A stretch of 64,000 nt of DNA from a virus: the IMG/VR virus record IMGVR_UViG_3300017917_002644, positions 10,635 through 74,634 of that record; one strand, given 5' to 3'. Position numbers and translations under genes: made by a program. The notes beneath the pieces were generated by a model. The model had not been told where the DNA came from. It ran no database searches and worked only from the letters and a program-made list of their open reading frames with translations. Position 1 is the stretch's first letter. Every line of letters starts with the position of its first letter. Shown piece after piece: positions 1 through 64,000 of this stretch.

Positions 1-3000
1 TTCATAAAACATTGTCCTTCGTTGAATATTTTTTGTCTTTGTTTTTCTGAAAGTGATTGGATTGCTGCCGATAGGTCTTTCATTGCAAAATTGTATGCAT
101 CGGTTAAACCACCTCTACCCCCAAACTTTGATGCAACACCTTCAATTCCCATTGCGTTTGCTCCCGCATTTGCAAGGTGTCCTTTGTTTCTTGCCGCAAT
201 CAATCTACCATTTTTCCAACTGATTGCCAATGCCTGTCCATCTGTTTTTTCTCTTGTCAATTCCAACTCACCATTTAATGCTCCTGTGATAATGTTTTTC
301 AGGTCACCAAATGTTAAATCCATATCATCAAATGGGTGTGCCATATGTCCATATGCACCACCTTCGTTTAATATTCCTTCTTTAAGACTTCTTTTTTGTA
401 GAACTAATTTGTTTATGTCTGAAAATAAATCAGCAATTTCTTTATCCAATTTCTTTTCATCCGCACTCATTGGTGATTCTATATCCACATTGGAGTATAG
501 TTTTTTCTTTTTTGCCACCAATACATCTACCCTTTTAAGTAAATCGTTTTTTACTTTATCTAAATCTTTTATAATTTCTTCTTTAGATGTTTCGTTTAAG
601 TTTTTATTTGCAGGTTGATTATCATATCCACAAACGTGACAGATATACATCGCGTTTCCACCTTCTGCTTTATACCATTCATGTCCACAATTATCACAAA
701 TTATCATCCCACCCTCATCTGCTGAATTGGATTTTACTTCTGCTTCGTTAAATGCAGATGGAACTTTTATTTTTGTCCAACCTCCCCAACGAAATATTCT
801 TGATGGTATTGGTAAGGTAGAACCAATTGGTAATTTATGTTGATATTTTTTATCTATACCAACTACTTTGGTAACATAGTTTCTGTTTTTATTATCTGCA
901 CCAATCAATTCAACTTCAACCTCAACTTCGTTTCCACCGATTTTCATTTTACCCTTAAAGAAACCTTTGTTAATTTCTTCAATTTTTCTAAATGTAGTTG
1001 CTTGTTTTCCGTTGATTGTTGGCATCCCATGCTGGTCTTTACCAATATCTTTTACGGTAGTTTTTTTGTTCTTAAACTTACCCATAAGGATTTCATCACC
1101 CCTATCTATATCCAAAGTAATATCCTCTTTGTTTATTTCAATTGCTGCTAACTGTCTTTTTGCAGATGCTAACGATGAATGTGTTCCTAATCTCTTACCA
1201 CCATTTTTTGGATAAACTACATAATCATCACCAACTTTTTTAATAGTTTCTGTGTAGATTTGTTTGTTTAATTTTCCGTAATCTCTTAAAAGAATACCTG
1301 CTAATGCATTTGCCTGATTTTCAACAGGTGAACCAGTCTTACCCGCTTCTTCCTCATTTCTAATTAACTTCATCTCATCCTGCTTTCTGTGAACCATTTC
1401 GTGTGCAATAGTTCTTAGGATATCTGCCGTTAATCTTCCACTCGTTACTACAAAAATCTCTTTAGTTAGTGGAGAATATCCACCCAACGATGGTTGTTCT
1501 CTATCTAACTCATTATCCTTTAATAAAACTACTTTTGGTTTTTCGTTTAGTTTTAATCTTTTTGTAGCGTATTCTATAAAGTGTTGTATATTTTGTGCTT
1601 TTGACGGAGAAAGGTTTTCATTTAGAGAACCAAATAGAGAACTCAATTCTCCTTTATCTTTTTCTTTTTTGTAATCAACAACTGCTTTTTTCAATTGTTC
1701 ATCACTCAACTCATAGGTTTCCATTTTTTCGGCAACCTTTTTAAGAACATTATTTACAAAATCAGTTCCACCCGCAATCTCCAATAATCCCATAGATGCA
1801 GTTGCCAAACCTGCCCCACCAATCGCAGCCTGTTTAGCTCCCAATCCTAATGTTTCTAATGTTGCGTGTTTTGCTATATCTTTTGCAAGGTGTGCACTGA
1901 ACCCACCAACTCCATGTGTAAATACACCTGCTGCACCACTACCTGCTGCCGCAAATGTTCCACCCAAACTCGCACCCGCATTTACTGCTTTAATAGCAGC
2001 TGCTCCCGCACCACCCAATGCCATAGAACCCATTATTAATGCAGTATCAACAGCAAAATGTTTTAAATGATGTATTTGTTCTTTTCTTTTTTCTTCTGAA
2101 TATTCCCACTTACCCGTTTCTTTGTTTTTAGTAGAACCGATTTTTTGTCCGTTTGCTAATGCCCAAACCGCTTCACCGGAACCTTTAACCATTTCCTTTT
2201 TATTATCTGCCCACTGTTTAATACCTTTACCGAATTTTTCTAATCCGGATTTGATATTATCCACCATTCCTTTTCTTGCTTTTGAACCTGGTTTGTGTTC
2301 TCCGTTTGATATAAATTCTCTATCTTCTTTATCTAATGTTTTTACAACATTCATCAAACTTTCTTTTGCCTTTTCTTTTTCTTTTGCATGTTCTGCTGAT
2401 GATTTTAACTCCGCACCTTTTAGGGTTTGTGGTTGGGGTTGTCCTTCTCCACCTTTATCACTACCACCATCTTTTGGAGTTTTATCAACTTTACCTTGTT
2501 GAGTTTGTCCTTTTTGCACAGGTTGTCCCTTTTGTGGTGGTTCAGGTTTCTTTTCAGGTGCAGGTTTTATTGGTTGTGCAACATTTTGTGTAAGTTTCTT
2601 TGCCTGAATATGTGCCTCGTGGTCAGCAGGTAATCTCAATGCACCTCTTACAGTGATTTTCTTTTTTTGACCATCTTTTGCAGTATATGTAAGTTCCTTA
2701 TCGTAAATAGGATTCTGTGGTGCATTTTCCGGTTGTTCGTTTAAGTAATTTGCTATAAAATGATTAAAATCATTTTCCGTAATTGCATTTGCTATAATTT
2801 CCGCAATTGGGTCATACGGTGCCATATTACCATCAAATGCATCTTCTTCTTCTGCAGGGTGTTCTATTTGATGACGGGTTGGGTGTGGTTCTGGTCTCAA
2901 TTTTGATGGTGGGTTTGTATTTACACTTTCGTTTGCCGAACCAGTTGGTGCACCATTGATATATCCACCAGGTAGAACTAACCCAGTTCCAATTCCACCA

Positions 3001-3659
3001 GGAAATCCTTCTGTGTTTAAGTCCTCATCATCAATTACATTTATCTTATCAAAACTTCCTGCCATTCCTGTTGGAAAACCTGTTCCGGCTTCGTTTAATT
3101 TATTTTTAATCATTTGGTAAATTTCATCATCAAACTTTGGATATATTTTCTTAAAGAAATCTTTCGCTTTCTTTTCATCCGCACCCTTAAAGTTTGTTCT
3201 AACATCTGTTCCACTTATTGGGTTAGGTTCTGCAGGAACTGCGTAAACATATCCAATCTCATCATATCCATACCCAGCTTTACCTTTATATGGTTTAAAG
3301 TATTTACCGGTCAATCTACTCGCATCTTTTTCACCAACGGCTGCTACATATTGTGTAGTTTTACCATCGTATTTATCCAATATTTCTTTTGGTGCGTATG
3401 GATTTTTGATTTGAACAAATTTATCAGCAGGAACTCCAAATATTTTTGTTGCTATTTTTTTCTTTTCTTCGAAATTAAATGGTGATTTTCCACCATCGGT
3501 AACATTGGATGTTCCAATATAAACATTATCTCTACCAAATTTGGAAACCAATTTTTGATATGAAATAAAATGCCCCTTATGAAAAGGTTGAAAACGACCT
3601 GAATATACTACAATCGTTTTTTTAACTTCCGGCTTATCTACTTCTAATTTTAATTTCAT
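1..3659 (-). CDS. Partial (3' end beyond left edge) >1219-aa multi-module protein: NadM/NMNAT-like HIGH nucleotidyltransferase, Gly/Ala hydrophobic segment, HExxH zincin module, CxxC-CxxC Zn ribbon, KxDG ligase-like module; probable virion/internal protein
   Basis: Not in the ORF track because there is no stop within the window. ATG at 3659 (MKLKLEVDKPEVKKTIVVYSGRFQPFHKGH...ISGTDVR). The same frame gives LRTIAHEMVHRKQDE (1389-1403), CDNC..CHVC (~630-700), GGAYGHMAHPFDD and REKTDG (237-251), and stays open to base 1. Confidence 0.85.
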   Translation of the reverse strand, partial: MKLKLEVDKPEVKKTIVVYSGRFQPFHKGHFISYQKLVSKFGRDNVYIGTSNVTDGGKSPFNFEEKKKIATKIFGVPADKFVQIKNPYAPKEILDKYDGKTTQYVAAVGEKDASRLTGKYFKPYKGKAGYGYDEIGYVYAVPAEPNPISGTDVRTNFKGADEKKAKDFFKKIYPKFDDEIYQMIKNKLNEAGTGFPTGMAGSFDKINVIDDEDLNTEGFPGGIGTGLVLPGGYINGAPTGSANESVNTNPPSKLRPEPHPTRHQIEHPAEEEDAFDGNMAPYDPIAEIIANAITENDFNHFIANYLNEQPENAPQNPIYDKELTYTAKDGQKKKITVRGALRLPADHEAHIQAKKLTQNVAQPIKPAPEKKPEPPQKGQPVQKGQTQQGKVDKTPKDGGSDKGGEGQPQPQTLKGAELKSSAEHAKEKEKAKESLMNVVKTLDKEDREFISNGEHKPGSKARKGMVDNIKSGLEKFGKGIKQWADNKKEMVKGSGEAVWALANGQKIGSTKNKETGKWEYSEEKRKEQIHHLKHFAVDTALIMGSMALGGAGAAAIKAVNAGASLGGTFAAAGSGAAGVFTHGVGGFSAHLAKDIAKHATLETLGLGAKQAAIGGAGLATASMGLLEIAGGTDFVNNVLKKVAEKMETYELSDEQLKKAVVDYKKEKDKGELSSLFGSLNENLSPSKAQNIQHFIEYATKRLKLNEKPKVVLLKDNELDREQPSLGGYSPLTKEIFVVTSGRLTADILRTIAHEMVHRKQDEMKLIRNEEEAGKTGSPVENQANALAGILLRDYGKLNKQIYTETIKKVGDDYVVYPKNGGKRLGTHSSLASAKRQLAAIEINKEDITLDIDRGDEILMGKFKNKKTTVKDIGKDQHGMPTINGKQATTFRKIEEINKGFFKGKMKIGGNEVEVEVELIGADNKNRNYVTKVVGIDKKYQHKLPIGSTLPIPSRIFRWGGWTKIKVPSAFNEAEVKSNSADEGGMIICDNCGHEWYKAEGGNAMYICHVCGYDNQPANKNLNETSKEEIIKDLDKVKNDLLKRVDVLVAKKKKLYSNVDIESPMSADEKKLDKEIADLFSDINKLVLQKRSLKEGILNEGGAYGHMAHPFDDMDLTFGDLKNIITGALNGELELTREKTDGQALAISWKNGRLIAARNKGHLANAGANAMGIEGVASKFGGRGGLTDAYNFAMKDLSAAIQSLSEKQRQKIFNEGQCFM

Positions 3660-3662
3660 AAG

Positions 3663-3670
3663 TATAAATA
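3663..3670 (-). promoter_or_regulatory. TATTTATA putative phage late-promoter motif
   Basis: 3 nt upstream of the ATG at 3659. The same ATATTTAT motif precedes about 12 operon starts on the coding strand. Confidence 0.6.
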
Positions 3671-3685
3671 TCTTATTTTGTAAGA

Positions 3686-3811
3686 TTAGAAACTTTTATA
3701 GATAAATGGGTCTCTTTTTTTAAGTTCTTCTAATTTTTTCTTAAATCTTTTTTTTCTTTTATGTTCTTCCCAAATTTTTACAAAGAAAGAAATTACTGGC
3801 CAATTTTTCAT
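3686..3811 (-). CDS. Small basic 41-aa protein (MKNWPVISFFVKIWEEHKRKKRFKKKLEELKKRDPFIYKSF)
   Basis: Read from sequence. The ATG overlaps the upstream TGA (ATGA). Below the ORF-track cutoff. Confidence 0.7.
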   Translation of the reverse strand: MKNWPVISFFVKIWEEHKRKKRFKKKLEELKKRDPFIYKSF

Positions 3812-4173
3812 AATTGTTTTAGTTTAATTTTTGCTTCTTCTAATGAAACTGCTTTATCATCTATAAGTAAATCGTAATGTAACTTACCCATAAATAATCC
3901 ATGATGTTTTACTCCCCACTTTTCTAAACATTCTAATGTTAAAGGATATAATTCATCATATATCCTATTTACATCTCCGTTTAGAGTTTTCATACCTCTT
4001 GCTGTATAAATATAAATAGTATGTCCTTTATCATACATTTTATTACACAAATCTATCATTTCTAAAATAGGTTGACATTGGTGATACTTATCAATTCCCA
4101 AATCTTCTATTCCTTCTGGTCTAAAACATAGGGTATCATCTAAATCAAAAACTAATATTTTTTTATCACTCAT
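3808..4173 (-). CDS. HAD-superfamily phosphatase (capsule biosynthesis phosphatase-like)
   Basis: FDLDDT motif I, YTARGM motif II, GK..YDLLIDDKA motifs III/IV. Confidence 0.85.
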   Translation of the reverse strand: MSDKKILVFDLDDTLCFRPEGIEDLGIDKYHQCQPILEMIDLCNKMYDKGHTIYIYTARGMKTLNGDVNRIYDELYPLTLECLEKWGVKHHGLFMGKLHYDLLIDDKAVSLEEAKIKLKQL

Positions 4174-5117
4174 TGTGGTAAACTTTTTAATTTATTTTGT
4201 ATTTTTTCTTTTATAATATCATCAATTTGTGGCAATTCATACATATCGTAACAGTAATGTCCACAAACCTGTATTAGTTTTTTCTTATCTTTTTTATCAA
4301 AATCTTTACTTACCCACTTTTCCCATTTTTTAGATTTTAAACATATTTTGTAAAATTCATCAATCTGTGTATCACTCATATGTTCTAAATAAGTCAGTGT
4401 TTGTATTTGTGCAATTTCTGGTCCAATATTAATACTATCTACACCATTATTAAAACGAATTAGATATTCTTCGTTAGTTAAGTAATCTCCGTTATGTTCT
4501 TTGGTTTTTTTTCCAAATTGTTTACAAACCGAAACCATTGATTTTAATCTTTCTAAATCAAAATTGCCAGTATTTTTCATATTTACCAAATCCAACCCTA
4601 CTCCGGATTGTATTACTACATATTCTATATTATCAAATATTTGAGATGATAATTGTTTTTGTAAGAACTGTAATATTTCAAATACTTCCAAAACTTCAAA
4701 TCTAACAATTGCTTCTTCCGTTAATATTTCGTATTTTACGTTAGGGTTTAAATGATATAATAAAGTAATTGAATCGTGTGTTTGAGTTACTCCCAATACT
4801 TTTGTATCAATTATTGCTTTCCAAGGGTCAATGTGAATTATATCAAAATATTGTGTATCATTTTTGTAAGAAATATGTCCATCATCTTCGGTTTTTCCTT
4901 GATTAGGACCAGCATGGTCTCTTTCTAAGATAATTTTTTTGTTTTTCTTTTTAACGTATTTGTAAAAATTTTTAGTATCCCACCCATTGACATATCCACC
5001 ATCGTAATCTATTTGTCTTCGTGTTGGTAGTAATCCAAAATTATCAGATTTTAATTCAATAACAGCATCCACTATCTGTTTAGACATTGGACAAATATAG
5101 TATTTAGGCATCTTCAT
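4170..5117 (-). CDS. TIM-barrel sugar-phosphate enzyme, GatZ/KbaZ (tagatose-phosphate aldolase/epimerase)-like
   Basis: RQIDYDGGY, RDHAGP, IHID, KEHNGDY and NIGP parallel the GatZ/KbaZ motifs. Confidence 0.6.
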   Translation of the reverse strand: MKMPKYYICPMSKQIVDAVIELKSDNFGLLPTRRQIDYDGGYVNGWDTKNFYKYVKKKNKKIILERDHAGPNQGKTEDDGHISYKNDTQYFDIIHIDPWKAIIDTKVLGVTQTHDSITLLYHLNPNVKYEILTEEAIVRFEVLEVFEILQFLQKQLSSQIFDNIEYVVIQSGVGLDLVNMKNTGNFDLERLKSMVSVCKQFGKKTKEHNGDYLTNEEYLIRFNNGVDSINIGPEIAQIQTLTYLEHMSDTQIDEFYKICLKSKKWEKWVSKDFDKKDKKKLIQVCGHYCYDMYELPQIDDIIKEKIQNKLKSLPQ

Positions 5118-5745
5118 AATCTATTTCTGTGTATAATTTGAACTGATGTATTGCTTGAAACTTAGAAACCATTCTACCATATTCCGTATGAGGTCTTAAA
5201 TCAATTATTTTATTATTTTTGGATAATATCTCTATTGGAGTTGCATTTATAAATATTTCATTGTTTTTATCATCTATATTTGTAATATTTGTTCTATCAA
5301 AAATTGAGTATGATAACCCCATTCGTTTACATCCAAACTGAATTGCTTTACTAAATCCGCCGTTTCCAATAATGTTTACAGTATCGGTTATACTAATATA
5401 CGAAAAAAAATCCATAATACCAACATAATCAGTATTATATCCAACTAATTTTTTATTTTTTATTAAAACGGTGTTTACTGCTCCAATTTCTTTTGCGGCA
5501 GTATCCAATTCATCTAATAAAGGTAATACCGAAATTTTATGTGGCATACTTAATGCAAATCCACTAAACCCCAAATGTTTAACTGATTGAATTGTTTGAT
5601 GGATATTATCCGAATAGAATGATTTGTATATTGCATTTATACCGTATCTTTGAAATGCGTTATTGAAAAATATACATCCATTGTTTCCAGGATTTTCCGA
5701 AAAAGAACCGTATAATTTTGTATCTTTATTTATTTGTAAATTCAT
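5104..5745 (-). CDS. Shikimate dehydrogenase-like (AroE family) oxidoreductase, shortened
   Basis: SMPHK, IGAVNT, GYNTD, GNGGFS and INATP motifs. Confidence 0.8.
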   Translation of the reverse strand: MNLQINKDTKLYGSFSENPGNNGCIFFNNAFQRYGINAIYKSFYSDNIHQTIQSVKHLGFSGFALSMPHKISVLPLLDELDTAAKEIGAVNTVLIKNKKLVGYNTDYVGIMDFFSYISITDTVNIIGNGGFSKAIQFGCKRMGLSYSIFDRTNITNIDDKNNEIFINATPIEILSKNNKIIDLRPHTEYGRMVSKFQAIHQFKLYTEIDYEDA

Positions 5746-7639
5746 TTAACATTTCTGTTGATTTGAACCATAACATTTTTGAAAATTTCTCATCATGCAA
5801 TGGTGACATATTTAAGAATATTAATGCGGTTATTAGTTTAACTTTATCCAAATCGTATCCTTTTTCTACAATCCAATTTTCATAATAACTTTTAAACAAT
5901 GTAAGGTTTTCTGAAATAGGGTATGTGTAATTTACAGAATAACTACCTTCTATAAAAGAAATGTTATTTTCATCTTTCATTAAATCATAAGGTATTAGAC
6001 ACCCACCATACAGTTTAGCTAAATCATAATACACATCTCCACCCTCCGTATATCCACCAAATGACTCCCTCCAATCAATATATGTAAACTGTTTTATTTT
6101 ATCGTTATATATTATATTATCAAATTGTAAATCACCATGAAACAATTCATAAAAAGGATTTTCATTGAATTTTGAATAATCTACTTTAGACAATAATTCT
6201 TTTATAGATGGATATTCTTTTCCTCTTATATTATGACCATTTTCATAATAATCTTTTCCATTTTTATTAATAAATAATTCCAATCTTTCATTGGTTTTAT
6301 CAATATAAAACTTTTTAATATGCTCTAATGAATTATTTTTTACAGTTGATAGGTTGTTTGATAGATTGGATAAAAATTGTTTATATACATCCAAATTATC
6401 AATTGAATACAATGTATCACCATCACTCCAATTGTAATAAATAAAATCTTCAGTATTACCAAAGTTTGATGGAATTTGTTTTTTTAATATATTTGCTCTT
6501 TTTACTCTATTTTCTAATACAGTTTTATTAGGAACAAATTTTAAAAAATTATTATTTTCTTTATAAGTTATTTCACCATTGTATTTTTGCAGTGATAATG
6601 GTTTATCTTTAAAATATTTTTTTGCGTTTTTTAAATCATCAAAATTACCGGTATCTAACCAATTTAATTTTTTAGATTTAAAAGTTGGATAATTTGCTGG
6701 ATTAATAAACGCAGATACAACTTCTCCGTTTTGTATATTTGTTTCTAATTCTTTCCAAAAAATATCATAATCCCAAACACCCGCTAAACCAATAAATGCC
6801 AAATTGAACCCATTTACATCTTTATTTCTGTATTCTAATATGTTATCGTTATTGTCAGTTTTTAGAGTTGAATATTTTTCAGGATAAGATGTTTCCGTTA
6901 CACCTAACCAATTACCATCCAAGTGTGGGATTTTTGATGTTATTAAACAATCGCAGGTGGTTAAATAAAACGGTCGTTGTAAATGTTCTTTACACTTTAA
7001 AGTTGAATAACCTGGACCAGAACCTTCACCATCTATGTTATCAACATCTACGAAAGTAAATTTATGATTAGGATAGGAAATTTTACAATAATCTTTTAGG
7101 GATTGTCCTTTATATCCAGTTGCAATTATAAACTCATAATCCGTTGGGAATTTTTCAATAATATGTGAAATTATTGCACGATTGTTTATTGGTAATAGGG
7201 CTTTGTTTATTTGGGTGGTTAATGGTTCTAATCTACTTCCAAATCCTGCCGCTAATATTAATACTGCGGGAGTTTTATGTTCACCATCAATCTTACCATC
7301 GTTTCTTCCAAACTCATCATCTATTCTAAATACATCATCTACTTCGGGTGTAGAAACTTCTTGTAAGATAATATCTGTTAGAGCGATTACTCTGTGTTTT
7401 TTAGGAGGTGTTACATTAAAGTATTCACCGGCTTTCATAATTCTTTTTTCAACTACTCCTTCATCATTTTCTAACCAAACTTCTGCTTCACCTGAAATTA
7501 TGTAATTTGTTTCTTTTTTAAATTGGTGATACTGATAAGATGTTTTATAACCTGCATTAATGTATATTCGTTTATAGCAATATTTATCATTTAATTCTAA
7601 CCACTCTTCTTTCCCCCAAGGCTTTATAACTGTTTTCAT
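5726..7639 (-). CDS. Trifunctional cupin + sugar nucleotidyltransferase + APH/choline-kinase-like phosphotransferase
   Basis: KPWG..SYQYH..KHR cupin; LAAGFGSRL..NKALLPI nucleotidyltransferase; HGDLQFDNI, IDWR, YYDLAKL kinase motifs. Confidence 0.85.
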   Translation of the reverse strand: MKTVIKPWGKEEWLELNDKYCYKRIYINAGYKTSYQYHQFKKETNYIISGEAEVWLENDEGVVEKRIMKAGEYFNVTPPKKHRVIALTDIILQEVSTPEVDDVFRIDDEFGRNDGKIDGEHKTPAVLILAAGFGSRLEPLTTQINKALLPINNRAIISHIIEKFPTDYEFIIATGYKGQSLKDYCKISYPNHKFTFVDVDNIDGEGSGPGYSTLKCKEHLQRPFYLTTCDCLITSKIPHLDGNWLGVTETSYPEKYSTLKTDNNDNILEYRNKDVNGFNLAFIGLAGVWDYDIFWKELETNIQNGEVVSAFINPANYPTFKSKKLNWLDTGNFDDLKNAKKYFKDKPLSLQKYNGEITYKENNNFLKFVPNKTVLENRVKRANILKKQIPSNFGNTEDFIYYNWSDGDTLYSIDNLDVYKQFLSNLSNNLSTVKNNSLEHIKKFYIDKTNERLELFINKNGKDYYENGHNIRGKEYPSIKELLSKVDYSKFNENPFYELFHGDLQFDNIIYNDKIKQFTYIDWRESFGGYTEGGDVYYDLAKLYGGCLIPYDLMKDENNISFIEGSYSVNYTYPISENLTLFKSYYENWIVEKGYDLDKVKLITALIFLNMSPLHDEKFSKMLWFKSTEMLNEFTNK

Positions 7640-8427
7640 ATTGTTTTTGTATTATTAATTTTTTCAATAATTGTTTCAAATACTAATTTATGTCCAATTT
7701 CGGAAGTATGGTATGACCCCATTTCATCTGGATATTTTTTTGATAATTCTCCCCAATCTACCCAAATTAAATTTTCTCTTGGTATATAACGTTTAAATTC
7801 TGTATCCCACGTTAAAATATAATGTTTAATTCCTGCATTTTTTAATAAAGTATGTGCAAGTGTTATCATTCCAATATCATATTGTCTTTGTATGCTTTCA
7901 TCAAATATTTCTAAAAAATAATTTTTTAATAATCGCATACGTTCCGGTCTTTCATTTTTAAATTTAGTAAAATAATTTAAATCTAAACCTTTATCTAATA
8001 CATTATCCACATAATCTACTATTCCTAAATAATTTTCAGTAAACATTTTTCCATTATATGATTTATCGGATTGTAATGGATTCCTCAATATCATTGGATA
8101 TGTATCTCTACCGTATGGTGGATATTGGTGATAATTTACATCCGTATTATTTAATTCCCAATGTTTACTATGATGTTCATTTTCTGGAAACCATTCTGTT
8201 CTATTGTATGAAGTTATTGCAACACATACAAAATCTATATCCTTAATATTTTGAACCGCATATTTTGCTTGTAAAAATATTGAAAAATTTGAACTTGAAC
8301 CTTTAGCAAGATTTATTAGATTTTTATCAAAATGATTTGCCAATAATGAACCATATGGTTCGGTTTTAAGATTGTAACATCCAATCCCAACACTAAATGA
8401 ATCACCACAAACAACTATGTTTTTCAT
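7636..8427 (-). CDS. SGNH/GDSL-like protein (putative acyl esterase/transferase)
   Basis: N-terminal GDSFS, NLAKGSSSN, C-terminal HTSEIGH. Confidence 0.65.
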   Translation of the reverse strand: MKNIVVCGDSFSVGIGCYNLKTEPYGSLLANHFDKNLINLAKGSSSNFSIFLQAKYAVQNIKDIDFVCVAITSYNRTEWFPENEHHSKHWELNNTDVNYHQYPPYGRDTYPMILRNPLQSDKSYNGKMFTENYLGIVDYVDNVLDKGLDLNYFTKFKNERPERMRLLKNYFLEIFDESIQRQYDIGMITLAHTLLKNAGIKHYILTWDTEFKRYIPRENLIWVDWGELSKKYPDEMGSYHTSEIGHKLVFETIIEKINNTKTI

Positions 8428-9137
8428 AAACCTTTATTATAATTCCACCAATCTTCACTTATTTTATGAAGTTCTTCAAACGATTTATCTAAATTATTTC
8501 TATGAGAACTTCTCATTATAGAATACTTTAAAACTTCATTTGGAATTTTCTCTACATAAATATCGTTTAAAACAAAATGTCTGGCTAAATGGTAATGTAT
8601 ATCTTTATAACTCAAATCACACATTGGAAATGTTAATATTGCATTTTTAACAGTTTCAAATTTTCCTAAAAACAACATGTCCTGTATAAACAATAATCCA
8701 GGTGGTGGAGAAAAACATATAGGTCCTAATGCATACAAATATTCGGTAGTTATATTTTCAATAAATTTGTTTAGTGTATTTTCTTTGTTAAAAAATATAT
8801 CAGGTCTGATTAATATAACATTTTCGTATTGAAAATCAGTAGTGTTTACCATATTAAATAGTTTTCTCCAATGATATACCATTTTATTACTATTAAAACT
8901 TATATATGGATTATCTTTTTCTATGCTTATTATAGCGTTTGGAAGTATTTTTAATATGCGTTCTTTAGTTACTGTTTCTATAATATCAATGTTTAACGCA
9001 GAATTTCTTTCATATGTTGTATCCCAAGTGCTAAAAAACACATCAGTTTCATCGTTATTTAAAAAATTCCAAGATTTGTGAGAATTATCAAATTCTCTGT
9101 ACATCCCACCTATTAGTACTGCTAATTTCTTTTTCAT
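8424..9137 (-). CDS. Putative glycosyltransferase, divergent member of the IAVCxSGQxRT paralogue family
   Basis: LAVLIGGMYR, DVFFSTWD and ILIRPD match the paralogues at 10633-15746. Confidence 0.55.
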   Translation of the reverse strand: MKKKLAVLIGGMYREFDNSHKSWNFLNNDETDVFFSTWDTTYERNSALNIDIIETVTKERILKILPNAIISIEKDNPYISFNSNKMVYHWRKLFNMVNTTDFQYENVILIRPDIFFNKENTLNKFIENITTEYLYALGPICFSPPPGLLFIQDMLFLGKFETVKNAILTFPMCDLSYKDIHYHLARHFVLNDIYVEKIPNEVLKYSIMRSSHRNNLDKSFEELHKISEDWWNYNKGL

Positions 9138-10009
9138 ATCAAATTATTGAGTTTTATATAATTACTCAATTCTTCTGCCCATAGACGGTGTGAATCCGGA
9201 GAAGGGTGCCATCCATTGTATTTTTTTGTTAAAGTGGAATTATCTATAAAATTTTTAAATGTACTAATTGGTAAATCTTTTTTGTAAAATCGAATTGGAT
9301 TTATAGTTTCCCATAAAGAAGTATATTCAAACATATAAGTTTGTCTTGCATTATGGTTTGATTTTCTGTAAGAACATCCGTTTAATTTCAAATCTTTTAA
9401 TTCATTTTTAACGTCCAAATCATTCCATTCACTTATATCTTTAGTAGGGGTTTGATAAAATGAATTAAAACATAACCATTTTATACCATTTGAATCACAA
9501 AAATTTTGAAGTTGTAATACATTCATAACATATCTTGTCATATATTCTTCAGAATTCCAAAAATATGAAACATATAGTTCCCAAAATTTTTTCTGTTGTT
9601 CGGTTTCAAATATTGGAACTTGTGGCCATAACCTAAATCTGTAAGAAGTTTTTTCATCTTTGTACCAAAAAGAATTTCTTTCAGGAGAAGACCACCCAAC
9701 TATTACTAACAAATTATCAGTTGATATATTTTTTGCTAAATAGTTTGATGAAATATATGTTATAGTTCTATTAAGTATTGTAGAATTATCATCGGCAGGC
9801 CATGCTAAATTTGTAACTTCTGCATCCATTAATTCTGCAAGGTGTGTTGGAAATATTTTAGGAATTCTGTAATTATCATTTTCTTCTAAAAAATCATATT
9901 CACCAACATAAGTTGTAGATGGATATCTTGCAACAATTGCAGGGTCTGCTATTTCGCATCCAAACACCCAACTATCTCCATCGCATATTATTTTTAATCT
10001 ATTATCCAT
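9134..10009 (-). CDS. SGNH/GDSL-like protein
   Basis: GDSWVFG, NLAWPADDN, GWSSPER, C-terminal HPSPDSH. Confidence 0.65.
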   Translation of the reverse strand: MDNRLKIICDGDSWVFGCEIADPAIVARYPSTTYVGEYDFLEENDNYRIPKIFPTHLAELMDAEVTNLAWPADDNSTILNRTITYISSNYLAKNISTDNLLVIVGWSSPERNSFWYKDEKTSYRFRLWPQVPIFETEQQKKFWELYVSYFWNSEEYMTRYVMNVLQLQNFCDSNGIKWLCFNSFYQTPTKDISEWNDLDVKNELKDLKLNGCSYRKSNHNARQTYMFEYTSLWETINPIRFYKKDLPISTFKNFIDNSTLTKKYNGWHPSPDSHRLWAEELSNYIKLNNLI

Positions 10010-10632
10010 TATACTAATTTACGATAAAAATTTGTATTTAACAAATGTTTTGCAAAACTTCTATGACCTTCATAAGACCAGTGGTGGTCATTTATTTCTC
10101 CATTTGTTACATCTACTATTTTTTCAAAATTATTTATATTTTCTTCAACATCCCATATTAAACAATTTTTAACTTTTTTTGTATTTAATAACAATTTTTG
10201 TAAAAAATTAAACCTATTTATATTTCTTTTTTTAAAAAGATTACTCTGCATTAAAGTTGAAACATACGTTATGTGTTCTATTTCATTTTTAGAATATTCA
10301 TTTACTAATAAATTTGATGGATTTGGTGCAATGGTTAGTAGTGATTCATCTTTACTGTTAGGTATATCATATCTGTGGTGAAAACTCATTTCAATAATAA
10401 CATAATCGTTTTCGTTTATTTTATCATACACATTCAAAATTGTATCAAATATTTTATCATTAGAATATCCACCCATTCCATAATTTATCAACTCATAACC
10501 AATTTGATTTGATATTATTTCAGGCCATATTAAATCATATTCATTGGATTTATATTTTTCTGTATATTCTTCACCTACTAAACAACCATTTCCGGCTGTA
10601 AATGAACAACCAAATGCAAATAATTTATTCAT
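10009..10632 (-). CDS. SGNH/GDSL-like protein
   Basis: GCSFTAG, NYGMGGYSN, DHHWSYEGH. Confidence 0.65.
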   Translation of the reverse strand: MNKLFAFGCSFTAGNGCLVGEEYTEKYKSNEYDLIWPEIISNQIGYELINYGMGGYSNDKIFDTILNVYDKINENDYVIIEMSFHHRYDIPNSKDESLLTIAPNPSNLLVNEYSKNEIEHITYVSTLMQSNLFKKRNINRFNFLQKLLLNTKKVKNCLIWDVEENINNFEKIVDVTNGEINDHHWSYEGHRSFAKHLLNTNFYRKLV

Positions 10633-11487
10633 CTATATAATTTTTTTTCTATTTTCTTCCGCAATTGTTATATTATTATAATAATCTCTGGATATTTTAT
10701 AAATTTTATGCCAATCATTTAATCCATTTAACCCCAAATCTTCTGCTTCTTTTCTAACTACATAATATGGAATTGGTATTTCGCAATGTGGGTGTATGTT
10801 CCAAAGTTTTAAGTATCTATAAAGTAAAACGCCAGGACCACAAAAATTTTCAACATCTTCAATAAAATGCCCATATTTTCTTTTTTCATCTGCTCTTTCT
10901 ATAATATCTTTGTTCCATCTATACAAATTTGATATTATATCCATTGTTGGTGAATCCGAATAAAAAAACACATCATCAAATGATGGATAATTAAATTCGG
11001 TTGGAAATCTACCAAATGTGTTATTAACAGTATATGCCGTTAATGGATTTATTTTATGTAAATAAAATTTTTTAAACGGTATCATTGGTTTTGCAAATCC
11101 ATCCTGATAGTAGTTTATATCAAATCTGGTTTTTATTACCATATCGTAAACAAAATCGTTTTGTATTTCGTATTGTTTTTTTAACCAAACACTTCTCATA
11201 AATGAATAAAAAAGTGCTTGCCAATTTCTACCATATTTTTCAAACGAATATTCATCATAATCCATTAATAACGGATTAAATGCTGCTTTTATTTCTTCTC
11301 TTTCATTTCCAATTATTTTATAATCTTTTTTTTGAGTTACAACTTCATTACTGTTTCTGTAAGTGTTTGTGTCCCACGTATGTATAAAATAATCAACATG
11401 AGCACCTATATTAAAATAACTTTTAATATTATCAATTGAGGTTCTCCATGTTCTCGGTTGTCCGCTTATACAAACTGCTATTCTCAT
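10633..11487 (-). CDS. Putative glycosyltransferase (IAVCxSGQxRT paralogue)
   Basis: MRIAVCISGQPRT, DYFIHTWD, YDMVIKTRFD, DDVFF. Start moved from 11508 to 11487 to match the paralogues. Confidence 0.6.
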   Translation of the reverse strand: MRIAVCISGQPRTWRTSIDNIKSYFNIGAHVDYFIHTWDTNTYRNSNEVVTQKKDYKIIGNEREEIKAAFNPLLMDYDEYSFEKYGRNWQALFYSFMRSVWLKKQYEIQNDFVYDMVIKTRFDINYYQDGFAKPMIPFKKFYLHKINPLTAYTVNNTFGRFPTEFNYPSFDDVFFYSDSPTMDIISNLYRWNKDIIERADEKRKYGHFIEDVENFCGPGVLLYRYLKLWNIHPHCEIPIPYYVVRKEAEDLGLNGLNDWHKIYKISRDYYNNITIAEENRKKII

Positions 11488-11488
11488 A

Positions 11489-12427
11489 TTATTTTTTAAT
11501 AAGTTCATCTACATACGTTGTATTTAGAACTGTTCTATCAAATATATTTTCTTTAATTTCGTATTTTTCTTTTAATTCAGTTACAAACAATTTTTCATCG
11601 GTAGTTTTTGCATCTTTATAATAATACGCATCACATTCAAAGCATTTCATATACTCATCTATTGGAGAATATTTTAAACATTCTTTTCTATAAATTGTAT
11701 AACTAGTTTCTCCAGCATGAAATTTTGTTCTACCTACCATGTCTAATACTTTTATAGAATTATCATATAAATGTCTTACAAATCCATATTTTGGTAATTC
11801 TCTATTTAATCTATATTCTTGCAAATATTTTTGATTGTATTCTAAAAAATACTTCGAAGCAACATTCATTACATCTGAATTTGAAAAGAATAAAACATCA
11901 TCTACAAATTCACTATTTATATCAACATCAGATTCTGTGTTTTCTATAAAAATTCCATCATTATTTTCATCAAATAATTCTAATAAGTATTTTAATTTTC
12001 TTTGGTTCGGAAATATAATATCAGGTCTTAATTTTAATACATAATCATATTGAAAATTGTGTTTTAATTCATAATCCGTTTTATATTCAACACTTTTCAT
12101 AAATGAATACCAAAATGGTTGTATTGGACCAAATAATTCGTAATTATTTGTTTCAACAACTGCCTCTTTTTTTATGGTTTCATTATAATTTTCTATTTTA
12201 AATACTTTTGGATTATATATTTCTTTTATTTTTTCTATTGTTAAATCATCTAAATAACTTTCTCTACTACCTATTATAGAACCATTGTAATTTCTATCTT
12301 TATTTCTATCCCAAGTGTGTATAAAAAAATCACAGTTTGAATACAAATCTCCTAAAAAAGATTTAATATTTTCATGCGTATATAATCCGGTTCTAAATTG
12401 CCCACTAAAACAAACTGCTATTTTCAT
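11489..12427 (-). CDS. Putative glycosyltransferase (IAVCxSGQxRT paralogue)
   Basis: MKIAVCFSGQFRT, DFFIHTWD, YDYVLKLRPD, DDVLF. Confidence 0.6.
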   Translation of the reverse strand: MKIAVCFSGQFRTGLYTHENIKSFLGDLYSNCDFFIHTWDRNKDRNYNGSIIGSRESYLDDLTIEKIKEIYNPKVFKIENYNETIKKEAVVETNNYELFGPIQPFWYSFMKSVEYKTDYELKHNFQYDYVLKLRPDIIFPNQRKLKYLLELFDENNDGIFIENTESDVDINSEFVDDVLFFSNSDVMNVASKYFLEYNQKYLQEYRLNRELPKYGFVRHLYDNSIKVLDMVGRTKFHAGETSYTIYRKECLKYSPIDEYMKCFECDAYYYKDAKTTDEKLFVTELKEKYEIKENIFDRTVLNTTYVDELIKK

Positions 12428-13239
12428 AAATCGAAATAAAGTAAATTATTATTTTTTCTGTAAATAATTTCATCCAATGATAATGGAACGTCATTCATAA
12501 AATATCTGTAAACTATAAAATCATTTTTTATTAATGAATTTATTATTATGTTATTCTTCATAACGTAATTAAAATGTAGTATTTGTCTATCTATTTGGTT
12601 ATAAAAATTTTCAATATCCCAATCTACAAATCCTGTAGCCACATCCATAACTTTTGAATTTCCTAAAAAATGAACATCTTCTATTTTTATATCTGCTTCA
12701 GGAACATTTTTTGTATCCCATCTATAAACAGTTAATATATTAGATTCTAAATCAATATTTTTAATATCCTTTTTTAATTTTCTATTAGAATCAAATGCAA
12801 TATCCGGTCTTAAATGTATAACTAAATCATAAACAAAATTATTTTTTAACTCATAATTTTGTTTTAACTTATTAACTTCATACCAACTCCAATATATTGG
12901 TGGTATTCCACATAGTTCTGCTTTTTTATTTTTTTGAAAATACTCATTTTGATTATCAATCGTAAAAATTTTAGGATTGTATATTTTTAAAAAATTATCT
13001 ATTTTTGATTTTTCTAAAATTTTAAAAGGTATTTTTTCAATTTCTTCTCTTAAAGGTCTATCTGCAGTTGTTGCATATTTTGGATGTTCAACTACTTCAC
13101 AAAATGCAACCGTTTCTATATCCCATGTATGAATAAAAAAATCAGTATTGGGTAATAATTCATCTATGTAGTTTAGTAAACTATCTGAACATTCTATTCC
13201 CGTTCTAATTTGTCCACTAAAGCAAACTGCTATCTTCAT
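12424..13239 (-). CDS. Putative glycosyltransferase (IAVCxSGQxRT paralogue)
   Basis: MKIAVCFSGQIRT, DFFIHTWD, YDLVIHLRPD. Confidence 0.6.
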   Translation of the reverse strand: MKIAVCFSGQIRTGIECSDSLLNYIDELLPNTDFFIHTWDIETVAFCEVVEHPKYATTADRPLREEIEKIPFKILEKSKIDNFLKIYNPKIFTIDNQNEYFQKNKKAELCGIPPIYWSWYEVNKLKQNYELKNNFVYDLVIHLRPDIAFDSNRKLKKDIKNIDLESNILTVYRWDTKNVPEADIKIEDVHFLGNSKVMDVATGFVDWDIENFYNQIDRQILHFNYVMKNNIIINSLIKNDFIVYRYFMNDVPLSLDEIIYRKNNNLLYFDL

Positions 13240-14035
13240 ATAAATTTTCTTCTCTTATTATCTCCACATTCATATCTGAACGAATATTTTTAATATCAAA
13301 CATTCTAATAAAATATCCAAAAACTTCCTCTATTTTAACACCTTTATCAAATACAGATTCAGGTAAAATTGGTAACCAATTATAAAATGAAGTTAGTATA
13401 TCATATGTTTGAGAATCTGCATAAAAAAATATATCACCAACTAAATCATGAGGGAATGTATGAATATTTGCACTATGCATACTATATATAGTTTTTTTCT
13501 TTAATGGTAATTCTAATTCATTTATAACAATATTTCTATCTTGGGGATTTAGTTTTCCATCAAATCTAAATTTTATACACATATCATACTCAAATTCATT
13601 TTCAATTTCATGCTGCCTTTTTAAATGTGCACATTTCATAAAACTATATAGTTGAGGTGCAGACCAACTAACAACTGCCCCATTTGTGTTTTTATATTTA
13701 ATTGCAGCTGTATCTATAAAATCTTTTCTACCATCACATATTGTATAATCTTCAATAAGATATTTTACAGGATTTAATTTATAAATTAAATCATTAATTT
13801 CATTATCTTCTATTTTATAGTATTTTCTTGCCCAATTTATTTGAGGAAATCCCAAATCATGCCATTTGTGAGGTGGTATAGTGTTAAAATTCCAAGTGTG
13901 AATAAAATAATCAACTTGTATATTTTTACCATCAAATTTGGGATGTTTTTTAATTCCTTCAAATAATAACTCCCAAGACTGATAACATTCTTTCCAAGTT
14001 CTAATCTGTCCACTTATACAAAATGCAATTTTCAT
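13217..14035 (-). CDS. Putative glycosyltransferase (IAVCxSGQxRT paralogue)
   Basis: MKIAFCISGQIRT, DYFIHTWN, YDMCIKFRFD. Confidence 0.6.
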   Translation of the reverse strand: MKIAFCISGQIRTWKECYQSWELLFEGIKKHPKFDGKNIQVDYFIHTWNFNTIPPHKWHDLGFPQINWARKYYKIEDNEINDLIYKLNPVKYLIEDYTICDGRKDFIDTAAIKYKNTNGAVVSWSAPQLYSFMKCAHLKRQHEIENEFEYDMCIKFRFDGKLNPQDRNIVINELELPLKKKTIYSMHSANIHTFPHDLVGDIFFYADSQTYDILTSFYNWLPILPESVFDKGVKIEEVFGYFIRMFDIKNIRSDMNVEIIREENLYEDSSLL

Positions 14036-14988
14036 ATTAAATTTTTATTTTTAGGTATTTCATCAATATAATAAAAATCACCACCAAATATATCTTCTAT
14101 ATTATCTTCAACTTGATGTGTAAGTTTTAAATCTTGTACAAAAAATTTACCTGAATGTGGTTTGTTTCCACTCGCACCAAAATAGTAATCATCACATAAC
14201 CAACATTTTTCAAATTCTTCTAACGGAGATAAATGTAAACATTCGTTTCTGTATATTGAATATTTGTAATCAATTCCAGCATATTCTGCATATAAATTAT
14301 TTTCTATTATATTAATATTGTTTTCTATTAAATAACGAGGAAGCCCATATCCAAACGGCCATCCTTTGGAAAAATTATTTATATTTATGTTATTTCTTAA
14401 ATTATAATAATAATCACCTACAATATTCATATTTTTGGAATTTGATATAAAATATACATCATCTATAAAATGAACATCTGTGTTAATAATTTGTTGTCTA
14501 TTTTCTATGTATAGATTGGGTGTATTTTTAAAATTTCCTAATTCTATTTCTGTTTTTAAATTTCTAATTGGTGGAAAAATAATATCAGTTCTTAATTTAA
14601 TAACATAATCATATTCAAAATTATTTTGAATTTCATATTCTTTTTTATATTCCATACTTTTTGATAATGAGTACCACATTGGTGGTATTAATTGTTTTAA
14701 AGTAAATCCTGCAATTGATTCATTATCTATTTTGGAAACCGTATTCCAATTTTCAACTACTATTTTTTTGGGATTATATACTTTTATTATATCATCAATA
14801 GTAGATTGTTTTAATTCTGTTGGTTTACTTATAATTCTAGTTGCATTATAGTTTTTTTTAGTTTCTACATCCCATGTATGAATAAAAAAATCAGTATATG
14901 GAAATAAATCACCTATAAATCTTAATAAATTTTCCGATGCTTCTACGCCTGTTCTAATTTGTCCACTAAAGCAAACTGCTATTCTCAT
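14032..14988 (-). CDS. Putative glycosyltransferase (IAVCxSGQxRT paralogue)
   Basis: MRIAVCFSGQIRT, DFFIHTWD, YDYVIKLRTD. Shares a C-terminal C..CD.YY extension with 11489-12427. Confidence 0.6.
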   Translation of the reverse strand: MRIAVCFSGQIRTGVEASENLLRFIGDLFPYTDFFIHTWDVETKKNYNATRIISKPTELKQSTIDDIIKVYNPKKIVVENWNTVSKIDNESIAGFTLKQLIPPMWYSLSKSMEYKKEYEIQNNFEYDYVIKLRTDIIFPPIRNLKTEIELGNFKNTPNLYIENRQQIINTDVHFIDDVYFISNSKNMNIVGDYYYNLRNNININNFSKGWPFGYGLPRYLIENNINIIENNLYAEYAGIDYKYSIYRNECLHLSPLEEFEKCWLCDDYYFGASGNKPHSGKFFVQDLKLTHQVEDNIEDIFGGDFYYIDEIPKNKNLI

Positions 14989-15746
14989 AATAAATGTGTA
15001 TCAAATGGTGAAATATTTTGTTCTAAATGATAATCTCTATATATGTAAAGTTTATTTTTTTCAAACCCACTTACTCTTATATTAAATTTATCTAAATATT
15101 CTTTAGAATGAATTTGCCAATCAACCGCTATTTTTTGAATATTTGTTTCCCTTTCTAATAAAAAATCACACATTATATCCATAATTTTTGATGAAGAAAT
15201 CCAACATATGTCTTCTATTTGTGTTGGTAATTTATTCCAATAATCACAAGTATAAAACAACATTTTATCTTTCATACAGTGTTCTATTTCAGATAACAAA
15301 GTATGTCCGTTCTCATATACAACATCAAATCTCATCCTAATTACAAAATCATATTCAATTTTATTTTGTTTTTCATAATTAATTTTTAATTGATTACATT
15401 CGTAAATACTATGAAACATTGGTATTAAACCGGCTATAAGTCCATTGTTTTCTTTTATTATTTTTTTTTCTCTATATTTTTTATATTCTTCTACACTATC
15501 AATTCTAATATTTTTTGGTTTATATATTTTTTTTATTTTTTCAATTTTGTAAGGATTTACAACAAATATATCGTTGATAACGGATTTATCTCTCCCATTT
15601 AATGCGTGTAAAGATATAGTTTCTGTATTCCAAGTGTGAATAAAAAAATCAGTATATGGTAATAACTCACCTATAAATCTTAATATGTTTGGAGAAACTT
15701 CTATACCTGTTCTAATTTGACCACTTAAACAAACGGCAATTCTCAT
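14985..15746 (-). CDS. Putative glycosyltransferase (IAVCxSGQxRT paralogue)
   Basis: MRIAVCLSGQIRT, DFFIHTWN, YDFVIRMRFD. Confidence 0.6.
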   Translation of the reverse strand: MRIAVCLSGQIRTGIEVSPNILRFIGELLPYTDFFIHTWNTETISLHALNGRDKSVINDIFVVNPYKIEKIKKIYKPKNIRIDSVEEYKKYREKKIIKENNGLIAGLIPMFHSIYECNQLKINYEKQNKIEYDFVIRMRFDVVYENGHTLLSEIEHCMKDKMLFYTCDYWNKLPTQIEDICWISSSKIMDIMCDFLLERETNIQKIAVDWQIHSKEYLDKFNIRVSGFEKNKLYIYRDYHLEQNISPFDTHLL

Positions 15747-15747
15747 G

Positions 15748-16503
15748 TTAAAAATGTATATTATTTTCTATGTAAAGTTGAGGATAATTACCGTTTCCAG
15801 TCATATCCCATAATTTATATCTGTTGTAATTATTAAAATCACAAAATACTTTATAATTTTCTTTATTTGGAATTAATTTATTTAATATTGGCAACCCTTT
15901 AAATGTATCAATTTCTATATAATCTTTTTCATATTTATCTATTACTTCTGTTATTTCTTTGATAGTTAAACATTTATCCAAACATATTAATAACTCATAT
16001 TCGAAATCACCAACACTTTTATAAAACGGGTCATCACTCATCATACTACCACACCCTAACCATATTAATGCTTCTGTAAAGGTATCTTTTTCTAAAGATG
16101 AATATTCAATTTTACACTTTTCTTCTTCATTAATGTACAATTTTATCATTTTAGAATTGGTATCGCATATCATTGTATATCTATTAACAGTATCTTCAAC
16201 ATCCAAAGGTAATATAGATGTTTCCTCTCTCATAATACCATTTTTGTTTTCATCTAAAAACCAATACGTTAAATTAACTGCTATTTCGTTTTTTTCAGTT
16301 AAAATAGCGGATAATCCAACATGTCTACCATTTCTACAAAAGAAAAAAGATGGATATTCTTTTTTTAATGCTTCTTTGTATATTTTTGTTTCTACAACAA
16401 TTGTAAAATCTTCCTCCATAAATCCACCAATATCTTCCGATAATTCGTATTTTGATTTTGGAGTTATACAAAAAATATTATTTTCATTTATTCTTAAACT
16501 CAT
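15748..16503 (-). CDS. LamG/concanavalin-like beta-sandwich protein
   Basis: DFTI, IKLYIN, IWLGC, KCLTIKEI and LWDMTGNGN resemble the LamG inserts of the neighbouring GT7 genes. Confidence 0.5.
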   Translation of the reverse strand: MSLRINENNIFCITPKSKYELSEDIGGFMEEDFTIVVETKIYKEALKKEYPSFFFCRNGRHVGLSAILTEKNEIAVNLTYWFLDENKNGIMREETSILPLDVEDTVNRYTMICDTNSKMIKLYINEEEKCKIEYSSLEKDTFTEALIWLGCGSMMSDDPFYKSVGDFEYELLICLDKCLTIKEITEVIDKYEKDYIEIDTFKGLPILNKLIPNKENYKVFCDFNNYNRYKLWDMTGNGNYPQLYIENNIHF

Positions 16504-17912
16504 AGTTGTATTGTTTTACAAAAATTATAAAATTCTTCTAATTCTGGAAAAGTTTTTACAAAATCAGTTCCTCTCCTAACATCGTGTTCTGAAAAGAACT
16601 TATAAAAACTGTATCTGTTTTTCATTTGTTGAATCGGGTCTTGTGGTGCAACCATCCAATCATATATTCTTTTTACCTTTTGAACTTCAACATCACTATA
16701 CCCAATATGTCTTGCATCAAATGATGGTGTTGCATAATATGAAATTAATTTACTTTGTTCAATTATGTATTTAGAAAAATCATGAGGTAATACCTGAACT
16801 GTTTGGTGTAATGGATATCTTAAATAAGATGAATCTAAAAATGTTGCAGAATTCCAATATCTATCAGCACTTGCATATTCATCTTTTAATTTATAAACTT
16901 CGGTAATTAATTTATTATAGTTAAACAAACTCAATGCATTGTAGGTAGACATAAATGTTAAATTTGTTCTGTTTAATGATTTTAGAATTTTATTTACATT
17001 ATCCCAAAATCTATTAAATTCCAATCCACTTCTAATGTATTCCGCCTGCTCTCCCCACGTATCTACTGATGTAAAAATTACAACCTCTTTAACTCTACCC
17101 TCATCTTCAATTCGTTTTATCTTTTCAATTAGTTTATCTACTAATTTATCTGGAACTCCCAAATTAGAATTTATTGCCAGTTTTAGTTCTCTATTTGGAT
17201 TTGGTTCATTTATGATATGGTCTAAAATTCCCCAAGTGTCTTTACTCATTAGTGGTTCTCCACCCGTTATTCTAAATGTATGTAAATCTCTATATAGTTC
17301 AGGCCACCATTTCCAAAATGCTTCTACATATGGGTTATATTCGGAATGTTTGATTGGCATTTTATTTTCCCTAATCATCCATTCAGTTTCATTAAAATTA
17401 TCTAAAGTTGGATACCCTCCATATTTTTCAATTTCTTCTACCCATTTAGAACTATATGCAGGTCCACAATAAGAACATTTAAAATTACAAGCATTTGAAA
17501 ATGCAACCTCAACATATTTTGGATTATAATCTGCTCTCCAATCAGAATTTATAATTTCATCTTTAAATGGTAATGACCAACTTTCTCCGGATTTAAAAAT
17601 TCTATCCGAAAAACGGTCTGAATTATCTTCCACATTCCAACAATAATCACATTCTGTTGGTCTTGCACCACTCAACATTTCTTTTCTTTTTAATTTTTTA
17701 AATTTAGTGTTGTGAAGTGCTGATGGATTTCTTGCTATTTCTGTTTGTGAAATTTTATGAGTCGCGGGGTGGTGGCAAGAATGGTTATGCCCACTTTGTA
17801 GTTGTAAAGTTACCTGTGTCCATTTTGCTAAACACATACCCGGTCCTACTGAATCTAACTCACTTTTTAATTTAACATAAAAAGGATTATCAAAACTATT
17901 ACTCTCTCCCAT
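16500..17912 (-). CDS. Radical SAM enzyme with N-terminal twitch/SPASM-like Cys cluster
   Basis: CNFKCSYC (CxxxCxxC), ITGGEPL, N-terminal CLAKW..HSCHH..CDYCW. Confidence 0.9.
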   Translation of the reverse strand: MGESNSFDNPFYVKLKSELDSVGPGMCLAKWTQVTLQLQSGHNHSCHHPATHKISQTEIARNPSALHNTKFKKLKRKEMLSGARPTECDYCWNVEDNSDRFSDRIFKSGESWSLPFKDEIINSDWRADYNPKYVEVAFSNACNFKCSYCGPAYSSKWVEEIEKYGGYPTLDNFNETEWMIRENKMPIKHSEYNPYVEAFWKWWPELYRDLHTFRITGGEPLMSKDTWGILDHIINEPNPNRELKLAINSNLGVPDKLVDKLIEKIKRIEDEGRVKEVVIFTSVDTWGEQAEYIRSGLEFNRFWDNVNKILKSLNRTNLTFMSTYNALSLFNYNKLITEVYKLKDEYASADRYWNSATFLDSSYLRYPLHQTVQVLPHDFSKYIIEQSKLISYYATPSFDARHIGYSDVEVQKVKRIYDWMVAPQDPIQQMKNRYSFYKFFSEHDVRRGTDFVKTFPELEEFYNFCKTIQL

Positions 17913-17915
17913 AAC

Positions 17916-19346
17916 TTACGCTTTTACATTTATCATTTTGTGTTTACCAAATATTATATCTACTGATAATAACTCATATTTCATAGAGTTTATTCCATCA
18001 GATTTGTAATCTAATTTACCTTGCTGCATTTGTAGAATATATCTTTCTTCGTTTTTTGCAGTAGTTTCTCCTTTTGCCCATTTATCAACCCCTCCCACAT
18101 TTATTAATCCTTCTGTTTGGTGTGGTAAACACTCAAACTTACCGTTTCTTCTGTGTGGTAATATTGTATTTGGTATAATTATTTCATCCTCCACTATTTC
18201 TACATTTTCAATATTCAATTCTGTGTTGGATTTTATTTTGTTATTCAAAACCGATAAATCAAAAATTAATCCATCTTCGTTTTTTGTAGTATGTAGTTTA
18301 CTTATTTCTTCCGAAGTTAAACATCTATCCCACATTTGTATTTTAGCAATGCTACCTTTAAAATGATTTGGTTCTCCATTTACAATTGTATTAGAATATC
18401 CAATAGTGAAAGGTTCTAATCCATATCGTTTAAGTGGTTGTGTGTATTTTTGTGGAGATACCGTACCCGTTCCCAACCTTGCATCACTCTCTGTTCCGTT
18501 TAGGTAAAAGTGTATCTGTTTCTTTTCATCATCAACAGAAAGTGTAACCCAACTCCACTGATTTTCGTATCTTTTAATCCATTGATATAAATGCGTTCTG
18601 GTTCTATCCCATAACATTGCAGTGTATGCTCTACTGTTATTAAAAGATAATCCCCAATCGTAACCAGGTTTTCTAAATATTGGATATTCTACAAATCTTC
18701 TTTCTCTATCACCTATTAGATAAATTGGTACTTTTTCTATCTGTTGGTCTGCTTTTACTAATATGGAAACGGTGTGTGATTTTGATATTACATTTCTCAA
18801 ATCTCTATCACCCACAAATGATATCTTACTATCAATCCCATTGAAATATCCAACAGAATGTGTACCATTATAATCCAACCTGGTCGATTTTGCGTACCCT
18901 TCCTGAATACATCTCCAAAATAGGTCATCATCCTCCATACCCCAATCCCAATACTCATTAGAGTACCCATTTGTTCTCTCCACCTGTTCTTTAGAGAATA
19001 CAACTGCTCCTCCAAAATATTCTTCGTATTTTAGTTGATAATCTGATTGTGAAATACGAACTGCAATGTGTTGTGGGTTATCTTTTGGAAACGAATAATC
19101 ACAACTATCATCTACCGGAACCATATCAATATCATGCCAAACAATATAATCACACCCATCATCAAATGCGTGTTTTGCAGCAATGTTTTTCATCAATCCT
19201 CTGTTGAATAGTTTATCATCACATTGGTGTGCAAGATATATTGTATGTTCTATTCCCCTTTCGGTTAAAAACTTTTCAATATGTGGAACAAATGTATTCA
19301 TATGTTCCTCTCTATTTCTATATGGTACACATACTCCTAATTTCAT
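17916..19346 (-). CDS. GT7 (beta-1,4-galactosyltransferase-like) glycosyltransferase with inserted LamG domain
   Basis: VPYRNR, FNRG, HDID, YFGG, GYSNEYWDWGMEDDD. LamG-like middle region; GT7 tail (DGINSMKY) at the C-terminus. Confidence 0.85.
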   Translation of the reverse strand: MKLGVCVPYRNREEHMNTFVPHIEKFLTERGIEHTIYLAHQCDDKLFNRGLMKNIAAKHAFDDGCDYIVWHDIDMVPVDDSCDYSFPKDNPQHIAVRISQSDYQLKYEEYFGGAVVFSKEQVERTNGYSNEYWDWGMEDDDLFWRCIQEGYAKSTRLDYNGTHSVGYFNGIDSKISFVGDRDLRNVISKSHTVSILVKADQQIEKVPIYLIGDRERRFVEYPIFRKPGYDWGLSFNNSRAYTAMLWDRTRTHLYQWIKRYENQWSWVTLSVDDEKKQIHFYLNGTESDARLGTGTVSPQKYTQPLKRYGLEPFTIGYSNTIVNGEPNHFKGSIAKIQMWDRCLTSEEISKLHTTKNEDGLIFDLSVLNNKIKSNTELNIENVEIVEDEIIIPNTILPHRRNGKFECLPHQTEGLINVGGVDKWAKGETTAKNEERYILQMQQGKLDYKSDGINSMKYELLSVDIIFGKHKMINVKA

Positions 19347-20773
19347 ATTCCAACAACTAAATGTGTTAAGTTTTCAACTTTTGATTTACTATGTTGTTTA
19401 TACTGTAAGTTTGATAAACCATCTTCTTTAGTATTTCTATATCCTTTTTCAACTTCGTTATGAAACTTTAGTTGATTGTATCGTGTTGTTATGTTTTTCC
19501 AAGCACCATTCACATATCCGTTTTCATCATGTTCCAATAATTCAAACTTACCATCTCTTCTATGAGGAATGTTTACTACTTTTATATCATCGTATGTATA
19601 TCCAACTATTTCACAACCATTTATTTTTCCATCATTGCCGTTTCCACTTAAATCCATTAATTTATAATCTTTTACAAATTTGGCATCATAGTATGTTACT
19701 AAGTTTTCTGATGATTTATAGTTTCCAAAATTCGAAGTTAAACCAAAGTGTTTATTAGTAGAAATCTCTAATATTTCAGAACTACTCAATGATTTGTTAA
19801 ATATTGCAAATGAATTTATTAATCCTCTAAAATATGTTTTATCTTCGTGAGTTTTAACATATGGATTTGCACATCCTAAATAAAAGTTTTTTTCTTTTTT
19901 ATAATCGTATAATGAGTTTTCAAAATAATCTGTTCCTATAATTTCTCCGTCTTGGAACATCTTTACCATTTTCAATGTTGGATTTACAGTTGCTACTATT
20001 GTAGTTTTGTAATTTGGTTTTAGGTCTGAATTAATATAACATACATTTCCTTTATCATCAAATAATTCTAAACAGTATCTTCGGTAACCATTGTAAGTTA
20101 TTCTGAAATCATATCCTGGAATAGAAAATACTGTGAATATATCGTTTATTTTTTGATGGTCACAAATCAAATCATCTGGATAAAAAGATGTAAATATAGT
20201 AAATTTTTTTGTAAAATCAATTACATTTTTACCAATAACATATGCATCGTTTCCGCTAAACTTTAATGCTGCCGTATTTACTCCTGATGTTTGAATTTCT
20301 TTTGAGTTTAAAGGTATGTTGTTTTGTGAACATCTATACAATAAATCATCATCTTCAAATCCCCAACCCCAATAATCATTAGAATATCCGTTTATTTTTT
20401 CAAAAACATCTATTGGAAATATAGTTACCCCACCAAAGTATTCATCAAATGTGATTCTTTTGAAATCAGAATTTCTTGATTTTAGATTACTTGCCAAATG
20501 GATAGGAATATCGGAATATGAATAATCCACATCAATTGGAAGCATATCTACATCGTGAAATACTACATAATCACATTTAATTCTTTTTGCTTCTTTAAAT
20601 CCAATGTTTAATAACTTGCCTCTATTGAATTCTGTTGCATCATCTTGCTCTACAATAATCAATTCAAAATCAATTCCTTTTGATTTTAAATATTTTGTGA
20701 TAGAACTCTTAAATGTTTGTAATTGTTCGTAACGATTTCTGTAAGGAACTATAACCCCTAATTTTTTACTCAT
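19343..20773 (-). CDS. GT7 glycosyltransferase with inserted LamG domain (paralogue)
   Basis: VPYRNR, FNRGKLLN, HDVD, YFGG, GYSNDYWGWGFEDDD, DLSGNGNDG, DGLSNLQY. Confidence 0.85.
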   Translation of the reverse strand: MSKKLGVIVPYRNRYEQLQTFKSSITKYLKSKGIDFELIIVEQDDATEFNRGKLLNIGFKEAKRIKCDYVVFHDVDMLPIDVDYSYSDIPIHLASNLKSRNSDFKRITFDEYFGGVTIFPIDVFEKINGYSNDYWGWGFEDDDLLYRCSQNNIPLNSKEIQTSGVNTAALKFSGNDAYVIGKNVIDFTKKFTIFTSFYPDDLICDHQKINDIFTVFSIPGYDFRITYNGYRRYCLELFDDKGNVCYINSDLKPNYKTTIVATVNPTLKMVKMFQDGEIIGTDYFENSLYDYKKEKNFYLGCANPYVKTHEDKTYFRGLINSFAIFNKSLSSSEILEISTNKHFGLTSNFGNYKSSENLVTYYDAKFVKDYKLMDLSGNGNDGKINGCEIVGYTYDDIKVVNIPHRRDGKFELLEHDENGYVNGAWKNITTRYNQLKFHNEVEKGYRNTKEDGLSNLQYKQHSKSKVENLTHLVVGI

Positions 20774-20960
20774 TATCTTTTACGGAATTTTTGTGCCATT
20801 CTGCAAGATAGTATTGTATTCTATCACTCCACTCATCTTTATCCACTTCTTCAAACCAAACGGTAAGTGCATCTACTGTACTTGCAATCTTTTCTAATGC
20901 TTTTACTTTTCTTTGTTCCAAAAGTAATTGTTCTTTCTGAAATTCTGTTAATTCACTCAT
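20766..20960 (-). CDS. Hypothetical protein (64 aa)
   Basis: ORF overlapping both neighbours within the operon. Confidence 0.7.
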   Translation of the reverse strand: MSELTEFQKEQLLLEQRKVKALEKIASTVDALTVWFEEVDKDEWSDRIQYYLAEWHKNSVKDNE

Positions 20961-21814
20961 ATTGATACTATTTTATTTAATAACTTTTTCCAATTTTTGT
21001 AGTATGTATAGTTTTTTTGTTCAACCTTGCTGAACATATATTTTGGGTTTTCTAAATCAATCTTAAATCCGTTTCTTCTTAATCCTTTATACATTTTTTC
21101 ATATTCATCAGAATAAGAATAATCTTTTTTCTCATCTGCAACTGCTTTTATTCTTTCTATACAGGTTTTATCCCACTTAAAATGATGAACTTGCACATTG
21201 TATTTTTCTATTGGTGCAATTAGTGGGTGATTCCAACCTTGCCATTTCCAAGTTGTGTGTCCATCTATTTTTGCATAGTGTTGTCCATTAGTTATTTCAA
21301 TATCACCCTTTACTATACAAATCTTATTCGGACAAGCTCCACTCATTGGATATCTAAAAAATCCTGCATATGGAAACTGTTTGAATATATCCTCACCATC
21401 TACTATTTCCGCAAACTCTCCATCTAATCCAATTCTATCTATAAATCCACCTCTAACAATATCCCAACCATTGGTTTCACAATCTTTTATTATAGTTTCT
21501 AATGGTAGTGAATATAAATGGAACTCATCATCATCTGAAACTACCCACCAATCATTTGGGTGTAACCCCTTTACTCTATTATATAATTTTGTAACGGTTT
21601 CCCAATTGTATTTTTCATGCACCTCCCTCAATACTATTCTTGCATTTGAGAATTGTTTAACTATATCATTTACAGAATCGTAAGTTGTAGTTTTTTCCCA
21701 TTCATAAACTACTACATACATCTCATCTACCAAATCTTTGTAATGGTTTAACATATGCCAAAGAGTGTTAGTTCTTGAGCCAGTAACAGTAACCAATCTT
21801 ATTTTGGTATTCAT
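20957..21814 (-). CDS. GT-A fold glycosyltransferase (GT2-like)
   Basis: WWVVSDDDEF DxD motif, GQH, VHHFKW. Confidence 0.7.
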   Translation of the reverse strand: MNTKIRLVTVTGSRTNTLWHMLNHYKDLVDEMYVVVYEWEKTTTYDSVNDIVKQFSNARIVLREVHEKYNWETVTKLYNRVKGLHPNDWWVVSDDDEFHLYSLPLETIIKDCETNGWDIVRGGFIDRIGLDGEFAEIVDGEDIFKQFPYAGFFRYPMSGACPNKICIVKGDIEITNGQHYAKIDGHTTWKWQGWNHPLIAPIEKYNVQVHHFKWDKTCIERIKAVADEKKDYSYSDEYEKMYKGLRRNGFKIDLENPKYMFSKVEQKNYTYYKNWKKLLNKIVSI

Positions 21815-22569
21815 TTTTTTGTTAGTAATGTTATGCCAGTGCTAGATGTATTCTTATCAAATATACGAAAATTATTTAACTTTACCAAATTCCATTCAGA
21901 ATTATTTTCCAATTCTTTTACAAATTTTGCAGGTCCATCGAATGGTTGAAAATCTTTTTTAGCATCTTCTGTAACAATCATAGTATCGTGATATTGTTGG
22001 TCTGTATCGTGGATTGTGATTATTCCGTTTTCGTTCATTATAGTAGAATATAATTCAAAATCTTTTTTTACTCCTTCGTAAGAATGGTCACCATCAATAT
22101 GTAAGTAGTCAATCTTAATATCTTGTCGGATAAAATAATCATAGAATGCTTTTTCTGATGTTTCTAAAATAACCTGCGGTTGAAAGTGTGTTCTTAAAAA
22201 ACTATTTTCTTCTGTCCAATCAGTAAATCCACCAATTCCGTTTGCAGCATCAATAATGATTGTAGTTCCAATATCCCCCCACTCTGTTGAATTATTACCT
22301 TTAAATACCCCCTGCTCCCAAAGGTCTTTTCTTGCCTGTGTCATTATTCGTGGTATAAACCCACCACCACTACCAATACACACACATACTTTTGCTCTAA
22401 TGAATTGTATAAAAGAATATATTAATAACCCATCACCTAAATGTAAATCCGTTGCACCATGTGACCAACGATATTTTACTGGTTCTAAAATCATTTGACC
22501 AGTCTCTCCATCTATAATATGGTTGTTTGTTAAGAATTGTTTTATTAGTGTTTCGTTAAGTAACTGCAT
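21811..22569 (-). CDS. Class I SAM-dependent methyltransferase (Methyltransf_24-like)
   Basis: CIGSGGG motif I, HIDGDHSYEGVKKDF, IHDT. Confidence 0.85.
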   Translation of the reverse strand: MQLLNETLIKQFLTNNHIIDGETGQMILEPVKYRWSHGATDLHLGDGLLIYSFIQFIRAKVCVCIGSGGGFIPRIMTQARKDLWEQGVFKGNNSTEWGDIGTTIIIDAANGIGGFTDWTEENSFLRTHFQPQVILETSEKAFYDYFIRQDIKIDYLHIDGDHSYEGVKKDFELYSTIMNENGIITIHDTDQQYHDTMIVTEDAKKDFQPFDGPAKFVKELENNSEWNLVKLNNFRIFDKNTSSTGITLLTKK

Positions 22570-23531
22570 ATTTGTTTAATCCATTCCGATTTATTATCGT
22601 ATTTTTTTAATCCGTTTTTTAGTTTATTAAATTGTTCTGTATTTTCATCAATTGATGTACCTAATATATCATTATAAACTGAAACGAATTCTTCTTTACT
22701 TCTTGCTCTCCATTTGTAATCAATATCTTTCATCCAATCTGTATGTATTATTGGTAATTTTCCATTATCAACCGCATCAAATCCTGCGTACCCAAATGGT
22801 TCCTTTGTATAACAAGCGTGAAATATTTGAAAATTCTTTTGAAAAAACTTGTTATGAAATTTGTAATTGAATTCTATGTATTGATGCTTTGAATTATCTA
22901 TTTTAGAACCTTCTAACATTCTTAAATAATCATATTTGTTTGAGAATACATATGCAGGTAGGTTATCTAAATAGTGTGGGTTCTTTCTTGTTTCACATCT
23001 TGCCGCATATCCAATCCTATCACTTAATACTCCTAAAAATGGTCGGTTTTCCTTAAATTCGTAATAGTTTGTTACCGTTTTTGTTTTTGGATATTGTGAA
23101 TGTATTGTATCATTTTCGTAACCAATCCAAACTATGTTTTCCGAATTATCTAATATTTTTTGTTGCCATTCCCAATCTAATTTTGTCATTATGTTTTCAT
23201 AATCATTATTTAAACCAATCAGGTCTGGAATATATGCGTGAACAAATGTTATGTAAGTTTTGTGTAAGTATTTATCAATTATTTTGTTCCAACGATATGA
23301 ATGGTGTAGGAATACTATTTTATCACATTTATCTAAAACCTGATTTATTTCGGTTTCGTTACCAAATGTATAAAGTGCGTTTTTATCAGTATCATTATAA
23401 GGTCTACCATCAATCACAATTTTGTATTCCTCATCTATTAAGTTTAGAATGTTTTTGACAAAATTATTACACCAGATGTCAGAACCACCTATAACATTTT
23501 TTCCGTAACCAGTTGTTATGAATACTATCAT
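22545..23531 (-). CDS. GT-B fold glycosyltransferase (GT4-like)
   Basis: GGSDIW N-terminal motif, ARCETRKN, EPFGYAGFDAVDNGKLPI. Confidence 0.7.
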   Translation of the reverse strand: MIVFITTGYGKNVIGGSDIWCNNFVKNILNLIDEEYKIVIDGRPYNDTDKNALYTFGNETEINQVLDKCDKIVFLHHSYRWNKIIDKYLHKTYITFVHAYIPDLIGLNNDYENIMTKLDWEWQQKILDNSENIVWIGYENDTIHSQYPKTKTVTNYYEFKENRPFLGVLSDRIGYAARCETRKNPHYLDNLPAYVFSNKYDYLRMLEGSKIDNSKHQYIEFNYKFHNKFFQKNFQIFHACYTKEPFGYAGFDAVDNGKLPIIHTDWMKDIDYKWRARSKEEFVSVYNDILGTSIDENTEQFNKLKNGLKKYDNKSEWIKQICSYLTKH

Positions 23532-26500
23532 ACACTTCCACTTATTATTTCTTCTAATTGGTTTACTTTATTAGATAATTCTTGTATTGCTTTTATCATT
23601 GGTGCAATAAATTCATCATATCTCAATCCAAGTTCAGTATTTTCTTCTAAATTTCCAATAATATATCCTGCAAAATCATCAGTACTAATTCCACTATCTT
23701 CAATTGCTTCTTTAACTTCTTGAGCAATTAAACCATAATGGGTTCTTTTACCAGGAATAATTTCTTTTACTTCTCTATTAAATTCAGGACCATCTTCATA
23801 TACTACACTTCCTGTTATAAATTTATAAGATACAGGATTTAATTTATTTATAAAATCTAAACCAAGATTAGATGAAACTATTTCTGTTTTTTTGTTTATA
23901 TCCGATGTTTGTATAGCACCATTAGTTGCCCATATATCTTTCCACTTATATACAGAAGAACCTAAATTAAAAGTACCACTTGCACCAGGATATACGTTAG
24001 TACCAAAAGAAGATGTTTCATTTGTGTTATTTCCACCTACTTGTAATATTATTTTATTATTCAATGAATAACCATAACTACCAATAGTTGCGTTGCCATA
24101 AATATATCCTTTTCCTTGTGCAATTATTGCTTCGTTATTTATTTGTTCAGTATAATCAGCACCATATGCTTCAAAATATGCAATTGAACCAACATTTTCA
24201 AATAATTGCGTTCCATCATCTATATTTGAACTATCTCTTCTTGTTATTCTTGTATATGCGGTTTGTGATGATGCTACTTGAATTCCTTTACCAGTTATTT
24301 CCGTTTTGTTTATATCTTGAGATATTGTAAAATCATCTATCGGAATTGCGTAAGAATTTCCATGATATGAAGTTGCAGTATTATCATAATATGTTTCGGT
24401 ATTTGTAACATAATTTACAATTTTTCCAGAACCTGCAATAACTTCTAATCTCAATCTTGCTTTATATTTTGCCTCCGTTGTTATAGGTATATTTTTTATA
24501 GCAACTCCACCAACATCTCCCTCATATGTTGCTGAAAAACTTTGAGTATATGGACCTAACCAATATCTCATACCTCTACTATCTGTTGTTCCAACGTAGT
24601 AAGTATATGAATATGCACCAACTCTAACCGTTTGTGCTATGTAATGAGTATCTATTAAAGTAGTACCCGCTTCATCGTAAACATCTAATATCCAATATAA
24701 TCTTGAAGTTCTAGGTGTTGCAAATTGTGAATAATAAACTTGTCCAGGAACAGCAGTATATGGGGGTGGTGATGAAACTGCACTTATTGTACCTGCAGTT
24801 TGAGTTAAAGATGTTGTTGGTACTATTACTCTAAATGCATTTATACCGACTTTAACATTTGTTGGAGTTCCTGGTGCAACTGATTCACTTACAGAAATAC
24901 CAAAAGACCCACTATACATAACTGAAACACTTGATGATTCTTGAGTTAGTCCTGCATATGCAGTTCGGTTTCCATCGGTTCCAATATATGATGCTCCACT
25001 GATGTATAATTGTTGTGTTGTAAAATCCGTAAATGCGTCAAGTGAATTTAACACAATTTTAGCAGATGCATTTGATGCTGTATAAAATTCTATTTGTGGT
25101 AAGGATGCATCTAAAATTAACAAAGAACCAGACCCAATCATTTGAGTTGATGTTAATACAAATCCCCCAACCGTACCATTGTCTGCAGTGATAGTTCCAT
25201 TTATATCTGCACCTGTCGCAGTTAAGTGACCTTGTTCATTTACAGTAAATCCATCTCCAATAGATATTGCACCACCGACTATATTATTACCAAATAAAGT
25301 TCCACCTATTATATTAGAACCAGATATTGTTCCGGATACATTTAATGTAGCTCCATCAAAATATAATTTATCTTTTAAAGAAAATTTACCGTCACCATCT
25401 AAATAAACTGCCGTATCTGAATTATTGTAATTTCCACTTCCAACATATATTCTTCTTGTTGAGGTTGTAGCATCTAATGTTATAGGGTTAGTGTTTCCAA
25501 CTGTTACTTTGCCAGAAAAATATCCCAAATTACCCGCAATAATAGGTGAAATAACACTGTTATTACTTATTAACGTACCACCACTATATGTTCCATTTGC
25601 AATTGAATCTGCAATTGCTTTTGAACTACTAAAAGCTGCTGATGCAGAAAGTGATGCGGATGCTGCGGCATTACTACCAACTGTATTTACAAACGTTTGA
25701 GTTGCCGCATTTCCTCCGGTAACATTTATTGTTCCGTTTACTGTAAGGGTTGTTCCATCCCAAGAAAGTTTATCAGCAAGTGAAAATATGTTCGATGAAC
25801 CTGATTTGAAATAGAATGGAGTATTTGAGTTGTTATACATTCCGGTTCCAACGTACATTGCTCTATTTGGCCCATCCAAAGTTATACCATCTTGTCCAAC
25901 TTTGAATACTCCCGAAATGTAACCGTTCTGTCCACCTATTGCAGGAGAATAAATTGTAGTTTCACCTATGAACGAACCACTATAATTACCATCTGCTAAT
26001 TTTTGAAGTTCATCGGTTGCTAAATTAAAAGTGTAGTTGGATTGTGAAAGTGCGAAGTATGTAGATGCACTAAATGATGTACTTATGGATGAACTTAATG
26101 ATGTTATACTACCACTAACCGAACCACTAAGAGTATATAATGAACCACTAACTACTCCAATACTTCCACTTACAGAACTACTCAATGATGTTATAGAACC
26201 ACTTACAGATGAACTATTGGTAGTTATAGTTCCACTTATTGATGCCGAAACCGCATATAGGGCATCAAAGGAAGCAGATGAAGATGCACTAATAAATGCA
26301 ATTGCACCCGCAATATTATCATTACCACCTGTAAATGTTGCACTTGCTGTTACTGCAACTGGAACATAGTTATTGTTTATATCGTAAAATTCAAATTTAA
26401 AATTATAAGTTTCATTACCAATCACCGTTGGCATTGCCGTTATAAATGAAATTGAATCGGGTGAAAATGCTGTATCTTGAGATAATTTTAATGAAAGGTT

Positions 26501-27667
26501 ACCAATATGCCATTGTTGAAAAGATGATGTTAAATATCCATCAAATCCTAAATATAAACTTGCAGTTGGTTCTGGATTTGTTAATTGAAACTGAAATATT
26601 GTATCTTCTAAATTTTTAGTTGGTGTAACTCCATTTAATGTACCCACTAATACTTCACCATTGTTAGAACCACTTACATACACATTCATATCCATAGGGT
26701 CTGAACCTGAAAAGAATGCGTCAATTCCAAATTCGTAAACACTATTTTGAGATAAATTTAATGAAGATGTAAAGGTAAAATTACCCATATTTAAACCTAA
26801 TGGAGATAATTTAACACCATTATCAATACGGGTCGAATCTAATGTAGCAGTTAGTTGTGGATAATTCCAAAGTTTATTTAAAACCTCCGAAGTCATAAAT
26901 CCCGCATTTCCAATCACACTACCACTCAATTCATAAGAGGTCAATAATTCTTTAGACTCTACTAAAATATCTTGAATTAAATCATAATCGGAAATATTTC
27001 CTTGCGAAGTTCTGTAAACTTTAACTCTTTTAACATCACCCGCAAACGTGTCAATATTTGAAACATTAACATTTGCAAATGATTGACTAATTCCAGAATT
27101 TACTTTTACACCATCTTCAATTCTATAAATTGGTTCTAATTCTTCAGTTATACTAACCGTCGGTCTTTTGTAAAAACGAATTTTGGTAGTATTTGCTAAT
27201 GTAGGATTTACATTGATTTGTTTTTCCCACTTTACGTTATATGTATCTTTCCAATTTTCAGGAACAGGAACTCTAACACCATTTGTTTCGTATTCACTTA
27301 ACTCTCCTAAAATTGTAATTGTAGCAGGACCGTATGCGGTATCAGGATATATGTAAACAGCAACTACCTTTGATGTTCCTTCATAATATTCACCTATAAA
27401 ACTTTCACCATTTAGTGAAGATGAAACACTACCCTCACCTGGCTCATAATAAATTGTATCACCTTTGGCATCCTTTATTTGAATCTTTATAATGGTATCA
27501 GGTACCAATTCAGTAGAACCTTGAATAAGGAAAGCATTTTTTCCACCTGTAAATGTATCTGGTAATTCGGTAATCTTAAAATACCTACTATTTGGGTCGG
27601 TGTCGTTTACTAATACATTTATGGTTTCTAACTTTTCATCAAATAATGTCTTTTTTAATATAGCCAT
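23528..27667 (-). CDS. Tail fibre/spike protein with C-terminal intramolecular chaperone (peptidase S74)
   Basis: Ser/Gly/Thr-rich repeats. C-terminal QTSDINKK..LNPVSY..HYGLIAQEV..LRYDEFIAPMIKAIQEL. Confidence 0.85.
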   Translation of the reverse strand: MAILKKTLFDEKLETINVLVNDTDPNSRYFKITELPDTFTGGKNAFLIQGSTELVPDTIIKIQIKDAKGDTIYYEPGEGSVSSSLNGESFIGEYYEGTSKVVAVYIYPDTAYGPATITILGELSEYETNGVRVPVPENWKDTYNVKWEKQINVNPTLANTTKIRFYKRPTVSITEELEPIYRIEDGVKVNSGISQSFANVNVSNIDTFAGDVKRVKVYRTSQGNISDYDLIQDILVESKELLTSYELSGSVIGNAGFMTSEVLNKLWNYPQLTATLDSTRIDNGVKLSPLGLNMGNFTFTSSLNLSQNSVYEFGIDAFFSGSDPMDMNVYVSGSNNGEVLVGTLNGVTPTKNLEDTIFQFQLTNPEPTASLYLGFDGYLTSSFQQWHIGNLSLKLSQDTAFSPDSISFITAMPTVIGNETYNFKFEFYDINNNYVPVAVTASATFTGGNDNIAGAIAFISASSSASFDALYAVSASISGTITTNSSSVSGSITSLSSSVSGSIGVVSGSLYTLSGSVSGSITSLSSSISTSFSASTYFALSQSNYTFNLATDELQKLADGNYSGSFIGETTIYSPAIGGQNGYISGVFKVGQDGITLDGPNRAMYVGTGMYNNSNTPFYFKSGSSNIFSLADKLSWDGTTLTVNGTINVTGGNAATQTFVNTVGSNAAASASLSASAAFSSSKAIADSIANGTYSGGTLISNNSVISPIIAGNLGYFSGKVTVGNTNPITLDATTSTRRIYVGSGNYNNSDTAVYLDGDGKFSLKDKLYFDGATLNVSGTISGSNIIGGTLFGNNIVGGAISIGDGFTVNEQGHLTATGADINGTITADNGTVGGFVLTSTQMIGSGSLLILDASLPQIEFYTASNASAKIVLNSLDAFTDFTTQQLYISGASYIGTDGNRTAYAGLTQESSSVSVMYSGSFGISVSESVAPGTPTNVKVGINAFRVIVPTTSLTQTAGTISAVSSPPPYTAVPGQVYYSQFATPRTSRLYWILDVYDEAGTTLIDTHYIAQTVRVGAYSYTYYVGTTDSRGMRYWLGPYTQSFSATYEGDVGGVAIKNIPITTEAKYKARLRLEVIAGSGKIVNYVTNTETYYDNTATSYHGNSYAIPIDDFTISQDINKTEITGKGIQVASSQTAYTRITRRDSSNIDDGTQLFENVGSIAYFEAYGADYTEQINNEAIIAQGKGYIYGNATIGSYGYSLNNKIILQVGGNNTNETSSFGTNVYPGASGTFNLGSSVYKWKDIWATNGAIQTSDINKKTEIVSSNLGLDFINKLNPVSYKFITGSVVYEDGPEFNREVKEIIPGKRTHYGLIAQEVKEAIEDSGISTDDFAGYIIGNLEENTELGLRYDEFIAPMIKAIQELSNKVNQLEEIISGSV

Positions 27668-27670
27668 TTG

Positions 27671-28474
27671 TTAGATTTTATTTATTTGGATTTTAATTTT
27701 TGGATTGTAACCTTTTGGTAATTCGTTTACAATTCCTTTAAACTCCTGCACTTTATCCTCAAAATATGTAAGTTCGAATATTTTATCCGTTAGATTCATA
27801 ACTGTCTGTGATGATGTCCACATTGAATCCGTTTGTCTTCTCATATTCAATTGTGAATCGGTTGGAAAATAATCTTTTCTCATCGCAGGTGCAATTTCTC
27901 TCCAATCTTTAACTTTATCAACTGCTTTTTCTGCTGATAATTTTCTCATTTTGGAAGAAAGATATTTTATACCATTTGTATATCCCGCATCTGTAAAAAC
28001 GTGCCCATGATTAGTTCTCACTATTGGAGATTTTACGTTTTGTGTTTTGATTTCTGGTTTATGTTTAGATGTAGTTTCAATACTAACCATATAACCAGGA
28101 GATGATATAAATGTATGTCCTTTTAATGATAATTTACTTTTACCTTTATATGTTACTGCCGCTGTTACAGCATCTTTAATATCTTTTTGTTTGATGATGT
28201 TTCTCATCTTATCACCATCAGGTCCTGGTTTACCTTTCTTTTTAACAATCTTTTTCTCCGCTTCATCGGCACCTACCATTAATGCAGAGTTTACAACACC
28301 CACTCCGTATTCATTCATACCCTCACTCCAATCGGTAGTTACGTCATGCAAATAGACAACTTCAACTCCATCCATAATTGTATGAACTATTTCCAAAACA
28401 GGTTTATACGCCCTATCTCTGTTTTTTGCTAAAATAAATTTGTCGTTTACCTCCTTAGATACGATTATACACAT
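27671..28474 (-). CDS. N-terminal nucleophile (Ntn) cysteine hydrolase (C45/NRDE-like)
   Basis: M-C N-terminus, AKNRDR, EGMNEYG, RTNH. Confidence 0.7.
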   Translation of the reverse strand: MCIIVSKEVNDKFILAKNRDRAYKPVLEIVHTIMDGVEVVYLHDVTTDWSEGMNEYGVGVVNSALMVGADEAEKKIVKKKGKPGPDGDKMRNIIKQKDIKDAVTAAVTYKGKSKLSLKGHTFISSPGYMVSIETTSKHKPEIKTQNVKSPIVRTNHGHVFTDAGYTNGIKYLSSKMRKLSAEKAVDKVKDWREIAPAMRKDYFPTDSQLNMRRQTDSMWTSSQTVMNLTDKIFELTYFEDKVQEFKGIVNELPKGYNPKIKIQINKI

Positions 28475-28544
28475 TGTTTGATAAAAAATAATTGTTCGGT
28501 AATAAATATCTACAAAAAAATAAAACCTACATATTTATCTTTAG

Positions 28545-28583
28545 AAAACTAATGTTTACTATAAAAAACTAAAGAAAACTAAA
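28545..28583 (+). repeat. Four 10-bp-phased direct repeats (AAAACTAA / ACTA core), putative operator array
   Basis: ACTA at 28548, 28558, 28568 and 28578, between the ATATTTAT motif (28531) and the ATG at 28587. Confidence 0.55.
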
Positions 28584-28586
28584 GTT

Positions 28587-28769
28587 ATGAAATATGCAAT
28601 GTTACAAATAAAAAAAGAAACCCACGAACTTCTCAAAGGATATTGTGAAGAACATGGGTTTAAGATGGGTAGTTTGGTTGAGAATTTAATTAAAAAACAT
28701 ATAGGTGTTTCTAATTCTAAATCCGCATCTGTGTTAAAAGCTGATAAGGTTAAAAGTCAATCTTACTAA
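28587..28769 (+). CDS. Small ribbon-helix-helix-like DNA-binding protein (only credible plus-strand gene)
   Basis: MKYAMLQIKKETHELLKGYCEEHGFKMGSLVENLIKKH fits a beta-alpha-alpha pattern. Has its own plus-strand ATATTTAT motif upstream. Confidence 0.7.
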   Translation: MKYAMLQIKKETHELLKGYCEEHGFKMGSLVENLIKKHIGVSNSKSASVLKADKVKSQSY

Positions 28770-31700
28770 ATCCATCTACTTTCTTTATTTCAATTAATCC
28801 ATCCACAATATCTCTCATTTGTTCTAAGTGAGAAATCATCCAAATGAAATCGAATTGAGTTTTTAAATACTGCATCATCATAAATAGAGATGAAAGATTA
28901 TCACTATCTAATGTTCCAAATCCCTCATCAATTACTAAAAAGTTTGGACGAGGTAGATTACAGATGTTGATAAGTGCAACTCTAATTGCCAATCCACTTA
29001 CAAATTTCTCCATACCGGAACACATTTCTAATGGCCATTCTTGGTCTTCGTAAACTATTTTTGCATTAATTGATTTACCATCCACTTCCATCATTACACT
29101 GAAATCTACAACCTGTGCAAGGATATTATTGATTTCGTTTTCAATTACAGGCAATGCTTTAGAAATCAATTCGTATGGAATACCATCTCTTTTAACTGCA
29201 TCTAAATAGTAAGTGTATAATCGGTTCTTTTCTTCTAACTCCTTAACTTCATCCATTCTGGTTTTTATACCATCTATGAATGTATTTATAGAAGTAATTG
29301 CTCCATTTAGGGAGTTGATATTATTTGTAATTGTTTTTATTTCGGCTTCTATTTCGTTTTTAGTTCGGTTTAACCCATCAATAAGAGTTTCAATTTGCTT
29401 ATTTCTTTTAATTGTGGTTTCGTTATTGTGATAGGTTTGGATTTCTGTTGCAACGGTTTCCAATTGGTGATTTAACAATTCCTCTTTTGTATCTAATCCT
29501 TTTAACTCCGCTTCTGTTTTTTCTTTGATTACAATTACTTTTTGGTATTTCGCTTTTAATTCAACCAACTCATCCCATTGTTCTTCAACATCTGAAATGT
29601 AAGATGCCTGTTGGATTAGTGATTGGTGTTTGTTACCCAATACCGTTAGGGTTTCTTCTTGTTCCTCTACCTTTTCTTTTGTTTGTATTGCATCTTTTAC
29701 GAAAACATTATTCATACAGAACTTACAATTTGGGTCATATTCATGTGTTTCCAAATGTGAAAGTTTTTCTCTATTAGATTTAATTGATTGTTCTAATAAT
29801 TCAATTTGATGTTCTGTTTCATTGATTTGTGATTTATATTCATCCCACTCTCCTTTTGCTTCTTCAATAGGTTTTCCATTTATGATTTTTAGTTCTTCTA
29901 TTGATTGAGAAATTTGAGATTGTAATTGAATATATTCTTGGATTTTAGATTGTTTAGATAATCTATCGGTTTCTAAACTTTTTATTTCCCCTTTTATATT
30001 TTCTTTTCTTACTTCCAATTTATCTATATCCAAATTACCATCTATTGGAGTAAGTTCTTTATTTAGAGAAACAATTTTGTTTATCAAATCATCTTTATCT
30101 AACGTTCTATTTTCCAAAGTTTTTTCTAAACTTCTTAATTCTGCGTTTTTAGTTTGTTTTTCTAAACTTTTATCTGCTAATTCAGTTGTAAAATCTGTTT
30201 TCTTAAAGTTTTTGATAAGAACTGATACTTCTTTAATATCTTCACTTGCAGTTTCGTAAAGTTTATCAAACACATTTAATCCCATAAACTGTGCCAATAA
30301 ATCTTTTCTTTCACTTTGTGATTTATCAATGAATAAGGCATTGTTTCCTTGCAAAGATAATGCTGTTAAAACAAAATCCTCATATCTACCAACATATTGC
30401 TCAATAACTTGATTAGTATCTCTTCTTTCAGTTCCGTTTAGTGAAATTGCCTGGTCACCATCCATTCTCCAAAACTGAACATCAACTTTTACATTCTTTC
30501 CTTTATTAATTGTTCTTGCAGTTCTTTGGATATGAAAATCCACACCATTAACTTGAAAGTGCAAGTGACACTCAAAATCTTTCTTACGATTGTTTAGTAT
30601 GTTTGCCGCTTTAAATGCTCTACTACATTTATCGTATAAACAGAAAGATACTGCATCAAATAGAGATGATTTACCACTTGCATTTGGTGCAAACAATCCA
30701 ACCAATCCTCCCAATTTGGTAAAATCAATTTTATTATCCTCTCCATATGAAAACATATTTGAGAATGTAAACTTAATAGGTTTCCAATGAATGTTTCTAT
30801 GAACTTCATCTTGCGTAATTCTACTGTTTATATCCCTATTAATCCTCTCTAATCCATCCAAATCACTTTGGGTGGTAAATGGCATCATTCGTTGAACATA
30901 ATCGTTTATAAGGGAGTTTTGGTAGTTTATATCAGATACATCTTCAAAGTCTAATTTGTTTAATCTGTTACCCGTCTTTTGTTTGTTGAATGAATCGGTT
31001 CTGATAATTGTAAAATCATCAACACCGTATTTCATTTTAATCTCCGTAATTACTTTTTTAGTATCGGCAGTATCGGTATTAGATAAACGAACTCTTAAAC
31101 GAGGGTGTTTTGGAATATCAGTTACATTTGGAACAATACCATTATCAACATCCAATGTATAATATCCATAATCGTTTGGAATATCAATTTCCTCATAACT
31201 CATAGTATCTAAATCCCATGCTAAGAAACCATGCTTTTCCAAAGATTCTCCGAAGTTCTGCTGAACTAATGAACCGGCATATACAACCTTACATCCAGAT
31301 GGAGATATTAGTTCCTGGCGTTTGTGGATATCTCCTAAGAGTGCTAAATCATATCCATCAAATATATCTGTTGTAAAATGTCTGCTACTTACAACATAAC
31401 CAACATCCGTTGTAGAATTATCAATAGGTCCGTGAAATAGGGCAATCTTTTTATTACCACTTAAAGTTTCGGCTTTTGGCCAGTTTTCTTTGTTATCAAA
31501 AATACTGAATACACCAAAATCAACTCCACCAATGGAATGGACTTGAGTATCTCTTAGGTATGTAAAGTTTGGCAAGTTTAATGCTTCAACAATTGGTGTA
31601 AGAACATCTAATCTATCGGAGTTGTTCATATTACAATCGTGATTACCTGTAATAAGGATAGTTTCACAATGTTTAGAACATTCCGTAAATAACCAACTTA

Positions 31701-31893
31701 TCTCTCTAACTAATTCAGGAGATAATTCTAATTTAGCATGTGCAATATCACCCGCTAAATAAATGATTGCATCATCCGTTCCTCTTTTACGGATTTCCTC
31801 AAACATCTTTTCAAATACCAATCTATATTCTTTATGTCTTTTAACATTTCGAATATGCACGTCTGCAATGTGGTAAATTGTTTTTAACCTCAT
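28750..31893 (-). CDS. Fused SbcD-SbcC (Mre11-Rad50; T4 gp47-gp46-like) nuclease/ATPase
   Basis: ADVH, AGD, GNHD, FHG and LGDIH phosphoesterase motifs; Walker A NASGKSS; coiled coil with CKFC zinc hook; CSGME signature; Walker B/D-loop IDEGFGTLD; ISH. Confidence 0.93.
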   Translation of the reverse strand: MRLKTIYHIADVHIRNVKRHKEYRLVFEKMFEEIRKRGTDDAIIYLAGDIAHAKLELSPELVREISWLFTECSKHCETILITGNHDCNMNNSDRLDVLTPIVEALNLPNFTYLRDTQVHSIGGVDFGVFSIFDNKENWPKAETLSGNKKIALFHGPIDNSTTDVGYVVSSRHFTTDIFDGYDLALLGDIHKRQELISPSGCKVVYAGSLVQQNFGESLEKHGFLAWDLDTMSYEEIDIPNDYGYYTLDVDNGIVPNVTDIPKHPRLRVRLSNTDTADTKKVITEIKMKYGVDDFTIIRTDSFNKQKTGNRLNKLDFEDVSDINYQNSLINDYVQRMMPFTTQSDLDGLERINRDINSRITQDEVHRNIHWKPIKFTFSNMFSYGEDNKIDFTKLGGLVGLFAPNASGKSSLFDAVSFCLYDKCSRAFKAANILNNRKKDFECHLHFQVNGVDFHIQRTARTINKGKNVKVDVQFWRMDGDQAISLNGTERRDTNQVIEQYVGRYEDFVLTALSLQGNNALFIDKSQSERKDLLAQFMGLNVFDKLYETASEDIKEVSVLIKNFKKTDFTTELADKSLEKQTKNAELRSLEKTLENRTLDKDDLINKIVSLNKELTPIDGNLDIDKLEVRKENIKGEIKSLETDRLSKQSKIQEYIQLQSQISQSIEELKIINGKPIEEAKGEWDEYKSQINETEHQIELLEQSIKSNREKLSHLETHEYDPNCKFCMNNVFVKDAIQTKEKVEEQEETLTVLGNKHQSLIQQASYISDVEEQWDELVELKAKYQKVIVIKEKTEAELKGLDTKEELLNHQLETVATEIQTYHNNETTIKRNKQIETLIDGLNRTKNEIEAEIKTITNNINSLNGAITSINTFIDGIKTRMDEVKELEEKNRLYTYYLDAVKRDGIPYELISKALPVIENEINNILAQVVDFSVMMEVDGKSINAKIVYEDQEWPLEMCSGMEKFVSGLAIRVALINICNLPRPNFLVIDEGFGTLDSDNLSSLFMMMQYLKTQFDFIWMISHLEQMRDIVDGLIEIKKVDGFSKIDF

Positions 31894-32831
31894 ATATTAT
31901 TTATTTTATTTAATAACAATTCTTCTGTTGAAAATTGTTTTGATTTATTCAATTGTTCGTAAAACTTTGTGTATCCAATTTCTGATGCATCTTTATCTTT
32001 TAGTTGCATTAGTTTCACATTTATACCCTGCTTTCTAAAATACTCCGATGCCCTCAATGCTTCATTCATTGCATCACTATCTAATGAAATAACAATATCA
32101 GTAACTCCACTCATAAAGATTTTCTCAACCAATTGTTTAGAAGGGAACTTACCTAATAGTGGGATTGCATTTCTTTTAATTGTAATCGCATCAAATACTC
32201 CTTCACATAATATAATCGGTTCGTTCCAATTTATTTGTGATTCAAATCCAATTATATTTTTACTGATTGGTGGGTTTTTGTACTTCATTTTTTCATCAGG
32301 ATAGTAAGACCTGGATACAAAATAGTTTAATTGTCCATTTGTATCATATGATGGGATAATTACTCTTCTACCATATAATCCATCTTTGCAATAACCTATG
32401 TTATATTTAACTATCTCTTTCATACCTATACCTCTTTGGGTAAGGTAGAACATTGCATGTTTATATTCTGGATTAAATCCTTTTGGTTCTTCTGCTAAAC
32501 TAATAAATTCTTTTGGAAGTGAAATGAATACCTTTGTTTCCGCATCTTCTTGTTGTGGTGTCCAATTACTATCTCCATATATTTCTCTAATAACCGATAT
32601 AGTTTTTCTATCTACATCTAATTTACGAAGAAGGGATGTTAATTTTTTACCACCACTATTACAAGTCCAACAATGCCATTTTTGAGTTTCAGTATTTACT
32701 TGCAGTTTTTGTTTGTGGTGATTACAGAATGGACAATAAAATGCCAACTCATTTCCTCTTAGATTTGAATAACTTCCTAACGCATTAGAAAGAGTAAGTA
32801 TTACTTTGTTCTTATCGGCAGTATTTAACAC
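31890..32831 (-). CDS. DNA primase (Zn finger + TOPRIM)
   Basis: CPFC..HCWTC, RRVIIP, KYKNPP, CEGVFDA, LDSDA, KDASE. GTG start. Confidence 0.9.
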   Translation of the reverse strand: MLNTADKNKVILTLSNALGSYSNLRGNELAFYCPFCNHHKQKLQVNTETQKWHCWTCNSGGKKLTSLLRKLDVDRKTISVIREIYGDSNWTPQQEDAETKVFISLPKEFISLAEEPKGFNPEYKHAMFYLTQRGIGMKEIVKYNIGYCKDGLYGRRVIIPSYDTNGQLNYFVSRSYYPDEKMKYKNPPISKNIIGFESQINWNEPIILCEGVFDAITIKRNAIPLLGKFPSKQLVEKIFMSGVTDIVISLDSDAMNEALRASEYFRKQGINVKLMQLKDKDASEIGYTKFYEQLNKSKQFSTEELLLNKINNI

Positions 32832-32835
32832 ATCT

Positions 32836-32867
32836 CAAATATACGAATAATATTTGATATATCCAAA
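32836..32867 (-). promoter_or_regulatory. Bacteroidota-type sigma70 promoter TTTG-N20-TATATTTG
   Basis: Exact match to the -33 TTTG / -7 TAnnTTTG consensus, 4 nt before the primase GTG. Confidence 0.8.
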
Positions 32868-32870
32868 TTT

Positions 32871-33284
32871 TTATTCAGAAAACCAACTTTCAGGTATTAC
32901 TTTATCTGCGTATTGGTATCCGTTCTTTACACACCAATCCCCATAAGTTGTTTTAGAATTTTTACTTATTTTGTTTTTTGAATTTGAGAATACGAAACGA
33001 ATATCTAATTCAGGATGTTGTTGTTTTACTAATAAATGTTTTTTTCTATCTGCTGCAACAAACCTACCTTTTGTTTCTACAATTATCCCATTAGGTAAAC
33101 GAAAGTCAGGACTGTAAGTATGTTTAGAAGCAGGTACAATATAATCCACTTTTTGGGATTCATACTGAACCTCAATTCCTTTACTTTCGATTTGTTGTGA
33201 AATGTTTTCTTCAAGACCAGACTTAAATCCATACTTTCTCGCAACCCACTTTGAGTTGGATGATTTTGTAACTTTTTTAGCCAT
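32871..33284 (-). CDS. T7 endonuclease I-like Holliday junction resolvase
   Basis: GFKSGLEE, YSPDFRLPNGIIVETKGRF, DRKKHL, DIRFVFSNS. Confidence 0.92.
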   Translation of the reverse strand: MAKKVTKSSNSKWVARKYGFKSGLEENISQQIESKGIEVQYESQKVDYIVPASKHTYSPDFRLPNGIIVETKGRFVAADRKKHLLVKQQHPELDIRFVFSNSKNKISKNSKTTYGDWCVKNGYQYADKVIPESWFSE

Positions 33285-33293
33285 ATAGAAGGT

Positions 33294-33503
33294 TTATTTT
33301 TGTATAGTATCAGAATACTTTACGTTGTTTAACTCACCTCTTCTACCAACTTTGAAACGTTCTGCAGTTAATACCTGCTCATCAACGTTTTTCAAATCGT
33401 TTGTAGTGTATGGAGTTTTTAAAGCATCTGCCGCATCTTTACTGATTTTATCAGTTCCTAATTGTTTTTGTGATGCGTTGTATAATTCTAATATCTTTGA
33501 CAT
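33294..33503 (-). CDS. Hypothetical protein (69 aa)
   Basis: ORF preceded by the TATTTATA motif (33520-33527). Confidence 0.7.
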   Translation of the reverse strand: MSKILELYNASQKQLGTDKISKDAADALKTPYTTNDLKNVDEQVLTAERFKVGRRGELNNVKYSDTIQK

Positions 33504-33531
33504 AATGTTTAATGTTTAATATAAATATAAG

Positions 33532-34740
33532 TTATGTATCAAAACGAACAATAAAGTTTATAGGAATATCCTGGTCGGTTTTGATAGGTTGTGGTAATTT
33601 TGCTACTGCCACTAAATCCATATCATCATCGTATAATCCAATTGTTGTAACAAATGGTGCTAAGAATGAACCAGTTGTATCTATCGAACCACTTAAATCA
33701 ATATGTTCAAACCCTGCAAATACAGTTGAGTTTACAGATGATGTATATCTATAATCAATAACATCTCCATTTTCTAAAGTTGATATTTTACGAATATATT
33801 TTACACCCGGATTTGTTGTTATTTTTCTAACTACCCCATCACTATCTACCGATGAAGTAGTTTCCATCCCAACCGTTACAACTGCCGATGGATTTTGTGA
33901 AATATTAAACTCATCTGGATTTGCAATCAATAAGAATTCGTTTTCATAAATAGTTTGTGTAGATTTATATGATAATTGCCAATTATTTGTTAATACTCTA
34001 TCTGTATCTCTTGTCATTACTATCAATCCTTGTGAATAAAATACATTACCAATCTTATTAACACCCGCTGCTCCTTCCAAAAACGGTATGTTTTCTACAA
34101 CACAAACGGATGATTCTACATCAAAAGAAGTTATTGATAAATTATATACAATGGATTGATATACTATTGTTAAAATATTATTTTCCAAATCAACTGCAAT
34201 AGTTGGTGAAGATACTAAAGATGCGGAATATGCGGTAAGTTCAACATCCAAAAAATTAAAAACTCTAGTTTCATTATCAATTCTAGAAACGTATATAGTA
34301 TCTCCAGTTGCACTAAATAAATTACCGTTTCCATCATCTACAAATTGACTACTATCTTCTGTAAAAACTACTGAATTTTTCTTTATACCTTCACCATAAT
34401 ATTTTTGAGGAATTGATATAACTTTAGCAGAACCACTTAAAAATCTATCTCGTGTTGATTCTTCTATGTTATATTCTAAATTAGTACTTCCAAAACTTAA
34501 AAATGGATTATATTCGGTATCATTATAAAACATTGTTCTTAATTGACCATAAAGAGAATGTTTATTATATGATGAACCAGATAATATACCACCACTTATT
34601 TCATTTACAGCTGCGGAAGTATAATCTCCTTCTACTGCTTCTAAAACAGCAATTTCCGTAGAATTATTATCAAAACTCCATTCTTTATAAGCCTTAAATG
34701 GTCTTATACTAATGTCCGATTTAGGTATTCTTTTTAACAT
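33532..34740 (-). CDS. Virion structural protein (baseplate/fibre attachment-like)
   Basis: C-terminal VTTIGLYDDDMDLVAVAKLPQPI is shared with 34814-36037. Start moved to ATG 34740 because the 34791 start lies across a terminator and the TATTTATA motif. Confidence 0.6.
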   Translation of the reverse strand: MLKRIPKSDISIRPFKAYKEWSFDNNSTEIAVLEAVEGDYTSAAVNEISGGILSGSSYNKHSLYGQLRTMFYNDTEYNPFLSFGSTNLEYNIEESTRDRFLSGSAKVISIPQKYYGEGIKKNSVVFTEDSSQFVDDGNGNLFSATGDTIYVSRIDNETRVFNFLDVELTAYSASLVSSPTIAVDLENNILTIVYQSIVYNLSITSFDVESSVCVVENIPFLEGAAGVNKIGNVFYSQGLIVMTRDTDRVLTNNWQLSYKSTQTIYENEFLLIANPDEFNISQNPSAVVTVGMETTSSVDSDGVVRKITTNPGVKYIRKISTLENGDVIDYRYTSSVNSTVFAGFEHIDLSGSIDTTGSFLAPFVTTIGLYDDDMDLVAVAKLPQPIKTDQDIPINFIVRFDT

Positions 34741-34765
34741 ATCGTATATAAATATCCTATAAACT

Positions 34766-34788
34766 AAAAACCCACCAAAAAGGTGGGT
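34766..34788 (-). terminator. Rho-independent terminator
   Basis: ACCCACC-loop-GGTGGGT stem followed by a T run on the minus strand, downstream of 34814-36037. Confidence 0.75.
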
Positions 34789-34813
34789 CAATTAGTTATA
34801 TGGTTATTCTTTA

Positions 34814-36037
34814 TTAGAAATCTAATTTAACTTTGATTGCAACTTCTTTATCAAATGATTTCTCAATTGGTTTAGAAACTTTTGCAACTGCCAATAATTC
34901 ATTTCCATCATCGTATAAACCAACTGTTGTAATGTAAACTTTAGGATTGGTTTCAAATGTAGGTTGAACAAATTGACCTGTCGAACCTGTTACGAATGTT
35001 GGGTTGTTTGAGAAGTTAAATTCTCTATTGTTTGCTCTTACAAAGTAGTGAGATGTAGAAACGTTTTCAGTTCTTCTCATTTGGAAATCACCACCCAATT
35101 TAATTGATTTAAATAATGCCAATGAACCAGAATTATCTGTATAGTTGTTATGATATACATTTGGAACAGATGCTCCTGCTGGTGCTAAATTTACATCAAC
35201 GGATGATGATAATGCGTTTGGATTTAATAGGATAATTCCCATATCAGGATAGAATAATCCCCATCCTTCTCCATTTGATGCAGTTGGTGATTGAATTGTT
35301 CCCTCGTTTTGAGTTCCTATGTTTAACGCTCCACTAACAACGTTAAATACTCTACCACTTGCACCAACTGTTTCTGTTTGAGCAGAATCATCAATAAGGG
35401 TAATAGTTCCTAATGAACCTGAAAGAGTAAGTTGGAAATTACCTGGGTCTAATTGTTCTTTATATCTTGCTCTATCAATAGATAATGCGTAGAATGAAGT
35501 TAAATCATATCCGTTTGCAGTTGTTCCATTGTAAACACTAAAATTTGCATCTGCAGAATCTAACAATACGTTCTTAAACTGATTATAAACTGCTAATGAT
35601 TGTCTGTAAGAATCATCTGATTGGTTAAATGTAGGTGAACCATATCCGTTTACATCACCGTAAGTTATAGAAAATTCTTTGTTTAATAATGATGCATCAC
35701 TATAAACATCAATATAATATTTACCGCTTACATCTGCTTTTTGTACAGAAGATGTGAAGAATGTTTCTAATGAACCAGTATCACCACTCCAAATACCTGA
35801 TGTTACAATTTCGGTTCTGTTGGTTACTTTATCAATTGAACCAAATCTTTTATAAATACCATTCGTAATAGTAGTTATATCAGAACTAATTTGTTCACCT
35901 TCACCTAAAAATTGGTTTAATATATTTACCAATTCTGTTGTATCAACTGGTGTTCCTGCTGTGTTTGCAGCTGCAGCCAAATAACTTGATAAGTTACTTG
36001 CTAAAAGTTGTCCTCTATTATCTCTAATTATTGCCAT
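34814..36037 (-). CDS. Virion structural protein (baseplate/fibre attachment-like)
   Basis: C-terminal ITTVGLYDDGNELLAVAKVSKPI; located in the baseplate module. Confidence 0.6.
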   Translation of the reverse strand: MAIIRDNRGQLLASNLSSYLAAAANTAGTPVDTTELVNILNQFLGEGEQISSDITTITNGIYKRFGSIDKVTNRTEIVTSGIWSGDTGSLETFFTSSVQKADVSGKYYIDVYSDASLLNKEFSITYGDVNGYGSPTFNQSDDSYRQSLAVYNQFKNVLLDSADANFSVYNGTTANGYDLTSFYALSIDRARYKEQLDPGNFQLTLSGSLGTITLIDDSAQTETVGASGRVFNVVSGALNIGTQNEGTIQSPTASNGEGWGLFYPDMGIILLNPNALSSSVDVNLAPAGASVPNVYHNNYTDNSGSLALFKSIKLGGDFQMRRTENVSTSHYFVRANNREFNFSNNPTFVTGSTGQFVQPTFETNPKVYITTVGLYDDGNELLAVAKVSKPIEKSFDKEVAIKVKLDF

Positions 36038-36045
36038 TTTCTATA

Positions 36046-36669
36046 TTATTGAACGTATGTTACGGTTACTGGAATAGTTTGTGAACCACCTGTTTCGTTA
36101 CCATAAACTGTAATAGTTGTTTTGATAGTCGAAGTTAGAGATGGGTTAGGAATGAATTTAAATGTCAATCCTTTCGCAATTGCTGCGGTTGCTGAAACAT
36201 CATCACCGATAAAAATTGGAACTGAACCAACATCTGATGTTACTCCCTCACCAATAATATCACCTGCATTTTTGTTAGATAATACAATAGTATATCCTAA
36301 TCTTCTATTTCCTGCTGGAGATGTAGTTGGAGAAAGTGCAACTTCACCACTTTTTTGATTTACTGAAATGTTTGGAATACCAAATTCTACAACCGGAATA
36401 CGGGTTGTATTTTTAGGTAAAGTTACCAATTTATATTTCATAACTTGCGTTTCATCAGGAGATGCTTCTAAGATTGGCATGTTTTTAATTGCCGCATCAT
36501 AATAAGCAGAACCAAGTGGATGTGCAGGTTCGTATAATGTGTAATCAATTTCATCATCTGCTAATGCAAATTGAGTGATGTTTAAACCTTGTCCAGCTGC
36601 TAATTTCTCTCTTCCTTTTTTAGTAAGGATAGCATCTACTGTAAGTTCGGTATTACTTAAATATCCCAT
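36046..36669 (-). CDS. Virion structural protein (tail-collar N-terminal-like)
   Basis: AILTKKGREKLAAG..ITQFALADD resembles the start of P2 gpH-type tail-collar domains. Confidence 0.55.
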   Translation of the reverse strand: MGYLSNTELTVDAILTKKGREKLAAGQGLNITQFALADDEIDYTLYEPAHPLGSAYYDAAIKNMPILEASPDETQVMKYKLVTLPKNTTRIPVVEFGIPNISVNQKSGEVALSPTTSPAGNRRLGYTIVLSNKNAGDIIGEGVTSDVGSVPIFIGDDVSATAAIAKGLTFKFIPNPSLTSTIKTTITVYGNETGGSQTIPVTVTYVQ

Positions 36670-36716
36670 AGTGTTTTGTTTCGTTTAGTAATAAATATAA
36701 TTATTTTTAATTTCCG

Positions 36717-39700
36717 TTATTCTACTTCTAATATTGGTTCCGATGAATCTCTACCCGCTTTGCTAACTCTTAATGTATTTGGATTAGTTAAGAATGTTTC
36801 AACAGGAGAAGAACCATCTAATGTTGTTGCCGCTGTATTTTTTGAACCATTGTAGAAACTATTTTGTAATCCTCTTGTCAAATCGGAAGTGTTTCTATAA
36901 TGAGATTTCAAATATCCATTTAATGGTATTACTTCAACTATTTTACCACCAACTGTTGGTATTGTAGAACCACTGAATGGTTGTATGTTTATTTTAGTTT
37001 CGTAATATGTTTCGGTTCCAATTTCCGTATATAATCTATTAGAAATACTTCCAGTTAAGTAGGTAAACGTTCTTGTATTTTCTTCTTTAATTACAGATAC
37101 TCTAACTCTTTCTTTAATACGATTTCCCCTTGCATCATAATAAGTTCGTATAGCAGAACCACTTTGTGCATATATTCCAAAACCTAAAACTTCGTAATCA
37201 TTTTGTCCAACTATAATGTTTGAATTTACTAATTCTATTTCACTAATTTTAGTTGAATCACTTAGTTCTGTGTTTACAACACTATCATAAGTATTAAATT
37301 CTGATATAATTGTTATATCATCTTCAGTATTTATGTTTGATTCATATTGATAATTTTCTGAAGTTATATTTTCAACTATGTTAGTTGATATATCCGCATT
37401 ATATTGGTTATTTTCACCAAATAATTCGTAAGTATCCAATGTATTAATTAAAGTTTCATTTTCACTAACTTCGCCAATAATTTCAGTTGTTTTATCAATT
37501 GTTACTTCCCAATCATTTAATTCTCCGGTTGGTTTTTTGTGTTGAATTTTACTTCTTTCTAAAAAGTGAGGTTCAATCAATAAACCGGTTGTTGCTTTTA
37601 CTCTCGCAGGCAACATTTGTTTAATATCCTCAAACATTGATTTCTCATATAGTTTGATTAGATTAATGTATTGGTAAATATCTCTACCATCAAATCTTTG
37701 GAAATAATAATTTCTTAAAGAATCTAATTCGGAATAATTTGGTTTATAAACATTAGATGGGTCACCAATATAGTTATCCAAATTAAATCCACCTAATGAT
37801 TTTGCAATATCTAAATTTAATTCTTTTGTTGGTGAAAAGAATAATCCAACTCTATTAGAATCTACTGGTGATTGGTCAAATGATTTTTTAGTTGCTCTAC
37901 TTTTTACAGAAAGGTCTGATACTAATGTTTGTTCTTCAAATCTAACTTTGTTTGTAGAGTATCTCGATGAACCAATAGATGGTATTTCTAATACTACACT
38001 TCTATCAACTGCTTCAAATTGGTATGGATAAGTTGTTATAGAATCAAATCCAATTGCAGATGCGGCAAATGATGCCGATGGGTTTAGTGAGTAAATTGGT
38101 GCAGTTGAACCTTCTTCATAATCGTTTCTTACTAAAGAACCACTAAAGTAGATATTAGTATCAACGTTTATAAATGAAGAAGTTAATGCTAAGTTTTTAG
38201 GATATTCAAAATCTAAACGGAAATACAAATCCTCCGTTGAAGAAGAATATGAATTACCATTTATCATTTCAGGAAATGCCACATGCTCAAAGAATCTATC
38301 TTTATTCAATGGTGTAGACCACAAACGGAACTCATCAACCGTTCCTACAAAATCATTTCCTAAACGAATTGTAGAACCATTTTCCCAATTTGATTGATTT
38401 AATTCTAATGTATCATCAAAACTAAATATAGTTCTTTCTCCATCTACTTGTTTTAAGAATAGAGACATTGTTACATCCGATGCACTACCAGTTGTTCTAC
38501 TAACTTCAATACCAAAATACCTACTATTAAATAATGGTAAAGTATTTGATTGTAAAGTTTGTAAATTTGTTGATTCTGAAACATTTAATGATACAGTTCC
38601 ATATTTACTATTTAAAGAACCACTAATTGTTACGTCCCAACCACTTCCTGAAATTATGGTGTAAGTTCCTGAAGTTTGTGGTTTTAGAAATACTTCAATT
38701 GTGTCTGGTTTTCTATTTTTATTGGTATTTTTCCATTCAAATTCAACAGATGAACCACTTATCATATTCAATACAGTGGTTATATTATCCATTAAAAGTT
38801 TTGATTTTCCAGTATCGGTAACCTCTGGTCCACCGAATTCTAAAATTGAAAGGTTAGATGATGGAATACCATAACAACTCAAAAGAGCGTATATACCTTT
38901 TCTTGTTCCTCTATTTTTTAGAAGATATGGTAAGTTGTTTACAATTCTTCTCCATACTTCGTTTGTTCTTTGTTTTGCAGGATTTGTTTCTTTTATATTT
39001 CCTTCTGAATCTAATCCAAACGTATAGTTCCAAAGTTTAGAATCTGATGATAAGTTTTTAGCATCCCAACTTAAAGATTTAAGAGTATCAAATAATAATT
39101 TATCAGAAATACCATTTTTAGATTTATATCCTAATCCTCTACTTTTTTCAATTGCTTTTGTGTGATAGTAAATATTATCAAAATGTTGACCTATCATTGA
39201 TAAGAATAACAATAAACTTGCGTTTTCTTCGTTATTTACAATATATTGAGGAATATTATTTTGAACCCAATTGTAATTATTTACATCGTAATTTTCAGCT
39301 AATGTAATTATATTTTCATACCAATTTGCAACTTCAGTAGATGTACTATCGTATCTATTATTCAAATCAATGTGTGGCCAAGATAAAGAAGATGATGTAA
39401 ATAATACTTTTTCAAATCCATCAAATCCATTTATTAGTTGGTTCTTTTTTAAAGTTTGTCTTTCAACCTCTTGTTGTGATGAAATTGATGAAGTAAATGC
39501 CGCATTTCCGATTGAATACACATCGGTAGATGCACTTAGAATAAGATTATCATATAATTCTATTAGTTGAACTTTATAAACAAAATTATCAACTCTTTCT
39601 TTTGCCGAACTAAAGTGAACAAAGTTACTCCACAAATAATTTGTTCCATCTGTATATTGAATATTTAAATCATCTGTATTTACTAAAGATGAACTTAAAT

Positions 39701-41870
39701 AAGTTGATACTAAATTTGCCGATGAAGTTACTTCAGTAGAAAATATAAGATTATCTAATGATTCAAAATTAGTAGATTGTCCTTTTACAAAATCAACATC
39801 TATATTAAAGTTTGGTCCTTTTAGTGGAGGGCATTTAATATCATCTTGTTCTGTAAGAACAACCGTTTCAATTAAAGGATTACTCATTAATTTAGTAATC
39901 CAAAAAGTTGAGTTTTCAACTACATTTGCAGGAAGTGGTGTATATAGTTTTAATATTATTGAATTTACAACTTCAGTAACTATTATATTACCAATTTCAT
40001 CTTCTTCTTTTTTAGATAATGTAAAATCATCTGTTTCCCAAGATGAAATTAAAATCTGTTCGTTATTTCCAAAATTAGCTAAATGTGTTAAATACTTACT
40101 ATCTTTTTCAGGTTCAATTACAGTTAAAGTTTCTGCAAATGCATCGTAAATAGATTTTTCTAAGATAGTTTCATCTATTTCAAAAGATGGAAAAACTAAT
40201 TGTGTAGATATTTCATAATCATTACCAATTAATTCTTCTGCACCACTTCTATTGTATGGTTTTAATACTAATGTTATTTTATCAGAACCAACCCAATTTG
40301 CGTAACTTTCTCTTAGTTTTTTAAGATTAATTACCACATCTCCGTTTTGTGGTTGATTTTGGAATAAAGGAGTTAGAGTATTATCTTTTAACTTTAAGAA
40401 AATATCTACACTCGTTGCCGCAAATGTTGAATATGATAAATTGTAATCTATGTTAAAATCTGAAAAAGATGGAATATCTATATTATCAACATATATAACC
40501 TCTGTGATAGATGGGAAATCGTTTATTGCAGTATAAGTAATAATCGTTTCTGCTTTACCACCTGTTCCAAAGTTTTCACTATACGCTACAAATATAACTC
40601 TCTTAGAACCATATACTTCATTAAAATCTTTTTGAAAGAATAATGATACTTGTTTATCTGATGCAGGTACTCTTAGTACTTTTTCAGAAGATAAATAAAC
40701 TAATACATAATCCGCATTTTCAGTTGTAAATGGAATTATGATTTCTTTTTCAGTATCGGATTCTTTTACCCTAACATCAAATTGAGTTTGAGATAAAGTA
40801 ATTGTTGGTTCTTCAAATTTTACTTCTTTTTCTAATATTACTGCAACTGCAATACCACCAGATGTTAATATGTTAGCAGGAACTTTAAATGAACTAACCG
40901 TAGGTGTCCATTTACTGTAATCACCTCCATCCGAATTAACTGCATTTGTTTTTGTAGTATAATAGTAATTTGTTACAGCATATCCAATTGGAATATCAGT
41001 TTGAATATTTACTGCTATTTCCGCATCTTTTATTACAGAGTTTTGTAATTGTTTATTATCTGTGTTACCATCTTGTAATGTTATAACATCTTCATCAACC
41101 AAACCATCTTTGTAGAAAATTTGATAATTCATTTTTACCAAATCTCCTAATTCATTTGTAAAGTTTGATGTAAACGCGATTTCGTAATTTATTATAGTAT
41201 CATCAGAAATTACATCTCTACTATCAGTTGATGTTTGTGTTTTAAAATTTAATGTATATGTACCGTATGTGCTATCATATGGTGTTGTACTTTCTTGCAC
41301 ATAATCAGAACCATTCCAAGTATATTTTTTAACTACCAATTGTTCAGCATATTGATAATCAATAAGAGTTATTGGTTCTTTTATATTGTAATAATAATCA
41401 AAATTATAAAAAGTACCAAATGTATTAAATTGAGATGAAATTACAGTAGGTTCTAATATTGGAACTATTGGTTCTGCAATTACAGTTGTGTCTTGATATT
41501 TTTTTACAATCTCAACTTCATAATAAAATAATGATTTAAGATTTAATGATTCAAAAGTGTAAGTTCTTTTTGAACCAAATGTAGTTGATGGTGAATATAC
41601 AATACTAACCGATGGTCCAATTCCTTTCGATACCCCATCCTCAAAAAACTCACCAGGTATTGTTGCATCTTCTGAAATTAAGTTTATAGTAAGTGGTTTT
41701 TCTGTATCACCTACATATGAAGGTGGAACAAATACCGGATTTATTTCAGTTGGTGGTGTGTATGTGCCACCACCTCCACCACCACTATCGTATTGGAAAG
41801 CAGTATATTCACCAGTACCATTATATACTGATTGAATTCCGTCTTCGTATGCTTCTTTATATATTGACAT
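36717..41870 (-). CDS. Large baseplate protein (1717 aa) with gpI/gp7-like wedge motif and LamG-like region
   Basis: WRRIVNNLPYLLKNRGTRKGIYALLSCYG; IRLG..FVGTVDEFRLW; located in the structural module. Confidence 0.6.
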   Translation of the reverse strand: MSIYKEAYEDGIQSVYNGTGEYTAFQYDSGGGGGGTYTPPTEINPVFVPPSYVGDTEKPLTINLISEDATIPGEFFEDGVSKGIGPSVSIVYSPSTTFGSKRTYTFESLNLKSLFYYEVEIVKKYQDTTVIAEPIVPILEPTVISSQFNTFGTFYNFDYYYNIKEPITLIDYQYAEQLVVKKYTWNGSDYVQESTTPYDSTYGTYTLNFKTQTSTDSRDVISDDTIINYEIAFTSNFTNELGDLVKMNYQIFYKDGLVDEDVITLQDGNTDNKQLQNSVIKDAEIAVNIQTDIPIGYAVTNYYYTTKTNAVNSDGGDYSKWTPTVSSFKVPANILTSGGIAVAVILEKEVKFEEPTITLSQTQFDVRVKESDTEKEIIIPFTTENADYVLVYLSSEKVLRVPASDKQVSLFFQKDFNEVYGSKRVIFVAYSENFGTGGKAETIITYTAINDFPSITEVIYVDNIDIPSFSDFNIDYNLSYSTFAATSVDIFLKLKDNTLTPLFQNQPQNGDVVINLKKLRESYANWVGSDKITLVLKPYNRSGAEELIGNDYEISTQLVFPSFEIDETILEKSIYDAFAETLTVIEPEKDSKYLTHLANFGNNEQILISSWETDDFTLSKKEEDEIGNIIVTEVVNSIILKLYTPLPANVVENSTFWITKLMSNPLIETVVLTEQDDIKCPPLKGPNFNIDVDFVKGQSTNFESLDNLIFSTEVTSSANLVSTYLSSSLVNTDDLNIQYTDGTNYLWSNFVHFSSAKERVDNFVYKVQLIELYDNLILSASTDVYSIGNAAFTSSISSQQEVERQTLKKNQLINGFDGFEKVLFTSSSLSWPHIDLNNRYDSTSTEVANWYENIITLAENYDVNNYNWVQNNIPQYIVNNEENASLLLFLSMIGQHFDNIYYHTKAIEKSRGLGYKSKNGISDKLLFDTLKSLSWDAKNLSSDSKLWNYTFGLDSEGNIKETNPAKQRTNEVWRRIVNNLPYLLKNRGTRKGIYALLSCYGIPSSNLSILEFGGPEVTDTGKSKLLMDNITTVLNMISGSSVEFEWKNTNKNRKPDTIEVFLKPQTSGTYTIISGSGWDVTISGSLNSKYGTVSLNVSESTNLQTLQSNTLPLFNSRYFGIEVSRTTGSASDVTMSLFLKQVDGERTIFSFDDTLELNQSNWENGSTIRLGNDFVGTVDEFRLWSTPLNKDRFFEHVAFPEMINGNSYSSSTEDLYFRLDFEYPKNLALTSSFINVDTNIYFSGSLVRNDYEEGSTAPIYSLNPSASFAASAIGFDSITTYPYQFEAVDRSVVLEIPSIGSSRYSTNKVRFEEQTLVSDLSVKSRATKKSFDQSPVDSNRVGLFFSPTKELNLDIAKSLGGFNLDNYIGDPSNVYKPNYSELDSLRNYYFQRFDGRDIYQYINLIKLYEKSMFEDIKQMLPARVKATTGLLIEPHFLERSKIQHKKPTGELNDWEVTIDKTTEIIGEVSENETLINTLDTYELFGENNQYNADISTNIVENITSENYQYESNINTEDDITIISEFNTYDSVVNTELSDSTKISEIELVNSNIIVGQNDYEVLGFGIYAQSGSAIRTYYDARGNRIKERVRVSVIKEENTRTFTYLTGSISNRLYTEIGTETYYETKINIQPFSGSTIPTVGGKIVEVIPLNGYLKSHYRNTSDLTRGLQNSFYNGSKNTAATTLDGSSPVETFLTNPNTLRVSKAGRDSSEPILEVE

Positions 41871-41889
41871 TTAGTTTACTATAAATATA

Positions 41890-43197
41890 TTATTGTACCA
41901 TTTCTTTTGTTCTATCTTCATAGATGTACCTTTCTTCAAAAAATTGGCCATTATCATAGAAGTATCCTCCTCCACCTCCACCTACACTAACAATTGGTTG
42001 TGGTTCTAAAATGGGTTGAGGTTCAATTACCAATGGTGGTTCTATTACAGGTGTAGGTTCATATATTGGTTGTATTGGTGCAACTGGAGTAGGTTCTGGT
42101 TGAAGAACCGGTGTATCAGTTGGTGGTACTTCTGTTACAGGATATGTTACAATCGGTGGTTGTTGTGATGTATCATCAAATGTAACTGATACTTTATCGG
42201 GTGAATAAACATTTCTTTTAATGTCAACCGGTGTTTGAAATTTATCAACTGTATCTTTTATTTCTTTTCTTAATTCTACAACAGAAAACTCTTTAGGTAT
42301 TGATTTAAGAGTAATATCCCTTCTTTTAATTGTTTTTATGTTGTTATTTATAGAAGTGTATAAAATCTTTTGAGTTTCTGCCAATAATTGTTCAAAATCA
42401 TATTGTTCACAATCTTCAAATCTTTTTGGTAAAGCAGGTTTTCCGTAATTTGATTGAGTTATATCATAATGCTTATTTTCCAACCAATATGTAACACTTT
42501 CTTTAAAATTTAAAAATATACGATTTCTAAATCCTTCAAAATTAGAAATTCCAAAATCTTTTTTAAGAACAGATAAAAAATCATTACCAAATTTTGAAAT
42601 AAGAACATCGTTTATTTTTGAAATACTATTTAGTTCAAAAGAATCCAAAGTGTCTAATATTCTTTTTTTATAATATTTGAAATCCTGATTTAAGTTATTT
42701 ATATTAAAAAAATCTTTTCTGTTTTTTTGAGTTATAACTTCATCACTAACTTTTAATGGTAAGATACGAACTTCTTCTCTCGATGGAGAGATTTCTTGCA
42801 CCCACACTCTGGTCAATTCATTATCTGAACCCACTCTGTTACGAACAAAGTTTATGTTTACTTTAAGAATACCGTTTGTAAATCCTAAATTGTTTAATAA
42901 TTTTTCTACATCAATAGCAAATTCTTTTTTACCAGATGTGGTGGTAACATTATACATATAATTTTTAATATCACCTGTTTTTATGTAGGCAACATTATTA
43001 CCTGATTTTTGTGGAAGTAAATTATTATTTACATCGTAAACAGATACTTCCATTACATCGTATTTACATTCACCAAAATCAGTATCTTGGATTTCTTTTT
43101 TTGTGACAATAAAGAAATCTTCATATTGAAGGAATTTACCCTCATTATCAACATTTCTATTTATATCATCAATATTTGTATATTTTGTAATACTCAT
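41890..43197 (-). CDS. Hypothetical structural protein with Pro/Glu-rich and Gly-rich C-terminus
   Basis: Long ORF in the baseplate operon. Confidence 0.55.
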   Translation of the reverse strand: MSITKYTNIDDINRNVDNEGKFLQYEDFFIVTKKEIQDTDFGECKYDVMEVSVYDVNNNLLPQKSGNNVAYIKTGDIKNYMYNVTTTSGKKEFAIDVEKLLNNLGFTNGILKVNINFVRNRVGSDNELTRVWVQEISPSREEVRILPLKVSDEVITQKNRKDFFNINNLNQDFKYYKKRILDTLDSFELNSISKINDVLISKFGNDFLSVLKKDFGISNFEGFRNRIFLNFKESVTYWLENKHYDITQSNYGKPALPKRFEDCEQYDFEQLLAETQKILYTSINNNIKTIKRRDITLKSIPKEFSVVELRKEIKDTVDKFQTPVDIKRNVYSPDKVSVTFDDTSQQPPIVTYPVTEVPPTDTPVLQPEPTPVAPIQPIYEPTPVIEPPLVIEPQPILEPQPIVSVGGGGGGYFYDNGQFFEERYIYEDRTKEMVQ

Positions 43198-43203
43198 AAT
43201 CTA

Positions 43204-44319
43204 TTAATAAGATTTAGGATGTGCTATTCTTAAATTGGTTTTATATTGTTTTCCTTTTTCAGTACCATCACTTCTTTTAACGTTTATATCGAATGTACCA
43301 GTGTATTCTTTGGTACTACCTCTTTTACTCCAGCTTCCCATTCCGGATGGTATCCATTTTAATGTTATTTTATCTGTTCCACCCGCAGGAATTGTAAATG
43401 ATGTTTTTGGAATTGAAAACCAATCTCTTCCGGTTGGGAAATTGTGTTTCAATGTTACTGTTACATCGGAATTATCGTTGTTTGTGAATTCCATAGTTTC
43501 ACCCGCAACCCAAGCATGCGCATTATCTCTTGCGTTTTTGAATTTAAGTTTAATATCACCATCTTCTACTGGAGAAGGTGTAAACTTAACAATCACAACA
43601 TCATTTATAACATCACCACCAATTGCTGCTGCTAAATTAGAAGCAGATTGTTGAATTGCTTGTTGATTTTGCACTGCTCCTAATTGAGATTGTAAACCTT
43701 CAATAATTGCGTTTAATGAATCTACTAATTTAATAAGTGCTTCAATCTGTGCTTTGAATCCTGTATTTTGAGATTGTAGTGATGCTCTCAATATTGATTC
43801 CTCTACCGATTTTTGTACTGCGTTTTGTATTTGGTTTGCAAAATCTTGTATAGTTGCAGATAGGGTATCTAACTGATTTGCCAATGCATCATTAGATTGT
43901 TCAATTGCCAATCTGTTATTTATTTCAGTTTGTATTTGTCCTTCTAAATCTGCAATAGTTGTGTTTAGGTTTGTAACTTCAGTAGTTAAATCCGCAACTT
44001 GCTGTCTTAAATCTTCATTTTCCGCAACTTGCTCATCGTAGATAGGTCTTGGAACTAAATCTCTTCTTGTAGCAGGTATGTTGGGTTTTAATTCTTTAAC
44101 CTCAACATCAATTGCTTTTACCAACTCCTCATTATCGTATTTATCTTTATGTAATGGTTTAAATACTAAAGAAGTTGCTACATCGGTTTCATCAACCACA
44201 GTTATTCCATAATCATTTTTAGAAATAGCAGCAGAACCCGATACCTTTAGAATATCTTCCAAAAGTTCTTTTCTTTTTTCTTCTAATTTCTCAGCAATTG
44301 CTTCTAAAGATGTTGCCAT
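43204..44319 (-). CDS. Coiled-coil protein with C-terminal Ig-like domain, probably structural
   Basis: Long heptad region, then a beta-rich tail (FTIPAGGTDKITLKW). Confidence 0.55.
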   Translation of the reverse strand: MATSLEAIAEKLEEKRKELLEDILKVSGSAAISKNDYGITVVDETDVATSLVFKPLHKDKYDNEELVKAIDVEVKELKPNIPATRRDLVPRPIYDEQVAENEDLRQQVADLTTEVTNLNTTIADLEGQIQTEINNRLAIEQSNDALANQLDTLSATIQDFANQIQNAVQKSVEESILRASLQSQNTGFKAQIEALIKLVDSLNAIIEGLQSQLGAVQNQQAIQQSASNLAAAIGGDVINDVVIVKFTPSPVEDGDIKLKFKNARDNAHAWVAGETMEFTNNDNSDVTVTLKHNFPTGRDWFSIPKTSFTIPAGGTDKITLKWIPSGMGSWSKRGSTKEYTGTFDINVKRSDGTEKGKQYKTNLRIAHPKSY

Positions 44320-44320
44320 T

Positions 44321-45388
44321 TTATACTATTTCAAATGTAGATTTATCATCTATAATGTATTCAATTCCACTTTGAATTACTTTAGTTTTTAACAAATAAG
44401 TTCTATTTTCTGGCAATGTATTCAAATCCATTATGAAATAACTACCTCTTTCATCACAACTTAATTGTGTATATTCACCAAATGGAAATATTACCTCTTG
44501 AGTAACGTAATCCTCTAACTGATAATAAGATGATGTTGGTAAATGACTCGTATTATCGTAATCAAAAAATCCGCTAAAAGTTCTTAAAGGATATAACTCT
44601 CTACCTTTTACTCTAACTTTTACTTTACCATCTTTTGGATATCTTGCTTTTAAATTTGAATAAACAACTTTAAAGTTTTCTTCAGGTATTTCATTAAGTG
44701 AACCTGTTGTAAATGAAAAATCATTCCAAACTAATTCCAATTTAGGTTCGTATATAGTATGAGTTTCTTTTGAGAAAAATTTTAATACACCATAATCTAA
44801 TGTATCGTTTTCATTATTTAAACCATGATGAACTATAAATCCATTATTAGGTAATGAACCACTAACCCATAAAGATACTATACCACTAACATCCATTCTA
44901 ACATCATCCGGCTCATAGTTGTATGATTGAGATGATTGAGATGCGGTGTACCAAGTTCCACCCTCTGCGTTTGCAGACCCAGTTGTCCCTGCAGTAAACA
45001 CTGCCGTTCCTGCTACAACATTATCTTGCCAAGTATCGGTTCCATTTCTATATTTCCAACTTACACCATCTGATGTTATATTATCAAATTTAGTACCAGT
45101 TCCCATAGTCCAACTTTGAGAAACTGCATTAGCGTAAATTGTATATTCTAATGGGATTTCTTCTGAATTTGCAGATTTTAAATTTAAGTATGCTTTCCAA
45201 CTTCCACTTATTTCTGAAATTGAAGATGATATTTCTGTTAAATTAAATTTAATTAAAGCTCTTGCTATATCTTTAGATGAACCATAATATAATTTACCTA
45301 CTTCTAACACCTCATCTCTTCCTGCATTTTGGTCTGGTTGTTGTAAGTAAATACTTGCATCGTACTGTGATGTGAATAATTTATGCAT
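44321..45388 (-). CDS. Virion structural protein (DNRLRE-like beta domain)
   Basis: DASIY..RALIKFNL..NNGFIV..FFSKE..PKLELVW pattern. Confidence 0.55.
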   Translation of the reverse strand: MHKLFTSQYDASIYLQQPDQNAGRDEVLEVGKLYYGSSKDIARALIKFNLTEISSSISEISGSWKAYLNLKSANSEEIPLEYTIYANAVSQSWTMGTGTKFDNITSDGVSWKYRNGTDTWQDNVVAGTAVFTAGTTGSANAEGGTWYTASQSSQSYNYEPDDVRMDVSGIVSLWVSGSLPNNGFIVHHGLNNENDTLDYGVLKFFSKETHTIYEPKLELVWNDFSFTTGSLNEIPEENFKVVYSNLKARYPKDGKVKVRVKGRELYPLRTFSGFFDYDNTSHLPTSSYYQLEDYVTQEVIFPFGEYTQLSCDERGSYFIMDLNTLPENRTYLLKTKVIQSGIEYIIDDKSTFEIV

Positions 45389-47415
45389 TATAGAGCCCTC
45401 CCTTTTATATCTTTATTTGGATATTTAACTTCAAAAACGCAAGGGTCTAAAGATGGATATACCATTTTACCAACCGTTGCTTCATCTATGTTGTAACGAT
45501 TTTCAGAATAGTTTTCACCATTATCCGATTTACATATATTATAAACTTTAACAGATGGAACACTCATTACACCTTCAATATTTGCAAGTAATAATTCTAT
45601 CTCTGAAATGTTTATTGGTTTGTTGAAAGTCCATTTATCTATATTAAAGTAATCTTGCATTTCAGTTAAACACGCTGCCAAAACTTCTCTTTTATTATAA
45701 TTTGAATAAGTAATAATTTCAAAATCAACACCTATATTTACAATAAATCCATCTATAATATTTACACCATCTGTCAACATTCTGTATTCACTTAAATATG
45801 TTTTTAAGTTTTGTTTAACTGCAGAGTTTAATTGTGTTAGTTTTTTATTTGCATCATATCCTAAAACGTACATATTGATTGCAAATGGATTATTCACTTC
45901 TGAAATTGCCGTTTTCTTTTGAGAAAGATATTTAACTAATTCTTTTTGTATTTCGGATGTTGATTTATCTTTCAACCCCTCTACTACACCAACAAACTCT
46001 GCTATATTTTTAGGGGAAGCTAATATAGATGATGGTGAATTATTATCAATCTCTCCATCAGGAGAAACGTAAACTTTTGAAACACTACCATATCTTTCAG
46101 GCATTGATAATGCTCTAACTACATAATCTTGTCTTGTTACTGCTCGGTTTTGTGAACCAAATGCAGCTAATGCATTTTGTCTAATTTCTTCAATACTCTC
46201 ACTACCTCTTCCACCAACCGCGGCTTCTAAATTTTCAACCGCAACCGATTGTTTTATTGTTAAATATAATGATTGATTTTCAACCGATAGTAAATCTTCT
46301 TCAAATTCTATTCTTCTTATTGTTGTTAAATCACCAACATTTACGTTTGATTCAACTCCACCTCCAACTAAATATTTTACAGTTAAGGTTTTATTTACAG
46401 GTGTTATTCCGAATGTATTTGTTTTTAAGAAATTTGATGGGTCAATACCATCATTTAATCTTTTTATAGAATTTGCCAATCCTAATCCAATATTCTTAGT
46501 GTTTGGTAAAATAGTTTCATCGGCAAGATTTACATCACCACTACCAAATTGTAAATCAACAGTATTATCAGTATTTACTTTTACTGAATATCTGTATGGT
46601 ACTTTTTGAACTTCTAAAATATATGGTACTGCTGTGTTTTGTGTACTTAACTGCCCATTTTCTTCAGTATTTGGTTTTTCAACAAATATACTTTCTTGTG
46701 CCAAATAAGGGACCTCATACCATTTAGTTGCTCCATCATCCGATGTTACAGATGATACTTCTATTACGTTTGTATCGGTTATTGTTACCGATGGATATTC
46801 TGTATAATCACCAAAAGTAAATTGAGTTTCTCTTTCAGTTGCAGATATTGCTTTTACTTTTTTAGTTACCAAATAAAATGTTGGTTCTCCTGTTGTAACA
46901 TCTCTTTCATAAACATCAATTTCTCTTTCTGTTTCATTTGCAAAATCTATACTATCAACTGTTCTAAAAATTATATTTGAATTAGTTGTTGCTGTTACTT
47001 CTAATCCATCTTTAATTTTAATATAGTATGCCGAATCTGGTCTATTGTTTTGACCAGTTCCTACCGATGGTACTAATTGATATACAGTTAAAGTAGTTAC
47101 TGCAGGAGTTGTTACTTTTGGTTTATATCCCATAGTTTGAGCCAATGCAATAACATTTTTTCTCTCCGTTGCATGAGATAACATTGATTCTTTAAGTTGT
47201 GTATCCTGATAGAATGAAAGAATATCTCCTATCGCAGCTGCCTGTTCAATGAACACCATACCAGGAGATGCTTCATTGAAATCGGAGTAAGTATTTGGAT
47301 AGTAAGTTTTTGTAAAATCAATAAGAGTTTGTTTTAATGCTACAAAATCTTTACCAACATAATTTATATTCTTATTGTTACTACCAAAACTTTTATTTAT
47401 AGGTTTTATTGCCAT
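45388..47415 (-). CDS. Baseplate wedge subunit (T4 gp6/BplJ-like)
   Basis: KDF..LK..L, DFNEASPG, LQFGSG, GGRGSESIEEIRQNA, QNRAVTRQDY. Confidence 0.9.
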   Translation of the reverse strand: MAIKPINKSFGSNNKNINYVGKDFVALKQTLIDFTKTYYPNTYSDFNEASPGMVFIEQAAAIGDILSFYQDTQLKESMLSHATERKNVIALAQTMGYKPKVTTPAVTTLTVYQLVPSVGTGQNNRPDSAYYIKIKDGLEVTATTNSNIIFRTVDSIDFANETEREIDVYERDVTTGEPTFYLVTKKVKAISATERETQFTFGDYTEYPSVTITDTNVIEVSSVTSDDGATKWYEVPYLAQESIFVEKPNTEENGQLSTQNTAVPYILEVQKVPYRYSVKVNTDNTVDLQFGSGDVNLADETILPNTKNIGLGLANSIKRLNDGIDPSNFLKTNTFGITPVNKTLTVKYLVGGGVESNVNVGDLTTIRRIEFEEDLLSVENQSLYLTIKQSVAVENLEAAVGGRGSESIEEIRQNALAAFGSQNRAVTRQDYVVRALSMPERYGSVSKVYVSPDGEIDNNSPSSILASPKNIAEFVGVVEGLKDKSTSEIQKELVKYLSQKKTAISEVNNPFAINMYVLGYDANKKLTQLNSAVKQNLKTYLSEYRMLTDGVNIIDGFIVNIGVDFEIITYSNYNKREVLAACLTEMQDYFNIDKWTFNKPINISEIELLLANIEGVMSVPSVKVYNICKSDNGENYSENRYNIDEATVGKMVYPSLDPCVFEVKYPNKDIKGRAL

Positions 47416-47419
47416 TTAA

Positions 47420-47857
47420 TTAATTATTTATGGTTATATTTACTGTTTCTGACAAATTAGGATTAGAAGTAAGAGAAAACTTAACCTCTAAATTTACTCT
47501 ATTTGTATCTATATCGTTTTCATCGTAATCAAATACGATTTCATCTATGTTTAAATAAGGTAACCATTTACTAACTGCATCTATAATAGTATTTTCTATT
47601 TGAGTTTCAATTTGTCCTTCAACAATTGGTTCAAATAATATTCTCCAAACATCACATCCAAAATCAGGATTCATTAACCTTTCACCTTTTTTTGTTAAGA
47701 TTAAATTTGTTAAATTATCTTTTGCTTGAGTTAGTGTAGTATAATTCACAGGAAAAATACCTCCTTTATCGGAAGTTCTGTTTAATCCTATACCTAATAC
47801 TTTGTATTCGTTTTCTGTTAAATCGGTTACGTTTACCTTACCTAACTCTATTGCCAT
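47420..47857 (-). CDS. Baseplate protein gp25-like (GPW/gp25)
   Basis: NLILTKKGERLMNPDFGC..LFEP..WLPY. Confidence 0.9.
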   Translation of the reverse strand: MAIELGKVNVTDLTENEYKVLGIGLNRTSDKGGIFPVNYTTLTQAKDNLTNLILTKKGERLMNPDFGCDVWRILFEPIVEGQIETQIENTIIDAVSKWLPYLNIDEIVFDYDENDIDTNRVNLEVKFSLTSNPNLSETVNITINN

Positions 47858-47863
47858 AATTTA

Positions 47864-48355
47864 TTAAAATCTTTTAACCAATTCAGTATAATCTCTGGTT
47901 AATGCCTTTGTTATCGCATCTGTTTCTGTATTCATAGGAATATTTCCACCATGCAAATCTGCTCCTCTGAAATCCATAGTTTCCCACTCATCATCCATAC
48001 CCATTTCCGGTTGTAGTGAATCTAATACACTCGGTGCCGCACCCTCTGCTCTTTGTGCAGAAGTAAATGGTGTGGTTTGATTTAATATCTCATTTAAAAC
48101 CGGGTCTTTAGTAAATTCTCTTTGTTGTACTGGTCTTTGTTGTGTTGGAATAACACTCTGTCTTTTTATAGGAGCAGTAGCGGTTACTTCCGTTAATTCC
48201 ATCAACGAAGTAGATTGTTTCTTTTGTGAGTTTAGAGTAACTGCACCAGATTTAATAAGTTTACCCAATTGTTCTTTAAGTTGTTCTTTAACTTGTGCTT
48301 TCACTTCGTTTTTTACAACTTCTTTAATAAGGGTCAATAAAACGTCTGATTTCAT
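47864..48355 (-). CDS. Hypothetical protein
   Basis: ORF preceded by TATTTATA (48377-48384). Confidence 0.7.
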   Translation of the reverse strand: MKSDVLLTLIKEVVKNEVKAQVKEQLKEQLGKLIKSGAVTLNSQKKQSTSLMELTEVTATAPIKRQSVIPTQQRPVQQREFTKDPVLNEILNQTTPFTSAQRAEGAAPSVLDSLQPEMGMDDEWETMDFRGADLHGGNIPMNTETDAITKALTRDYTELVKRF

Positions 48356-48398
48356 AAAAATTGTTGTTTTGTTAGTTATAAATATAATAAGTTAAAAT

Positions 48399-48947
48399 TT
48401 AATCAGGTATTTGATATCCTTTCCATTTCACTATTCCTGGTGCAGGTGGTGCAGGTGGTGGATATTGTGCTATAACACTGTAAGTTCCGGATACGGTAGT
48501 TAAATGTAATTTAGCTGAATTTATAAATGCGTTTAAGAATTGTTCGGGATTATTATTTGGTGGAACTTTAATTGATGTCCATTTTCCAGGATTTATAACA
48601 ATTCCCGCAGTTGTAGATATATTTTTAATTGAACCCGGAGCGGGTATTTTTGGTGGTGGAAATTTTGACATTTTACCACCAATCCAATAAATAATAACAG
48701 CAGGACCAACTACTTCTAAAAATGTTACAACTTTTGCTTTTTGAGTTTGTTCTAAAAATCTTATAATAGATTCTTGCATCAATATAGGATTACCCTTTGC
48801 TAAAGGAACACCGTTTGCAGGGTCTTTGCCTGATTTAACTGCGGTATCATATGCAAATGTAAATGCTTTAGCAAAATCACTAATACTTTTGTAAGAGTTA
48901 TTCTGCATCTGTGGCAATAATGTTTTTTTGAATGTACCCCAAGACAT
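48399..48947 (-). CDS. Hypothetical Pro-rich protein next to the spike gene
   Basis: ORF in operon; PPPAPPAPG C-terminus. Confidence 0.65.
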   Translation of the reverse strand: MSWGTFKKTLLPQMQNNSYKSISDFAKAFTFAYDTAVKSGKDPANGVPLAKGNPILMQESIIRFLEQTQKAKVVTFLEVVGPAVIIYWIGGKMSKFPPPKIPAPGSIKNISTTAGIVINPGKWTSIKVPPNNNPEQFLNAFINSAKLHLTTVSGTYSVIAQYPPPAPPAPGIVKWKGYQIPD

Positions 48948-48950
48948 AGT

Positions 48951-50165
48951 TTATTTACTTAAAAAATTTCTTGCAGATAGTAAAGTTTTTAACTTAGATT
49001 TAATTGAATTAAATTGAGCAGAATTTGTTGGTGCAACGGATGATGGACCGGATGGTGTCAAATATTGTTGTTTATTTATTGCATCAATTAATTCTCCTAA
49101 TATTTTTACTAACTCTCCACCTAATACCATTTTTTGAACATCTGCCCCAGCATCACCTTCACCTGTATTTTTTCCTAAAAATATTTTACCATTTTCTGAA
49201 TTTAAAAATATTTGGTTTGCTCCTGCTGAATGGATTGTTACTTTGTTGTTTGAGTGTAGGTAAATTTCCTTTTCTGCATCTATTGAATAATTACCATCTG
49301 TTACTACACCCGTATTACCTCTACCAAAAATAATAAATTCGTATGCTTTTGATGAAAGTACAACTCTATCAGAATTTATAAAAACTTGGTCACCACTTAA
49401 ATCTTTTGAGTTTGGAAAATCTTTAAATCCTACTCTTGTTTTTTTTACAGTTTCTACAAATGGAACTTTAACTTTATTTGATGTTATGTAAATAGATGAA
49501 CCATCTTTGTTTATATCTTCATCAACCAATTCTCCAATTTTTTTAGAATCTAACTCTGGATTTTGTTTGTTACGAATGAATATTGATGGAGATGATGTTT
49601 TACCATCTTCGGTTAAATGGAATTCACTAAAACGAATTGTGTTACCAACTCTACCACTTATAATAGTATCACCTTCTTTTGGGTTTAAGAATTTTATTTT
49701 TTCTTTTACCTGATATTGTTTTTCCTGTGATTTAGTTTGAGTTGGTGTCTGGTTTGGTGTTCCTGTATTTTTAGTTTCTTTATATTCTTTACTTTTATCA
49801 TCACCACTAACCTTTTCAACTTTCTTTTCTTTTGTTGCTTCAGAAGTTTTGTAATCTTCTCTATAATTTGGATAATGTGTTATTGAATATGGCATCCAAT
49901 AATAATCGTTTCCTATTTCTATTATTAAAACAGTTTCACCAACTATTGGAAATGTTATATTATTTTTATCAAATGGAAAAGCGTATCCTTCTAATTTAAT
50001 AGAGTATTCTCTACTAAACTCAACTACTCCTAAAAAACGAACATCATTATCATCAAAATTGGAGTTATTATTATATTTTTTAATAAAATCTCCAGTTTTA
50101 TCTAATTTCTTATCCGATTTAAGATATACTTTTGTTACAGATGCTAAAAATGTTTCTTTTATCAT
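48951..50165 (-). CDS. Baseplate central spike/hub (gp5/VgrG-like)
   Basis: OB-fold FPIVGETV, EGDTIISGRVGNTIRF, beta-helix-like region, VLGGEL..TPSGPS tail. Confidence 0.65.
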   Translation of the reverse strand: MIKETFLASVTKVYLKSDKKLDKTGDFIKKYNNNSNFDDNDVRFLGVVEFSREYSIKLEGYAFPFDKNNITFPIVGETVLIIEIGNDYYWMPYSITHYPNYREDYKTSEATKEKKVEKVSGDDKSKEYKETKNTGTPNQTPTQTKSQEKQYQVKEKIKFLNPKEGDTIISGRVGNTIRFSEFHLTEDGKTSSPSIFIRNKQNPELDSKKIGELVDEDINKDGSSIYITSNKVKVPFVETVKKTRVGFKDFPNSKDLSGDQVFINSDRVVLSSKAYEFIIFGRGNTGVVTDGNYSIDAEKEIYLHSNNKVTIHSAGANQIFLNSENGKIFLGKNTGEGDAGADVQKMVLGGELVKILGELIDAINKQQYLTPSGPSSVAPTNSAQFNSIKSKLKTLLSARNFLSK

Positions 50166-50166
50166 T

Positions 50167-50571
50167 TTATAGTTTAGTTTTTATTTCCTCTATCTCAATT
50201 TGGATATCGTTTAATTTTTCTTTCTGCTCTTCTTCTACTTTGGATATTGTATCCTCCATCTCACTTAGTAATTGTTCTTTTTCTGCATCACTTAACCAAC
50301 CATCTTCACCAATGCCCTTTGCTTCAGCTGCCGCTAATCTCTGTGCAATAGTTGCTAATTTAATTAAATGGTCATCGTTCTTTATTGATGCATCTATTAA
50401 ATCTTTTATAATTGGTGCGATAACTGTTGCTTCTCCAACATTTTTAATCAACTTTCTTAAAGATTCAATCATATCAGATATGTTTTTCTTTTTGTTTTGT
50501 TGATTTTCGTAAATATCTTTAAATAATGATGATAAATTCTTACCATCAAATAATTGAAATTCCGTTGACAT
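50167..50571 (-). CDS. Hypothetical helical protein
   Basis: 134-aa ORF; weak resemblance to small terminase subunits only. Confidence 0.6.
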   Translation of the reverse strand: MSTEFQLFDGKNLSSLFKDIYENQQNKKKNISDMIESLRKLIKNVGEATVIAPIIKDLIDASIKNDDHLIKLATIAQRLAAAEAKGIGEDGWLSDAEKEQLLSEMEDTISKVEEEQKEKLNDIQIEIEEIKTKL

Positions 50572-50594
50572 AATTGTTTATTTTATACTAATAA

Positions 50595-52286
50595 TTATTT
50601 ACTTATCAAATAATTCCCCATAACGAGATAATCCATATCGGAATTTAAGAATGTCCAAATTGCATCGTATGGAGAATTTGCCATAGTTTTACCTCTTAAA
50701 TTGAATGATGTATTTAATAGAATTGGAGTTCCACTAACCTTTTCAAACTCTTTTAATAAATCGTAATAGAGTGGGTTTTGTTCTCTTCTAACGGTTTGTA
50801 TTCTTGCTGAACCATCAACGTGGGTTACCGATGGAATTGGTTTGTAATCAGTTACTTTAACCACCTGATTCATATAAGGAACTTCTTCTTCCGAAATAAA
50901 ATACTTTTCAAAATCTTCAATAGTTACCGATGGTGCAAATGGTCGGAACATTTCCCTTTTTTTGACAACCTTATTAATTCTATCTCTAATATCTTTAATA
51001 TGTGGGTTACCCAATATAGAACGATTACCCAATGCTCTTGCACCAAATTCAGTTCTATTTTGAAACCATCCTATAATATTACCTTCATTTATCAGTTTAG
51101 AAACTTTTTTAAGTAATGGTTTATCACCTAAAAATTCCCATCTATCTTTTCCAAAGTTTTCGGTTATCCACATTTCAATAACTTCGTTATCATATTTAGG
51201 TCCTAAGTAAGGTGTTTGATTATCACCTCCTTCTACTTTTGGATTTCCTAATATATTGTGCCAATGATATAAACAAGCTCCAATAGAAGAACCCGCATCA
51301 GATGGCGCGTATGGTATCCATACCGAATTGATTGCTGCGTGCTTTTTTATTTTACCGTTTGCAGTTCCGTTGTATGCACATCCTCCACCTAACACTAAGT
51401 TTTTGGAATCAACTTTGGATGCCAATCGGTTTAGAATAAAATAGAACTTTTTCTCATACCATTTTTGGAGTGATGCTGCCAAATCCATATGGTGTTGTTC
51501 TATCTTTTCTTCTGGTAATCTTGGTTCAAATCCTATTAGTTTATTTAATTCGTAAGTAAACATTTCTGTATTTGAATATTCCCAAGTGAAGTATTTTTTA
51601 ACAACCTGAAAAAGATGTTTACTATTTCTTTCTATTTTATCAAAAACATACTCATATACTTTTGGGTCACCGTATGGTGCCAATCCCATAACTTTATATT
51701 CCCCACTATTTGGTTTGAATCCTAAGTAGGAGGTTATTGTGGAATAAACTAATCCCAAAGAATGTGGAAACTTTATATTATCTATTTCTTGGAACCCATT
51801 TTCATTACATACAGCAAATAATGCAGTATCCCACTCACCCACACCATCAATTGAAACCCCCAATGCTTCTTTGTATGGAGATGTGTAGTATGAAAAAGCA
51901 AGATGTGAATAATGGTGTTTTACATATACAATTTTACCATCATATCCAATTGTTTCTTTTAAATAGTTTTTTAAATCACCCTCTGTTTTAGAAAATGTTT
52001 CCTTGAAATCATTCCAAGTTTTGTTTTTAGAAATCCATCTTTTTCCTAATGTTTTAGAAACTCTATCGTATTTTAATTCGGGTTCTTCATACCAACAAAC
52101 TACATCTACATCACTAATTTTAACTTTTGCATAATCTAAACAGAATTGAATAGCCTGTAAAGGAAAAGAGTTATCGTGCTTAATGCCAGATAACTTCTCT
52201 TCTTCAATAGCTGCTATTACTTTTCCATCAATAACTATAACTGCTGATGAATCGTGATAAAATGCGGATAATCCTAATTGTATCAT
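50595..52286 (-). CDS. O-carbamoyltransferase (NodU/CmcH/TobZ family)
   Basis: HDSSA, EEEK, HHYSH, DGVGE, EYKVMGLAPYG, GGCAYN, DAGSSIGA, EFGARALGNRSIL, FRPFAP, HVDGSARIQTV, LLNTSFN. Confidence 0.95.
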   Translation of the reverse strand: MIQLGLSAFYHDSSAVIVIDGKVIAAIEEEKLSGIKHDNSFPLQAIQFCLDYAKVKISDVDVVCWYEEPELKYDRVSKTLGKRWISKNKTWNDFKETFSKTEGDLKNYLKETIGYDGKIVYVKHHYSHLAFSYYTSPYKEALGVSIDGVGEWDTALFAVCNENGFQEIDNIKFPHSLGLVYSTITSYLGFKPNSGEYKVMGLAPYGDPKVYEYVFDKIERNSKHLFQVVKKYFTWEYSNTEMFTYELNKLIGFEPRLPEEKIEQHHMDLAASLQKWYEKKFYFILNRLASKVDSKNLVLGGGCAYNGTANGKIKKHAAINSVWIPYAPSDAGSSIGACLYHWHNILGNPKVEGGDNQTPYLGPKYDNEVIEMWITENFGKDRWEFLGDKPLLKKVSKLINEGNIIGWFQNRTEFGARALGNRSILGNPHIKDIRDRINKVVKKREMFRPFAPSVTIEDFEKYFISEEEVPYMNQVVKVTDYKPIPSVTHVDGSARIQTVRREQNPLYYDLLKEFEKVSGTPILLNTSFNLRGKTMANSPYDAIWTFLNSDMDYLVMGNYLISK

Positions 52287-52289
52287 ATA

Positions 52290-52979
52290 CTAAATGTTTA
52301 TATCACCATCATCCATAAATTGGTTAAACAACTCAATTTGTTTTTCTTTCATTTTATTTACAACCTTTGTTATGTAATGAGTTGGGTGACCTGTCATTTC
52401 CCTAATAAGTAGATATAAAGATTTTTTATTGAAATTTTCTATGTATTCTGCTCTTCTGAATAATTCTAAAACAGCATCTGCGATTTGCATATCTCTCTTT
52501 TTTGGGAAATGATTTTCTAAATGTTCATCCCAATATTCCAACATTCGTTTGTTGAATGTTTTGAACTCATCGTTTTGCGTTTCTTCTTTCCAATTGTTTT
52601 CCGTATCCCAACCTTGTGGCATTTGAGACATGATATCGGTATCTTTGTATCGTTTGTAATTGGAATTATTTGTGAGGATAAGATAGTTTCTTGCAACAAT
52701 AGTAAAGTAAGAGAATGCTTTACCTTTACCTGCTTGATACATATGAATCTTTTCAATCATAAAGGCAACAACCTCACACATTACATCTTGAGGGTCATCA
52801 TCAAAATAACTGAACTTCCATTTGTTGTAAACTATTTCTGCAAGTTTATCAAATGCAGGTTTAATCCTATCTTTATAGATTTTATCTTTTTCTAATTGGT
52901 TTTCGGAATTATTATACTCTATGATAGCATCTTCCGTATCTTTTGTAAAATATTGTTTATTTCTCGGTTTTCTCGGCAT
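52290..52979 (-). CDS. Phage RNA polymerase sigma-like factor (T4 gp55-like)
   Basis: YFTKDTEDAI..KLAE..DVMCE..KAFSYFTIVARNYL region-2-like pattern. Confidence 0.7.
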   Translation of the reverse strand: MPRKPRNKQYFTKDTEDAIIEYNNSENQLEKDKIYKDRIKPAFDKLAEIVYNKWKFSYFDDDPQDVMCEVVAFMIEKIHMYQAGKGKAFSYFTIVARNYLILTNNSNYKRYKDTDIMSQMPQGWDTENNWKEETQNDEFKTFNKRMLEYWDEHLENHFPKKRDMQIADAVLELFRRAEYIENFNKKSLYLLIREMTGHPTHYITKVVNKMKEKQIELFNQFMDDGDINI

Positions 52980-53244
52980 CGTTCTGTTTGATTTTGAATT
53001 TTTCGATAGTTTCTTTTATTTGATAAAATATAGAACCTACTTCATCATCCTTCTCAAACATTTGACGATTATCAATCTGTCTTAATGCCTCCAGTAATGC
53101 TTCGTTTCTTGTTAATTCAGTATCTATGAATTGGTTGTATTCTTCAACAACATCTTCATATTTTTCTAATTTCTTTAAAAGATTAATTGTAGCAAAAAAT
53201 AATGCAACAATTAAAACTGATAATATTCCTATTGTTAATTCCAT
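52957..53244 (-). CDS. Small membrane-anchored hypothetical protein
   Basis: N-terminal hydrophobic helix followed by coiled coil. Confidence 0.65.
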   Translation of the reverse strand: MELTIGILSVLIVALFFATINLLKKLEKYEDVVEEYNQFIDTELTRNEALLEALRQIDNRQMFEKDDEVGSIFYQIKETIEKFKIKQNDAEKTEK

Positions 53245-53245
53245 A

Positions 53246-53881
53246 TTATACTACCTCATATCCTTTTAAAAAATAATCATTTGCTTTTTTATATTTAACC
53301 TCAACCATTTCTCCTTGTGGTGATTTCATTACAATCCTATCGTTTCTACCAAAGTTGTTTTTTTTGACAACGGTTGTAGTATAAACTCTATCTTTAATTG
53401 TAAATCCATCTAAATGGTCAATCTCATGCTGAACAATAACTGTTTTCATAGTTTCAGCTGATACTTGTTCATTTTGTTTATCACCATCAGGATTGATTTC
53501 AAAGGTCAATTCTCCCAAATTATCTGTATTAACAACTACTTTACATGCTCTAATTGTTCTAACAGGTTTTTTCATCGTATCAGGCATTGAAAGACATCCT
53601 TCGTAGAATATAAACCCCTCTTTAGATTTAGAAACAATTGTTGGGTTTAATAAGAATATATTTTCATCTCCAAATTTAATTAAACATGCTCTCTTTTTAA
53701 TACCCAATTGAGTTGCAGAAATACCAATACCACCGAATTTTTCTAATGCAGTTTCTAATGTTTTGTGTAATTCATCTGCTTCAATTGCGGTTGTTTCAGT
53801 TCTTTGGATTGGAGTTTTTAAATATTCTACAAATTCTTTATTTGATAAACCTAAATTGTTTTTATCTGTTATTAATTTCAT
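53246..53881 (-). CDS. def: Peptide deformylase
   Basis: GIGISATQ, EGCLS and QHEIDH motifs 1-3. Confidence 0.95.
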   Translation of the reverse strand: MKLITDKNNLGLSNKEFVEYLKTPIQRTETTAIEADELHKTLETALEKFGGIGISATQLGIKKRACLIKFGDENIFLLNPTIVSKSKEGFIFYEGCLSMPDTMKKPVRTIRACKVVVNTDNLGELTFEINPDGDKQNEQVSAETMKTVIVQHEIDHLDGFTIKDRVYTTTVVKKNNFGRNDRIVMKSPQGEMVEVKYKKANDYFLKGYEVV

Positions 53882-53884
53882 AAC

Positions 53885-54442
53885 TTATATTATTGTTTTT
53901 TTAAAATTTTCTTTTTTCTTTAAATTATACCAATTTACTAATGAATATCTCGTTCCACTTTCAACTTCTGAAACTCTGTGTATATATTTTGATAAAAAAA
54001 TAAATAAATTTCCAACTCCTTTTTCAAAAGTTATTATATTATTATTATCTTTTAATTCTAATTTACCACCGGTATATTCATCATTTAATTGAATAACAAT
54101 AGAACAATATCTTTCATTTTCTCTTTCAATTTCAGGTCCATCTGAATGCCAACTATAATATTCACCTACATTATATTGTGTAAATTGAAAATTGGGATTT
54201 ATTTCTATTTCGTAATTTTTTATTTCTATTTTATTATTTAATAAGCGTATTATTTTATTATTTAATTCAATAAATTCGGAAGTAAATGCTACATTTGATT
54301 TTCTTGCTAATTCATTTTTTATAAAATTAGAGTTTGCACCAACTAAACCACTTTTTAATTCATAATTATCAATAGAATGTTTTATAATAGAATCACATTC
54401 TTCTTTAGATAAAAAATCGTATATGGTGGTATATTGAAACAT
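53885..54442 (-). CDS. 2OG-Fe(II) oxygenase (prolyl 4-hydroxylase/PKHD-like)
   Basis: WHSD, YTGGKL, HRVSEVESGTRYSLVNW. Confidence 0.9.
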   Translation of the reverse strand: MFQYTTIYDFLSKEECDSIIKHSIDNYELKSGLVGANSNFIKNELARKSNVAFTSEFIELNNKIIRLLNNKIEIKNYEIEINPNFQFTQYNVGEYYSWHSDGPEIERENERYCSIVIQLNDEYTGGKLELKDNNNIITFEKGVGNLFIFLSKYIHRVSEVESGTRYSLVNWYNLKKKENFKKTII

Positions 54443-54445
54443 ATA

Positions 54446-55336
54446 TTATTTTATAAAAGGTAATATTGCCAATTCTTTTGCTTTTGCTTCAACCATAATA
54501 TCTACATCCAATCCATATGTATTTGGTAATGAATTAATATAATCGGAATGAGCTTGTGGTTTAAGTTTTGAATTATTTTCGTGTAATGCTTTTGATTCCG
54601 AATAATGTACTTCTTGTCCAATATCTTTTGGCCAAGTTGTTGCTGCTAATTTAAGTGCCTGTTCTTCAGATAAATCGCCTGTACAAAATTGGTGATGATG
54701 ATAATCGAATACAATAGGGATACCAGTTTCTTCGTGGATATACATTAAATCTTTTACAGAATACATTGTAGCTTTATCATCATTTTCGATTGTAAGCCTC
54801 ATTTTAACCGAGTTAGAACATCTTTGGAAGTTTTTGATAAATCTATCCATTGCTACTTTTTTATCTCCGTAAACACCGTTACAGTGAATATTAATATTGT
54901 TGAAATGAGATTTTTCCAATCCCATCATATCAAATATTTTACCATGCAGTTCTAAATCAGCAATTGTATTCTTAACAACAGTTTCATTTGGTGAAGTTAA
55001 TACACAAAACGGACCTGGATGTGAATTAATACGCATACCCCAATGTTTTGCATAATCACCTGCTTTTTTGAGTTCTAATTTGATTTCTTCGTAATCTTTT
55101 AGTTGAGTTAAATCAATGTGGTCACCCCACGGAATGATGGCGGATGATAAACGGAAGAAACTAATACCATTATCGTTATTCCACTCTAAAATTTTGATAA
55201 TATCTTTTGCGTTAGCCAATGCCAGTTCGGAAACATAATCCAAACCTTTGGATTCTAAAGTTTTTTTAACCATTGTACGATTTGTGGTAATTTTTTTACC
55301 AATCGTCATATTAATACAAGCATATCCTAATTTCAT
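54446..55336 (-). CDS. uvsE: UV-damage endonuclease
   Basis: LGYACIN, FFRLSS, HPGPF, NIH, IENDD, FDYHHH, HYSES, AHSD, MVEAKAKE. Confidence 0.95.
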   Translation of the reverse strand: MKLGYACINMTIGKKITTNRTMVKKTLESKGLDYVSELALANAKDIIKILEWNNDNGISFFRLSSAIIPWGDHIDLTQLKDYEEIKLELKKAGDYAKHWGMRINSHPGPFCVLTSPNETVVKNTIADLELHGKIFDMMGLEKSHFNNINIHCNGVYGDKKVAMDRFIKNFQRCSNSVKMRLTIENDDKATMYSVKDLMYIHEETGIPIVFDYHHHQFCTGDLSEEQALKLAATTWPKDIGQEVHYSESKALHENNSKLKPQAHSDYINSLPNTYGLDVDIMVEAKAKELAILPFIK

Positions 55337-55340
55337 ACCA

Positions 55341-55371
55341 CTAATATACGAAAAAAAATTGGAAAATCCAA
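55341..55371 (-). promoter_or_regulatory. Bacteroidota-type promoter TTG-N20-TATATTAG
   Basis: Same spacing as 32836; 4 nt before the uvsE ATG. Confidence 0.7.
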
Positions 55372-55374
55372 GTC

Positions 55375-56436
55375 TTAATATGTTTTTATATTTTCTTCAT
55401 CTTTTTTGATGCGGTTATATTCCTTTACACTACCACCTTTAGAAGAAATCCAATATTGAACCGCTTTTGGATTATTTATCCATAAATTTCTCTTTTGCCA
55501 TGGAAATTCCGGATGCATATAATCTTCCCATTTCAAATCTGGCAGTTCTTCTTCAGTTTTTCCTTCATTATTATCAATTATTTCTATATTTTCTTCGATT
55601 TTAGGGGTTTCTCCGTAAACTTGATAAATTTTATCATCCAATTCGGAATTTTGTCGAATTACCTCATTTTTTTTGACATTTTTTGTTAAATTTTCTTCAT
55701 CATTTCGGTTTTTTACTTCAATCAACCCATTGAACGCAATAATGAGTGCAACTGCAAGTGGGTCAAACACTATTACAATCAAAAATATGAAAAATTTAAC
55801 AACTGTATTTAATTCTAATCCAAATGCTTCTGCGACGAAACGGAAACCACCAACTTCTTTCTCTAAATTAAGGTTAGAAAGTTTAATTTTGTTAATTTCT
55901 TCGGTGTTTTTTGCGTTATCATCCTGCAATTGAGAAATTTTATCGTTAATTTTTGCAATCTGTCTATCTCTGTTATCAATTGAACGAAGTAGACGAGAGT
56001 TTACCTTACCACCATCAATAATTTTTCCTTGATTTTGGTTAAATTCGGTAATTTGAGTTGATAACTGTTCAATTTGGGAGTTATTTTGTTCGATTTTAGT
56101 AGTAAAAACTGCGATTTCTCTATCTACTCTCTGTAATTCCAATGATTGTGCTTGAAAAGCGTTAGAAAGATATCCAAAAATACCCGCAGATGTAATAATC
56201 ATAAGGGAAATTACGGCAGTTGTTAAATACCATTTGTTAAATCCCTTAATTTCATCCCATTTTTGCTTTAAATAAGTAGCAGCAACCAATTTTGCCAACT
56301 CTAATGCCGATGCCATTACCATAACTGATACCGATGCTCCTGCAAAAAGAACACCTAAACCGGTTACAGAGAAATAAGCCGCACATCCTGCAATAATTAG
56401 TGCGGAAAATCCTACTAAAAATTTAAGCCAATTCAT
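55375..56436 (-). CDS. Multi-pass membrane protein with coiled coil
   Basis: Three N-terminal TM helices, coiled coil, then a further TM helix (FFIFLIVIVFDPLAV). Confidence 0.75.
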   Translation of the reverse strand: MNWLKFLVGFSALIIAGCAAYFSVTGLGVLFAGASVSVMVMASALELAKLVAATYLKQKWDEIKGFNKWYLTTAVISLMIITSAGIFGYLSNAFQAQSLELQRVDREIAVFTTKIEQNNSQIEQLSTQITEFNQNQGKIIDGGKVNSRLLRSIDNRDRQIAKINDKISQLQDDNAKNTEEINKIKLSNLNLEKEVGGFRFVAEAFGLELNTVVKFFIFLIVIVFDPLAVALIIAFNGLIEVKNRNDEENLTKNVKKNEVIRQNSELDDKIYQVYGETPKIEENIEIIDNNEGKTEEELPDLKWEDYMHPEFPWQKRNLWINNPKAVQYWISSKGGSVKEYNRIKKDEENIKTY

Positions 56437-56438
56437 AA

Positions 56439-56615
56439 TTATCTTTCAATATCAATAAGTTCTTCGATTTGTTCTCTAACCTTTTTAGTATCTGAAATAA
56501 TTTGTAACACATCTTGGTTTGGTAATTGCATTGCACCGTTGGCAACTGCTTCAATTACTCGGATTTTACCCTCTAATACAGATAATAATCCTTTTACTTT
56601 TTCTTTGTAAATCAT
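56439..56615 (-). CDS. Hypothetical 58-aa protein (MIYKEKVKGLLSVLEGKIRVIEAVANG...)
   Basis: Read from sequence. TATTTATT motif 3 nt upstream; fills the intergenic gap. Confidence 0.7.
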   Translation of the reverse strand: MIYKEKVKGLLSVLEGKIRVIEAVANGAMQLPNQDVLQIISDTKKVREQIEELIDIER

Positions 56616-56641
56616 AGTAATAAATATTTTAATAAAATAAA

Positions 56642-56672
56642 AATGGGTAGAACAGTTTTTGCCCTACCCATT
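56642..56672 (-). terminator. Rho-independent terminator after hsp20
   Basis: AATGGGTAG..CTACCCATT stem with a T-rich tail on the minus strand. Confidence 0.7.
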
Positions 56673-56695
56673 AAAGATACGAAAAATAACTGAAA

Positions 56696-57085
56696 TTAAC
56701 TAATTTTTACAGTTAATTTTTTTGGTTTTGTTTCTTCTTTTCTTTCTATCGTAATTAAAAGAATTCCGTTTTTAATTTCTGCTTTTGCAGTTTTTGGGTC
56801 TAAAAACTTACCCAATGTAATTCTTTCATCAATATTAGAAACTAAATCGTAGAAAGGTCCTTTTTCATCACCTTTTTTGGCCTTTACTTCAATCTTATCT
56901 TCGTGATAAGTTACTTCTACATTTTTAGGTTCATGTCCTAATACTGATAATGCAAAGGATGTTTTATCATCCTGAACATCTACTGCGAATTTTTGTGGAA
57001 CGAATGTGGTTACATTACTTTTCCAAAGGGGTGTTGGTTCTGCAAACACCGCTTCTACTAATTTATCAAATCTATTATCAAACAT
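56696..57085 (-). CDS. Small heat-shock protein (Hsp20/alpha-crystallin)
   Basis: AKAEIKNGILLITI..PKKLTV alpha-crystallin C-terminal motif. Confidence 0.85.
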   Translation of the reverse strand: MFDNRFDKLVEAVFAEPTPLWKSNVTTFVPQKFAVDVQDDKTSFALSVLGHEPKNVEVTYHEDKIEVKAKKGDEKGPFYDLVSNIDERITLGKFLDPKTAKAEIKNGILLITIERKEETKPKKLTVKIS

Positions 57086-57122
57086 AATTTAAAAATTTTT
57101 GGTTAATACTGATGATATATTA

Positions 57123-57161
57123 TCAATCACTGTACCAAAGTGATAATACTGACAAATTGTC
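57123..57161 (-). promoter_or_regulatory. Putative sigma54-like promoter (TGGTAC-N5-TTGA) with upstream GACA-N3-TGTC inverted repeat
   Basis: Read on the minus strand 38-52 nt upstream of the hsp20 ATG; resembles TGGCAC-N5-TTGC. Confidence 0.45.
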
Positions 57162-57166
57162 TAAAT

Positions 57167-57820
57167 CTATTTACCTAATAAGTAATTTTGTCTTTCAATA
57201 ATTGTACTCATATGGTCTGCCCAATGCATTATGTATTGAATTTTAGAACGAAGATATTTTGAAGTATCATATACTTTGAAATATTTTTCATTATCTTCAT
57301 CATATAATCCATCTGTTAGTTTGATACCAAAATATTCATTTTCATTGTAAGTTATACCATATTGATTCAATAGAAAAAAAGTTCTATCAGTGATTGTCAT
57401 AAAAGAGTTTTTTTCATTTCTTTTAAATACTTCACCTCTATTTTTTACATGCCACTCTGAATCATTTTCTGAATAATGTAATTCTTCTTTTGTTCCTAAC
57501 TTACCTAAATCATGATGTAGAGCAACGAATACTAATTCTTCCTCTGTAAAATCACAAACACCACCTGCTTCTTCAAATGTTTTTTTCATTCTTAAAGCAT
57601 TTTTACATACATTAAAAATATGGTCAATATAACCACCTTTGTATGCATTGTGATAATTTAAGTTACCTGATGCTGGAGAAATAATTAAATTACCTCCTAA
57701 CTCTTTTTCAGAATACATAAAGAGTAGTTTTTCTAGTCTTTCTCCTGTGAAATACTTTTTTAAGATTTGGATGAACTTAGAGTAGTTATCTAATAGTTCT
57801 TTTTCTGATTTTTGTTTCAT
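57167..57820 (-). CDS. HD-domain phosphohydrolase
   Basis: HNAYKGGYIDH, LHHDLGK, HWADH. Confidence 0.85.
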   Translation of the reverse strand: MKQKSEKELLDNYSKFIQILKKYFTGERLEKLLFMYSEKELGGNLIISPASGNLNYHNAYKGGYIDHIFNVCKNALRMKKTFEEAGGVCDFTEEELVFVALHHDLGKLGTKEELHYSENDSEWHVKNRGEVFKRNEKNSFMTITDRTFFLLNQYGITYNENEYFGIKLTDGLYDEDNEKYFKVYDTSKYLRSKIQYIMHWADHMSTIIERQNYLLGK

Positions 57821-57903
57821 TTTTTATTTAATTTAGATTTTAACTTTTATTAGTCTTTTTTTTTACTTTTCTTGTCCAGATGAGGATTAGTAAAATAACA
57901 TTA

Positions 57904-57934
57904 CAAACATACGAAAAATTTTTCAAATTTCCAA
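57904..57934 (-). promoter_or_regulatory. Bacteroidota-type promoter TTG-N20-TATGTTTG
   Basis: Consensus -7 TAnnTTTG with a 20-nt spacer, upstream of the HD gene. Confidence 0.75.
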
Positions 57935-57938
57935 GCAA

Positions 57939-58253
57939 TTACAAAAATAATTCTTTTTTTGTTAGGATTTTGTATAGAATTTCTACTTCTTCTTCGGTAG
58001 TTATTTCAGGCAGGTCATCATCAAACAATCTTACGGTATATAGGGGATTACCTTTATCATCTAAAAATTCATCGGAGCCGGAAGAGTATAATGCGGGAAC
58101 GGTATCTATTCTACTTACTTCCTCTTCATCCACATCTATTAGGGGAATAATATAATAATGGTATGTATCACCGTTATCTTCTACATCTATACGGTGACAT
58201 TTCCATCGGTTAAAGCTTTCTTCACTTATTGGTGTTTGTGGTACTACTATCAT
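57939..58253 (-). CDS. Acidic hypothetical protein
   Basis: 104-aa ORF directly after a promoter. Confidence 0.7.
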   Translation of the reverse strand: MIVVPQTPISEESFNRWKCHRIDVEDNGDTYHYYIIPLIDVDEEEVSRIDTVPALYSSGSDEFLDDKGNPLYTVRLFDDDLPEITTEEEVEILYKILTKKELFL

Positions 58254-58256
58254 ACC

Positions 58257-58288
58257 GTAATATACGAAAAAAATAGAAAAATAACAAA
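58257..58288 (-). promoter_or_regulatory. Bacteroidota-type promoter TTTG-N20-TATATTAC
   Basis: Same architecture as the others; 3 nt before ATG 58253. Confidence 0.7.
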
Positions 58289-58289
58289 T

Positions 58290-58781
58290 TTATATGAATG
58301 TTTTTTTTATTTTTTGAATTTCTTTTTTTGCCATACAAAATGCTACCAATGTGTATCTGTGACCTCTTTTGACAGGTAAAACTTTATGAGCCAAATTCGG
58401 AGGAAAAGTTATTGCAGTATTTGTTACTGGTTTTAATATAGTTTCACTTTCATCTAAATTTTTATAAACAAATTCACCACCTTCAAAATCATCATTTAAA
58501 AAACAAACAACACTATTTACTTCAAATGGTGAATGATAATGGAAGTTTTTAGAAACTAAAAAATTTTGGGATATTTTTTGTAATCTTAATACACCACAAT
58601 CGTATATAAATCCTTTTTGTAAAAATACTTTTTCTATTTTATTACGAAGAACTTCTTGAAAATTTGAATATTCAAAATTATATATATCATCATTTATAAC
58701 ATTATACGTAGTATTTTTGGAAAAATAAATGATTTCATCATACAATTTTTTATCAAAAAAATCCGTATAAAATTGTAGCAT
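58290..58781 (-). CDS. 2OG-Fe(II) oxygenase, HxH variant
   Basis: FHYH, FLNDDFEGGEF, HKVLPVKRGHRYTLV. Confidence 0.85.
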   Translation of the reverse strand: MLQFYTDFFDKKLYDEIIYFSKNTTYNVINDDIYNFEYSNFQEVLRNKIEKVFLQKGFIYDCGVLRLQKISQNFLVSKNFHYHSPFEVNSVVCFLNDDFEGGEFVYKNLDESETILKPVTNTAITFPPNLAHKVLPVKRGHRYTLVAFCMAKKEIQKIKKTFI

Positions 58782-58894
58782 TATTGTAAATGTTTAATAC
58801 GAATTAAATTAATAACAGAATTAATTACTAATTTTACTTTGTTATCAGTATCTGCTGAAGTTAATTTTACAATACTTTTTATTTTATTACTCAT
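58781..58894 (-). CDS. 37-aa peptide (MSNKIKSIVKLTSADTDNKVKLVINSVINLIRIKHLQ)
   Basis: Read from sequence. Its TAA overlaps the oxygenase ATG (TAATG); starts 12 nt after the Hint-protein stop. Confidence 0.7.
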   Translation of the reverse strand: MSNKIKSIVKLTSADTDNKVKLVINSVINLIRIKHLQ

Positions 58895-58906
58895 AATTGA
58901 TATATT

Positions 58907-60823
58907 TTAGGCTCCAAATCCTGGTTTAAACTTTTCAATAACCTCTTTGTTGTGTGTTAAAACACCATTTGCGAAAAAATTATTATTATCTTTAACTTCA
59001 AATATATAAGTTTTTGTATCTATCAATGGTAATTCTTCTATTGAAACTATACTAACCATTTCTGTAATAGTTGGTAGATATAGTTTATCACCGATTTTAA
59101 TATCTTTAACAGTTTTATTTAAAGTATATCTTTCGTTTGTCAATTCTGATTTGTATGATGATAATTCAAATCCTTCAGTATAAAATGGATGGTCAAATGT
59201 ACAAATTGTTTCAACTCCATTATCAAATGTATATTTAACTAAATCATTATGTATTGGTGATTTTAATCCAACTACTTCTTTGGATTCTATTTTATTTTCC
59301 AACTCATTATATGATAAAACAATATCTCCTTCAACTATATCTTCAATATTTTTTTCTAAACCATCACTCATAAGAATTTTTGTACCACTTACAAAACAAA
59401 AGAATGGAGAATAATTCGGGTTGTGTTGAATTAACATTGTAGTTGCACGAGATAACATAGAATTATTATCTATATCCAATGCAGTTAAGAATACATCCTG
59501 TGGTTCCACATTTACTTCATATACTTCTTTCTCTAAAAATACTATTGAAGTAGAAACAACTTCTTTTTTCATAAGTTGATTGGTATCTCCGTTCATAATA
59601 ATAACTTTATCTCCAATTTCTAAATCATTTATATATTTAAATTTAGTAATATTTGAATCTTTTAATTCAATATAAATGTTTGAGTCTTTAGCATCATCCC
59701 AAGTTGTACCATCTTCTAATTCTACTCGTATAAATAACCCTTCATAATTTAATTTATTAAAACCAATAACTTCGGCAGTATTTACTATTATACTATTTTC
59801 GGTTTCTTCAAATGTTGAATTCCAAGATGAAAAATCAATAGCTCCGGTTGGTAAATTTGAAAATTGTGTAGATTTTACAATAGTACCAACTTCTAAATTA
59901 TCTATTCCTATTAAATTACCGTTTTCACCTATTATAACGGTATCTACATCCAAATGGAATGAAGGAACTCTATTATGAGATAATTTATTTATCCATTTTA
60001 TTTTAGATTTATTTGTAAGTTTGTTAGAACCACTTATAAATTCATCGGGCCATATATTATTTTCAACAAAAGAAGAAACTGTATATGAACCTAAATGTAA
60101 GGTATCTAAATTAGCACCATATAAAATATCTAAACTTCTTATAACGGAATATCTATTTTCTACTAAGTTATTTTCTGAATTTACAAATTGTTGAATCAGA
60201 TTATCTTCACTTAAAGAATTTTTTAAACCATTTAATTCATCTTCTGAAGTTACGTTATATAATGCGGGATATTCAGAAAGTTGATACATTGGAAATCTAT
60301 GTTTTACCACAACATTTGGTGATACATTTTGTATATTATCTATGTTTATGGTATCTAAAACATAATCATCAACTTTTAAATAAGTTGGAATAGAATAATT
60401 TTCATCTTGTATTAAATCAACTATTCCCTTTTTATCCGCACAATACACTTCATCTATAAGAGCAGTTGCATCATATGCCTGTCTTAATATTAATTTATTT
60501 TCACTATCTTCTATTTGTGGTACTGTAATTGAAGCGGCACCTACTTCATGTTTTGTAAACTGAATTCCTAAATTATTACAAATACTTTCTAAAACCTCTG
60601 AAAATACTATACCTGTTTCTGAAAAATTCATTTCAGTCTCTCTATTTACTATGTAATGTAATTCAGTAAATTCATTGGATGATATAAAATTTGTTAATTC
60701 AGTAAAATCAAAATCATTAAGTATATCATTATTATGGACACTAATGTTTGTATTCATTTCTATGAATTTAACATTATCATTTTCATCTCTTAAAAAATCA
60801 CTACCTATTAAAAGTGCTCTCAT
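58907..60823 (-). CDS. Circularly permuted ATP-grasp domain + two tandem Hint (intein-like) domains flanking a 7-aa peptide
   Basis: N-terminal GSDFLRDENDNVKFIEMNTN, VVVKHRFP, LIQQFV. Hint1 aa ~290-468 ends VYEVNVE...QHN. Hint2 aa 476-625 is CFVSGTKI..CTFDHPF..TYIFEV..NNFFANGVLTHN. Confidence 0.8.
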   Translation of the reverse strand: MRALLIGSDFLRDENDNVKFIEMNTNISVHNNDILNDFDFTELTNFISSNEFTELHYIVNRETEMNFSETGIVFSEVLESICNNLGIQFTKHEVGAASITVPQIEDSENKLILRQAYDATALIDEVYCADKKGIVDLIQDENYSIPTYLKVDDYVLDTINIDNIQNVSPNVVVKHRFPMYQLSEYPALYNVTSEDELNGLKNSLSEDNLIQQFVNSENNLVENRYSVIRSLDILYGANLDTLHLGSYTVSSFVENNIWPDEFISGSNKLTNKSKIKWINKLSHNRVPSFHLDVDTVIIGENGNLIGIDNLEVGTIVKSTQFSNLPTGAIDFSSWNSTFEETENSIIVNTAEVIGFNKLNYEGLFIRVELEDGTTWDDAKDSNIYIELKDSNITKFKYINDLEIGDKVIIMNGDTNQLMKKEVVSTSIVFLEKEVYEVNVEPQDVFLTALDIDNNSMLSRATTMLIQHNPNYSPFFCFVSGTKILMSDGLEKNIEDIVEGDIVLSYNELENKIESKEVVGLKSPIHNDLVKYTFDNGVETICTFDHPFYTEGFELSSYKSELTNERYTLNKTVKDIKIGDKLYLPTITEMVSIVSIEELPLIDTKTYIFEVKDNNNFFANGVLTHNKEVIEKFKPGFGA

Positions 60824-60868
60824 ATTTTTAATTTATTTTTACTAACTATAAGTATTATCTTTTTTTAA

Positions 60869-61114
60869 TTATAACCCGTCTACTACATCCCATTTGCCAA
60901 TACCACATGCTCCCTTTTTAGGTGAATGTATTTTTGCTTCCAAAGGACACCCACATTCTCCACAAATAACAGAAAAATCAACATCTTCAATTATCTGTCT
61001 TCTGTATGAGCAGGTTGAACATATTTTTAATCGCTTTAACGCAAGTTCTCTTTCGGATTGAGATGGTTTCCATTTGATAACCCATGCTTTTAGTATTTCT
61101 TCAAATTTATTCAT
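60869..61114 (-). CDS. Small Cys-rich metal-binding protein
   Basis: RLKICSTC..CGECGC..K..ACGIGKW. Confidence 0.75.
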   Translation of the reverse strand: MNKFEEILKAWVIKWKPSQSERELALKRLKICSTCSYRRQIIEDVDFSVICGECGCPLEAKIHSPKKGACGIGKWDVVDGL

Positions 61115-61416
61115 TTGATTTTAGATTGTATTTCTTTTACTTTGGAACAATGTTCATACATTTCTATATTCAAAAATTGTTCGTTTAACCATTTAAGTAA
61201 ATCGGAATATTCCCTTTTAGATATTGTAATATAAAATGATGAATTTTTTAATTTGAATAAAACCAACTCTTTTGCACCTCTATTGGATTTAAAATTATCT
61301 ATTGTATCCAATACTCTTTCTAAATCTTTGGGTGTAAGGGATGCTCTTCGAATATATTCTTTCCAATCCCATTTAACATAACCCTTTTCCAATTTATTCA
61401 ATGCGGAAATATTCAT
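61111..61416 (-). CDS. Hypothetical protein (UVR-like helical C-terminus)
   Basis: EMYEHCSKVKEI tail; TATTTAT motif upstream. Confidence 0.6.
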   Translation of the reverse strand: MNISALNKLEKGYVKWDWKEYIRRASLTPKDLERVLDTIDNFKSNRGAKELVLFKLKNSSFYITISKREYSDLLKWLNEQFLNIEMYEHCSKVKEIQSKIK

Positions 61417-61440
61417 AACTTTTTATATATACATAAATAT

Positions 61441-61470
61441 AAAGGGAATGAAAAAACTTCCACTCCCTTT
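61441..61470 (-). terminator. Probable intrinsic terminator hairpin
   Basis: Minus strand AAAGGGAGTGGAA-gttt-TTTCATTCCCTTT (G-U pairs), after 61497-62300. Confidence 0.65.
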
Positions 61471-61496
61471 ACAAAAACCTTGTGATTATATGTTAA

Positions 61497-62300
61497 TTAA
61501 TCTATTTTAGTTCCACAATGTGGGCAGAACTTATATGAACTCTTTTTAATTCTACTACCACATTCTCCACAGTAATTACGAATATCCTTTCTATCAAACA
61601 CTTTTTGTGAATGAGGAAGAATCTTCCAACTTACGGTATGAAAACAAAATGTATCAAACTCTTTATCTGAATTATCAAATGTTTGAGTTGATACTTCACC
61701 TTTTTCTACTACACCAGTTTCAATGTTACCTTTTGGTGTTGGGTTTGAATAAAATGTCTCGTGTGTAGTTCCGAAAGTTGTAGTATAAGATGGAACGTGC
61801 ATACCTGTTGTTGTGAAAGTAATAGGATTACTATTTGATGTTGTATATGTTGCATTACTATTTAACAACGTAGTTCCACCTGCACTCCATCCTGAACTGT
61901 TACCCCAACTAATTCCACCAGATGAGAAAATGTTAGTTAATCTTTTTTCTCTGAAGAAAGAAATCTCAACTAATCCATTTAAACGAATTGCGTTTTGAAC
62001 TTCGGTATCACCACCATCTACATCATAGGTTGTGAAAGTAAATTTGTTATTTGTATCTAAAAACCTTTCTAAGAATATTCTCTCACCAGGTCTAAGAACG
62101 ATACCACCATTTGAAATCCATTCACCATTCAGTTTGATTTTGGCAAGTACGGTTTCTGTGAGTGGGTTGAATAATTCTATCTCAAAAGAATCATCATTTT
62201 TTAGGTAAACATTTCCGTTGATTTGTTTTAACCTCTGTTTGTTTTTGGTAACAAACGATTGCGGGTTTGGTAGCGTGGCTACCCAATTTTGAGTGTACAT
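61497..62300 (-). CDS. Hypothetical protein with C-terminal double zinc ribbon
   Basis: YCGECG..FCPHCG; Ser/Thr-rich linker. Confidence 0.75.
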   Translation of the reverse strand: MYTQNWVATLPNPQSFVTKNKQRLKQINGNVYLKNDDSFEIELFNPLTETVLAKIKLNGEWISNGGIVLRPGERIFLERFLDTNNKFTFTTYDVDGGDTEVQNAIRLNGLVEISFFREKRLTNIFSSGGISWGNSSGWSAGGTTLLNSNATYTTSNSNPITFTTTGMHVPSYTTTFGTTHETFYSNPTPKGNIETGVVEKGEVSTQTFDNSDKEFDTFCFHTVSWKILPHSQKVFDRKDIRNYCGECGSRIKKSSYKFCPHCGTKID

Positions 62301-62407
62301 AATTTTATCTCCTTATTTTTTGTTTGTATTTAAATCTTTATTCGTTGGTAACATCCCAACTCAAATGCCACATTGGACACTAAAGGTTTAACCACAAGGT
62401 TTGAATA

Positions 62408-62439
62408 TAAATATACGGAAAATAATTTATATTACCAAA
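62408..62439 (-). promoter_or_regulatory. Bacteroidota-type promoter TTTG-N20-TATATTTA overlapping a TATTTATA motif
   Basis: Same 20-nt spacing; gives a ~100-nt leader to ATG 62300. Confidence 0.7.
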
Positions 62440-62574
62440 TCGGCGGGAGGGGGAGGGGGGTTCGTTTTAAGAAAATTTTTGGTCGTAAAAGAATTTCTTA
62501 TCTCTATTGATAGTTGCCTCTATTTAGTGTGGATTGTGATAGTTGCCCAGTTTAGTACCGATTGAGTACCTCTT

Positions 62575-62733
62575 TTAACAACACTTCTTACACCCCTTAG
62601 CCTTCCATATGCGGGATTTTAGGAACCAAATGGGGAAATATACCACCACACATCCAACAAAGAGAACCAGCCCCGCTAAAAGGAACGGAGAAAAGAGGAT
62701 AAGAGTTGATATTGAATTCCACCAGTTTTTCAT
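62575..62733 (-). CDS. 52-aa membrane protein (MKNWWNSISTLILFSPFLLAGLVLFVGCVVVYFPIWFLKSRIWKAKGCKKCC)
   Basis: Read from sequence. Hydrophobic helix plus basic Cys-rich tail; starts 11 nt after the upstream stop. Confidence 0.6.
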   Translation of the reverse strand: MKNWWNSISTLILFSPFLLAGLVLFVGCVVVYFPIWFLKSRIWKAKGCKKCC

Positions 62734-62744
62734 ATTTTAAAAGA

Positions 62745-63674
62745 TTATCCTCCGGAGCCAGTTGTGGAAGTTGTTGTAGTTGATGGTAGTTTAGAAACCG
62801 TATCGGAAAGAGATGATAAATTGGAAGTAAGAGAAGATACTTGTGATTGTATTCCCGCAGTCAAATCACCCGAAAGGGCATCGGTTTGAGGAGTGGAAAC
62901 GATTGAAGTAATCGTAGATTCTTTTCTTACTACCGTATGGGTATCTTCATTTTCGAAAATCGTAGTAATCCTCTTATCAGTAGCAATATCTAAAGAGGTG
63001 ACTTCCTTACCATTAAAGAAGACATCCTTAATTAAATTAAAATCTTGACGAAGTAATTGAAGCTTGGTATCAACAGTAGTTATAAACTTCTTTAATTTAG
63101 TTTTATCTAACTTACCATCAGATTGAAGGGTTTCTACATTCAATTTCTCAATAGAGTAATGAGGTGCTTCGACCATCCTATAAAAGTTATAGTAAGAGTA
63201 AGTATCCGAAGGTTTAGTATCTGAATCTGTAAGTGTCCAATTAATCTGTTGTATAAGAGAAAGAGGTAACCCCTGAATCAATTCCGTATCTTCGTAGTTA
63301 TATACCACATTCGTAACCCCTGCGATAGAGTTGGCACCCTCTCTGTTATTTGCCAATTCTGTAAGGGGTGTAACCTCTAAAGTAATGATAGGGATAGATT
63401 TACCCATAGGACGATTTAATACCGTACCATTTTGTTCTATATCGTAATGAGGATTAAGAGAACTCTCTATCTCTGAAAGGGTATTAGGAGAAACGAGATT
63501 CACATCCAAAACCTTTACTATGATTCCATCTGCTTCTAAGACTGGGATAAGATTAGGTAAGGTTGAACCGAAATTAAAAACCAAAGGGGGTACGGATGGG
63601 GATGCGGTTATTCTCCACTCCTTTCCATCCTTACTTATAGAATATCTTTGAGGGTTTTGGTTTATGGGTTTCAT
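62745..63674 (-). CDS. Hypothetical protein with Ser/Thr-rich C-terminus
   Basis: 309-aa ORF coupled (ATGA) to the upstream gene. Confidence 0.7.
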   Translation of the reverse strand: MKPINQNPQRYSISKDGKEWRITASPSVPPLVFNFGSTLPNLIPVLEADGIIVKVLDVNLVSPNTLSEIESSLNPHYDIEQNGTVLNRPMGKSIPIITLEVTPLTELANNREGANSIAGVTNVVYNYEDTELIQGLPLSLIQQINWTLTDSDTKPSDTYSYYNFYRMVEAPHYSIEKLNVETLQSDGKLDKTKLKKFITTVDTKLQLLRQDFNLIKDVFFNGKEVTSLDIATDKRITTIFENEDTHTVVRKESTITSIVSTPQTDALSGDLTAGIQSQVSSLTSNLSSLSDTVSKLPSTTTTSTTGSGG

Positions 63675-63955
63675 CTCTTACTAAGTTTCTTATAAATAGT
63701 AACTTCTTTTGTTTTGGGGTGTTTTCTCTTTTCTGCTTCCAATACTCCTCTTCTTAACTGTTGATACCTTCCTTCCCATACACAATCCTCAATGATGTAA
63801 TTTATAATCACCTCATCTGATACTCTACCTCTCATTTCTTTAGGTAGGTTTTTTGCTTCATCGGATGCCAAACCTATAAAATGAACTTGAGTTGCCAATC
63901 CCACTGAACATCCAAAATGGTTTGATATCTTTTTATATACTTCTTCTTTAATCAT
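63671..63955 (-). CDS. Hypothetical protein
   Basis: Start likely ATG 63955 (MIKEEV), 6 nt after TATTTATA at 63962-63969. Confidence 0.6.
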   Translation of the reverse strand: MIKEEVYKKISNHFGCSVGLATQVHFIGLASDEAKNLPKEMRGRVSDEVIINYIIEDCVWEGRYQQLRRGVLEAEKRKHPKTKEVTIYKKLSKR

Positions 63956-64000
63956 AACATATATAAATATCACTATCCTCAAAATAAGGTAAAAAGAAAA

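Follow-up and report, generated by a model that had tools for sequence, protein, structure and literature searches.

Results

Architecture of the gene and its locus

The window, the whole 64,000-nucleotide stretch of DNA that was analyzed (IMG/VR record IMGVR_UViG_3300017917_002644, positions 10,635 to 74,634), is part of a marine phage contig and carries on its minus strand a gene with an unbroken frame of 638 codons in a region of 26-28% GC. Its product, P0001, was predicted to consist of an ATP-grasp ligase domain, two Hint domains (Hint1 and Hint2) on either side of the heptapeptide PNYSPFF, and a short tail (Table 1). When the translation was rechecked, every motif was found exactly where the first-pass annotation had placed it: D9-x12-E22-x-N24, VVVK (171-174), LIQQF (209-213), HLDVDTVII (290-298) and IQHN (465-468), and in the C-terminal half PNYSPFF (469-475), CFVSGTKIL (476-484), TFDHPF (542-547) and THN followed by K (623-626).

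Table 1. Features of the P0001 locus, with positions counted from the first letter of the window.
Feature	Positions	Strand	Evidence or remarks
Whole ORF, 638 aa, P0001	58907..60823	-	ATG start; ATP-grasp - Hint1 - PNYSPFF - Hint2 - 13-aa tail
Putative circularly permuted ATP-grasp ligase domain, aa 1-285	59969..60823	-	Structure matches to domain model
D9-x12-E22-x-N24, presumed Mg/ATP-binding hairpin shifted to the N-terminus	60752..60799	-	Invariant in 125 relatives
Hint1, aa 286-468, no N-terminal nucleophile (H290), ends H467-N468	59420..59968	-	VIA, hhalign
PNYSPFF spacer, aa 469-475	59399..59419	-	Between Hint1 and Hint2
Hint2, aa 476-625, complete mini-intein/type-A-BIL-like (C476, T542-x-x-H545, H624-N625)	58949..59398	-	Profiles, structure
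Tail KEVIEKFKPGFGA, aa 626-638, +1 residue Lys, not Cys/Ser/Thr	58910..58948	-	Translation
C2, 81-aa Cys-containing small protein, directly upstream	60869..61114	-	Conserved partner gene of the family
2OG-Fe(II) oxygenase, cluster C1, directly downstream, H-Y-H replacing H-x-D	58290..58781	-	PF13640, E 8e-8

The AlphaFold2 model of the complete protein had a pLDDT of 81.8. Homologues of P0001 were detected down to E 1e-125, and six residues (D9, E22, N24, R114, D124 and R229) were invariant among 125 diverse relatives, placing the domain signal well past chance. Gene order on both sides of the P0001 gene agreed with that of loci L097-L099. A close relative of the whole architecture was not found in any collection searched, including a scan of metagenome contigs, so that P0001 stands as a singleton. 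A megablast query with 12 kb of the window likewise returned no match.

The N-terminal domain

A separate model of residues 1-290 of P0001 reached a pLDDT of 94.4. Foldseek matched the N-terminal domain to yeast glutathione synthetase (1m0w, E 1.4e-6) and YgiC (7uk8, E 3e-6), and when 48,161 representative chains were searched with the domain model, the best 17 matches were all ATP-grasp enzymes. VIA comparisons gave Z 9.6 for YgiC (rmsd 4.0, 203 aa), Z 9.0 for GspS and Z 8.1-8.8 for eukaryotic GS. Permuted ATP-grasp enzymes aligned from model residue 1-3, whereas unpermuted RimK, LysX/ArgX, TTL, Ddl and PurK aligned only from about residue 48-53 (VIA). The fold matches and the alignment from residue 1 bear out the earlier suggestion that the domain is a circularly permuted ATP-grasp.

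The D9/E22/N24 triad presumably is the counterpart of the Mg ligands in D-Ala-D-Ala ligase. K174, the presumed ATP-binding Lys, was nearly invariant in the 125 relatives, and the P0001 domain retains all family-invariant residues. Pfam and NCBIfam gave no ATP-grasp family for P0001 at E<=1, their curated ATP-grasp profiles not being matched, and PHROG returned nothing for the N-terminal part. Judged by the model, residues 1-285 adopt a circularly permuted ATP-grasp fold and are a putative ligase.

The two Hint domains

Hint1 had no family match by sequence. Its model (residues 287-468) superimposed on the NpuDnaB intein 4o1r with Z 15.9 and an rmsd of 2.0 A over 139 aligned residues (VIA), where H290 lay over the first residue of the intein and N468 over its terminal Asn, and on Hedgehog 6tyy with Z 15.0 (VIA). 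In an hhalign comparison, the Hint1 and Hint2 profiles matched with 98.2% probability (E 3e-14), H290 standing opposite C476. The AlphaFold2 model, VIA and hhalign thus agree with the proposal that Hint1 is a Hint fold that lacks Cys1 but keeps the terminal His-Asn.

Splicing calls for an N-terminal nucleophile or, in class 2, for Thr B:7/His B:10 with Cys+1 or, in class 3, for Cys F:4 (PMC4031507). Hint1 carries H290 at position 1, A378 and S381 at the block-B Thr/His positions, Pro469 at +1 and no Cys in block F, and was rejected as a splicing intein of class 1, 2 or 3. The H467-N468 pair is nearly invariant across the family, while the +1 residue varies. This pattern suggests that Hint1 has kept the Asn-lyase half of intein chemistry only and would cut solely at its own C-terminus.

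Hint2 scored above the curated cut-offs of TIGR01445 intein_Nterm (33.4 bits, cut-off 24.5), TIGR01443 intein_Cterm (16.8 bits, cut-off 15.6) and PF07591 PT-HINT (28.1 bits, cut-off 27.7). Its closest solved relative is BIL2 of Tetrahymena thermophila (6tmm/6y75; phmmer E 6.5e-10, Foldseek E 2e-8, 29% identity), and it also matched the C. thermocellum BIL 2lwy (E 1.3e-3). The Cys1, block-B TxxH and terminal His-Asn of class 1 inteins are all present, and the +1 position, Cys/Ser/Thr in that class, is occupied by Lys626. Motif positions and profile scores therefore confirm Hint2 as a complete Hint domain without a +1 nucleophile, and this combination of Hint fold, Cys1, terminal His-Asn and no +1 nucleophile is that of a type-A BIL, for which definition and chemistry have been described (PMC4031507).

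The absence of a +1 nucleophile is general. After Hint2-type domains in relatives, the next residue was K, R, V, M, I, A, F, P or N, and never C, S or T; after the last Hint, it was Lys in 31 and Arg in 4 of 63 cases. Relatives with the Hint2 subtype of P0001 mostly end in HN-K with nothing further. Every post-Hint tail has a Lys no more than 5 residues away, and K-x is the ending of most Hint-less tails.

This Lys bias would fit a splicing reaction, in which the alpha-amine of Lys626 attacks the Cys476 thioester after Asn625 cyclization and joins PNYSPFF to KEVIEKFKPGFGA. The resulting 20-aa Lys-containing tail (2302.6 Da if Hint1 releases it) would be the true C-terminus or a substrate of the ligase-Hint1 part. 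Type-A BILs can join their flanks without a +1 nucleophile, but cleavage products predominate in them (PMC4031507). In relatives with a Cys-rich peptide and a Hint, joining '...CxxCGGG' to 'VEGKEKKLS' or 'FAKKLA' would restore the Hint-less ends '...CGGGFQKL' and '...GGTPKL'. Most short-spacer relatives, however, have a C-flank of one Lys and an N-flank of 0-2 residues, leaving little to join, and we regard splicing of P0001 as rather unlikely.

Instead of being hydrolyzed, the thioester could also hand on the upstream chain, as happens in BUBL BIL2 or Hedgehog. That chain would be the heptapeptide, or ligase-Hint1 should the cut at Asn468 not yet have been made, and its acceptor would be a Lys epsilon-amine (of Lys626 or of a target protein) or another nucleophile. 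BIL2 makes a Lys isopeptide bond (PMC8616854), the frequency of Lys and Arg after the last Hint is in line with such a reaction, and the conserved catalytic residues of Hint2 call for a function. Against this, 29% identity is too low to carry a mechanism over, and Lys-rich ends occur in Hint-less members too. Transfer of this kind is in our view improbable.

Distribution and variation of the family

The P0001 family comprises at least 273 clusters at E<=1e-3 and 298 IMG/VR loci, from which the gene contexts were drawn. A tblastn search of 50,697 GenBank phages with P0001, a typical family member and C2 gave no family-specific match; P0001 hit only inteins of other phage genes, by way of Hint2, whereas the typical member and C2 had no matches at all. 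In a set of 185,579 species genomes, the family was found on one 3.7-kb contig only, and its Atlas clusters are 96-100% viral and unnamed. The family is almost exclusively viral and is absent from the GenBank phages searched and from curated protein families.

Beyond the ligase and Hint1, family members differ widely. In about 70% of those examined, the invariant HN is followed by a peptide of 23-55 residues with at least 6 Cys and many Trp/Tyr, which is the protein end or is followed by a Hint or a Peptidase_S74 module. Tails of 178 sequences fell into Cys-rich only (85), Cys-rich and Hint (28), Cys-rich and S74 (14), short spacer and Hint (41) and trivial (10). The short-spacer group has 1-3 tandem Hints downstream. 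The payload evolves faster than the ligase-Hint1 body.

Peptidase_S74 (PF13884, cut-off 22 bits) was matched by P0118 with 25.3 bits; P0066 (21.6) and P0064 (17.2) stayed under the cut-off. The start of the module, S-D-x-x-x-K-x-N, was seen in P0029, P0031 and P0033-P0036, and not in P0001. P0030 and P0032 end with '...SSCK', and P0033 runs on from '...SYCK' directly into 'SDIYYKENI...' and an S74-like domain. By sequence, the terminal modules (BIL-type Hint, S74) are interchangeable at the same site and putatively self-removing.

On the family tree, which was built with FastTree only, tail type requires at least 24 changes. There are homologues without Hint2-type domains, and at least 7 gains or losses of Hints have taken place. 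P0001 falls into a clade of 24 (99% local SH-like support) together with 22 Cys-rich-plus-Hint proteins and one with a Cys-rich tail only. The peptides of these clade-mates have 6-8 Cys, and P0001 is the sole member without such a peptide and the sole one with a short spacer; its heptapeptide is therefore a recent, derived state. Identity between Hint2 and the terminal Hints of distant family members amounts to 52-57%, against only 24-34% for the N-terminal parts of the same proteins, while clade-mates with 44-46% N-terminal identity bear a different Hint subtype. This suggests that Hint2 is a recombinant import and that P0001 is of mosaic origin.

A singleton and mosaic architecture might point to an artefact, namely a chimeric metagenomic contig with its join close to where Hint1 meets Hint2, or to a multidomain protein that is not processed at all and in which HN and Cys1 are relics. 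We consider both highly improbable. The frame is uninterrupted in a region of low GC, the flanking gene order is that of other loci, HN is invariant across the family at 25-45% identity, and several kinds of putatively self-cleaving module share one position.

The spacer between the Hint domains

The first-pass annotation had proposed PNYSPFF as the product of the gene and had asked whether the spacer between the Hint domains is always short. A comparison of 63 Hint2-bearing representatives did not support either idea. Spacer lengths were bimodal: in 28 representatives the spacer was 23-55 aa long and Cys-rich, and in the 35 others it was 0-12 aa long and unconserved (W, A, AP, DP, YY, LN, PPF, VIRGGS and others), with a length of 0 in 11 of these. 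No relative carries PNYSPFF according to a homologue search and a metagenome contig scan, and it stands where the clade-mates of P0001 have the 23-55-aa Cys-rich peptide.

PNYSPFF as a functional peptide would be freed at its N-terminus by Asn468 and activated at its C-terminus as the Cys476 thioester, yielding a linear, head-to-tail cyclic or conjugated heptapeptide that the ATP-grasp domain and the oxygenase might tailor. The catalytic residues at both junctions are intact, and the spacer was modelled as a flexible linker (pLDDT <50 at 471-474). Precedent exists in BUBL, where two BIL domains flank a payload and one of them, BIL2, is the nearest solved relative of Hint2. Within the family, a payload between a Hint of the C-terminally cleaving type and one of the thioester type is found in P0001 (7 aa) and in 28 relatives (23-55 aa), and the relatives with the Cys-rich peptide fit the same logic. 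The double-Hint scheme thus finds support in general terms, but the heptapeptide as its product does not: the spacer is absent or long in homologues, which the first-pass annotation itself had named as grounds for abandoning the idea. The derived state of P0001 within its clade and the imported Hint2 also speak against it, and we think it unlikely that PNYSPFF is functional. The heptapeptide is probably a leftover linker or junction remnant and not a selected product. Roles of P0001 in anti-defence, signalling or tagging are speculation.

Neighboring genes

C2 was present in 75 of 80 related loci, mostly immediately upstream, with C32, C35, C51, C54, C56, C70, W11 and W75 invariant. It belongs to no known family: Pfam matches were far under threshold, a PDB profile search gave weak zinc-ribbon-like matches (E >= 0.012), and its Atlas clusters are unnamed. 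The oxygenase C1 is a neighbor of the family gene in 33/34 loci whose tail is Cys-rich and in 12/15 without such a tail. The HxH variant seen in the window occurs in only 2 of 149 relatives. Between the P0001 gene and the oxygenase lies a 37-aa ORF with no Cys and no detected relatives.

A halogenase gene was present in 31/34 loci with a Cys-rich tail vs 1/15 without, and C3 in 32/34 vs 0/15; striking as they are, these are raw counts with a single phylogenetically independent contrast, so that any coupling of Cys-rich tail and halogenase is tentative. Halogenase and 2OG pairs also occur without the P0001 family, in Pelagibacter phage HTVC008M and in cyanophages. C3 and C5 look sulfotransferase-like by eye (PRTGTTS and PRSGST near the N-terminus); neither had a Pfam or PHROG match, and we do not claim them as sulfotransferases.

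At the window locus, genes for the halogenase, C3, C4 and C5 were not found, and the coding strand of the 74.6-kb contig contained no Cys-framework peptide. A RiPP system combines a conserved core peptide with dedicated tailoring enzymes, and the window accordingly does not qualify as one.

Discussion

We favor, with a probability of roughly 0.55, the reading that P0001 is a derived member of a large virus-only family which has lost its payload and is capped by a mobile type-A-BIL-like Hint, PNYSPFF being a junction remnant. The family plan would be a permuted ATP-grasp ligase, a Hint cutting only at its C-terminus, a variable payload and an optional self-removing module. In P0001, Asn468 would cyclize after translation and cut the chain into a 53-kDa ligase-Hint1 body and a 19-kDa remainder. 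Hint2 would excise itself as a type-A BIL, by an N-S acyl shift at F475-C476 and cyclization of Asn625. As only small fragments would remain after the Hint1 cut and the removal of Hint2, PNYSPFF would be a remnant, left when a 'Cys-rich peptide + resident Hint' was swapped by recombination for a mobile terminal-type Hint. The ligase-Hint1 body and C2, the small Cys protein encoded upstream, would form the conserved working unit. The gene in the window is itself probably degenerate. For P0001 and its relatives alike, all of this cleavage chemistry is predicted from sequence.

Some observations do not sit easily with Hint2 as a mere passenger. Since the Hint1 cut alone would free the ligase, a passenger role leaves unexplained why C1, TxxH and HN are kept in terminal-type Hints across distant hosts, and this conservation hints at a role for the Hint2 thioester. 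Payload-less arrays of two or three tandem Hints are also odd for a simple passenger. In addition, the P0001 architecture has been seen once only, which counts against the preferred reading.

For the family as a whole, a peptide system is a possible, if doubtful, interpretation that we put forward tentatively. The ligase-Hint part may act as a 'leader' that frees, by Asn cyclization, a quickly evolving peptide that has 6-8 Cys and is rich in Trp/Tyr, in a protease-free self-releasing system of marine T4-like phages. BIL-type Hints or S74 would expose or activate the C-terminus of the peptide, and Trp halogenase, 2OG oxygenases, APS-kinase-linked enzymes and the permuted ATP-grasp would tailor it, for example by cyclization or C-terminal ligation. 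The window gene would represent a lineage without the peptide that has kept the machinery.

The wider interest of P0001 lies in its family, which has at least 273 clusters and joins known self-processing chemistry in a new way. Its one-sided Hint, with only the Asn-lyase half of intein chemistry apparently kept, is fused to the putative permuted ATP-grasp, and what follows downstream varies, from a Cys-rich peptide that evolves fast to as many as three Hints in tandem or an S74 module. This architecture appears undescribed at the family level; our literature search found no relevant description of an ATP-grasp-Hint fusion or of a phage RiPP with a halogenase. If the predicted cleavages occur, the proteins would be natural single-chain devices that release or activate peptides without a protease and, as natural counterparts of SICLOPPS and BUBL, would be relevant to intein biotechnology. 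Two broader questions are touched by the family: what keeps Hint domains in existence apart from true inteins, and what lies behind the halogenase and 2OG-oxygenase gene clusters of marine T4-like phages, which have long gone unexplained. Should the peptide-system reading be true, it would provide a new route to RiPP-like peptides and a substrate for the phage 'prnA' halogenases.

Comparison with known systems

Eukaryotic GS, GspS and YgiC-YjfC are the best structural matches of residues 1-285 and likewise have the Mg-binding D...E-x-N ahead of the remaining fold. GS/GspS-type permuted ligases activate a peptide C-terminal carboxylate. The P0001 domain differs from them in its identity of only 10-16%, its lack of a Pfam ATP-grasp match, its size (about 285 aa vs 370-480 aa) and its fusion to Hint. 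Graspetides resemble the family in having an ATP-grasp enzyme beside a peptide substrate, but their ligases are unpermuted, separate enzymes that act on leader-bearing precursors, and 7mgv compares with the P0001 domain at only Z 4.7.

Class 1 phage mini-inteins (gp41-1, 6qaz) share with Hint2 the fold, blocks A, B and G, a presence/absence polymorphism between homologues of the host gene, and indications that they move horizontally. Unlike them, Hint2 has no +1 Cys/Ser/Thr, a 'C-extein' of 1-13 residues and no homing endonuclease, and its insertion point is not a conserved catalytic site in its host. In pretoxin-HINT proteins of polymorphic toxins, a constant N-terminal part is also followed by a Hint expected to free a variable C-terminal payload, and PF07591 is the profile matched here. 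The P0001 family departs from this pattern, with a 25-55-aa Cys/Trp/Tyr-rich peptide or nothing as payload instead of a toxin domain, a releasing Hint without Cys1, and neither immunity gene nor secretion context.

Type-A BIL domains were reportedly described by Amitai in 2003 and Dassa in 2004. Hint2 has their Cys1, block-B TxxH, terminal His-Asn and lack of a +1 nucleophile, and cleavage at both ends would be expected, perhaps with the flanks ligated through aminolysis. BILs were described from variable bacterial proteins; the Hint2 type resides in phage genes, at the extreme C-terminus, in up to three tandem copies and behind a one-sided Hint. SICLOPPS shares with P0001 the order of intein C-end, peptide and intein N-end, but is engineered from two halves of one intein and requires Cys/Ser at peptide position 1.

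The BUBL loci of ciliates, finally, also have a payload between two Hint-type domains without Cys/Ser/Thr at +1, and process it without protease or ATP. Their payload is a ubiquitin-like domain that becomes conjugated to Lys (PMC8616854), whereas that of P0001 has 7 aa and that of its relatives is a Cys-rich peptide. P0001 further differs from BUBL in an upstream Hint without Cys1, in the putative ATP-grasp ligase fused in front, and in being encoded by a phage rather than a eukaryote.

Domain structure of the window protein

The motifs that the first-pass annotation had placed in the window protein are all found at those positions: D9-x12-E22-x-N24, VVVK171-174 and LIQQF209-213 in the ATP-grasp part, H290-LDVDTVII and I-Q-H467-N468 in Hint1, and C476-FVSGTKIL, T542-F-D-H545-P-F and H624-N625 in Hint2, the last followed by K626 in a tail of 13 residues. 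Curated-family matches were confined to residues 476-625, which passed the intein N-terminal, intein C-terminal and PT-HINT models at or above their cut-offs.

Features of the window and their coordinates
Feature	Position (nt)	Strand	Remarks
C2, 81-aa protein	60869-61114	-	upstream of family gene
Window gene	58907-60823	-	one ORF, 638 codons, uninterrupted
PNYSPFF	59399-59419	-	aa 469-475; spacer between Hint1 and Hint2
37-aa ORF MSNKIKSIVKLTSADTDNKVKLVINSVINLIRIKHLQ	58782-58894	-	between Hint gene and oxygenase; no Cys; no relative among the loci examined
2OG-Fe(II) oxygenase	58290-58781	-	downstream of family gene
Second 2OG oxygenase	53885-54442	-	same cluster; 40% identity to copy at locus L076
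Nol-like carbamoyltransferase	50595-52286	-	phrog_1601, E 3e-126

Residues 1-290 were modelled separately on 125 homologues (pLDDT 94.4), and the structural matches of the model were ATP-grasp ligases only. Eukaryotic glutathione synthetase, glutathionylspermidine synthetase and YgiC/YjfC scored best (Foldseek E 1e-6; VIA Z 8-9.6), and their alignments begin at residue 1; the alignment of unpermuted ATP-grasp enzymes starts only at about residue 52. Together with the invariance of D9, E22, N24, R114, D124 and R229 in the 125 relatives, these matches support the circularly permuted ATP-grasp fold proposed earlier.

An AlphaFold2 model of the window protein (44 homologues as input, pLDDT 81.8) gave residues 287-468 a Hint fold, as had been suspected despite the missing N-terminal Cys. 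In this model, Hint1 superimposed on the NpuDnaB intein with Z 15.9 (VIA; rmsd 2.0 A, 139 residues aligned), so that H290 coincides with intein residue 1 and N468 with the terminal Asn, and on a bacterial BIL, BUBL BIL2 and Hedgehog with Z of about 15. Profile-profile alignment linked Hint1 to Hint2-type domains with 98.2% probability, with Cys1 facing H290 and the block-B Thr and His facing A378 and S381. With these replacements, nothing of the N-terminal junction apparatus is left in Hint1, and His-Asn alone is retained. The requirements for class 1, 2 and 3 splicing inteins (PMC4031507) rule it out as a member of any of these classes. Asn cyclization with a cut after N468 would be the sole Hint chemistry remaining to it.

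Tails after the conserved His-Asn

A search with the first 475 residues of the window protein found 44 clusters in one database, 273 representative clusters (E<=1e-3) in a second, and 298 loci in IMG/VR. No family member was found in 50,697 GenBank phage records, and the only match among 185,579 species genomes was one contig of 3.7 kb from a Pelagibacterales MAG. The family has no PHROG and no given name, and its N-terminal part has no Pfam family.

The His-Asn (HN) that ends Hint1 is nearly invariant family-wide, and the residue after it is variable. Among 178 scored sequences, 85 (class a) end, after HN, with a peptide of at least six Cys and many Trp and Tyr (consensus x-C-W-C-P-W-N-Y-C-G-H-W-C-N-S-W-Y-C-P-x-C...P-x-K-[LIV]; length up to about 170 aa in some lineages). 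In 28 sequences (class b) a peptide of this type precedes a complete Hint with a short tail rich in Lys, and in 14 (class c) an S-D-x-x-F-K-E-N... domain, which scored over the Peptidase_S74 threshold in P0118. Another 41 (class d) have a spacer of 0-12 unconserved residues, one, two or three tandem Hints and nearly always an HN-K end, and in ten (class e) HN is followed by a trivial 5-9 residues. Evolution is faster in the Cys-rich tail than in the enzyme (74% tail identity at 90% ATP-grasp identity), even though the cysteines of the tail are fixed.

P0030 and P0032 end in ...SSCK, and in their close relative P0033 ...SYCK runs straight into an S74-like domain. Such close pairs show the added modules to be caps that can be removed; the S74-like domain of P0033 would cut itself off exactly after ...SYCK. 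On the tree of 173 N-terminal regions (FastTree), tail class must have changed at least 24 times, with at least seven gains or losses of Hints and at least six of S74, so the tail modules are mobile.

Several further layouts were seen. A Peptidase_S74-like intramolecular-chaperone domain, a self-cleaving tail-fibre module here on a non-fibre protein, replaces the Hint after the Cys-rich tail in P0029, P0031, P0033-P0036, P0064, P0066, P0097, P0118 and L081. The 912-aa proteins of L090 (4241-6979), L091-L094 and L100 lack a payload and carry three tandem complete Hints after Hint1 (HN-AP-[C...HN]-x-[C...HN]-x-[C...HN]-K); forms with two Hints are those of L088, L096-L099 and P0148-P0189. In P0159 (647 aa), a Hint separates Hint1 from the Cys-rich peptide (HN|CF...HN|KKAAC...Cys-rich), and thus a Hint can occupy either side of the payload.

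Origin of the PNYSPFF spacer

The window protein falls in a clade of 24 (99% local SH-like support) comprising 22 proteins with Cys-rich peptide and Hint, one with the peptide only, and itself. Because it is the only short-spacer form there, loss of the Cys-rich peptide in its lineage is derived and recent. Its Hint2 differs in subtype from that of its clade-mates: it shares 52-57% identity with the terminal Hints of proteins that match the window protein at only 24-34% in their N-terminal parts, and relatives at 44-46% N-terminal identity carry a different Hint. The gene order (267-aa gene, 101-aa gene, C2, family gene, 2OG oxygenase, ..., 104-aa gene, HD protein, Hsp20) is shared with loci L097-L099, whose family member has Cys-Phe straight after HN and two Hints. 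On the simplest reading of these sequences, recombination would have replaced the Cys-rich peptide and resident Hint by a terminal-type Hint, with PNYSPFF as the joint.

We therefore favor, with a probability of about 0.55, PNYSPFF as a junction remnant and the window protein as a variant that has lost its payload. Cyclization of Asn468 would divide the chain into a ligase-Hint1 body of 53.2 kDa and a remainder of 19.4 kDa, and Hint2 would act as a type-A BIL, with a thioester at F475-C476 and cyclization of Asn625.

The catalytic residues of Hint2 are conserved across distant hosts, although the Hint1 cut would free the ligase anyway; this conservation weighs against a Hint2 that is only a passenger and leaves room for three alternatives. 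Splicing of the BIL type, giving a 20-aa tail containing Lys, is rather unlikely; in type-A BILs ligation of the flanks is possible, but cleavage dominates (PMC4031507). Transfer by Hint2 in the manner of BUBL or Hedgehog would suit its nearest solved relative (29% identity), BIL2 of the Tetrahymena BUBL locus, a Hint that moves a ubiquitin-like domain onto lysine (PMC8616854); we consider it improbable. The first-pass annotation saw in PNYSPFF the heptapeptide product itself and expected a spacer that is always short and hypervariable behind a fixed HN. Spacer length ahead of the first downstream Hint is bimodal: 35 representatives have 0-12 unconserved residues, with none at all in 11 of them, and 28 others have 23-55 aa. 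With its short spacer unique in the clade and its Hint2 mosaic, a heptapeptide product is improbable. That the protein is an artefact or is left unprocessed seems very improbable.

Genomic neighborhood

The contig (G000, 74,634 bp; window 10635-74634) carries genes for baseplate wedge, tail fibre and carbamoyltransferase and represents 74.6 kb of a T4-like marine myovirus. The genome is incomplete, since the contig lacks a terminal repeat and stops 3.2 kb upstream of the family gene. Every gene called in the window is on the minus strand. The second 2OG oxygenase and the Nol-like carbamoyltransferase belong to the auxiliary genes typical of marine T4-like phages.

C2, a virus-only protein for which no known family was found, is the most constant neighbor: 75 of 80 related loci have it upstream of the family gene, usually directly so. 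Its C32, C35, C51, C54, C56, C70, W11 and W75 are invariant; the window copy lacks the C-terminal extension of about 15 aa (Y....K...T.I) of most relatives. The downstream oxygenase has H-Y-H in place of its relatives' H-x-D metal motif (HxH in only 2 of 149 aligned relatives).

In many loci the genes follow one fixed order: APS kinase, small kinase-like protein, membrane protein, 2OG oxygenase, Trp halogenase (PF04820, E 1e-88), 2OG-like proteins, cluster C3, C2, family gene, SGNH/DUF6071, 2OG oxygenase, cluster C5, and unknowns or a radical-SAM-like protein. In L037 (219-13427) and about 60 similar IMG/VR loci the family gene sits within a conserved cassette that comprises APS kinase, the Trp halogenase, SGNH/GDSL-like hydrolases, a GT4 glycosyltransferase, a radical-SAM-like gene and 4-5 genes resembling 2OG-Fe(II) oxygenases. 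The window retains only C2, the family gene and the downstream oxygenase, plus the second oxygenase; the whole 74.6-kb contig has no halogenase, C3, C4 or C5, and its coding strand encodes no Cys-framework peptide.

The halogenase is present in 31 of 34 loci with a Cys-rich tail versus 1 of 15 without, and C3 in 32 of 34 versus 0 of 15, each with only one independent contrast in the sample. Since halogenase-oxygenase pairs also occur without the family gene in cultured phages such as HTVC008M, a RiPP-like tie between tail and enzymes is attractive but unproven.

Comparison with known systems

We found no description in the literature of an ATP-grasp ligase with a one-sided, HN-only Hint fused behind it, of a rapidly evolving Cys-rich C-terminal peptide after such a Hint, or of interchangeable self-removing caps, three-Hint arrays included. 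Tentatively, the family might be a protease-free self-releasing peptide system of marine phages. Its component parts, permuted ATP-grasp ligases, Hint/BIL domains and S74 caps, are already known, and the natural system nearest to its architecture in logic is BUBL.
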